Below are positions 1 to 32,000 of a stretch of 32,000 nucleotides of DNA, one piece after another (position 1 is the first letter of the stretch; each line of letters begins with the position of its first letter). Both the position numbers and the translations under genes were made by a program. The notes under the pieces were generated by a model that was not told the DNA's origin, made no database searches, and saw nothing but the letters and a program-made list of their open reading frames with translations. This DNA is from Wolbachia endosymbiont of Cimex lectularius (lineage in GTDB: Bacteria > Pseudomonadota > Alphaproteobacteria > Rickettsiales > Anaplasmataceae), in assembly GCF_000829315.1 (NCBI RefSeq), contig NZ_AP013028.1, positions 720,001-752,000 of the forward strand, written 5' to 3'.

Positions 1-218
1 AGATTTTGGCTTAGCTTGAAAACTGAGATTTTTAAATAATATTTTATTATTACGGGCACAGGATAAATTTTCACATTCAAGCATTTACTGGACCTCCAAA
101 GAGGACCTGGAGCCTAGATACTTCGATGTATGAACATTGCAACTTGTAGGTAGTTTGTGCAACAGACAGTAAGTGTTTGATACGTAAGCATTGTGATTTG
201 AGAACTCTTTTCACTAAG

Positions 219-439
219 AGGATGTTATCCCAGTGCCTGAGCACTGGGATCCAGGAATGCTGGTTGAACACTAGATTGGTAAGTATGGAAGTAATTAACC
301 TAATGTTAAAACACAGCGTCAACTTTTCCGGATTCCAAATAGGAACAACATGGAATGACACAAGAAATCTAATGTTTATTAAACCCATTTGCAAGCAAAG
401 TTTGCTGGATCCCAGTGTCAAGCACTGGGATGACATCCT
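219..439. repeat. Cluster of three hairpin (WPE/REP-like) repeats; the outer two (219-255, 405-439) are inverted copies of each other
   Basis: aggatgttatcccagtgcctgagcactgggatccagg at 219-255 is the near-exact reverse complement of ctggatcccagtgtcaagcactgggatgacatcct at 405-439. A third hairpin, ggattccaaat..atggaatgac, lies at 330-360. The same motif family recurs across the window. Confidence 0.8.
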
Positions 440-521
440 TGTGTCTGAGGCAACACTGGCTGTAAAACTTAACATAATTCAAGGAGTTTAATATCAGAAA
501 GTAGGCTGTACAACGGATACA

Positions 522-953
522 TTATCTGCCCTTTCCTTTATACTTACCCTTAGTTGAAGCCTGAGCTTTTACAAACAGCTCCCAAAATCCTTTCTGTCCG
601 CCTTCTCTATTTATCAACTGCGCCAAACGCTGCATAAATCCACCACTTAACATAACCATTTTTGTCCATTTACCTACTGGCTTTGCAATGTCAACTATTT
701 CTGGATCTTCTTTGTAAACCTGTATATCTTTTTGCTTTTCGCGCAGCATTTCTTGATGTTTCATCAACCCTTTTTGCTTATTCTTTTGATATAATTCATT
801 GAATTTTCTGTCTTCCTCCCACTTTTCTTCAAGGACTTTTTTAGGAAATATGATTTTCCGAATTCGGTTCTTGTATATATTTCTCAAAAAGAAAAATACT
901 GCAGCCGCAGCAAGTAATGTTATGCTATATATTATGATCTGTACAAATGGCAT
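522..953 (-). CDS. Hypothetical membrane-anchored protein with an N-terminal TM helix and a Lys/Glu-rich body
   Basis: 143-aa ORF. Hydrophobic N-terminus IIIYSITLLAAAAVFFFL followed by a charged region. I recognise no family. Confidence 0.5.
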   Translation of the reverse strand: MPFVQIIIYSITLLAAAAVFFFLRNIYKNRIRKIIFPKKVLEEKWEEDRKFNELYQKNKQKGLMKHQEMLREKQKDIQVYKEDPEIVDIAKPVGKWTKMVMLSGGFMQRLAQLINREGGQKGFWELFVKAQASTKGKYKGKGR

Positions 954-1091
954 TTTTCGTATCTAGATTTATTAAAAATACCCTTATTATTATACCACAA
1001 TTATAGAAACTCTGCAAACTTGTGTGAGCAAAGACAGCACAAAGCAACATTTCTCTATCTCGCAAGTTGTGTAAATATGCGATGAACGGGC

Positions 1092-1120
1092 TTGTATACA
1101 ATAAGGTTTATTTCTATACT
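1092..1120 (+). promoter_or_regulatory. Candidate sigma70 promoter upstream of aspS
   Basis: TTGTAT (1092-1097), 17-bp spacer, TATACT (1115-1120), 30 nt upstream of the aspS ATG. Confidence 0.3.
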
Positions 1121-1149
1121 GCTTAAAGAATTCTGGTGACCAAACAAAT

Positions 1150-2952
1150 ATGAACTACTATAAAACTCACACGTGCAATGAACTGAGAAAGAGCGATGTA
1201 GAAAAGGAAGTTACCCTCTCTGGATGGTTATACCGTAAGCGCAATCACGGTAATCTGATTTTTGTTGATTTAAGAGACTTCTATGGAATTACTCAGTTGG
1301 TATTCAATAACGATAAAGATTTTTTTGATGAAATATCAAATTTAAAATCAGAAAGTGTAATTACTGTTACAGGCATAGTCAAAGCTAGAACTGAAGATAC
1401 AGTAAACAGCTCTATTTCTACCGGAGAAATCGAGGTGATAGTCAACAATTTGCACGTTGAGTCGGAAGTTGAGTTCCACCGCGATGAAGAAATAGCAAAA
1501 GAAGAAAGAAGTATATTAGCAAGCATTACCGGTGAGCAAGAATACCCAGAAAATATGAGATTTAAATATCGATTTCTTGACTTAAGACGTGAGAAAGCCC
1601 GCAACAACATTATTTTGCGCTCACAAATCATTGCAGAACTCCGCAGTCTCATGATAGAGCAAGGATTTTTAGAGATTCAAACACCAATACTCACTGCTTC
1701 CTCTCCTGAAGGAGCACGCGACTACCTAGTGCCAAGCAAGCTAAATCCTGGCAAATTTTATGCATTGCCGCAAGCTCCGCAGATTTTCAAACAGTTGCTC
1801 ATGGTCTCAGGGTTTGATAAATATTTCCAAATTGCACCGTGTTTTCGTGATGAAGACGCAAGGGCTGATCGTTCTCCTGGGGAATTTTATCAGCTAGACC
1901 TTGAAATGTCTTTTGTGACTCAAGAGGACATATTTGACGTTATTGAATCTGCTTTATATAAAGTGTTCGCCAAGTTTTCTCGCAAGTCTGTTGACAAAGA
2001 CTTCCCACTTATTACATACAAAGAGGCAATGCTTAAGTATGGTTCTGACAAACCAGATTTGCGTAATCCACTATTAATCAGCGATGTTACAGAAATTTTC
2101 CGCGATTCAGGGTTCAATATTTTTAAAAGCAATATTGAACGTGGCATGGTAGTGAGAGCCATCCCCGCTCCCAAAACAGCAGAGGAACCACGAAGCTTCT
2201 TTGATAAAAAGATAGAACACGCACAGAAAGAATTTGGTGCCAAAGGGCTTGGATATATAACGTTTGATAAAGATGGCACTGCAAAAGGACCAATTGCTAA
2301 ATTCCTTGATGACAATAGATTAAATCGCATAAGGGAAATAACGAATATAGAGCCCGGGGATAGCGTGTTCTTTGCTTCTGATCAAGAAAATGAAGCAGCA
2401 ACAATCGCAGGAAAAGTACGCACTCTTTTAGGGTCAGAACTGGGTCTGATAGATGACAATATCTTCAAGTTCTGTTGGGTTATTGATTTTCCATATTTCA
2501 TATACGACGATAAAAGCAAAAAAATCGATTTCTTTCACAATCCATTCTCTATGCCTCATGGCGGCTTGAAAGATTTAGAGGAAAAAAATCCACTAGACAT
2601 CCTTGCTTACCAATATGATCTCGTCTGTAATGGAGTAGAACTGTCAAGCGGGGCAATCCGCAATAACAAATTGGATATTATGTACAAAGCTTTTGCCATT
2701 GCAGGTTACAGCAAGGAAGAAGTTGATACAAAATTCGGTGCGCTTGTGCGCGCATTCAGATTCGGAGTACCGCCTCACGGCGGAATAGCACCAGGGATTG
2801 ATAGAATGGTGATGCTGCTTGCTGACGAGCCAAACATTCGCGAGGTAATCTGTTTTCCTATGAATCAGCAGGGTGAAGATGTTCTAATGGGTGCTCCTTC
2901 TGAGGTAGACAATAGACATTTACGTGAATTGTCTTTGCAAATCATTGACTAA
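1150..2952 (+). CDS. aspS: Aspartate--tRNA ligase (class II, bacterial type)
   Basis: 600-aa ORF. Contains [24 protein letters not shown] (motif 2 region) and [14 protein letters not shown] (motif 3 region), with a typical N-terminal OB-fold sequence. Confidence 0.95.
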
Positions 2953-2982
2953 GTACCCTAGACCATATTAAACTGAGAAATC

Positions 2983-4245
2983 ATGAATAATATCCAAAAA
3001 GCAATACTGTCGAGCATAATCTGCAACATGATTATATGGTATGAGTTAACCCTATTTGGGGTTTTGATGCATATAATAAGTGACGTTTTTTTTTCATCAG
3101 AAAGTGATTACATAAAAAAAATCAAGTTCCTTGGCAGTTTTGCAATTGGATTTGGATTTAGACCGCTCGGTGCATTTATTTTCGGCTACATTGGAGATAA
3201 GTACGGCAGGAGGAAAATTTTGCTGACTTCCGTAATATTAGCTTCGATATCATCTACTGCAATTGCGGTTATACCAAGTTCTAAAGAGATAGGAATATTT
3301 TCTCCTATGTTGCTTATGCTGTGTAGAATAACGCAAGGAATGGCAGCAGGTGGAGAAACGAGTATCAATTCAGCCTTTTTAATAGAACATTCAAGCAATA
3401 AGAAAGATCTAGGGTTTTTAGGTAGCATGAAAGCTTTCAGCGGCGCGCTTGGTTCTATCACGTGCTTTGTAATGATAGCTATTTGCAAAAAGCTTACAGG
3501 TGAAAATTATGAAATTTGGGGCTGGAGGCTGCTCTTCTACTTCTGCTCTATTATGGGCGTAATAGGCTTTCTAACAAGATACATGATGGAAGAGAGCTTA
3601 GCATACAAAGCTCATGGTCAAAATAAAAGCTTATCTAATTCTCCATTTTTGGAATTAATCAGAGACTATAAAAGGATATTTGTAATAGCAATTGGGCTTG
3701 GCATTGCCCAAAATGCAATCGTTTATTCAGCAATCATGTTTTACAACATATCCGTAAAAGAACTTATCCTTTCGGGCATCGATATTAAAAATGTAGTAAG
3801 AATTATAAGTGAGATCACATTCGGAACGTCCGCGGTACTGTTTGCAACGCTATCTGATAAAGTTGGAAGAAGAAATGTGATGATTCCTACATTGGTAGCT
3901 TTAGCTTGCATCAGTTTACCGGGGCTCTCACTGTTATCTTATAATAGCCACTATATTGTAACGTTCACCTATTTGTTGATAAGTGTGCCGATAGGTGCAT
4001 CTTTTGGAATATATAATTCTCTTGTTTGTGAGTTGTTTCCAACAAAAGTTAGATGTACCGGTTTTAGCCTAGCACATAATATCTCTGCAGGAATTTTTGG
4101 TGGTCTCTCTCCCTCTATATGCATATGGCTGATAGAAAAAACTGAAACAAAACTTGCAGCAGGCATTTATCTTACTGCCTGTGCATTAATAAGCCTAATA
4201 TCTGTGCTTCAAATCAAAGCTAAAGATAAAAAAGTTGATTGGTGA
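2983..4245 (+). CDS. MFS transporter, ProP (proline/betaine)-like
   Basis: 420-aa ORF with many hydrophobic segments. MFS loop signature GYIGDKYGRRKILL follows TM2, as in the ProP family that is expanded in Rickettsiales. Confidence 0.8.
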   Translation: MNNIQKAILSSIICNMIIWYELTLFGVLMHIISDVFFSSESDYIKKIKFLGSFAIGFGFRPLGAFIFGYIGDKYGRRKILLTSVILASISSTAIAVIPSSKEIGIFSPMLLMLCRITQGMAAGGETSINSAFLIEHSSNKKDLGFLGSMKAFSGALGSITCFVMIAICKKLTGENYEIWGWRLLFYFCSIMGVIGFLTRYMMEESLAYKAHGQNKSLSNSPFLELIRDYKRIFVIAIGLGIAQNAIVYSAIMFYNISVKELILSGIDIKNVVRIISEITFGTSAVLFATLSDKVGRRNVMIPTLVALACISLPGLSLLSYNSHYIVTFTYLLISVPIGASFGIYNSLVCELFPTKVRCTGFSLAHNISAGIFGGLSPSICIWLIEKTETKLAAGIYLTACALISLISVLQIKAKDKKVDW

Positions 4246-4350
4246 AATTTTTCCTTTAATAGTAATTTCTCATATTTTAATCACACCCTAGAACTATAAA
4301 TGTAGTTCATTTAATTCAAGCAAAAACCAGTTTACCGTGAACAAATTTTG

Positions 4351-4860
4351 CTACCTAGCAACCAGAGCTAAAAAATATTGATTTCCTTCCCGTTTAGGTG
4401 CTAATTCTACCTTTGCAATATCTTCGGTATCTCTAATTAACCGTTCTAGTTTTTCCAGTCCAACCTCAGTGTTTGTGAGTTCTCTACCTCTAAATTTCAT
4501 TGTGACTTTGATTTTGTGTCCATGTGTAAGAAAATCCCTTACGTGACGCAATTTTGTTTCGTAGTCGTGATCGCCAATATTGGGACCTATTTTAATTTCT
4601 TTTATCGTTAACGTTTTTTGTTTCTTCTTTGCTTCACTTGCTTTCTTTTTTGTATCATACTTTTGCTTGCTGTAATCCAGTATTTTACATACTGGAGGAG
4701 TTGAGTCAGGCGCAATTTCCACCAAATCTAAGCCGATATTCTGAGCAGATTCCAAAGCCTGCTTTATTGCCACAATTCCAACCATTTTGCCATTTTGGTC
4801 AACTAAGCGTACTTCCTCAGCTGTAATGGATTCGTTAATTCTGTGTTTTTTAGTTTGCAA
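4351..4860 (-). CDS. infC: Translation initiation factor IF-3, non-AUG (TTG) start
   Basis: RINESITAEEVRLVDQNG..VGIV..AL..A...GLDLVEI.....PPVCKILDY matches the IF-3 N-domain and linker. There is no in-frame ATG near the N-terminus. TTG at 4860-4858 is preceded by aagggag. Confidence 0.93.
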   Translation of the reverse strand: MQTKKHRINESITAEEVRLVDQNGKMVGIVAIKQALESAQNIGLDLVEIAPDSTPPVCKILDYSKQKYDTKKKASEAKKKQKTLTIKEIKIGPNIGDHDYETKLRHVRDFLTHGHKIKVTMKFRGRELTNTEVGLEKLERLIRDTEDIAKVELAPKREGNQYFLALVAR

Positions 4861-4863
4861 ATT

Positions 4864-6774
4864 TTAACTCCCTTGACTAAGGTTAATACTTTTTAATAGC
4901 AATTCAGCAGCTTTTTCGTAGGAAGAAGACTCCTGTTTTTCTGATCCTAAATTTCTCACTGACATAGTTTTACTCGCAACTTCATTTTTGCCTACAATCC
5001 ATAATATAGGAATCTTGTTTGAACTATGCAAGCGTATCTTATAACTAATTTTCTCATTGGTTAAGTCAGTTTTAACTCTAACACCTTGTTTTTTTAAAGT
5101 GTTGTAAATTTCTGTAGCATAATCGTCAGCTTCGCTTGTAACGGTTAGAATGGCAAGTTGCGTTGGAGCGAGCCACAGTGGAAATTTTCCTGCATAATGC
5201 TCTATTAAAATTCCAATAAAACGCTCAAAAGTTCCAAGAATTGCCCTGTGTAGCATAACAGGGTGGTGCTTTTGTCCATCTGCTCCTATATAGAAAGCCT
5301 CCAGGCGCTTTGGTAAAATGAAGTCGACTTGCAACGTTCCACATTGCCAATTTCTGCCTATTGCATCTTTCAAAACGAACTCTAACTTTGGGCCATAAAA
5401 TGCACCTTCACCAGGGTTGAGTTCATAGCTTAAACCTGCTTCTTTGACAGCTTCAAGCAGCGCTTTTTCAGCTCTATCCCACACTTCATCATCTCCTGCT
5501 CTAACATTTGGACGGTCTGAAAATTTCACGGAGATTTCATTGAACCCAAGCTCTGAATATACTTCTTTTAAAAGGTCACAAAATTTTACAGTCTCAGAAT
5601 TAATCTGCTCTTCCATGCAAAAAATGTGCGCATCATCCTGCGTAAAACCACGCACTCTCATCAGTCCATGCAATGAACCTGAACTTTCGTTTCTATGACA
5701 TGTACCAAATTCTGCCATACGTATCGGTAAATTGCGGTAGCTTCTGGTGTGAGAGTTAAAAATCTGCACGTGACAAGGACAATTCATGGGTTTTATTGCT
5801 AGCTTTTTACTTTCAAATTCATCAACGATAAACATGTTTTCACGAAACTTATCCCAATGCCCTGATTTTTCCCACAGCTCCTTGCTTACTAAAATAGGAG
5901 TTTTCACTTCAGTATAGCCATTGTTTATTAATTTTTTCCTTATGTAAGACTCAAGAACGTTATATAAAGTATATCCCTGTTCATGCCAAAAAACCTGCCC
6001 GGTAGCTTCTTCCTGGATGTGAAACAAGTCCATATCCTTAGCAATCTTGCGGTGGTCGCGTTTTTCTGCCTCCTCCAAACGCTTAAGATAAGCGTTTAAT
6101 TCATCCTTATTTCGCCACGCGGTGCCATATATTCGCTGTAGCATTGGACCTTTAGCATCACCACGCCAGTATGCTCCTGCAACTTTCATGAGTTTAAACG
6201 CTTTGACTCTACCTGTTGATGGCGAGTGCGGACCACGGCACAAGTCAACAAAATCTCCTTGTCTATAAACAGTTAGATTTTCACTCTCTGGTATGGAGGA
6301 GATAATATCAACCTTATATTTTTCACCTATACTGCTAAAAAAATCAATTGCTTGCTTACGCGTCCAAATTTCTCGAACAAATCTGTGATTGCTTTTTATG
6401 ATCTCTTTCATTTTCTTTTCTATTGCAACAAGATCATCCGTGGTAAAGGTACGATCTGTAGCAAAATCATAGTAGAAGCCGTCCTGAATTGTTGGACCGA
6501 TGGTAATCTGAGTGTTAGGAAAGAGTTCTTTCACTGCCTGAGCCATTATATGAGCAGCATCATGCCTTATTATATCCAAACCCATTTCGTCACTGAGTTG
6601 TATCACCTCTATTTCTGTGTCAGATTCAATTTCACGTGAGAGATCATATAACTCACCATTTACCTTTAGGGCAACAGCTTCTTTTAAAACGTCTGGTTGT
6701 AGTATGTCAAAACCAGTAACCCTGCCGCTGTATTCTTCTACTTTTTGTTCATCTGAAAAAGTAATTCTAATCAT
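4864..6774 (-). CDS. thrS: Threonine--tRNA ligase
   Basis: TGS/editing/class II core/anticodon-binding architecture (MIRITFSDE.., [42 protein letters not shown]). I place the start at ATG 6774; the ORF-track extension to 6831 adds a non-homologous leader. Confidence 0.93.
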
Positions 6775-7070
6775 AAATATACCTATTGGGAGGACATTGG
6801 AACAACAGGGGCTCTGCGCATAAGTCAACAATAATTTTTATATAAATCAAAATACCTCCATAACTCTTAATAATTTTACGCAAATTAAAAGTAGTACGCT
6901 TCCACGGTTCTCTTCATGGTCTGATATAGCAGTTAAGCCGCATTATACTTGTTAGGCAGAAGTGAACGGCAACACATGTCTAATACGAAATCTAAGTTTC
7001 ACTCTGCTCTTGCTTATTCTTTCCATCGGCATTACTACCTTGAGTAAAATTTGTGCTCTTCCTATATCCT

Positions 7071-7160
7071 TTAATAACAAAATTCTGTTTTATCAACCAA
7101 CATTCTATGCATAATTACAGCTAATTTCTGGGCTACTGCAACAATTACCTTCTTCAACAG
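7071..7160 (-). pseudogene. Remnant of an IS110-family transposase C-terminus
   Basis: The minus-strand frame reads LLKKVIVAVAQKLAVIMHRMLVDKTEFCY*, resembling the conserved IS110-family C-terminal helix (..ALVAxARKLAxIxxxMxxD.T.F). It is bounded upstream by a stop, so it is a fragment only. Confidence 0.45.
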
Positions 7161-7313
7161 CTAGGCATAAGTCAATCTGAGGAGCAGAAGCAAGTTTTGA
7201 CGCAAAATCGGAAAGAGGTTATGCAAGAGATCTATCAATGGCGTCAACTTAAGAACTTCCATTAGCAAACTCTCCTAAAGACATGATGGCGTTTGGGCTT
7301 ATCCATGTTACCC

Positions 7314-7623
7314 AATAGAAACGAAAAAAACTACTTGACAACCTTCACCAGTCCCCTTACAATAAAGTCGTGGGTGTTTTAGGCCTAAAATTTATCTTTA
7401 ATCTTGTATTAAGTGACAAAAGCACAGTATAAAACAAGGCGTGTTATGTTTTATTTTTGCAGCATGGACACTGCATGTCTTTATAATCTTTTGTCTACAT
7501 TAGCTGAGCCTCGCTTATTAAGCGGTGTAAGAGAGAATCGGACGCCAAGTTTTTGAGAGAACAGTAACAACTCACGTTGCGGGGTTTTTTTGTCTTTTTT
7601 TTAAATTAGTTAAAATTTTAACC
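7314..7623 (+). repeat. Promoter-bearing modular intergenic repeat, copy A (modules P-S-T)
   Basis: P: aatagaaacgaaaaaaactacTTGACA-17-TACAAT. S: ggcgtgttatgttttatttttgcagcatggacactgcatgtcttt (7438-7488). T: gctgagcctcgcttattaagcgg..acgccaag..gcggggtttttttgtctttttttt. Collinear with copies D and E. Confidence 0.8.
7335..7363 (+). promoter_or_regulatory. Near-consensus sigma70 promoter in repeat copy A
   Basis: TTGACA 7335-7340, exactly 17-bp spacer, TACAAT 7358-7363, with an upstream A-tract. Confidence 0.55.
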
Positions 7624-7640
7624 AATCTCATTTTTTTCAC

Positions 7641-7818
7641 AAAAAAACTGCTTGACAAGTTTCGACATTTCCCTTATCATAAATTATGGATATTTACAAT
7701 CCCAAGGTCAGCTACTTGTCAAGCGTATAAGGCATTAACGCCAAGTTCCTAAAATAGATATTGACCAGGGTTTCTTTTACCTTTTTTTTTATTTAGTAAA
7801 TTTTTTAAATATTAAAGC
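7641..7818 (+). repeat. Promoter-bearing modular repeat, copy B (modules P-T, no S)
   Basis: aaaaaaactgcTTGACA-17-TATCAT, then caagcgtataaggcattaacgccaag..aaaatagatattgaccagggtttcttttaccttttttttt..gtaaattttttaaatatta. This matches the second T module of copy D. Confidence 0.75.
7652..7680 (+). promoter_or_regulatory. Near-consensus sigma70 promoter in repeat copy B
   Basis: TTGACA 7652-7657, 17-bp spacer, TATCAT 7675-7680. Confidence 0.55.
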
Positions 7819-7852
7819 AATTTATGAACGAACATTTATTTTTGCAACAAAT

Positions 7853-8086
7853 GTTGTCATTCCAGCACCATAGGGTGTCATGCCAGTGGCCCAGACACTG
7901 GCATTCAGAAATTTTACTAAGTTGGTGAGTATAAAAGTAGCTGTTTTATGTTAAAATACGACGTTTTAATGATTATGGAAAGGCTGGATGCCAGTGTCGG
8001 AGCACTGGCATGACAAGAAAAGAGTGCTGGAACGACAGGAGGAGGGGCGCTGGAATGGCATCGTTTACTATGTTCATATTATAATG
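7853..8086. repeat. Hairpin-repeat cluster plus a ~160-bp composite repeat (7924-8086) just 3' of glmS
   Basis: gtcattccagcacc..ggtgtcatgccagtggcccagacactggcattc at 7853-7908. ggtgagtataaaagt..ggatgccagtgtcggagcactggcatgacaag..aggaggaggggcgctggaatggcatcgtttactatgttcatattataat is collinear with 31633-31757. Confidence 0.8.
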
Positions 8087-8118
8087 TTTGTACAGTTGTG
8101 TGCCTGACTGTAAATGAA

Positions 8119-9939
8119 CTACTCAACCGTAACAGACTTAGCTAAATTTCTTGGACAATCAGCATCCAATCCTTTCTTGACTGCAGTAGTGTAAGCAAGA
8201 AATTGCATGGCAACACTGTAGATGATTGGAGAGATGAAATTATCAACGTCTGGGAGTTGTATTACGTCTTTACAAATCCCTCTTAGGAACGGCACTCCTT
8301 GCTTGTCACTAAAAGCGATCACTTTACCTTTTCTTGCTATAATTTCTTGTATGTTGGACAGCGTTTTAAAAAATAAATTGTCATATGGAATAATTGCTAT
8401 GACAAGTACAGATGAATCTATCAAAGCAATCGAACCGTGCTTCATCTCTCCCGCTGCAATACCGATGGTATTAATATATGAAAGTTCCTTTATTTTCAAT
8501 GCACCTTCCATTGCAACTCCATATGAGCTTCCTCTGCCGATTAAAATGATGCTGCTATGCTCTAGTATACTGTCTGATATATGTTGTATCTTCATCGCAT
8601 TTAAAACATGCTCAATATATTCTGGAATAGAGTTGATAGCATTACTCAGTTGCTTTATTCTCTTTTCATCCAACGTACCTTTTATTTTTGCAAGCTCTAA
8701 GGCAAGGCATGCTAAAATTGCAAGTTGCGCAGAAAAGGTTTTTGTTGAAGCAACACCAATTTCTGGTCCAGCAAGAGTATGTAACACGATATCTGAGATT
8801 CTTTCAATGCTGCTGCTGAATGTGTTAGTTAGGCTAATGATTGTTTGCTTCTGTGATTTTGCATAGCGCAATGCTTCCATGGTATCTGCAGTTTCGCCAG
8901 ATTGTGAGATGAATAATCCAATACTTCCCTTCTCCAACTTAATGTTGCTATACCTAAATTCCGACGAGATTTCCAGATACACTCGAACTTGGGCAATGCT
9001 TTCCAGCCAATATTTCGCTATTAGCCCAGCAAAATAAGACGACCCGCACCCAACTATGGTAATGTAACTAAGTTTAGAAAATAATTTTTTGTTGGCAGAT
9101 ATTGCCTCTGTATACTTTTTATAAAATTGATTTATTGTTTTATTTAATGCACAAGGCTGCTCAAAAATTTCTTTTAGCATGAAGCTAGAGTAACCGTTTT
9201 TGTTGATTACAAAGCTGCTTGAACTATTATTTTCTATACTGCGTTTAACTTGTGCACCGTTGTTGTATATACTCACCCCGCTAGATTTTATCACCGCAAC
9301 GTCGTCATCCTCTAGGTATGATATTCTGTCCACTAGTGCATTTAAGGTGTTAGAATCAGATGCGGCAAATACGGTGTTGCAGTTATAGCCTATCGCTAAA
9401 GGTAGGTTTCTTTTTGCAACAAATAGAGCATCTCTATATTCTGCAAACAATAGGACCAAAGCAAACGAGCCATGTAGGTTGCTTAAACACTTAAATAGAG
9501 AGTCAACAGGTGACAACCCTCCATTGAGATATAGGGTTAACATGTTTGGTATGACCTCTGTGTCGGTGTCAGTATGAAACGGCATTCCCCGTTCTTCTAG
9601 CCCCCTTTTCAGCAAATTGTAATTTTCAATTATACCGTTATGGGCAACAACAACATCATTTGTATGAATGGGATGAGCATTTTTAAGATCTGGAACTCCA
9701 TGTGTAGCCCAGCGAGTATGTGCTATGCCAACTGTGCTGCTAGACATCTTGCTGTTGCCAACAACTTCACATAACCTTTCGACTTTACCTTCTGATTTTT
9801 TAACCTCTATTTTGCCTTCATTGTTTATGATTGCTATGCCTGAAGAATCGTATCCCCTGTATTCCAATTTCTGCAACCCGGCCAGCAAAGTTGGTATTAC
9901 TGAATCACCGCTACTTACTACACCGAGTATTCCACACAC
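8119..9939 (-). CDS. glmS: Glutamine--fructose-6-phosphate aminotransferase (isomerizing)
   Basis: 606 aa. N-terminal MCGILGVV (catalytic Cys2 of Ntn amidotransferases), two SIS-domain regions, C-terminal ..NLAKSVTVE. Confidence 0.95.
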   Translation of the reverse strand: MCGILGVVSSGDSVIPTLLAGLQKLEYRGYDSSGIAIINNEGKIEVKKSEGKVERLCEVVGNSKMSSSTVGIAHTRWATHGVPDLKNAHPIHTNDVVVAHNGIIENYNLLKRGLEERGMPFHTDTDTEVIPNMLTLYLNGGLSPVDSLFKCLSNLHGSFALVLLFAEYRDALFVAKRNLPLAIGYNCNTVFAASDSNTLNALVDRISYLEDDDVAVIKSSGVSIYNNGAQVKRSIENNSSSSFVINKNGYSSFMLKEIFEQPCALNKTINQFYKKYTEAISANKKLFSKLSYITIVGCGSSYFAGLIAKYWLESIAQVRVYLEISSEFRYSNIKLEKGSIGLFISQSGETADTMEALRYAKSQKQTIISLTNTFSSSIERISDIVLHTLAGPEIGVASTKTFSAQLAILACLALELAKIKGTLDEKRIKQLSNAINSIPEYIEHVLNAMKIQHISDSILEHSSIILIGRGSSYGVAMEGALKIKELSYINTIGIAAGEMKHGSIALIDSSVLVIAIIPYDNLFFKTLSNIQEIIARKGKVIAFSDKQGVPFLRGICKDVIQLPDVDNFISPIIYSVAMQFLAYTTAVKKGLDADCPRNLAKSVTVE

Positions 9940-9966
9940 AACTAAATGAACCTTTCTTTAAAGTTA

Positions 9967-10398
9967 TCAGGCACTTTTGTTTTTATTGTCTTGCCCCTTT
10001 TTACTTTTATCTGGCTGATTTTTATTCTTTTTGTCGTCTTTCTCAATTTTACCTTTTTCAATTGGTTTGACTTGAGCTTCTTTGTTTAGAACTTCAGATA
10101 TAGCGGACTTTAGGACTTTTATCTCAACTTTTGGTGCTATTTCTACTATAAATTGTGCATTTGCTTCATCAACTTTGTTGACTGTACCTATTATTCCACC
10201 AGAAGTAGTAACGGTATCGCCGCGTTTTACTTGATCTATCATCTTTCTGAGTTCTTTTAATCTTTTGTGGTGCGGGCGGATAATGAAAAAATAAAACACC
10301 ACAACTATTAAAATCAATGGGATAAAATTAGCAAAAGATGCGCCAACACTTGATGCATTACTAGCTGCATCCGCTGCAAAAACTTCAGAAATGAACAT
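9967..10398 (-). CDS. yajC: Preprotein translocase subunit YajC with a long Lys-rich C-terminal tail
   Basis: IPLILIVVVFYFFIIRPHHKRLKELRKMIDQVKRGDTVTTSGGIIGTV matches the YajC signature. The tail KDDKKNKNQPDKSKKGQDNKNKSA looks extra compared with the shorter YajC proteins I recall (length from memory, not checked). Confidence 0.88.
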   Translation of the reverse strand: MFISEVFAADAASNASSVGASFANFIPLILIVVVFYFFIIRPHHKRLKELRKMIDQVKRGDTVTTSGGIIGTVNKVDEANAQFIVEIAPKVEIKVLKSAISEVLNKEAQVKPIEKGKIEKDDKKNKNQPDKSKKGQDNKNKSA

Positions 10399-10496
10399 AT
10401 TTAATCCTTGTTATCAACGACAAATTTAAGTAAACATGTTTAACTATTAACTACAATATTACTTCATGTCAAATTTATGAGAGAAAAAACAATGCC

Positions 10497-10690
10497 TTTG
10501 CGGTAGCTGGCTGAATTTATATTTTTTAGCCATAGAAACAAAAAACTACTTGACAAATTTCTCCAGTTTTCTTATCATAAAACCGGAGGTATTCAGTTAT
10601 CTTCATCTATGCAGATTAAACGACAAGAGTATTATGGTTGGCGTTTTATGTTTAATTTTTTGCACTATGTGCACTTCATGTCTTTATTAA
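10497..10690 (+). repeat. Promoter-bearing modular repeat, copy C (modules P-S, no T)
   Basis: The left flank gcggtagctggctgaattt..ttttttagccatagaaac matches copy E. It is followed by TTGACA-17-TATCAT and the S module ggcgttttatgtttaattttttgcactatgtgcacttcatgtcttt (10640-10690). Confidence 0.8.
10550..10578 (+). promoter_or_regulatory. Near-consensus sigma70 promoter in repeat copy C
   Basis: TTGACA 10550-10555, 17-bp spacer, TATCAT 10573-10578. Confidence 0.55.
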
Positions 10691-10769
10691 TTTTATCTAG
10701 ACTTCTTGTGAACATAGAAAGTAGCTAATCTTAATTTAAAACACAATATTTTTAATTATTATGGAAAGA

Positions 10770-10866
10770 CTGGATCCCAGTGTCGGAGCACTGGGATGAC
10801 AAGAAAGGGAATACTTGGATGATATCGTCACAAAGGAACCAGCGTCAGACACTTGTATGACACCCT
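10770..10866. repeat. Hairpin repeats immediately 3' of the mutS stop
   Basis: ctggatcccagtgtcggagcactgggatgacaagaaagggaatacttggatgat, then ccagcgtcagacacttgtatgac. Same family as 405-439 and 7983-8040. Confidence 0.8.
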
Positions 10867-10872
10867 ACTCTC

Positions 10873-13392
10873 TCAAGCTTTCAGTTCCTCAAACACTTCA
10901 CTTGCTCTGTCAAGTACAGAATCAGGAAAGCCAGCGAGCTTTGCTACATGTATCCCATATGATTCATCTGCAACACCCTCAACTACTTCATGGAGAAAGA
11001 TTACTTTTCCGTTCCATTCTTTTATTTTCACACAAAAACATTTCACGTTCTTCAAGTATTTGCTTACTTTAGTTAGTTCATGATAATGAGTTGCAAAAAT
11101 GGCGCGGCACTTGTTTACATTGTGGATATGTTCAATCACTGCCTGAGCAATAGATAAGCCGTCATATACCCCTGTGCCTCTGCCGATTTCATCAAGTATC
11201 ACCAAGGAACGATCTGTTGCCTGATTGACTATGGTTGCTGTTTCAATCATCTCTACCATGAAGGTGGAATAACCAGCTGTTATATTATCTGTTGCACCAA
11301 CCCTGCTGAATATCTTGTCAATCACACCAATACGTGCACTATCTGCTGGCACAAATGACCCCATATGAGCTAAAATTGCGATGAGAGCGTTTTGCCTTAG
11401 AAAAGTGCTTTTTCCAGCCATATTAGGACCAGTGATTAGATGTATACCAGCTAAGTTAATGTTATTTGCGATAAACTTATCGTTAACTTCAACCACTGGG
11501 TGTCTTCCGCTGCAGATATTGAATTCTTTGCTATTATCAATAATGGGTTTTACGTAATTATTTTGCACTGCGAGCTCTGCAAATGCAGTTCGGATATCAA
11601 GTTTTGCCAAGGCATTTGCAGCGAGAGCAATCTTTTCAGATTCTTTAGCGATTTTACTACATAGTTCACTGAAAATTTTCATTTCTAAGCTGATTACAGC
11701 GTCACGTGCCGTGAGAATCTTATTCTCCAGTTCTTTCAATTCATTAGTAGTGTAGCGCATGCTATTTGCTAAGCTTTGCCTGTGAATAAATATGTCCGAG
11801 GTTAATTTATGATTTGCTGACACTTCAATGTAATAACCAATGATGTTGTTGTGCAATATTTTCAGTGCGGCAATGCCAGTCAGATCACGATAAGATTCTC
11901 GGAGTTTGGTTATCAATTTGTTGCTATTGTTGAGCACATAGGATAACTCTGATAATTCTTGGTTATACTTGGGGTTGATAAATCCTCCTTCCTTTGCGGA
12001 ACTTAGGTTGTTGTCAAGCACAGCGTCGTTTAGAAGCTCGAACAATTCTTTGTGATTGCCAAGGCTTTTATGTATTGTGCTAAGTTCACTCTCATCACTG
12101 CTTATCATCTGAGCAGTAGACACTGTTTCTTTTTCCTTTGATTCTACTGTCAAGCACTGGAATGACATCTGAAGGCTAGCTGCTGGTTTTTCACTTAAGT
12201 GATAACTATGTAAGGTGGACAGAAACTCGGACAACTCTAACGTTTTCCCAAGGCCTATTTTTAATAGGTTCATGTCCTTTGGTGAGCCACGCCCTAACAT
12301 TAAACGTGATAGTGACCTTTCAATATCTGGAATGTTAGATAATATCTCCCGTATTTTTTTGCGTGCTTCATGGCTGTTTACAAAAAATTCAACGGTGCCG
12401 AGTCTCAAATTAATCGCCTTAGGACAAGCAAGTGGTGATGCAAGCATTTGTTTGAGCAGGCGTCCACCAGAAGCTGTAACTGTGTGGTCAATAACTGAAA
12501 TCAGTGAACCCTTCTTTTCACCAAATTGAGTTGAAAACAACTCAAGATTTCTCCTTGCTGAAGCATCGATAAGCATGAAACTTTGTTGCCTGTAGGGCTT
12601 TGGCAGCTCAAGCCTTGGAATGGAACCCCTTTGAGTTACTCTGACATATTCAAGTAGCGCACCACATGCCACAACCTCCACTTTGCTGAAGTTTCCTATA
12701 ACTCCAAGCTCCCTGATTTTATAAAATTCGCACAGCGTTCTGTGAGACTTGTTATACTCAAAAAAACTCTGGGCATGCTGCGTAATTGATATTTTATAAT
12801 TTTTTAAAATTGACCTGATTTTTTCATCCTCAGCGAGCTTCTCGGAAATTAATAATTCTTTTGGTGATACACGCAATAAATCACTATCTAGGGCTTTCAA
12901 ATTCGTTAAAGTGTGAAAGAATTTTCCCGTTGATAGCTCAAGCCAGCCAATAGCATACTCTCCATTTTGTTCGACTATGGATGCAAGATAATTATTGCTT
13001 TTATCCTCCAGCAGCGAATCTTCGATAATTGTGCCTGGAGTTACAATTCGCACTACATCACGCTTTACTATGGATTTATAGCCCCTCCTTTTTGCTTCAT
13101 CAGCAGTTTCTAATTGATCGCAGATTGCAACTTTGAATCCTAAATCTATCAGTTTGTGCAGGTAAGATTCACTACTGTGTGCTGGCACTCCACACATTGG
13201 TATGTCTTGCCCGTATGAATTACCTCTTTTAGTGAGTACTATATTCAGCAGCTTTGCAGCTTTAACGGCATCATCGAAAAACAATTCATAGAAATCTCCC
13301 AGTCTATAGAACAACAGATGATCCTTATATTGAGCTTTCAGGTTTAAATATTGCTCCATCACAGGAGTGTTTTTTTCTCTTACAAAGTTCAT
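10873..13392 (-). CDS. mutS: DNA mismatch repair protein MutS
   Basis: 839 aa. N-terminal [19 protein letters not shown] mismatch-binding motif, Walker [14 protein letters not shown], and FATHYHEL. Confidence 0.95.
12139..12169. repeat. Degenerate hairpin-repeat copy embedded in frame in mutS
   Basis: ttgattctactgtcaagcactggaatgacatc. Its right half matches gtcaagcactgggatgacatc (415-437) with 1 mismatch; the left half is decayed. It translates as ..[11 protein letters not shown].. without breaking the ORF. Confidence 0.65.
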
Positions 13393-13698
13393 AATGTTTT
13401 TTATACGTTGATAGCTTCAGCTTTATCGTATGGATAACATAAAATCTAAATAGAAGCCTACACAAAAGCAAGATTGCTCGTTTCTTTAGAAAAACTGTAC
13501 ATATGTAATGAATCTTTTGCAGCCTCTTCTATAAGCTATATCAGCCATGCTAAAATTATATGGAATTTTGACTTTTTGAAAAGTCTAAACTGCTATTCGT
13601 GAAAGGTATGCATGATTGCATAAATTGGTTATGCAAAAGATCTATTAATTGCAAAATTTAATATAAGTGTTAAAATATGGCTACTGAGTAAAAAATAT

Positions 13699-14898
13699 AT
13701 GCTAATTAGTACAACGTCAGATCTGGGAGACATATATGAGGAGTTGACAGCAAAAAAGCCAAAATTTATAGCAGTTGACACGGAGTTTCTTAGAAACAAT
13801 TTAACCTATTATCCAAAATTGTCGTTAATTCAAATTTCTTACGGAAGTAAGAGTTTTGTTGTAGATGCGCTAGTGCCAGAAATTGATTTATCATTTATTA
13901 AGAAAATAATGCTAAACCGCGAGATAATTAAGGTGTTTCATAGCTGCCGGCAGGACATAGAATCTTTATTCACCGCATTCAAATGCATTCCCACTCCTAT
14001 TTTTGATACCCAAGTTGCTGCTATGTTTTGTCATTATTATCATGACTTCATTGGTTACTCAAAAGTGGTGGAGCAATATCAAGGGGTGGTATTAGATAAA
14101 ATTAAAGCTAAAAATTCAGACTGGTTAAAGCGTCCACTTTCTGAGGATCAATTAGACTATGCAATAAGCGATGTGGTGCATCTATATGACCTACACCAGA
14201 TATTGCGCAATAAACTTGAAGAAAAGAGTAGAATAGGCTGGTTTCGGGAAGAGATGGAAGCAGTGGTTGATATAAATAAGTATTTGTGTAGTCCAAAAGA
14301 TGCATGGAGGAGGATTAAATTTAATTACGAGGCAAATCCAAGATTGATACTAACTGTTAAAGCAGTTAGTGAGTGGCAAGAGACCTTAGCACAGCGCTAT
14401 AATGTGAATCGTAATAAAATAATTAATAATGCTGTAATAGCTGGCTTTATTGAAAAAAACGTGGAGCGTGTTGACGAGATTTTAGAAGATCTCAGAAAGA
14501 ACATGAAAAATATAAAGGAGGAAGATCTATTAGAATTTATAGATATTTTCAATGAGAATGAGAAAGACTTTATGCAGCAAGATTATACTCCGTTAAGCAG
14601 TTATGATAGATCTGTGCTTGATATACTCTCGATTGTTCTAGAGAGCGAATGTAAGGAAAACGGCATATCAAGAAAATTGGTTTCGTCAAAAGATGAATTG
14701 GCTGGGTCAATATCCGGGCAGACAGATAAACTATTTAAAGGGTGGAGGTATGACTTTTTTGGCAGGTCAATTGAGTCATTTTTAAACGCAGGCTCAAGGT
14801 TTGAAATTTCAGTAGTGAAATCCACAAATAATACAACCAAGATTCGAAGTGATTTGGTGAAGGCAAATTGTAAGTTGAAATCAACTGCTGAGATTTAA
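13699..14898 (+). CDS. rnd: Ribonuclease D
   Basis: 399 aa. DEDDy exonuclease motifs AVDTEF, HSCRQDIESL and YAISDVVHLYDL, with a C-terminal HRDC-like region. Confidence 0.85.
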   Translation: MLISTTSDLGDIYEELTAKKPKFIAVDTEFLRNNLTYYPKLSLIQISYGSKSFVVDALVPEIDLSFIKKIMLNREIIKVFHSCRQDIESLFTAFKCIPTPIFDTQVAAMFCHYYHDFIGYSKVVEQYQGVVLDKIKAKNSDWLKRPLSEDQLDYAISDVVHLYDLHQILRNKLEEKSRIGWFREEMEAVVDINKYLCSPKDAWRRIKFNYEANPRLILTVKAVSEWQETLAQRYNVNRNKIINNAVIAGFIEKNVERVDEILEDLRKNMKNIKEEDLLEFIDIFNENEKDFMQQDYTPLSSYDRSVLDILSIVLESECKENGISRKLVSSKDELAGSISGQTDKLFKGWRYDFFGRSIESFLNAGSRFEISVVKSTNNTTKIRSDLVKANCKLKSTAEI

Positions 14899-15468
14899 CG
14901 AGTCTACTATATCTTTTATTTGAGAAAGGACGTGTTCTTTACTTGCACTGTTGTCGATGGTAAAGTCACTCATCAGCCTTTTTTCTGCAATGGGTAGCTG
15001 GATATTGGAAATTCGATCCAGCTTTTCTTTATCTATATTACGTTCATTGAGTATTTGAGCTTGCACAGCACTATCTGCATGGACGAAAATGATAAAGTTG
15101 CAATATAAACGAAATCTCGTTTCCAGCAAGAGTGGAATGTCTAGAACTAGAAGTTTTCTATCGGTCTTTTTTTCCTGAGCAATGAAAATTTCTAGCTCAT
15201 TTCGCACAGCGGAGTGAACTAAAGATTGAAATTGCATCCAATTTTCATCATGGACTAAGAAATATTTAAACAATACCTCCTTGTCTATTTCACCATTTAC
15301 TACTACTCCGGGAAAATTTTCTTTTGCGTAACTCATTATGTTCTTATCTACTTTATAAAGCTGATGTACAACAGAATCAGCATCAAACACAGCAGCACCA
15401 AACTCTTTAAAACAATTGGCTACAAAGCTCTTTCCTACTCCAATTCCACCTGCTAAACCTATAATCAT
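14881..15468 (-). CDS. coaE: Dephospho-CoA kinase
   Basis: P-loop IIGLAGGIGVGKS at the N-terminus and CoaE-like length. ATG at 15468 is preferred over the TTG at 15474. The 3' end overlaps rnd by 18 bp, convergently. Confidence 0.85.
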   Translation of the reverse strand: MIIGLAGGIGVGKSFVANCFKEFGAAVFDADSVVHQLYKVDKNIMSYAKENFPGVVVNGEIDKEVLFKYFLVHDENWMQFQSLVHSAVRNELEIFIAQEKKTDRKLLVLDIPLLLETRFRLYCNFIIFVHADSAVQAQILNERNIDKEKLDRISNIQLPIAEKRLMSDFTIDNSASKEHVLSQIKDIVDSLNLSS

Positions 15469-15611
15469 AAGCAAAAAAACACATAGCTATATCTATAGTA
15501 GCTGCTCTTTGTTTACATGTCTATTTAAAATCCAATTTTGGCTGTGGAGGTTCTAACGATGTCAAGAGAAAATAAACAGCTATTATTTTTTTAGTAATTA
15601 AGTAAAATAGA

Positions 15612-17036
15612 ATGAAAGATTATGAGGAAGTTTTGAAAAATAAGATAAAAAAAATAATGATTTCAGGAAAGGAAGTGTGGCCAATTATCGAGGGCGGCAA
15701 AGGCATTGCAATTAGTGACGGAAGATCAAGTGGAGCATTTGCTGCAGCAGATGCTGTGGGTACATTTTCTGGTGCAAATGCTAAGCTTATTGATGATAAC
15801 GGCGAGTTAGTACCACTGATTTACAAAGGCAAAACAAGAAATGAAAAACATGAGGAATTGATTGAGTATAGTATCAAGGCTGGAGTTAGTCAGGCAAGAA
15901 TAGCGAATGAAATATCACAAGGCCATGGAAGAATACACATGAATGTGCTTTGGGAGATGGGAGCAGCAGAACGTGTACTTCATGGTATATTAGAAAAGGC
16001 AAAAGGCTTAGTTCATGGTATTACCTGCGGTGCTGGCATGCCTTACAGGCTCGGAGAAATTGCAGCCAAATATCAGGTTTATTATTACCCTATTATTTCA
16101 TCAGTACGCGCTTTTAAAGCATTGTGGAAGCGTGCTTACCAAAAAGTATCCTCTTTTTTGCTTGGCGGAGTAGTGTATGAAGACCCATGGCTTGCTGGAG
16201 GACATAACGGACTCAGTAATAGCGAAGACCCAAAACTTCCACAAGCTCCATTTGAGAGGGTTGTAGAACTTAGATCTTTCATGAACGAGATCGGTCTTTC
16301 GGAAACGCCAATTGTTATGGCGGGGGGAGTGTGGCATTTGAAAGATTTGGAACGTTGGTTTGACAATTCACAAATTGGACCAATAGCTTTTCAGTTTGGC
16401 ACTCGTCCACTTTTGACGAAGGAAAGTCCAAATTCTACGGAGTGGAAAAAGAAGCTACTCACTTTAGAAGAAGGTGACGTATTTTTGAATAAATTCAGTC
16501 CAACAGGATTTTACTCATCTGCAGTGCGAAATAACTTCATACGTGAGTTACAGGAACGGAACTCACGTCAAATAAAATTTTCAGAGAGTGCCAGCGAAGA
16601 ATTCAATAGTGAATTTGCAATGGGTAGCAGAGGTAGAAAGATTTACCTCACTGCAAAAGATAAAGAACTGGCAAACACGTGGACTAGGGCGGGATATACA
16701 GAAGTAATGAAAACTCCAGATACAACTGTGATTTTTGTGACGCCAGACAAATTTGCGGAGATAAGACAAGATCAGATCAATTGCATGGGATGTTTGAGCC
16801 ATTGTCTGTTTAGCAATTGGAAAGATCATGGTGACCATTTAACAGGACGAAAGCCGGATCCACGGAGTTTCTGTATACAAAAGACACTACAAAACATTAT
16901 ACACGATGGTGATATTGAAAATGAACTAATGTTTTCCGGACACAATGTGTATAAATTCAAGCAGGATCCGTTTTATGAGAATGGTTACGTGCCAACGGTA
17001 AAAGAGTTGGTGGAAAGAATACTGACTGGATATTAA
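15612..17036 (+). CDS. Nitronate monooxygenase (2-nitropropane dioxygenase) family FMN oxidoreductase
   Basis: 474 aa. Motifs GITCGAGMPYRL and PIVMAGGVW are typical of NMO/NPD-type TIM-barrel flavoproteins. Family assigned by recognition, not by search. Confidence 0.6.
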   Translation: MKDYEEVLKNKIKKIMISGKEVWPIIEGGKGIAISDGRSSGAFAAADAVGTFSGANAKLIDDNGELVPLIYKGKTRNEKHEELIEYSIKAGVSQARIANEISQGHGRIHMNVLWEMGAAERVLHGILEKAKGLVHGITCGAGMPYRLGEIAAKYQVYYYPIISSVRAFKALWKRAYQKVSSFLLGGVVYEDPWLAGGHNGLSNSEDPKLPQAPFERVVELRSFMNEIGLSETPIVMAGGVWHLKDLERWFDNSQIGPIAFQFGTRPLLTKESPNSTEWKKKLLTLEEGDVFLNKFSPTGFYSSAVRNNFIRELQERNSRQIKFSESASEEFNSEFAMGSRGRKIYLTAKDKELANTWTRAGYTEVMKTPDTTVIFVTPDKFAEIRQDQINCMGCLSHCLFSNWKDHGDHLTGRKPDPRSFCIQKTLQNIIHDGDIENELMFSGHNVYKFKQDPFYENGYVPTVKELVERILTGY

Positions 17037-17255
17037 GTCAGTGGCTATTGTAGAAATTTTCACCTTATAAAATTTCACTACCTGCTTTAACAAGTTTTTC
17101 TGCCATACCCTGATTTGGATTAGGCCCAAGCTAACAAGAAGGCGTAAAACTACACGGAAAAATAAGCATCAGTGGTAGAGAACTGCTAAATTTTTATTGA
17201 CTTGTTTATAGATTATGGTAACCACTTAGGGATTAGTGAGTAGTAATTATGCTAT

Positions 17256-18347
17256 ATGGGCTGGGATATATCAAGTAAGCAATCTGTAAATTCAAATGAA
17301 TTAAAAGATGATCAACAAGTTAAAAATGCAATATATGATACAAATGAGTACGGTAAAAAGCTTGCTGAAGAATGTGCAGGATCCGTGTTGCCAGATCAAG
17401 AGATACAGTGCAGTCAAGAGTGTATAGGAAATGTAGGCAGTCCAGCTGTCTTAGGTGGAAAAAAGCCTGCACGGTATTTTTCTAATCAGATGCATAACTT
17501 TGACGGCGGTGCTTTGACAGACCAAGCCGGCTTACAAAATTCAGAGTCTGATTACCGTTTGGGTCAGGATAGTGAACAACAAATTCTGGGGAGCAATGTA
17601 ATAACTAGTCTTTATAATTTACTTGATCCTTTAGAGTTGTTTCGTGAAGGATTGAGTAGAAGTAAAGATAGGCAAACTTTTAATAGTATCAAACCAAAAT
17701 TGCCAGCAGCTGACTATACAGGAGAAAGTAGTGATCAAAAAACTCTTACAGACAATACAAGTGAGCGCAGTACAGAAACTAAGAAAAGTAGTGGATGGAG
17801 CTCACGGCACGTTAATCAAGAAACTCGTTGGTCAGACGAAAATGGCGAGGGGCTAGATGCTAGGTCTAATTCTGAAGAGTGTCCGTCACCAGATACTGGC
17901 TCTAATAAAGGGTGTAGCCCACCACCAGACACTGATTCTGATTCAAGTGATGGAGATTCAGAAGAATGTAGCTCCATTGATGATAATCAGACAGTTTGTA
18001 CAAGTGATTGGGGCTCAGAGGGAGACTCGAGTGGCAGCTTAGATTATTTTTCTCTTCTGGAACTCCTAGAAAAAGACCCACCGTTAGCAGAAATACCATT
18101 AGCTGAAGATGAAAAGGAATTGATTAAAGATTTTTGTGAGAAGATAAAAGGTGTTAGGGAGGAAAACGGCCAAGAATACCAAAAGAATCTGTATAATCAG
18201 AGTATAAATTGTACGAGAAATGCTTTAAAGCGTATAAAAGATTTAGTAGATAATTTGCCACAAGAGATAAGGTTAAACTCACTCTGTGATGGTCATGAAT
18301 ATACTGTATCGGGTTTAGTACTTGAGGTAATATTAGAACCTGTTTAA
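17256..18347 (+). CDS. Hypothetical acidic Ser/Asp/Gly/Pro-rich protein, 3' end truncated by an IS (stop codon supplied by the IS terminal repeat)
   Basis: 363-aa ORF with no recognisable domain. Low-complexity acidic core SPPPDTDSDSSDGDSEECSSIDD. The last codons ..LEPV* are read from the IS end gaacctgtttaa. Confidence 0.6.
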   Translation: MGWDISSKQSVNSNELKDDQQVKNAIYDTNEYGKKLAEECAGSVLPDQEIQCSQECIGNVGSPAVLGGKKPARYFSNQMHNFDGGALTDQAGLQNSESDYRLGQDSEQQILGSNVITSLYNLLDPLELFREGLSRSKDRQTFNSIKPKLPAADYTGESSDQKTLTDNTSERSTETKKSSGWSSRHVNQETRWSDENGEGLDARSNSEECPSPDTGSNKGCSPPPDTDSDSSDGDSEECSSIDDNQTVCTSDWGSEGDSSGSLDYFSLLELLEKDPPLAEIPLAEDEKELIKDFCEKIKGVREENGQEYQKNLYNQSINCTRNALKRIKDLVDNLPQEIRLNSLCDGHEYTVSGLVLEVILEPV

Positions 18348-18658
18348 AATCTTGGAAATGTGAGGTAAAGTAAGCATAGATTAATAATGAGGTGTCTATG
18401 CAGAAAAGTTATCCAAGTAATATAAGTCAAGAGCAGTTTGAAAAAATCAGGCCAATTTTGGAGAGTAGCAAGCAGAAAACAAAACCAAGAAAACTTGATT
18501 TGTATGACGTATTTTGTGGGGTGTTGTACGTCTTAAAAAGTGGTTGTCAGTGGAGGATGTTACCAAAGGGTTTTCCAAGATGGGAAAGCGTATATTACTA
18601 TTTTCGAGTGTGGAGTAAAAAGAATGGAGAAGAGCCAAGCTTGTTGGAATTAGTCTTA
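18336..18658 (+). mobile_element. Truncated IS5-family element (5' 323 bp only), + orientation
   Basis: Identical to the first ~320 bp of the full copy: IR gaacctgtttaaaatcttggaaatgtgagg and transposase N-terminus MSMQKSYPSNISQEQFEKIRPIL..SLLELVL. It ends at gtcTTA, where the IR of the next copy begins. Confidence 0.9.
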
Positions 18659-19518
18659 GAACCTGTTTAAAATCTTCGTAACAGGAGAGAAATGAAGGAG
18701 AGGACTATCATCTGTAAGCTAGTGTTGAGCTTCCGCTCGCAATTTTTCCACAATCGCCTGCACTTTTCTAACCAGGCAAAAGAGCGTTCAACAACCCATC
18801 TTTTTGGCAATACAACGAAAGTGTGTAACTCACTTCGCTTTATTACTTCAACAGTCGCACCAATGATAGCTTTTATTTGTGTTGCAAAATTTTCTCCTGT
18901 GTAGCCAGCATCAACCAGTATGTTTTTAACTTCAGAGAGGTTTGCTTTAGCATTTTCGACCATTTTCACAGCACTGCTACGGTCAGTTGCTTCTGCCGTT
19001 GTTACATAAATTGCATGTGGCAAACCTTGTGTATCAACTGCAATATGGCGCTTTATCCCTGAAATCTTTTTACCTGCATCATAGCCTTTTTTTTCAGCAG
19101 TATCTGCGTTTTTAACGCTTTGAGAATCAATTATACAAAAGCTAGTTTTCTCTTTCCGACCATTGCTGATACGGACCTCTCCAACTAATTTTTTTTAAGA
19201 CTAATTCCAACAAGCTTGGCTCTTCTCCATTCTTTTTACTCCACACTCGAAAATAGTAATATACGCTTTCCCATCTTGGAAAACCCTTTGGTAACATCCT
19301 CCACTGACAACCACTTTTTAAGACGTACAACACCCCACAAAATACGTCATACAAATCAAGTTTTCTTGGTTTTGTTTTCTGCTTGCTACTCTCCAAAATT
19401 GGCCTGATTTTTTCAAACTGCTCTTGACTTATATTACTTGGATAACTTTTCTGCATAGACACCTCATTATTAATCTATGCTTACTTTACCTCACATTTCC
19501 AAGATTTTAAACAGGTTC
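18659..19518 (-). mobile_element. Full-length IS5-family (ISWpi1-like) insertion sequence, 860 bp
   Basis: 18-bp perfect terminal inverted repeats gaacctgtttaaaatctt at both ends. Flanked by TTA (18656-18658) and TTA (19519-19521). Encodes a DDE transposase. Confidence 0.9.
18667..19462 (-). CDS. IS5-family DDE transposase in two frames (orfA 19142-19462; the second frame runs to 18667), joined at an A8 run
   Basis: orfA carries an HTH-like N-terminus. The downstream frame reads LVGEVRISNGRKEKTSFCIIDSQSVKNAD..ILVDAGYTG..VVERSFAWLEKCRRL (DDE motifs). The frames differ by +1 at the T8 run on the + strand (19189-19196). Confidence 0.85.
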
Positions 19519-19520
19519 TT

Positions 19521-19652
19521 ATGGATATTGCTAGAAAAATCGGTGTAAGATATGCGACTCTTTCTGCGTCAAGTGGTTCAGGATATCGAATCTATGAGCG
19601 CTTGGGGTTTCATACGTTTGGTCAATTTGAGTGTTTTGAATGGAGGAATTAA
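19521..19652 (+). pseudogene. C-terminal fragment of a GNAT N-acetyltransferase, 5' part removed at the IS junction
   Basis: ..DIARKIGVRYATLSASSGSGYRIYERLGFHTFGQFECFEWRN* has typical GNAT C-terminal beta strands and starts directly at the IS boundary. Confidence 0.6.
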
Positions 19653-19654
19653 AG

Positions 19655-20062
19655 ATGAAAATTGAGCATACTACGTCCCCAAACAATAGAGATATTGAAT
19701 TCCTGTCCAAAAAGATCAGTGAAGAAACCGCCAATAAAAGCACATGTAACCCATTCGCTTTTTTTATTCACGATGATGCTAGACAAATTATTGCAGGCTG
19801 TGGCGGTTTTATTATCTATGGTTCAATTTACACTGATCTGCTTTGGGTGCATCACTACCATAGGAAAAAAGGTATGGGAAAGCAGTTAATGGAAAAAGTT
19901 CATGATTATGGTCGAGAAATGCACTGTAAAATAGCAACTGTTGCAACCATGAATTTTCAGAGAGTAAGAGCATTCTATGAAAAACTTGGATATGAGTGCG
20001 ATCTTGTACGCCCAGGGTATGTTGGTGGAGCAACATGTATATTTTTGAAGAAAGTATTGTAG
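19655..20062 (+). CDS. GNAT family N-acetyltransferase
   Basis: 135 aa from ATG 19655 (ggagg lies 8 nt upstream). Acetyl-CoA binding motif A LWVHHYHRKKGMGKQLMEKV and C-terminal FYEKLGYE. Confidence 0.8.
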   Translation: MKIEHTTSPNNRDIEFLSKKISEETANKSTCNPFAFFIHDDARQIIAGCGGFIIYGSIYTDLLWVHHYHRKKGMGKQLMEKVHDYGREMHCKIATVATMNFQRVRAFYEKLGYECDLVRPGYVGGATCIFLKKVL

Positions 20063-20140
20063 TGCGCGGTATTTCTAACGTTGGTGATACCAATTCCACT
20101 ACACAGAAAGCGGACAGACAACAGTGGAAAAAAGCTACCC

Positions 20141-20595
20141 AATAGAAACAAAAAAACTACTTGACAAACTCCTTTAGTTCCCTTATCATAGTGTTGAAGC
20201 TATTTGTTTAACTTCCCAATCTGTACAGGTTAAAATGACAAGAGAGCTTGTATTTGGCGTACTATTGTTTAATTTTTCGCACTATGTGCACTGCATGTCT
20301 TTTTAAAACTTCGGGTTTTTACCCATACAAGCTGAAACGCGCTTATAAGTCGTTTAAGACATCACCCAACGCCGGATTTTAAAATAGAGAGTGGAATAAC
20401 TAGCTACCTCGGGGTTTTATTGTCCTTTTTCTCTGTCTGGTAAATTTCTTAAATATTATAGCTTAGACTAGTTGCGTTTAAAAGCAGCTAAATTTCAGCA
20501 TTTAAGACATAAAAACGCCAATACTAAAAATAAATACCGACCAGGGCTTCTTTTGCTTTTTTCTCCATTTGGTAAGTTTCTTAAGTATTTATTAC
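20141..20595 (+). repeat. Promoter-bearing modular repeat, copy D (modules P-S-T-T)
   Basis: aatagaaacaaaaaaactacTTGACA-17-TATCAT, S module 20256-20308, T module 20331-20460, and a second T module at about 20490-20595. By eye, closely similar to copy E across the S and T modules. Confidence 0.85.
20161..20189 (+). promoter_or_regulatory. Near-consensus sigma70 promoter in repeat copy D
   Basis: TTGACA 20161-20166, 17-bp spacer, TATCAT 20184-20189. Confidence 0.55.
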
Positions 20596-20603
20596 TAAAG
20601 TAG

Positions 20604-20642
20604 TATCCTGGAATGACAAGAAGGGAGTACTTGGATGACACA
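20604..20642. repeat. Hairpin-repeat fragment
   Basis: tatcctggaatgacaagaagggagtacttggatgacac matches the ..gggatgacaagaaagggaatacttggatga portion at 10793-10822. Confidence 0.7.
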
Positions 20643-20823
20643 CTTTGTTGTGAGCTCACTTTTACTCTATGATTACCTTTTTAGAGCATCTTGTCTATCC
20701 ATTTCACCATTACGCTGAAATGGTACTTTCCTGTGATTTCAAACATTCGGTAAGTGTACAGTCCGCACAGGTTACAAGGTAAAGAAACAACGTCTACGAG
20801 TAAAATTTCACATTACCACTTTT

Positions 20824-21618
20824 ATGTGTTATAATAAGCTTAAATTTATAAGAAAAACGAAGTTGGAAAAGTTGGAGGAATTAAGAGAAAACTGGATAGC
20901 AAGAATAGGAAGATTTTTATCTTCATTGTTCTTTTTACTGCTGATCGCGTTATCAATACGTAGTTTTTTATTTGAGCCATTTCATATTCCTTCTGGTTCG
21001 ATGAAAAGCACTTTGCTTGAAGGGGATTATATTTTTACTAGTAAATATTCATATGGTTACAGTAAGCACTCCTTTCCATTTTCTCCTAATATTTTCAGCG
21101 GCAGGATCTTTTATATCCCTCCAAAGCGTGGTGACATAATAGTTTTTAAACCTACGAAAAACGACAGCATCAGATTTGTTAAACGAGTAATAGGAGTACC
21201 AGGCGATAAAGTGCAAATGATAGAGGGAGAATTATACCTAAATGATCAGAAGGTAAAGCGAAGGCAAATTGAAAGTTTTTTTGATTATGAATCAAGTCGC
21301 AGTATACCAAGGTATATAGAAACACTCCCAGATGGAAGGAAACATGAGATTTTGATAGATAATGTTTCCAATAAGCTATCATATAATACTCCGGTTTACT
21401 ATGTACCTAACGATCAATTTTTTGTTATGGGAGACAATAGAAATAATTCTTTTGACAGTAGATTTCCTGAAATTGGTTTTGTATCAATGGAAAACATAAT
21501 TGGGCGTGTGGGCATAGTTGGTTTATCGTTTAAATTGGGGAAGATTGATTGGTTGCCATTTAATTTTAGAATACCTGTTGCTCTGAGATTTGACAGGATA
21601 TTGCACAAGGCTGTGTAA
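20824..21618 (+). CDS. lepB: Signal peptidase I
   Basis: N-terminal TM segment. S26 motifs IPSGSMKSTL (Ser nucleophile), FVKRVIGVPGD (Lys) and VMGDNRNNSFDSR. Confidence 0.92.
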   Translation: MCYNKLKFIRKTKLEKLEELRENWIARIGRFLSSLFFLLLIALSIRSFLFEPFHIPSGSMKSTLLEGDYIFTSKYSYGYSKHSFPFSPNIFSGRIFYIPPKRGDIIVFKPTKNDSIRFVKRVIGVPGDKVQMIEGELYLNDQKVKRRQIESFFDYESSRSIPRYIETLPDGRKHEILIDNVSNKLSYNTPVYYVPNDQFFVMGDNRNNSFDSRFPEIGFVSMENIIGRVGIVGLSFKLGKIDWLPFNFRIPVALRFDRILHKAV

Positions 21619-21621
21619 ACT

Positions 21622-23583
21622 CTACCTATTTGTCAATTCACACAATTCTAAGGAAGAGTTTTCTAACTTGGCGATAGCATTATTGATTTCACTCAAATCA
21701 TTTCCTTGTAAAGCTTTTTTTGCGTTTTGCAGTAGATTTTTTAACCTTTGATCAGAGGAAAGACTATTATCGTTTTCAATCAAATGTATGAGTTTGTTGC
21801 CATTAATTTTAGCTTCTGCAAGGGAACGGGCCTTCATATCTTCATCAAAGTTGTTTATTGACTGGTTAACCATATCTTGAACATCGGCTTCACTTAAGCC
21901 AAAACTTGAATTTATTTCAACTACTTGCTCAATCCCAGTGGTTTTTTCTCGTGCAGTAACAGTCAATATTCCGTCAACATTAACTGTGAACTCTATCTCA
22001 ACTCTTGCAGAACCTGCAGGCAGTGGTGGTATACCTTTGAGTTCAAACTGCGCTAGAGATTTGTTATCTTCTATCATTTCACGTTCTCCCTGACAAACGT
22101 GAATTTTCATTGCCGTTTGCCCATCGACATAAGTTGTAAACTCTTTTGTTTCTGAAACTGGCAATGGCGTATTTCTTGGTATGATTTTTTCAACTATTCC
22201 TCCCATAGTTTCTATGCCAAGTGATAAAGGTAAAACGTCCAAGAGAATGTTCCTATCTTTTGAGCTTGAAGTTAAATAATGAGCCTGCAAGGCTGCCCCA
22301 ATAACAACTGCTTTATCTGGATCTACATCATTCAGTACCTTATTTCCAAAGAGCTTGACTAGTGAGTCGTGAACTAATGGCACTCTAGTTGCACCACCAA
22401 CTAAAATTACTCCTTTTATGTCATCAATTTTAAGATCTATATCGTCTATAGTACGAGTAACTATATTGACAGTCTTATTAACCAAGGGACTTATTGCTTG
22501 CTCGAATTCTTCTTTGGTAATTTCGCATTTAAATAATACACCATTAGCAGCACAATCTGGTGTCATTCCAGCGCGTGACGCTGGAATCCACATATTTTTT
22601 CTTTCCTGGATCCCAGTGTCAGCTACTTGGATGACAGGAGAAAGTCTAATATTAAATTTAAAAGTACCTGATGTATTTTCACTTAGGTATTCTTTTACAG
22701 TACGTAATTCAATAAGTGATGGCCCTGCCATACAAGTAGCTGACGCTGGAATCCAGTTCTTATTATATAACTTTCTGGTATGTTCATTTGCAATCAAGTT
22801 TTCTGGATCCCAGTGTCTGGGCACTGGGATGACACTTTCGGTTGAACCCACCTGTTCTCTATACTTATCGAGCACGATTGAACTTAGCAGATGGTCAAAA
22901 TCATCACCACCAAGTTTGGTATCACCACCAACTGCAAGAACTTGAAACACTCCTTGGTGTAATTTCAATATTGAAATATCAAATGTTCCGCCACCGAGGT
23001 CATAAACTGCATATATTCCACTGTTGTTGTTCTTTTCAATCGAATAAGAAAGCGCGGCGGCGGTTGGCTCGTTAATAAGGCGCAGAACTTCTATACCAGC
23101 TAATTTCGCTGCATACTTAGTTGCATTACGTGCTGGATCGTCAAAGTAAGCTGGCACAGTAATCACTGCTTTTTTTACTTCTATTCCCGTAGACTTTTTT
23201 ACCCTCTCACATAGAGCTTTCAATATCTCAGCAGATATTTCAACAGGAGTAAGATATTTCTCCTCTGCGCATTTTACCCTAATAACTTTTTCACTTTCGT
23301 TATCTATTTCAAAATTAACGCCTTCTTTGTGCAAGTCTTCAACACTTTTACCCATTAGGCGTTTTATCGAGTAAATTGCATCTGGGCCAACATCGTAGCC
23401 GATTTTCAATATGTTATTTTCATATGAAAGAGTAGAAGACAGTAGCTCACGTCCTTGTTCATCTTTAAATATCTCCACGTCACCAGCTTTATTCACTATA
23501 GCAATTAAAGAATTGGTAGTGCCGAGGTCTATACCAAACACTGTTTCATTTGAATTTGGTTCAGAAATTTGTATTGGCTGCAT
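21622..23583 (-). CDS. hscA: Fe-S cluster assembly chaperone HscA (Hsp70 family) carrying in-frame repeat insertions
   Basis: 653 aa. Hsp70 motifs GIDLGTTNS, DLGGGTFD and VILVGGATRVP. Sits last in the iscU-iscA-hscB-hscA cluster. Confidence 0.93.
   Translation of the reverse strand: MQPIQISEPNSNETVFGIDLGTTNSLIAIVNKAGDVEIFKDEQGRELLSSTLSYENNILKIGYDVGPDAIYSIKRLMGKSVEDLHKEGVNFEIDNESEKVIRVKCAEEKYLTPVEISAEILKALCERVKKSTGIEVKKAVITVPAYFDDPARNATKYAAKLAGIEVLRLINEPTAAALSYSIEKNNNSGIYAVYDLGGGTFDISILKLHQGVFQVLAVGGDTKLGGDDFDHLLSSIVLDKYREQVGSTESVIPVPRHWDPENLIANEHTRKLYNKNWIPASATCMAGPSLIELRTVKEYLSENTSGTFKFNIRLSPVIQVADTGIQERKNMWIPASRAGMTPDCAANGVLFKCEITKEEFEQAISPLVNKTVNIVTRTIDDIDLKIDDIKGVILVGGATRVPLVHDSLVKLFGNKVLNDVDPDKAVVIGAALQAHYLTSSSKDRNILLDVLPLSLGIETMGGIVEKIIPRNTPLPVSETKEFTTYVDGQTAMKIHVCQGEREMIEDNKSLAQFELKGIPPLPAGSARVEIEFTVNVDGILTVTAREKTTGIEQVVEINSSFGLSEADVQDMVNQSINNFDEDMKARSLAEAKINGNKLIHLIENDNSLSSDQRLKNLLQNAKKALQGNDLSEINNAIAKLENSSLELCELTNR
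22568..22835. repeat. Three hairpin-repeat insertions inside the hscA reading frame
   Basis: ggtgtcattccagcgcgtgacgctggaatcc and ggatcccagtgtcagctacttggatgac at 22570-22655. gctgacgctggaatccag at 22740-22765. ctggatcccagtgtctgggcactgggatgac at 22803-22833. They translate as VIPVPRHWDPENL, NWIPASATCMA and SPVIQVADTGIQERKNMWIPASRAGMTPD. Confidence 0.85.
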
Positions 23584-24019
23584 TTTTCTTCATTTCCTCA
23601 AATGACTTATATAAATATTTCAATCTCAAAACTTGCGTAGTAGCTTCATCAAAATTCTTTGTAGCGAAAGCATTAATTAGGCTTTTAGTGCAATCTTTTA
23701 CCTTTTCATCAATCATCCTACCTGCAAATTGTAGATCATCACAGTCTAGCAAATACTCTCTTATTTCCATTGATTCATTCAATATTTCAGAATTTAGATG
23801 ATCCTTTTGGCTTTTCACCCCAAAAAGATCCAGCAAATGCTCGGCACGTTTTAGTGGTGACTTGAGCACTTGATAAGCTTTGTTTATATTTTCCATGTTT
23901 TTGGACTCTCCTTCATTTATGTCAGCTCTGCTGAGCTCAATGTATTTTTTCTCTAGCTCATCAAAGCTGATGTTGAAAGCTGGTTCGATTTCAAACAATG
24001 TAAAATAGTTGCTAGACAT
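23561..24019 (-). CDS. hscB: Fe-S co-chaperone HscB (J-type) with no HPD tripeptide
   Basis: 153 aa from ATG 24019. NYFTLFEI.. start and ..INKAYQVLKSPLKRAEHLL match the HscB J-domain helices, and the C-terminal helical domain is present. The start overlaps the iscA stop (ATGTCTAG). The ORF-track extension to 24118 is rejected. Confidence 0.8.
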   Translation of the reverse strand: MSSNYFTLFEIEPAFNISFDELEKKYIELSRADINEGESKNMENINKAYQVLKSPLKRAEHLLDLFGVKSQKDHLNSEILNESMEIREYLLDCDDLQFAGRMIDEKVKDCTKSLINAFATKNFDEATTQVLRLKYLYKSFEEMKKNAANTNF

Positions 24020-24416
24020 GAAAACTCTCTCCACAACCACATTTTCCTTTCTCGTTAGGGTTTTTGAAAACAAAACCAGATGAGAGTTTTTCCTCCACGT
24101 AATCCATTTCAGAGCCAAGGATAAACATGACAGATTTTGGATCGATCAATATCTTGACTTTTTGGCCATCACTGCAGCTTTCTTCAATTACTGACTCTAA
24201 AGGACGAATATCGTAGGCGTATTCAATATCGTATTTCAAACCAGAACATCCCTTTTGTTTAATTAGAACTCTTATTCCTATTGCTTCTTCTGATTTCTCA
24301 AGGTTAGTATGCTGTTTTCGATCCAATAAATGTCTTATCCTTTCCACTGCATTTGCAGTGATAGTGATAAGTTTTTTATCTTTCTTCGCAGCATTTACTC
24401 CTTGATATTTACTCAT
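24012..24416 (-). CDS. iscA: Iron-sulfur cluster assembly accessory protein IscA/HesB family
   Basis: 134 aa. Cys in GCSGLKY and the C-terminal CGCGESFHV signature. Confidence 0.9.
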   Translation of the reverse strand: MSKYQGVNAAKKDKKLITITANAVERIRHLLDRKQHTNLEKSEEAIGIRVLIKQKGCSGLKYDIEYAYDIRPLESVIEESCSDGQKVKILIDPKSVMFILGSEMDYVEEKLSSGFVFKNPNEKGKCGCGESFHV

Positions 24417-24418
24417 AG

Positions 24419-24799
24419 CTATTTTTGTTTATTTTGGTAATCATGAATAGCAGCTTTTATAGCGTCTTCGGCAAGCACTGAGCAGTGTATCTTTACTGGA
24501 GGCAAAGACAACTCCTCCACTATTTGCGTGTTTTTTATCTTCGTTACATCCTCAATAGTTTTTCCTTTGATCATCTCTGTGAGCAAAGAGCTCGAAGCGA
24601 TAGCAGAACCACAACCGAATGTTTTAAATTTTGCATCTTCAATAACGCCTTTGTCATTGACCTTTATTTGCAATTTCATAACATCGCCGCATGATGGCGC
24701 ACCCACCAAGCCAGTGCCAACATTTGGATCATTTTTATCCAGAGAACCAACATTCCTTGGATTTTCGTAATGATCTAAAATTTTCTCATTATAACTCAT
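24419..24799 (-). CDS. iscU: Fe-S cluster scaffold protein IscU
   Basis: 126 aa. GAPSCGDVMKL, FKTFGCGSAIASSS and IHCSVLAEDAIKAAI carry the three conserved Cys ligands. Confidence 0.93.
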   Translation of the reverse strand: MSYNEKILDHYENPRNVGSLDKNDPNVGTGLVGAPSCGDVMKLQIKVNDKGVIEDAKFKTFGCGSAIASSSLLTEMIKGKTIEDVTKIKNTQIVEELSLPPVKIHCSVLAEDAIKAAIHDYQNKQK

Positions 24800-24825
24800 A
24801 GAATTACCCGTAAACCATTACTTAC

Positions 24826-24834
24826 ATTATAACA
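24826..24834 (-). promoter_or_regulatory. Candidate extended -10 (TGTTATAAT) for the iscU-iscA-hscB-hscA operon
   Basis: The minus strand reads tgttataat 27 nt upstream of the iscU ATG. The -35 is weak. Confidence 0.3.
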
Positions 24835-24985
24835 TATTTAGATTGAAAATTAAAGTGAAATGCACTCAAAAAGGGTAATTTTTGTAAAGTAAAATATGTG
24901 GTTTGCTAGTGCATTTTTCTTTACAAATACTCGTAGTGCGTGTCATTCTCTATATTAAGTTTGTAATTTTAAAAGGAGTATTTGC

Positions 24986-25897
24986 TTGAATTTGTTTAGT
25001 AACCTTTATAAAGGCCTGTTGAAAACTTCTTCGCGCTTTAGCGATGGAGTAAAGAGTATTTTTTCTGGCAAAAAAAAATTAGACCAGTCGCTTCTAGATG
25101 AGCTGGAAGAGCTGCTAATTAGCATGGATATCGGTCATAAAACTTCTAAGTTGATTATTGACAGGCTCACAAGCATCAAGTTTGACAAGGAACTTGAGCA
25201 TAACATCATCACACAGCAGTTAATGAACGAGATAGAAGCTATACTAAACCCTGCTGTGCAACCGCTAATTTTAAACAAAAAGCCACATATAATAATGGTA
25301 TGCGGAGTAAATGGTAATGGTAAAACCACAACTATAGGTAAGCTCGCGTATAAATATAAGGAAATGGGAAAATCTGTTATGCTTGTTGCGTGCGACACAT
25401 TTAGAGCTGCTGCTAGTGAACAGTTAAATATCTGGGCAGAACGTTCTGGTTGCTCCATTGTTACTGGAGAGTACGGTAGCGACTCTGCAAGTGTGGCATA
25501 TAGAGCTGTAAGTCAAGCTATAAAAGACAACGTTGATGTTGTTCTGATTGATACAGCAGGCAGGCTACAAAATAACGTGAATCTTATGGAGGAGTTATCA
25601 AAAATATATAGAACGATAAAGAAATTGGATGATACTGCTCCTCATGATGTTATTTTAGTTCTTGATGCAACCACCGGCCAAAATGCTTATAGCCAACTAG
25701 AGGCATTTAGCAAGATGGTGAGTGTTACTGGGCTAATCGTAACCAAGTTAGATGGCACTGCTAAGGGCGGAGTAGTGATTGGACTTGCGGAAGCTTATAA
25801 GGTGAAGTTACATGCTATAGGAATTGGCGAGGGTATAGAGGATCTTAGGGAGTTTACTAGTAAAGAATTTGCTGAAGCACTATTTAACTGTGATTGA
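24986..25897 (+). CDS. ftsY: Signal recognition particle receptor FtsY (short, NG domain only), TTG start
   Basis: 303 aa. SRP GTPase motifs GVNGNGKTTTIGKLA, DTAGRL and TKLDGTAKGG. AAGGAG lies 7 nt upstream of TTG 24986. Confidence 0.92.
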   Translation: MNLFSNLYKGLLKTSSRFSDGVKSIFSGKKKLDQSLLDELEELLISMDIGHKTSKLIIDRLTSIKFDKELEHNIITQQLMNEIEAILNPAVQPLILNKKPHIIMVCGVNGNGKTTTIGKLAYKYKEMGKSVMLVACDTFRAAASEQLNIWAERSGCSIVTGEYGSDSASVAYRAVSQAIKDNVDVVLIDTAGRLQNNVNLMEELSKIYRTIKKLDDTAPHDVILVLDATTGQNAYSQLEAFSKMVSVTGLIVTKLDGTAKGGVVIGLAEAYKVKLHAIGIGEGIEDLREFTSKEFAEALFNCD

Positions 25898-27233
25898 AGA
25901 TTTCTCTTAGCTCCTTTATGTGACCAAGCTTAATTATTTTGATATCGTGGGAAGAGTAATTGCCATTTTTAGGCATAATCGCTTTTTTGAACCCCAGTTT
26001 TTGCGCTTCTTTGAGCCTTAGGTCAGCATGTGAGATGTTTCTAATCTCGCCTGAAAGTGCAACTTCGCCACAAATTATTGAAGAAGTTGGTAGCGGTAAA
26101 TTTACTATGCTTGAAAAAAGGGAAGCAGCAACAGCAAGATCAGCCGATGGCTCTTGTATTTTCAGTCCTCCCGCAATGTTCAAATACACTTCTTTTTTCT
26201 GTAAAGACATCTCACAACGAGCATTTAATACTGCAATGATCATGGCTGATCGATTAATGTCCCATCCAACCACTGCTCTTCTTGGATTTTCTATGTTCGT
26301 TCCCGCTATCAATGCTTGAACTTCCATCAAAATCGGTCTTGAACCCTCAATTCCTGCAAATACAGCGCTGCCAACAACTTTTCTATCATCATTATTTCCT
26401 GCTAGAAATAATGATGATGGATTATCGATAGGTACAAGTCCTGCTTCAGACATCTCAAAAATACCAATTTCATTTGCAGGGCCGAATCTATTTTTAATAG
26501 CACGCAAAATGCGATATTGATTGCTATTTTCACCTTCAAAATATAGCACTGTGTCCACCATATGTTCTAAAGTTTTAGGTCCAGCTATTTGCCCATCCTT
26601 AGTTATATGACCAACTACTAAGAGGGAAACACCATGTTGTTTTGCAAGAATGGTTAATTCATGGGCGCAAGTGCGAACCTGATTTACAGTTTCTGGAGCT
26701 GATGTAATTTTGCTATCATACATCGTTTGTATGGAGTCAATAATTAAGAATTTTATATTTCTATTTTCTCTTATCGTTGTCACTACATCAGCTAAAGATA
26801 CTGTAAATAAAAGCTTAATTTTAGGCTCATTTATCTTAAGGCGTTTTGCTCTGAGGCTCACTTGTTCCAAAGATTCTTCGCCGGACACATAAAGACACTC
26901 GAGAGAGGAAAGTTGTGCAACGCTAGCTGCAATTCTAAGCAAAAGGGTAGATTTTCCAATTCCAGGTTCGCCACCAATTAAAATGCTTGCACCTTTAACA
27001 ATACCATCTCCAAAAACTCTATTTAATTCCTCTATTCCTGTTAAAAGACGATCCGGGGTAGTGATTTCACTACCTGATAACGCCTTTATTGAAATTGGCG
27101 CAGATGTACTTTTTGTTTCTGTTCTTACGACTATTTCTTCAACAACTGTATCCCAATTATCACACGCAATGCACCTTCCTACCCACCTGCCAGTGCTATG
27201 ACCGCAGGATTGACATATATATACAGTTTTCAT
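25884..27233 (-). CDS. radA: DNA repair protein RadA/Sms
   Basis: N-terminal zinc ribbon CQSCGHSTGRWVGRCIAC, Walker A GGEPGIGKSTLL, KNRFG motif and a Lon-like C-terminal domain. ATG 27233 is preferred over TTG 27257. The 3' end overlaps ftsY by 14 bp. Confidence 0.92.
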   Translation of the reverse strand: MKTVYICQSCGHSTGRWVGRCIACDNWDTVVEEIVVRTETKSTSAPISIKALSGSEITTPDRLLTGIEELNRVFGDGIVKGASILIGGEPGIGKSTLLLRIAASVAQLSSLECLYVSGEESLEQVSLRAKRLKINEPKIKLLFTVSLADVVTTIRENRNIKFLIIDSIQTMYDSKITSAPETVNQVRTCAHELTILAKQHGVSLLVVGHITKDGQIAGPKTLEHMVDTVLYFEGENSNQYRILRAIKNRFGPANEIGIFEMSEAGLVPIDNPSSLFLAGNNDDRKVVGSAVFAGIEGSRPILMEVQALIAGTNIENPRRAVVGWDINRSAMIIAVLNARCEMSLQKKEVYLNIAGGLKIQEPSADLAVAASLFSSIVNLPLPTSSIICGEVALSGEIRNISHADLRLKEAQKLGFKKAIMPKNGNYSSHDIKIIKLGHIKELREIFNHS

Positions 27234-27361
27234 AAAAGCTAAAGTTGTTTTTCGCAATTGTAATAAAGATTAGTTAAATATATGATAAACATTAAGCCCT
27301 AGATGTATAGTTCCAGGGTGTAATAACGCAACATAGAGAGATTGTCATTGAAGGAGGAGTT

Positions 27362-27490
27362 AAATCTCTTACATAACCTGCTTTCTGATTTTGCGTCAAA
27401 ATTTGCTTACACTTTTCCCAAGTATTCTGCAGTGCTCATCTGCGTTTCTCCTAAAAATTCCTCACCATAAACTGGTTGTGCAAGAGATCC
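27362..27490. repeat. Small (~130 bp) element bounded by imperfect terminal inverted repeats (MITE-like)
   Basis: aaatctcttacataacc (27362-27378) pairs with ggttgtgcaagagatcc (27474-27490). Pieces recur at 7190-7245 (gttttgacgcaaaatcggaaagaggttatgcaagagatct), 13628-13645 and 31760-31812. Confidence 0.55.
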
Positions 27491-27565
27491 ATTATAGCGC
27501 AATTATGGGTACTTTGCGCATGCATGGATTTTAACATAATCTAATGAGCAGTTAGTTGAGATTGC

Positions 27566-28552
27566 TCAAGGGACTTTAATGATATTCAATCCACTTACTT
27601 TTCTATCTTCCATATTGCGATGAGCCTCTATTATTTCATCGAATTTATACTTTCTGTTAATCCTCACAGTTAAAAGTTTTTTCCTTATCATCTCAAAGGT
27701 TTCCATTGCAGTAAGCACTAGTGTGAATCTGTCGTGCTTATAATGATATATCGAGGTTCCTGTAGCAAATAGCGAACGTGAGCTAAGTAAAGAAAAGCTA
27801 ACCAGAGCGCTGCCTGATATCTGTCCATAGGAAACATATATGCCGAACTTGCCTAAAGATTCGAAAGAAAGCTTGCTTGTAGCATAGCCTATTGGGTCAT
27901 ATACTGCACCTACTCCTTTATTTTGTGTGATCTCCATAATTTTAGAAACAAAGTCTTTATCATTGTAATTTACTGCGTATGTGCAGCCATTCTGCAAAGC
28001 TATCTTCATTTTTTCGTCAGAACTTACAGAACCTATAACTACCCCTTTTTTATCCTTTGCCCATTGGCATATTATCTGTCCTAAACCACCACTGGCCCCA
28101 TGCACGAGCACAACAGCGCCAGGCTTTATTTTGTAAGACTGGTTAACCAGATAGTGAGCTGCCATGCCTTTAAATAGCACTGCTGCTGCAATTTCATCCG
28201 GTATTTCGTCTGGAATCTTTATCAGATATTTTTGGTGTATGGTACGTTTTTCACAATATGCTCCAGGTGGTGCTGTGCAATATCCAACTCTATCTCCAAT
28301 CTCTAAGCCATCGCTTACTTTTTTGCCAAGCTTTTCAACAACCCCAACTGCTTCTACTCCAAGCACTGATGGCAGGTTTTTAATTTTGCGAATGCCTTTT
28401 CTATGTTCCAAGTCATAACGATTTAAACCGATAGCTGTGTGACGCACCAAAACTTCCTCGCTTCTTGGCTCACTTGTGCTTTTATCTACAAATTCTAATA
28501 CTTCCGGTCCTCCAGTTCTTTTTATTTGTACGGCTTTAACCATGATGGACAT
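27566..28552 (-). CDS. qor: NADPH:quinone oxidoreductase / zinc-type alcohol dehydrogenase superfamily
   Basis: 328 aa. GGPEVLEF N-terminus and VLVHGASGGLGQ Rossmann nucleotide-binding motif (MDR superfamily). The start could be ATG 28552 or 28543. Confidence 0.8.
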   Translation of the reverse strand: MSIMVKAVQIKRTGGPEVLEFVDKSTSEPRSEEVLVRHTAIGLNRYDLEHRKGIRKIKNLPSVLGVEAVGVVEKLGKKVSDGLEIGDRVGYCTAPPGAYCEKRTIHQKYLIKIPDEIPDEIAAAVLFKGMAAHYLVNQSYKIKPGAVVLVHGASGGLGQIICQWAKDKKGVVIGSVSSDEKMKIALQNGCTYAVNYNDKDFVSKIMEITQNKGVGAVYDPIGYATSKLSFESLGKFGIYVSYGQISGSALVSFSLLSSRSLFATGTSIYHYKHDRFTLVLTAMETFEMIRKKLLTVRINRKYKFDEIIEAHRNMEDRKVSGLNIIKVP

Positions 28553-28638
28553 AAGATAAAAACTTTGGCTATATTACCTGATAATCAGTATCCTGTAAAA
28601 TTATTTAGAAATCTGTAAGGTATGTGTTGATAAAAGAA

Positions 28639-28712
28639 TCGGGGCGGAGAGATTTGAACTCCCGACCCTTTGGTCCCAAACCAAATGCGCTACCAGACTG
28701 CGCCACGCCCCG
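28639..28712 (-). tRNA. tRNA-Pro (anticodon UGG)
   Basis: 74 nt: CGGGGCG TG GCGC AGTCTGGTA GCGC A TTTGG TTTGGGA CCAAA GGGTC GGGAG TTCAAAT CTCTC CGCCCCG A. Clean cloverleaf, anticodon TGG with G37, and no encoded CCA. Confidence 0.95.
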
Positions 28713-28800
28713 ACTTTTTTATTCAGAATAGCAATAACTAAGATAAAATGCAAGGTTCATTTATTCACCAAAAAGCATTTGCTTTTGTCCATCATAATAC

Positions 28801-29155
28801 CTGCGCGGTAGCTAGCTGAATTCAGATTTTTTAGCAATAGAAACAAAAAAACTACTTGACAAGTTCCTCCAAACCCATTATTATAAGGTTGAAGCTATTA
28901 TTTATCTTCAGTCTGTGCAGATTAAACGACAAAAAAACTTAGTATATCTGGCGTACCATGTTTAATTTTTTGCACTATGTGCACCGTATGTCTTTTTAAA
29001 ACTTCTGGTTTTTTACCTATACAAGCTGAAACGCGTTTATAAGTCGTTTAAAACATAAAAAAACGCCAATATTATAGGATAGATAGTAAATAACTAGCTA
29101 CCGGAGTTTCTTTTGCTGTTTTTTCTCTATTCGGTAAATTTCTTAAATTTTATAG
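28801..29155 (+). repeat. Promoter-bearing modular repeat, copy E (modules P-S-T)
   Basis: The left flank gcgcggtagctagctgaattcagattttttagcaatagaaac matches copy C. TTGACA-17-TATTAT, S module 28950-29000, T module 29024-29155. Confidence 0.85.
28856..28884 (+). promoter_or_regulatory. Near-consensus sigma70 promoter in repeat copy E
   Basis: TTGACA 28856-28861, 17-bp spacer, TATTAT 28879-28884. Confidence 0.55.
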
Positions 29156-29174
29156 TTAAACTGGATCCCAGATG

Positions 29175-29203
29175 TTGACAAAAGCCTAGGTTAATCGTAT
29201 AAT
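29175..29203 (+). promoter_or_regulatory. Perfect-consensus sigma70 promoter (TTGACA-17-TATAAT) in front of the J-like gene
   Basis: TTGACA 29175-29180, 17-bp spacer aaagcctaggttaatcg, TATAAT 29198-29203. The -10 ends 4 nt before ATG 29208, so the transcript may start at or after that ATG. Confidence 0.55.
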
Positions 29204-29207
29204 TAAT

Positions 29208-29471
29208 ATGGTAACACCACTAAAAAGTATAATAAAACAGGTGTATGAAGTACGTGGGGGGTTTATGCTTATTGGTCATTATGAAGCAGGGATAGAGAGA
29301 AACGCTACTCAGAACGAGATAAAAAAAGCATATCATAAATTAGCAATGGAATATCATCCAGGTAAAAATTCTGATGGCGCAGAGGAATTAAAAAATATAA
29401 AAGGATCATATAGGTGCTATTTAATTGATACTTACTCGCCGTGTTATTCTTTTTCAATACAAATATTATGA
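29208..29471 (+). CDS. Degenerate J-domain-like ORF (HPD replaced by HPG), separated by a frameshift from the downstream ORF
   Basis: ..NATQNEIKKAYHKLAMEYHPGKNSDGAEELKNIKGSYRCYLID resembles J-domain helices II-III. The helix IV-like sequence (TRRVILFQYKYYEQLKGG) continues in the +1 frame. The functional start may be ATG 29265. Confidence 0.55.
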   Translation: MVTPLKSIIKQVYEVRGGFMLIGHYEAGIERNATQNEIKKAYHKLAMEYHPGKNSDGAEELKNIKGSYRCYLIDTYSPCYSFSIQIL

Positions 29472-29490
29472 ACAGTTAAAAGGAGGTCAT

Positions 29491-31473
29491 ATGGACAAAG
29501 AGACTACTAAAGCTATGTCTGCAGGATGTAGTGAACTAGACGTTACGAGATCTGTAAATTTTCTTGGGTCTGTTCTACTCTATCAGATGAATTTAGAAAA
29601 CGCATTAGTTTCACTTGGTTTTTCTTATAACACTTTAAGCGAACTGGATAAAGAGTTGAACCAAGTAAGAGAGCAGAATTATAGTGAAAAAGCACTGGAA
29701 ATGTATGAAAAACGCTTTAATGGAGTATTTAGAAGCAAGTATAGAAAGCTAAGCCTTGAATATAGGAATGATGGGAAAAAGACAAAGAACTTAAACAACA
29801 TGAAAAAGATAATGGAAGAACTATATGAAACATCAAAAGAGAGAGATAATTTTAGATATGTACTGTTTTCTGGAATAGCATTTGATTTATTATATCAGAA
29901 TAGAAAAAAATGTGCAACTTTAATAAACGAGAGTGTAGTAGCCGAACTGAGGAACTTGACTATTTGGCGTCAAACTGACCTAATGCATTATCGTAACGAC
30001 TTCTTAAAGAAAGCACAAGAATACCTTAATAGTTATAGAAATAGCCTGTGTAAAAATGAACAAATAGAGAAGGATTTTGGTAAATTGCAGGAATGGTATG
30101 TCAAAAAATATGAGAAAGATTGGTACAATAAATTGATTGAATTAAACAGTCGATGCAATAGTGATAAAAAGCTGAAGGCTATAAAAGGTGAAGTTGATAA
30201 TCTTGTAAAGAGGAGTAGTGAACAACTTAACATATTAAGAAATGTAGTCGAAAGAAAGTATGAACATAGTGCAAATGTATTAAATCAGATGCTTTCACTA
30301 ACTCCAACTATTTTAAAAAAGGATAGTAGTGTTAAAACTAAGGGATCTGATTTACGGAAAAAAGCCCCTTCCAACATTTCTGAAAAAGGTCAGCACATAG
30401 ACGAGGCCATTGATAGGTGCTTTGTGTCTCCGATATTAGAATATATCTATGTCACAAAAGTGTATAAAGAGCTGTTAGGAGGGGGTGATCTAACCATCAG
30501 AAATTCAGTCAAGGAATTTAGAGACTGTGTAAAAGCAAAGAGAACAGAAGAGTTTAACATCCAGAGTAAGATGAACAATTATTCGCTTAAGGAATTACAA
30601 ACAAAAATTGAAGCATTGAGAAATTTCTTATTTTATCAAGAAAATTTAAGCCTACAGGAAAAAGAAATAGAGAAGTATATTAACAATAATCAGTCAAGAG
30701 CAAAAGTAATATTAGTGCAGATGCTGGAAAGATGTGGGAAGCTTTTGGGAGAGGAATTCAAGGAGGAAAAGACATGGTTTAAAAGAGTAGGAGAGAAAAT
30801 AGAAAAGGAACGAAAAGCAACAGAGCAAGCAAATGCAAGGGCAGAACAGGAAGCTCAAAGGGCAGGACATATTAATAAGGTGAGTAAGATTTTTTTAAGA
30901 AAAATATATAGTCTTGGTGATGAGTTGCAAGATATAGTGGTGGAAAGTCAAGATGAAATTGTAGATGCGATCGTACAACGCATTATGGAATGTAGCTTTT
31001 CTCCACAACAAATACTGGATGCAATAATTGAAGAAATAAAATCTAATGAAGACCAAGTTAGAAGGGAGGGTAAAGTTAATGCTGAACTAATTGAAAATGT
31101 AATGAGAGGTTTTATAGTTGCAGTAGATGAAGAGCAAATTGAACCGAATACGGACATAGAAGGTGCTTGTAAATCTGAACATGAGGAAGAATTAGAATCA
31201 CAAAAAAGCTTAGATGACGATCAAAATAGTACAGAAAGGAACAAGTTGCTTATTATAACTGCTTCCGCTTCCGTTGGCTTATTGTTGGGCCTGAGCATAG
31301 CATATCTTGCAGGAGCTGCTACTTTGACTCCTATTGGTGCTGTTACGGTATTTGTTACAGCTGCAGTAGTTGGTACATCGGTAGGGTATGGTATCGGAAA
31401 GTTTTATGAGAAGGTTAGTAGCAAACTCTCTGATGTATCTACTGGACATTCTAAACTAGAGCTACTGGTGTAA
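29491..31473 (+). CDS. Large Lys/Glu-rich coiled-coil protein with an internal degenerate J-like domain and a C-terminal double-TM hairpin
   Basis: 660 aa from ATG 29491, preceded by aaggagg with 4-nt spacing; the ORF track starts at TTG 29425. KYRKLSLEYRNDGKK..MKKIMEELYETSKERDNFRY is J-like. Hydrophobic tail LLIITASASVGLLLGLSIAYLAGAATLTPIGAVTVFVTAAVVGTSVGYGIG. Confidence 0.7.
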   Translation: MDKETTKAMSAGCSELDVTRSVNFLGSVLLYQMNLENALVSLGFSYNTLSELDKELNQVREQNYSEKALEMYEKRFNGVFRSKYRKLSLEYRNDGKKTKNLNNMKKIMEELYETSKERDNFRYVLFSGIAFDLLYQNRKKCATLINESVVAELRNLTIWRQTDLMHYRNDFLKKAQEYLNSYRNSLCKNEQIEKDFGKLQEWYVKKYEKDWYNKLIELNSRCNSDKKLKAIKGEVDNLVKRSSEQLNILRNVVERKYEHSANVLNQMLSLTPTILKKDSSVKTKGSDLRKKAPSNISEKGQHIDEAIDRCFVSPILEYIYVTKVYKELLGGGDLTIRNSVKEFRDCVKAKRTEEFNIQSKMNNYSLKELQTKIEALRNFLFYQENLSLQEKEIEKYINNNQSRAKVILVQMLERCGKLLGEEFKEEKTWFKRVGEKIEKERKATEQANARAEQEAQRAGHINKVSKIFLRKIYSLGDELQDIVVESQDEIVDAIVQRIMECSFSPQQILDAIIEEIKSNEDQVRREGKVNAELIENVMRGFIVAVDEEQIEPNTDIEGACKSEHEEELESQKSLDDDQNSTERNKLLIITASASVGLLLGLSIAYLAGAATLTPIGAVTVFVTAAVVGTSVGYGIGKFYEKVSSKLSDVSTGHSKLELLV

Positions 31474-31632
31474 TTCAAATTGCTAAGTGTATGCTATAGC
31501 TAAAAGGGTTCTTCAAGACGACGTAGAGATATGGTATTGAGTGATATAAAAAGCAGAAAAATGTTAAAGCCATGCTATTGTTCTGTTTTTTAGCGTTCGG
31601 GGAAATCTTACTTTGGTTGGCTATACCAGACA

Positions 31633-31757
31633 GGTGAGTATAAAAGTTATGTTAAAATGCACCATTTTCATGGGAAACTGGGTCCCAGTGTCACGCACTT
31701 GGATGACAGGAGGAGGGGCTACTTGGATGACATCGTTTACTATGTTCATATTACAAT
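31633..31757. repeat. Composite hairpin repeat just 3' of petA, collinear with 7924-8086
   Basis: ggtgagtataaaagttatgttaaaat..gggtcccagtgtcacgcacttggatgacaggaggaggggctacttggatgacatcgtttactatgttcatattacaat. Confidence 0.8.
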
Positions 31758-31814
31758 ATTTTCAGTGTGCTCATCTGTGTTTCTCCTAAACCATAATGCA
31801 AGAGATCTACTAGG

Positions 31815-32000
31815 TTAAGCCTTTTTGCCAATTATCACAACATTTTCACTTGGGAAAAAATAATCAGGTATAGCCATATTTTTTGGTGCAGGCCCCCCAA
31901 TTACTCGACCTGATGTATCATAATATGAGCCATGGCAAGGACAAAACCAGCCGTTGCCGCCTTTTGTAGCATGATCAACCGGCACACACCCAAGATGGGT
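31815..32000 (-). CDS. petA: Ubiquinol-cytochrome c reductase Rieske iron-sulfur subunit, C-terminal part (gene runs off the window)
   Basis: Minus-strand translation [61 protein letters not shown] contains both Rieske boxes (CxH, CPCHGS). Not in the ORF track because it has no start in the window. Confidence 0.85.

Follow-up and report, generated by a model that had tools for sequence, protein, structure and literature searches.

An intergenic repeat family of Wolbachia headed by a near-consensus σ70 promoter: candidate small RNA genes

Repeat units and neighboring genes in the window

The window, the whole stretch of 32,000 nucleotides analyzed here, is probably part of a supergroup F Wolbachia genome. 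The closest YajC sequences (98%) come from the Wolbachia of Madathamugadia hiepei, followed by those of Melophagus and Menacanthus, which are supergroup F strains. The gene order in the first part of the window is aspS, MFS, infC, thrS, repeat copies A and B, glmS, yajC, copy C, mutS, rnd, and coaE. The later part contains GNAT, copy D, lepB, hscA, hscB and, further on, ftsY, radA, qor, tRNA-Pro, copy E, and a DnaJ-domain gene. The GC skew tracks gene orientation, with no replichore signal in the window. Rfam at the gathering threshold matches WsnRNA46 (RF02625) at 206–454 on the − strand and tRNA-Pro, and nothing else in the whole window. A WPE-domain insertion (TIGR02697 match) lies within hscA. 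An IS5-family remnant at 18332–19522 is unrelated to the repeat.

The window contains six matches to the pattern TTGACA-N17-TAYNAT, each on the + strand: 7335, 7652, 10550, 20161, 28856, and 29175. The expected number is 0.09, and none of 100 dinucleotide shuffles contained six or more. Five of the six (7335, 7652, 10550, 20161, and 28856) head a repeat, in agreement with the five intergenic promoter sites of the preliminary description. The match at 29175 lies outside the repeat family, immediately 5′ of the DnaJ-domain ORF, as a separate promoter-like site, probably an ordinary gene promoter. By repeat finding, MAFFT alignment, and nhmmer module profiles, the window contains exactly five P modules, four S, and five T, each on the + strand, and the module sets first assigned to the five copies are reproduced. 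The distance from the −10 hexamer to the start of S is 62–76 nt. The units and their parts are as follows.

7314–7626, + strand: copy A, P-S-T, a divergent subfamily (nhmmer, pattern search)
7335–7340 and 7358–7363, + strand: −35 and −10 (TACAAT) of copy A, predicted transcription start at 7370 (sequence)
7631–7817, + strand: copy B, P-T (nhmmer, pattern search, comparison with a relative)
7652–7657 and 7675–7680, + strand: −35 and −10 of copy B (sequence)
10529–10705, + strand: copy C, P-S (nhmmer, pattern search)
10550–10555 and 10573–10578, + strand: −35 and −10 of copy C, predicted transcription start at 10585 (sequence)
20140–20595, + strand: copy D, P-S-T-T, the canonical full-length unit (nhmmer; 24 complete copies elsewhere share the architecture)
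20141–20204, 20255–20303, 20318–20461, and 20464–20590, + strand: modules P, S, T1, and T2 of copy D (nhmmer)
20150–20156, + strand: A-tract of copy D, directly 5′ of the promoter (sequence)
20161–20166 and 20184–20189, + strand: −35 (TTGACA) and −10 (TATCAT) of copy D, separated by a 17-bp spacer (sequence; hexamers in 72 P modules)
20196, + strand: predicted transcription start of copy D, a G 6 nt past the −10 (alignment to wMel Cappable-Seq starts)
20603–20645, + strand: WPE-type palindromic repeat directly 3′ of copy D (repeat finding, motif survey)
28835–29155, + strand: copy E, P-S-T (nhmmer, pattern search)
28856–28861 and 28879–28884, + strand: −35 and −10 (TATTAT) of copy E, predicted transcription start at 28891 (sequence)

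Pairwise identities among the window copies, which are old paralogues, are 60–83% for P, 74–92% for S, and 50–80% for T. The exact promoter geometry is nevertheless retained in all five. The fixed 17-bp spacing stands as it was first reported, but the spacer, which had been taken to vary, has a consensus of its own (CCTTCRCCAGYYCCC, ~71% identity). The shared orientation of the copies is true of the window and is not a trait of the family: neighboring copies in other genomes lie on the same strand in 13 cases and on opposite strands in 25. The shared orientation, first given a chance of 1 in 16, is not significant. Copies A and B form a tandem pair, so their orientations are not independent.

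Transcription starts and conservation of the promoter

Transcription of the family was assessed in published Cappable-Seq data from wMelPop-CLA, in which Table S1 gives the sequence around each 5′-triphosphate start (PMC12558409). Three entries are family members: oTSS 131390(−), iTSS 713865(+), and iTSSps 1067756(+) (PMC12558409). In all three, the start is preceded by TTGACA-17-TATCAT and followed by the leader and GGCGUCUCAUGUUUAAUUUUUUGCACUAUGUGCAC or a variant of it, and term counts in the table suggest a fourth wMel member. Initiation occurs at a G ~6 nt past the −10, or one base earlier; transcript starts had been predicted 6–9 nt past this hexamer. The family starts reach 40–69 cpm, with multi-mapping reads removed by the authors (PMC12558409). 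When the temperature is shifted to either 34 °C or 21 °C, two of the three are up ~3–5-fold at 4 h, with log2FC of +2.4/+2.4 and +1.4/+1.6, and then return to baseline (PMC12558409). Expression of the wMel copies is moderate, not high, which counts against an sRNA gene.

In wAlbB, the −35 of the copy beside an MFS gene has decayed, and a weak 5′ end on the sense strand falls where the T1 hairpin begins. None of the wMel and wAlbB Cappable-Seq tables contains an antisense start at family members. ncrwMel02 and the strong start at 915,471 have promoters and transcripts unrelated to the family. These data show that the wMel homologues have a transcription start of their own, separate from the flanking genes, and alignment predicts the same for the window copies. 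The promoters conform to the σ70 type, with hexamers 17 ± 1 bp apart and a start 5–9 nt downstream, the start position being that of the wMel homologues.

Promoter conservation was computed on 72 distinct P modules. Mean identity is 98.6% in the −35, 92.6% in the −10, and 89.6% in the A-tract, compared to 71.5% in the spacer and 71% in the discriminator. The exact TTGACA-17-TAYNAT pattern is present in 61 of the 72 modules, and a spacing of 16 or 18 bp in none.

Synteny with the window is seen in Wolbachia sp. C61_2 (L177), a close relative whose housekeeping proteins are ~94–95% identical. L177 has positional orthologues of copies C and A. The promoter of the copy C orthologue is broken (TTGACA to ATAACA, TATCAT to TGTCAT), and that of the copy A orthologue is dead, with the −35 lost and TACAAT changed to TAAAGT. 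The neutral yardstick between the window and L177 is 6.9% at glmS third codon positions and 4–7% in flanking intergenic DNA. Divergence of the dead L177 copies is 14–31% in the promoter core, 23–31% in the discriminator and 5′ hairpin, 15–20% in S, and 8% in the T1 core. The window copies match the subfamily consensus, which places the changes on the L177 branch. Our reading of the alignment is that these changes are mostly G/C to A/T, as expected if selected G/C positions were released in an AT-biased genome. The excess divergence between orthologues could also stem from gene conversion. Hexamers 93–99% identical against 71% in the spacer, the fixed 17-bp spacing, and the faster decay of orthologues with dead promoters support the selection on promoter function that the preliminary description proposed.

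The same comparison bears on the origin of the shorter forms. The L177 orthologue of copy C retains T, which identifies the window copy as a deletion derivative that lost ~239 nt. Copy B (~190 nt) is absent at the orthologous L177 site, which indicates an insertion or duplication in the window lineage. Many copies are truncated or promoter-decayed (in group B, wBpa, wOv, and both L177 orthologues), and individual copies are therefore dispensable.

Structure and coding potential of the predicted RNA

Folding and alignment divide the predicted copy D transcript into the following elements.

20196–20215, + strand: 5′-terminal hairpin GAAGCUA...UAACUUC, starting at the predicted +1 (24 distinct registers)
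20218–20231, + strand: second leader hairpin or palindrome AAUCU-GUAC-AGGUU, on weaker evidence (folding, alignment)
20253–20260, + strand: 5′ arm of a long-range helix, UUUGGCGU, at the start of S (RNAalifold, pair counts)
20332–20358, + strand: T1-core hairpin CUGAAACGCGCUUAUAAGUCGUUUAAG, where conservation of the element is highest (alignment, RNAalifold)
20369–20376, + strand: 3′ arm of the long-range helix, ACGCCGGA, in T1 (RNAalifold, pair counts)
20415–20436, + strand: U-rich tract closing T1, candidate 3′ end of a ~220–240 nt transcript (sequence)
20548–20569, + strand: U-rich tract closing T2, candidate 3′ end of a ~350–375 nt transcript (sequence)

The 5′ hairpin of the family comprises the first 19–20 nt from +1, with the form GAAGCUA...UAGCUUC and variants. 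In 24 distinct registers, all A to G changes in the 5′ arm face U, and both C to U changes in the 3′ arm face G or A. These variants fit pairing of the sense strand only. The second hairpin, AAUCU-GUGC-AGAUU in the family, folds in many copies and not in all.

RNAalifold applied to 34 distinct units predicts a long-range helix of UUUGGCG..U with ACGCCAAU that encloses S and the T1-core hairpin. The long helix and the T1 hairpin are paired in 91.9% of cells, compared to 29–41% with the partners slid. Covariation is 0.125 against 0.100 in shuffles, none of 500 of which reaches 0.125; the excess is modest, and related sequences may beat every shuffle without any structure. Only six pairs change on both sides. 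G·U outnumbers A·C by 33 to 5 in the long helix, which points to the sense strand. A wBpa copy carries a compensatory G-C to A-U change in this helix, compensatory changes are present in divergent supergroup D and C copies, and different subfamilies keep the T1 hairpin in different registers. On compensatory changes, which the preliminary description asked about, the alignments show such changes and a high paired fraction, with modest covariation and few two-sided changes. The covariation backing for a conserved structure is suggestive, not decisive, and constraint at the RNA level is partly shown.

The 3′ end is less well defined. Folded over the whole transcript, copy D gains no stability over shuffled sequence (z = −0.22), which counts against an sRNA gene. 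A terminator scan found no intrinsic terminator on the + strand, RNAalifold found no 3′ hairpin, and the mean z of the 3′ domain is −0.4. These results do not support the earlier idea that the T-rich tract is the transcript end. No robust hairpin precedes the U-rich tract of T1, so an end at this site is a point that we infer. The downstream WPE hairpin is a possible terminator of copy D, but folding D together with the WPE gives no significant result (z = +0.66).

Coding potential was examined in 34 copies. An ATG-initiated ORF begins in S in 24 of them, usually 13 aa long and otherwise 16 or 33–37 aa, some of the 33–37-aa forms having a basic C terminus. The ATG is missing in the other 10, copy D among them. 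Neither frame nor length is conserved across the 34 copies, and no Shine-Dalgarno sequence was found. The conclusion that the conserved part is non-coding was borne out.

Distribution and explanation of the family

The family was sampled with two scans. A scan of species-representative genomes with the P pattern, which returns mostly strong Firmicutes promoters, gave at least 16 Wolbachia/Rickettsiales loci among the matches listed, and a metagenome scan with the T1 core gave 42 further loci, mostly from termite gut. The 381 kb of collected loci contain 80 P, 73 S, and 108 T modules. P-S-T-T is the commonest complete form (24 copies), and the others are P-S-T (12), P-S (9), P (7), S-T-T (5), T (4), and P-T (3). 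Draft contigs often break off inside the element, which indicates many similar copies per genome. In samples of complete genomes near lepB and yajC, members are present in group B, supergroup C (wOv), and Ca. W. massiliensis; the group A sample contains a fragment of the element, and wBpa (supergroup D) has three copies in 20 kb. Members in wMel (group A) are known from the transcription start tables. No member was present in one 20-kb sample each of wFol, Ca. Mesenet, and Ehrlichia chaffeensis, a sample size too small to prove absence. These data identify the repeat as a Wolbachia-wide family, found in supergroups A, B, C, and D and in F-like strains.

Collected loci elsewhere are not orthologous to the window sites. 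Subfamilies are common to different strains, and the radA-side copy belongs to the same subfamily and has the same orientation in group B and supergroup D. In groups A and B, wBpa (supergroup D), and Ca. W. massiliensis, no unit occupies the copy D site, and lepB has a different gene on its 5′ side in each. Across 58 loci, no recurrent protein-coding neighbor of the element was found. Over all loci, the first downstream ORF is convergent in 21 cases and co-oriented in 10; on the upstream side, 50 ORFs are tandem and 26 divergent. The units thus tend to follow gene 3′ ends and are not gene promoters as a rule. At least 16 of 46 complete units have a WPE-type motif in the 200 nt past their 3′ end, compared to ~3% expected from background density, and none of 60 has one on the 5′ side. 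The position of these palindromes just 3′ of the units indicates that units and WPEs form composite arrays. For the mapping across related Wolbachia envisaged at the outset, these samples give members in several supergroups, mixed orientation, and no recurrent flanking gene.

The family appears to be new. Rfam 15 run on the repeat sites at E ≤ 10 returned only chance-level scores, 10–16 bits against cut-offs of 43–440, so the comparison with Rfam called for in the preliminary description ended without a match. A literal-sequence and keyword search of the searchable literature found no earlier description. The wMel genome paper counts 158 unnamed repeat families, and the P-S-T family is uncharacterized there. 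The family start sites appear only in the supplementary table of the Cappable-Seq paper, without discussion by its authors (PMC12558409). The family is new, and its general kind, multi-copy bacterial sRNA genes or transcribed intergenic repeats, is known. The combination of a near-consensus promoter of its own, a modular build, and high copy number without transposon hallmarks is unusual.

We consider it moderately probable that the units are autonomous small non-coding RNA genes, dispersed as a Wolbachia-wide paralogous family with promoter and 5′ structure under selection. Of the two possibilities raised at first, a multi-copy sRNA gene or a portable promoter, the former is supported by the starts in homologues, the non-coding sequence, and the selection on the promoter, whereas the latter is disfavored. 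The A-tract and near-consensus σ70 promoter would start transcription at a G ~6 nt past the −10, as measured in the wMel homologues and placed here by alignment. The predicted RNA structure has modest covariation support and opens with the 5′-terminal hairpin; a hairpin in this position typically stabilizes transcripts. A second small hairpin and an A-rich linker would follow, and then a predicted domain closed by the long-range helix UUUGGCGU/ACGCCAAU, with the S module and the conserved T1 hairpin inside it. Transcription may stop at the U-rich tract that closes T1 or T2, or within the WPE palindrome often found downstream, to give RNAs of perhaps ~220–240 or ~350–375 nt. The RNA may act in trans as a regulator, by base-pairing or protein binding. 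The shorter forms (P-S, P-T, S-T-T, etc.) would be deletion or duplication derivatives of P-S-T-T, as comparison with the close relative shows for B and C.

A more specific version of the sRNA gene reading is speculative, and we regard it as distinctly unlikely. P-S-T-T units would be genus-wide sibling regulatory RNAs whose joint stress-responsive output titrates a shared RNA or protein target, with copy number as dosage control. wMel has a few copies; in supergroup F-like strains the number, extrapolated from local density, might reach or exceed a hundred. Selection would then act on the promoter, the 5′ hairpin, and the closed S/T1 domain, promoter-dead copies would decay quickly, as in the C61_2 relative, and the family would partly offset the scarcity of protein transcription factors in Wolbachia.

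The units could instead be selfish or neutral non-autonomous repeats, dispersed by recombination, gene conversion, or a transposase, with a transcript that has no cellular function. We hold this, the main rival, to be rather unlikely. Pneumococcal BOX elements, Neisseria Correia elements, and the palindromic elements of Rickettsia and Wolbachia are repeats of a similar kind. The active promoter would be carried by chance and maintained by element-level processes such as concerted evolution among copies. Density is high and uneven, ~1 unit per 6 kb in the window and in termite-gut contigs compared to three or four mapped wMel starts, and copy number differs greatly between lineages, as would suit such a repeat. 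The contig breaks inside the element, the common modular truncations, the decayed copies in several lineages, and the tight, directional association with WPE repeats fit as well. So do the turnover of B and C between close relatives and the variable copy D site, with its changing gene order 5′ of lepB and no copy there in four other supergroups, and gene conversion could account for the faster-than-neutral divergence of orthologues. However, the units have no terminal inverted repeats or target-site duplications, their boundaries are fuzzy, and neither an associated transposase nor a split autonomous form was found. Copies within the genome are old by their P identities, with no recent burst, and subfamilies and some positions, such as the radA-side copy in groups B and D, are conserved across supergroups. 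Without selection acting both on transcription and on the RNA, it is difficult to account for the conserved hexamers and spacing and for pairing specific to the sense strand.

Specific routes of spread were also considered and rejected, on the features examined or by reasoning. A MITE or Correia-type element is not indicated, as no inverted repeat joins the element ends, and 10 copies with 100-nt flanks show fuzzy left boundaries, alternative upstream modules, and no duplicated target. An IS or its remnant was set aside on the 58 loci without a recurrent neighboring ORF; the collected loci include no form with an internal ORF and no P/S...ORF...T split. The T1 core has 0 matches to viral contigs, with no sign of travel on phage WO. 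The unit is not a WPE, as P, S, and T lack the WPE core CCCAGTG...CACTGGG / TGGGATGACA. Argument alone speaks against RNA-mediated (retro-)copying: P is present in almost all copies, yet an RNA that begins at +1 would lack the promoter, which is 5′ of that base. A link to Woolfit's highly transcribed 'WD0187/mutS' region found no support: in the group A genomes sampled, yajC adjoins rpsB and glmS, not mutS, and no element is present there.

It is very unlikely that P serves as a portable promoter for the adjacent downstream protein-coding gene, with S and T as 5′-UTR or leftover. Copies D and E do lie 5′ of co-oriented genes, lepB and the DnaJ-domain gene, and a collagen-like gene of wAlbB has its primary start (pTSS 1189275) at a P-like promoter with a related leader and a 255-nt 5′ UTR. 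However, copies A, B, and C point at convergent genes (glmS, mutS), lepB and the DnaJ-domain gene have promoter-like sites of their own at 20807 and 29175, and the ORF orientations over all loci run against the idea. In the canonical unit, one or two U-rich T modules also intervene before a gene is reached. Extremely improbable, and largely refuted, is a small protein or type I toxin–antitoxin-like system in which S encodes a short hydrophobic peptide (MFNFLHYVH...) under antisense RNA control: the S ORFs and a minus-strand promoter-like site at the T1/T2 junction (20482–20455) are set against the ORFs' missing ATGs, unconserved frame and length, and missing Shine-Dalgarno sequence, the lack of antisense starts in the Cappable-Seq tables, and substitutions that track RNA pairing and not codon structure.

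The units invite comparison with five known systems. The Bartonella Brt family consists of genus-specific multi-copy sRNAs of ~200 nt, each with a σ70-type promoter, a clear terminator, and a position directly 5′ of a small Xre-type regulator gene. Both families are genus-restricted sets of paralogous intergenic RNA genes with their own promoters, in host-associated alphaproteobacteria, and without a known general RNA-database homologue. At the Wolbachia units no recurrent neighbor gene and no robust terminator were found, and their copy number can be far higher. Pneumococcal BOX elements are modular boxA-boxB-boxC intergenic repeats that are not known to carry a promoter and are probably mobilized like MITEs. 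The Wolbachia units resemble them in the varying subsets and numbers of modules, dispersed intergenic location, transcription, and possible RNA structure, but bring their own near-consensus promoter and a defined start site. Neisseria Correia elements (CREE/NEMIS) are 100–155 bp long, with terminal inverted repeats and a duplicated TA target. They are likewise small dispersed intergenic repeats that can carry functional −35/−10 boxes, whereas the Wolbachia units have neither terminal inverted repeats nor a TA duplication. WPEs, like the palindromic elements of Rickettsia, share the genomes and intergenic neighborhoods of the family. WPEs are palindromic and promoterless and can insert in-frame in genes, as in hscA here; P-S-T units are non-palindromic, lie only between genes in the copies studied, and have a promoter of their own that drives their transcription. 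The named Wolbachia sRNAs ncrwmel01, ncrwmel02, WsnRNA-46, and WsnRNA-59 are also intergenic transcripts with their own starts, but they have no sequence relationship to the family and are reported at single loci.

Wolbachia is genetically intractable and has few protein regulators, and its gene control matters for cytoplasmic incompatibility, for the blocking of viruses in mosquitoes, and for therapy against filariae. A previously unnoticed genus-wide multi-copy family with active promoters in homologues is a testable candidate for RNA-based regulation. It also offers compact native promoter and 5′-leader parts, of moderate measured activity, for future Wolbachia expression constructs. In annotations, the family is the explanation for one class of start sites labeled 'orphan', 'internal', or pseudogene-associated and for spurious small 'hypothetical proteins'; it also accounts for many contig breaks in draft Wolbachia assemblies. 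Differences in copy number and in presence or absence could serve as strain markers.

Composite repeat arrays in the window

Palindromes of the Wolbachia palindromic element (WPE) type lie directly 3' of at least 16 of 46 P-S-T units, the modular non-coding repeats in which a promoter module (P) precedes the S and T modules, compared to the ~3% expected. Upstream of P-S-T units, WPE-type palindromes were found in 0 of 60 cases.

WPE-type palindromes downstream of P-S-T units
Window 7850-8060
Window 10750-10860
Window 20603-20645
Window 29157-29172
L018, L131, L136, L155, L162 and others (loci from other genomes and metagenomes)

Two stereotyped continuations recur downstream of P-S-T units: the first is actaaagtagtatcctggatcccagtg...cactgggatgaca, and the second is an additional repeat module, ttgcaattcatgaacgaacatttatttttacaacaaatggtgtcattccagcgcgtgacgctggaatc. 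Several repeat families are combined into composite intergenic arrays around the P-S-T units. The Rfam RNA family WsnRNA46 (RF02625) matches window 206-454 (-) with 68.6 bits, narrowly above the gathering score of 65.3. The surroundings of this match are built of WPE-like palindromes, and RF02625 may for this reason be, in effect, the description of a WPE repeat.

The short repeat family AAGCAAGTTTTGACGCAAAATCGGAAAGAGGTTATGCAAGAGATCTATCAATGGC is distinct from the other repeat families noted. Its sites lie upstream of P-S-T copy A, of rnd, and of radA, and the radA site is partly inverted.

Sites of the AAGCAAGTTTTGACGCAAAATCGGAAAGAGGTTATGCAAGAGATCTATCAATGGC repeat
Window 7188-7242
Window 13622-13652
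Window 27381-27499

Window 18332-19522 contains an inverted repeat of 330 nt that is 99% complementary. Each arm codes for an IS4/5-family N-terminal fragment (DUF4096), and a DDE-domain fragment sits between the two arms. This region is a scrambled IS5-family remnant.

Start sites in wAlbB and wMel

A Cappable-Seq study classed the transcription start sites (TSSs) of two wMel members of the P-S-T family as internal and not as orphan RNA starts (PMC12558409, Table S1), because the annotation places genes over them: a small hypothetical protein at 713812-714012 (WD_RS06600) and the WD1118 pseudogene at 1067756. An orphan TSS at wAlbB 402708 (+) is strongly expressed at 758 cpm (PMC12558409, Table S2). 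In the Table S2 sequence its promoter is P-like (AAATGCAAAAAAATACTTGACA...TATTAT), its leader includes TCTGCAGA, and the S module was not found within 100 nt. Judged by sequence, this TSS may belong to a diverged, highly active supergroup B relative of the P-S-T family.

Genes neighbouring the repeats

In window 29175-29471, a sixth perfect promoter match, TTGACA-17-TATAAT at 29175, ends 4 nt ahead of the ATG (29208) of a DnaJ-domain ORF, which indicates either a leaderless mRNA or a mis-placed start codon. This 87-aa ORF overlaps a 682-aa ORF (29425-31473) in a different frame. The two may be a frameshifted gene, since one 675-aa protein combines DnaJ and ankyrin domains close to lepB in wFol (L171).

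The lepB neighbourhoods of L165-L168 and L171-L172 were compared around position 9400-10000. The hscA-hscB-iscA-iscU-ftsY block 3' of lepB is kept in Ca. W. massiliensis and in the strains of groups A, B, C and D; in wFol it is not conserved. Each strain sampled has a different gene on the upstream side of lepB, and this spacer is therefore a recurrent rearrangement breakpoint. The window hscA (21622-23583, -) carries an in-frame WPE insertion at residues 251-285 (TIGR02697, E = 2e-26), and it encodes 653 aa, while the hscA products from the remaining sampled supergroups measure 585-631 aa.

The window mutS (10873-13392) is an intact ORF of 839 aa, whereas the orthologous region of the close relative Wolbachia sp. 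C61_2 (L177, 6801-9301) holds a heavily degraded mutS pseudogene, with fragments mostly of 43-57% identity and no gene called. The degraded mutS of this strain coexists with dead promoters in both neighbouring P-S-T copies.

Follow-up and report, generated by a model that had tools for sequence, protein, structure and literature searches.

The hscA gene of this Wolbachia carries, inside an intact reading frame, the same palindromic repeats that lie between genes elsewhere in the window (the whole stretch of 32,000 nt that was analysed), which raises the question of what these repeats are and how a gene for an Fe-S chaperone has come to accommodate them. The most probable answer, which we hold with considerable confidence, is that hscA carries two in-frame copies of a selfish element, WPE, termed WPE-A and WPE-B here, and that both are tolerated as passengers in predicted loops of the protein.

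The 653-aa product is HscA by model score, Hsp70 fold and isc context. It scores 636.2 bits against NF003520 in NCBIfam (cutoff 620), it is matched by Pfam HSP70 and its best Foldseek matches are DnaK (E = 2e-57). The neighbours of the gene are isc-type, hscB and iscA lying on its upstream side and lepB on the downstream side (Pfam domains HSCB_C, Fe-S_biosyn and Peptidase_S26). Against the NCBIfam equivalog TIGR01991, the protein scores 683.9 bits, which falls below the cutoff of 708.55 because the insertions split the match. Outside the insertions, the codons show a dN/dS of 0.17-0.18, and this part of hscA is under purifying selection. Nine contigs, at least two of which belong to different assemblies and one of which is longer than 1 Mb, encode an identical 653-aa protein; since the same protein thus recurs in more than one assembly, an assembly artefact is unlikely. 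The nearest genome loci are those of Wolbachia sp. C61_2 and C44 Paracimex Wolbachia, Paracimex being related to the bed bug, and the close homologues that carry a bacterial name all come from Wolbachia or Rickettsiales MAGs.

The repeats are far more frequent in the window than chance would provide. With up to one mismatch, GGATCCCAGTG has 7 matches (0.20 expected), and CGCTGGAATC has 5 (1.06 expected), counts that were reached in none of 100 shuffles in either case. A profile built on the hairpin unit was run on the window with nhmmer and, together with the Rfam model RF02625, it delimits four full-length composite copies, two in hscA and two in non-coding DNA, as well as several single units (Table 1). 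In the non-coding copies, the units lie at 219-257 and 402-439 and at 7871-7911 and 7983-8019, respectively. The intergenic copies in the window cluster at gene ends.

Table 1. Coordinates of hscA and of the palindromic repeat copies in the window.
Feature	Position	Strand	Remarks
hscA CDS	21622..23583	-	ORF list: 653 aa, no internal stop
WPE-A composite	22723..22833	-	aa 251-287, VIPVPRHWDPE-NLIANEHTRKLYNKN-WIPASATCMAG
Unit A1	22800..22836	-	nhmmer E = 1.8e-11; translated VIPVPRHWDPE
Unit A2	22722..22758	-	inverted relative to A1; nhmmer E = 2.1e-09; translated WIPASATCMAG
WPE-B composite	22546..22647	-	exact 102-nt (34-codon) gain between Ile312 and Asn347
Unit B1	22603..22641	-	nhmmer E = 5.7e-12; translated VIQVADTGIQE
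Unit B2	22556..22594	-	nhmmer E = 7.8e-10; translated WIPASRAGMT
Non-coding full-length member, longer spacer	206..454	-	RF02625 68.6 bits (gathering score 65.3)
Intergenic full-length member	7855..8032	+	RF02625 50.8 bits, E = 3.8e-08
Intergenic hairpin units, direct orientation, upstream of mutS	10769..10865	+	nhmmer E = 1.1e-11 and 3.5e-05
Intergenic hairpin unit, then partial unit	31676..31734	+	nhmmer E = 3.5e-11 and 0.027

In each composite, a spacer separates a hairpin unit from a second, inverted one, and each hscA copy measures about 100-110 nt in all. As this length is a multiple of three and the copy contains no stop codon in the frame of the gene, the reading frame stays open. The sequence-only reading, made from the letters of the window before any of these analyses, was right that the 653-aa frame is unbroken and that the palindromes are shared with intergenic DNA, which holds above shuffled expectation, and the peptides that it quoted were found exactly (aa 251-263, 276-286 and 315-343). 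Its count of three insertions has to be revised to four hairpin units forming two composites at two sites; its start at 22568 is too far in, since the insertion begins at 22546 and 22568 already belongs to the first unit; and the roughly 50 residues that it took to be added are in fact 71, the excess of the 653-aa protein over the common 582-aa Wolbachia form, which WPE-A and WPE-B together account for.

The two composites differ in the state of their hairpins. In unit A1, the 9-bp stem (ATCCCAGTG/CACTGGGAT) is intact and the RNA fold reaches -14.4 kcal/mol (z = -3.5), while the stem of unit A2 is decayed and its local fold is no better than that of shuffles (z = +0.47); A2 is 88% complementary to unit B1. 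WPE-B encodes RLSPVIQVADTGIQERKNMWIPASRAGMTPDCAA (aa 313-346). As a whole, it folds at -39.8 kcal/mol over 103 nt (z = -5.1), with z = -1.2 and -3.2 for its units, the second of which has the stem ATTCCAGCG/CGCTGGAAT and a fold of -17.5 kcal/mol. The Rfam consensus is one long hairpin in which units 1 and 2 pair with each other, and the local hairpins fold too. According to the codon map, unit B1 is read past its hairpin loop in a frame other than that of A1, because the two loops differ in length by one base, with the extra base in A1 in the Rfam alignment. The junctions of WPE-B allow the reading TA[100 nt]TA, and a target-site duplication was considered and rejected, 2 bp in an AT-rich gene not being significant alone. 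Translation of WPE-B would be expected to give junction-spanning tryptic peptides, for example across FNIR/LSPVIQVADTGIQER and HWDPENLIANEHTR, where the empty-site form would join FNI to NGVLFK.

The repeats are not new as a class. A WPE family was reportedly described by Ogata, Suhre and Claverie in 2005 in Trends Microbiol 13:253, and its protein-level form is covered by the NCBIfam domain model TIGR02697 (WPE_wolbac; 36 residues, cutoff 27.55 bits). HscA scores 91.6 bits against this model as a whole and 82.8 bits as the isolated WPE-A peptide, whose match is at three times the cutoff and extends over profile positions 1-35 of 36. The WPE-B peptide alone reaches 18.3 bits, under the cutoff and through unit 2 only, as the reading frame of the first unit differs; the membership assigned to WPE-B within the family therefore rests on DNA evidence. 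At that level, RF02625 (WsnRNA46) aligns full length, over 151 positions, to both hscA copies and to the two non-coding copies, and both hscA matches lie on the sense strand of the gene. WPE-A obtains 65.3 bits over 22705-22851 (-) in E-value mode, which equals the gathering score of 65.3, and goes unlisted when the window is scanned in gathering mode; WPE-B obtains 37.9 bits (E = 2.9e-06), well under the gathering score. The HscA record of wUni is already named 'wolbachia palindromic element domain protein'. The hscA insertions thus belong to the described WPE family, and the phenomenon itself is already known (Ogata et al. 2005). According to papers citing that work, WPE or WPE-like sequences occur in Wolbachia addA, addB and priA, in frame and without disrupting the gene, and the elements of Wolbachia and Rickettsia are grouped as selfish, in-frame coding palindromes. 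The sequence-only reading missed both the existing name (WPE, Ogata et al. 2005) and the curated model TIGR02697.

Alignment of the orthologous loci separates the two sites. Site B is empty (ATT|AAY) in 13 Wolbachia genomes, while 102 nt occupy it in the window and in two further loci (L001 and L002), so that the element is polymorphic for presence and absence; it is missing from 107 of the 116 Wolbachia HscA clusters, and none of the 82 non-Wolbachia HscA representatives has residues at this site. Judging from the empty site and from its absence in these 82, WPE-B is a lineage-specific in-frame insertion. Its distribution is patchy (named group A Wolbachia, a Tetranychus strain and a bed-bug-related clade), for which recombination, repeated loss and repeated insertion are all possible causes. 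The segment at site A has a median of 31 aa (range 17-40 aa) in non-Wolbachia HscA and spans 27 to 104 aa among 116 Wolbachia HscA; in the 653-aa protein, it exceeds the non-Wolbachia median by about 35 aa, next to the gain of exactly 34 aa at site B.

Both copies are predicted to form floppy surface loops. In the AlphaFold model of HscA (mean pLDDT 85.2), values under 50 are found only at residues 252-266, 268-283 and 317-345, besides the first ten residues. The loop that connects helices 226-245 and 290-300 contains WPE-A, and WPE-B, a short-spacer variant, is located at the turn of a beta-hairpin (strands 305-314 and 349-356). Residues 247-351 correspond, in a split alignment, to residues 250-296 of E. 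coli DnaK, a stretch that we take to be subdomain IIB of the ATPase domain. The alignment and the model thereby agree with the sequence-only reading, which had placed the insertions in the ATPase domain and proposed to check whether they are lineage-specific (upheld at site B by the empty loci and the outgroup) and form surface loops.

Once inserted, the hairpins have decayed. The folding energy of WPE-A orthologues ranges from -54 kcal/mol (L007) to -12 kcal/mol (L002 and L012), with -30.9 kcal/mol for the window copy, and stems erode in L001, L002 and L012 without compensating changes, on which ground selection for hairpin structure was rejected. This decay bears on the strongest of the alternatives, namely that, within the hscA mRNA, the segments have a function as RNA and may serve as targets or precursors of WsnRNA-46-type sRNAs. 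The small RNA WsnRNA-46 is said to base-pair with palindromes that lie within the murD ORF, and the sense-strand matches of both hscA copies to its model, with WPE-A level with the gathering score in E-value mode, would suit such a role. The non-coding copy at 206-454 even exceeds that score, and its best predicted duplex on the hscA mRNA covers nt 737-1045, corresponding to aa 246-349, at -161 kcal/mol compared with -114 +/- 5 kcal/mol in shuffles. However, complementarity is automatic for any dispersed palindromic repeat, and a duplex computed across about 250 nt is unrealistic for sRNA pairing and shows only where the complementarity lies. Neither the uncompensated hairpin decay among orthologues nor the lack of WPE-B in most Wolbachia fits a conserved regulatory site. 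While functional RNA elements can be reconciled with a selfish origin, we regard them as unlikely here, and regulation of the hscA mRNA in trans by WsnRNA-46-family sRNAs, or its processing into such sRNAs, appears similarly doubtful. If true, it would tie expression of the Fe-S chaperone to a repeat-derived RNA network and make it strain-dependent, according to the WPE copies carried.

At the protein level, constraint on the inserted codons is relaxed. Their dN is 0.090-0.149, compared with 0.019-0.043 in the remainder of hscA, such that nonsynonymous change proceeds 3.5-5x faster in them. Most comparisons give these codons a dN/dS below 1 (0.37-0.80), calculated from small counts over the 71 codons (14-22.5 nonsynonymous and 5-14.5 synonymous differences). 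This suggests that the peptide or the RNA is still constrained to some extent, and the copies are therefore not purely neutral. The same ratio could be taken to mean that the inserted peptides have been co-opted as protein modules, for example as a new interaction surface on IIB for a partner or host protein; frame and length are also conserved among the window, L001 and L002, and a contribution of palindromic coding repeats to the evolution of proteins has been proposed in general terms. Yet a module of this kind would have to be reconciled with segments that are predicted to be disordered, that most Wolbachia HscA, presumably functional, do without, and that change several times faster than the protein around them. 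Moreover, the same peptides occur in unrelated proteins, hence the existence of a domain model, with similar sequences described for addA, addB and priA; taken together, co-option seems very improbable. The remaining idea, that the segments are ancestral HscA loops resembling the repeats by chance or that the gene is misassembled or a decaying pseudogene, could draw on the variable length of site A in all HscA and on the TIGR01991 score, but it is refuted by the alignments, with a clean empty site B in orthologous DNA and an unoccupied site B outside Wolbachia, and it also conflicts with repeat similarity well above shuffled expectation, with the identical protein on 9 contigs and with purifying selection outside the insertions, which leaves it practically no credibility.

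We thus favor the reading in which both segments are selfish WPE copies carried as loop passengers. WPE would be a short, non-autonomous, selfish palindromic repeat that is dispersed in genes and intergenic DNA, and in hscA it would have landed twice in surface loops of the nucleotide-binding subdomain IIB, once in an inter-helix loop and once at a beta-hairpin tip. There, the element is most likely translated along with HscA, and additional disordered peptide at these loops would probably leave ATPase activity and substrate cycling undisturbed. The HscA family is not known to depend on a GrpE-type exchange factor docking on IIB, and for this reason HscA may tolerate insertions in this subdomain especially well. 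The copies would afterwards behave as weakly constrained passengers, subject to fast amino-acid change and stem erosion, and composite copies may collapse in frame into single units. Between L009 and L011, for instance, site A shows a 72-nt gap (70 and 94 aa, respectively), and in the sequences the stretch missing from L009 is flanked by the direct repeat ATYCCAGT.

The locus provides a well-resolved case of something already known as a curiosity: a selfish palindromic repeat persisting in an essential gene, presumably as harmless translated loops. The WPE copies explain the spread in length of Wolbachia HscA (570-657 aa), and because the insertions push the equivalog score under its cutoff, the long forms are mostly annotated just as 'Hsp70 family protein'. 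Furthermore, the WsnRNA46 family of Rfam and the protein-level WPE domain are the same repeat, and WsnRNA46 matches inside coding genes should not be taken as sRNA genes without expression data.

Compared with known systems, the hscA copies agree with WPE in the Wolbachia host and in a palindromic repeat that is found both between genes and in frame within housekeeping genes, and two copies in one subdomain are a particular instance of this known family; WPE-B departs from it in being a short-spacer form recognised at the DNA level only. The covariance model of WsnRNA46 (Mayoral et al. 2014) fits the hscA copies over its full length, but Rfam defines this family as an sRNA gene, and the hscA copies sit within a CDS and behave as a dispersed repeat. 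NCBIfam presumably includes domain models for the Rickettsia palindromic elements (RPE). An NCBIfam scan of HscA (E <= 1) gave no match to an RPE model, TIGR02697 being the sole palindromic-element model found. The RPE (Ogata et al. 2000, Science 290:347) are reported to be selfish palindromic repeats that enter housekeeping genes in frame, as a rule at surface segments that are not structured. They show the same behaviour in an obligate intracellular alphaproteobacterium, although in a different genus, and what they share with WPE is mechanism and lifestyle rather than membership; the parallel with Rickettsia that the sequence-only reading had drawn is in line with the published view. WPE also resembles REP/MITE-type repeats (REP, Correia elements), which are likewise short, non-autonomous and hairpin-forming with many dispersed copies, and no transposase partner was identified for the WPE copies. 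Classic REP elements, however, are extragenic, whereas WPE also occurs in frame within genes.

The hscA product matches the HscA model NF003520 (636.2 bits, cutoff 620) and Pfam HSP70, and the neighbours of the gene carry HSCB_C, Fe-S_biosyn (IscA) and signal-peptidase domains. Its score on the HscA equivalog TIGR01991 (683.9 bits) is lowered below the cutoff of 708.55 by the insertions described here. Alignment of HscA from 24 Wolbachia and of the DNA of 16 orthologous loci confined the extra material to two sites, A and B. While the sequence-only reading was right that the ORF is intact and the insertions in frame, they amount to four hairpin units in two composite Wolbachia palindromic elements (WPE-A and WPE-B) rather than three insertions, and they add not about 50 but 71 residues, the full gap to the common 582-aa Wolbachia form. 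The three peptides it quoted lie at aa 251-263, 276-286 and 315-343.

Site A is flanked by KYREQVG and LIELRTVKEYL and contains VIPVPRHWDPE-NLIANEHTRKLYNKN-WIPASATCMAG (aa 251-287). At site B, the gain lies between Ile312 (ATT) and Asn347 and encodes RLSPVIQVADTGIQERKNMWIPASRAGMTPDCAA; 13 loci have an uninterrupted ATT-AAY. In both elements, a spacer separates one hairpin unit from another in inverted orientation, so that each element as a whole likewise forms a long imperfect palindrome. The computed fold of WPE-B is a single 103-nt hairpin (-39.8 kcal/mol, z = -5.1), and that of WPE-A has -30.9 kcal/mol (z = -1.9). Since the loops of the two first units differ by one base, these are read in different frames past the loop, giving ...PRHWDPE in WPE-A and ...ADTGIQE in WPE-B. 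An antisense ORF crossing both elements reads WPE-like peptides (VIPARDAGI, WIPVSATWMTG, AIQVADAGIQ) because the elements are palindromic, and is probably not a gene.

The repeated palindromes are real: with up to one mismatch allowed, the 32 kb contain 7 copies of GGATCCCAGTG where 0.20 would be expected, a number reached in 0 of 100 shuffles, and for CGCTGGAATC the count is 5 and the expectation 1.06. A hairpin-unit profile found all four hscA units (E 8e-10 to 6e-12). A degenerate in-frame unit was also seen in mutS, where it is read as 23 residues; the TIGR01070 match to MutS is broken into two stretches, the second beginning at aa 430, and the peptide did not match TIGR02697.

That model, the NCBIfam 'WPE palindromic element domain', is matched by the WPE-A peptide alone over all 36 residues (82.8 bits, cutoff 27.55) and by the whole HscA at 91.6 bits. 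WPE-B fails the protein model (18.3 bits, second unit only) and is recognised at the DNA level. The full 151 positions of Rfam RF02625, 'WsnRNA46', align at four places in the window (gathering score 65.3), and these matches at WPE copies indicate that the Rfam sRNA family and the protein-level WPE domain are one repeat. Two ORFs overlapping the non-coding copy are probably spurious; one has a sub-threshold WPE domain match (20.9 bits).

Palindromic elements and other features in the window
Feature	Position	Strand	Detail
hscA ORF	21622..23583	-	653 aa, no internal stops
WPE-A	22723-22833	-	site A
WPE-B	22546-22647	-	site B, exact 102-nt (34-codon) gain
Hairpin unit A1	22800-22836		profile
Hairpin unit A2	22722-22758		profile
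Hairpin unit B1	22603-22641		profile
Hairpin unit B2	22556-22594		profile
Further hairpin units	219-257		profile
	402-439		profile
	7871-7911		profile
	7983-8019		profile
	10769-10865		profile
	12140-12172		profile
	31676-31734		profile
RF02625, non-coding	206-454	-	68.6 bits, above gathering score
RF02625, WPE-A	22705-22851	-	65.3 bits, exactly the gathering score
RF02625, intergenic	7855-8032	+	50.8 bits
RF02625, WPE-B	22545-22655	-	37.9 bits, E = 2.9e-06 in 601-base search
ORFs over non-coding copy	77..475	-	
	177..491	+	
Antisense ORF in hscA	22418-22945	+	175 aa
mutS ORF	10873..13392	-	
Unit in mutS	12101-12172		aa ~408-432, nhmmer E = 3.2e-05
Separate intergenic repeat	7314-7817		two tandem copies
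	10529-10703		
	20140-20589		
	28835-29155		
Inverted repeat	18332-19522		330-nt arms, 531 nt between

A separate intergenic repeat (~250-330 nt, 4-5 copies) has the core AATAGAAAC-AAAAAAACTACTTGACAA...TTATCATAA, which looks like a -35/-10 promoter, followed by an GGGGTTTT-type run. WPE-family units come after three of its four aligned loci and a 14-nt partial match after the fourth; Rfam searches of these loci found nothing. The inverted repeat, with 99% complementary arms, contains IS4/IS5-family transposase fragments (two DUF4096 and a DDE_Tnp_1 fragment) and resembles an IS element that has been rearranged or duplicated in part.

Orthologue alignment bore out the suggestion that the hscA segments are lineage-specific. 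Of 116 representatives of Wolbachia HscA clusters, 9 have site B filled and 107 have it empty, and the segment at site A is 27-104 residues long. The 82 non-Wolbachia HscA/Hsp70 representatives show an occupancy of 0.00 in the WPE-B columns, and the median length of their D230-K297 segment is 31 residues, compared with 66 in the window protein. Nearly all distant homologues align in two stretches, breaking at about residue 246 and resuming at about 351. Nine contigs encode the identical 653-aa protein, and at least two of these come from different assemblies, which makes an accident of assembly unlikely. Some strains named group A or group B Wolbachia, as well as wCon of Tribolium, have site A enlarged to 83-104 aa (proteins P0043, P0044, P0057, P0063, P0072 and P0062; loci L007 and L008). 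There the WPE is surrounded by additional segments such as SNIIPALDAQLYERCDVSMISIKKD and PPAAQTTCKLQRSYAEARDAGIYN, perhaps a second, nested type of repeat. Protein P0018, from group A Wolbachia of Anomoia purmunda, carries the short-spacer variant, VIQVADTGIQEEKDMWIPVSSTGMT, at site A as well as site B, so long- and short-spacer forms are interchangeable versions of one element. Among the homologues (P0001-P0120), forms of ~612 aa and longer are mostly named 'Hsp70 family protein' and those of 597 aa or less 'Fe-S protein assembly chaperone HscA'.

Two orthologous loci, L001 and L002, have both WPEs and the 653-aa length in common with the window. In the three pairwise comparisons, dN was 0.090-0.149 in the 71 WPE codons versus 0.019-0.043 in the other 582, and dN/dS 0.37-0.80 versus 0.17-0.18; for the window and L001, the nonsynonymous counts were 14 differences per 165 sites in the WPE codons and 26 per 1358 sites in the remainder. 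Judged from these sequences, hscA outside the WPEs is under purifying selection, and the gene is thus presumably functional. Folding energies of WPE-A orthologues run from -54 (L007) and -45.5 (L004) through -30.9 (window) to about -12 kcal/mol (L002, L012), stem changes are uncompensated, and the hairpins are not maintained. At site A, L009 lacks 72 nt that are present in L011, a stretch bounded by the direct repeat ATYCCAGT; single-unit alleles appear to derive from the composite element by in-frame collapse.

An AlphaFold2 model built on a 105-sequence alignment (mean pLDDT 85.2, pTM 0.75; Foldseek matches to DnaK structures, E ~1e-57) has pLDDT below 50, the first ten residues aside, only at 252-266, 268-283 and 317-345. 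WPE-A is predicted between helices 226-245 and 290-300, and WPE-B at the turn joining strands 305-314 and 349-356. HscA residues 247-351 align with E. coli DnaK 250-296, a stretch we take to be in nucleotide-binding subdomain IIB, which supports the earlier guess of IIB surface loops. HscA is not known to need an exchange factor of the GrpE type that docks at IIB, and may therefore be especially tolerant of insertions there.

Very probably, then, a selfish palindromic repeat of the non-autonomous kind, WPE, twice entered tolerant loops of HscA, where it persists because the reading frame is preserved and nothing but disordered peptide is added to the surface. A regulatory role as RNA, through WsnRNA-46-type pairing, would be compatible with such an origin but is unlikely, as the hairpins decay and most strains lack the elements. 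That absence, together with predicted disorder and fast nonsynonymous change, makes co-option of the peptides for a function quite improbable. An ancestral loop, chance resemblance or artefact is scarcely credible given the clean empty site, zero outgroup occupancy and several assemblies.

The interpretation of the sequence-only reading is thus supported with its anatomy corrected, and the locus, of low discovery value, can serve as a worked example and a caution for annotation. The in-frame WPE phenomenon is already known, with curated models at protein and RNA level, and one source names the 617-aa wUni HscA 'wolbachia palindromic element domain protein'. Papers citing Ogata, Suhre & Claverie (2005) describe in-frame, non-disrupting WPE and WPE-like sequences in Wolbachia addA, addB and priA, and WPE copies figure in published counts of mobile elements for wUni and wVitA. 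The literature also links the WsnRNA46 sRNA to coding palindromes, at least implicitly.
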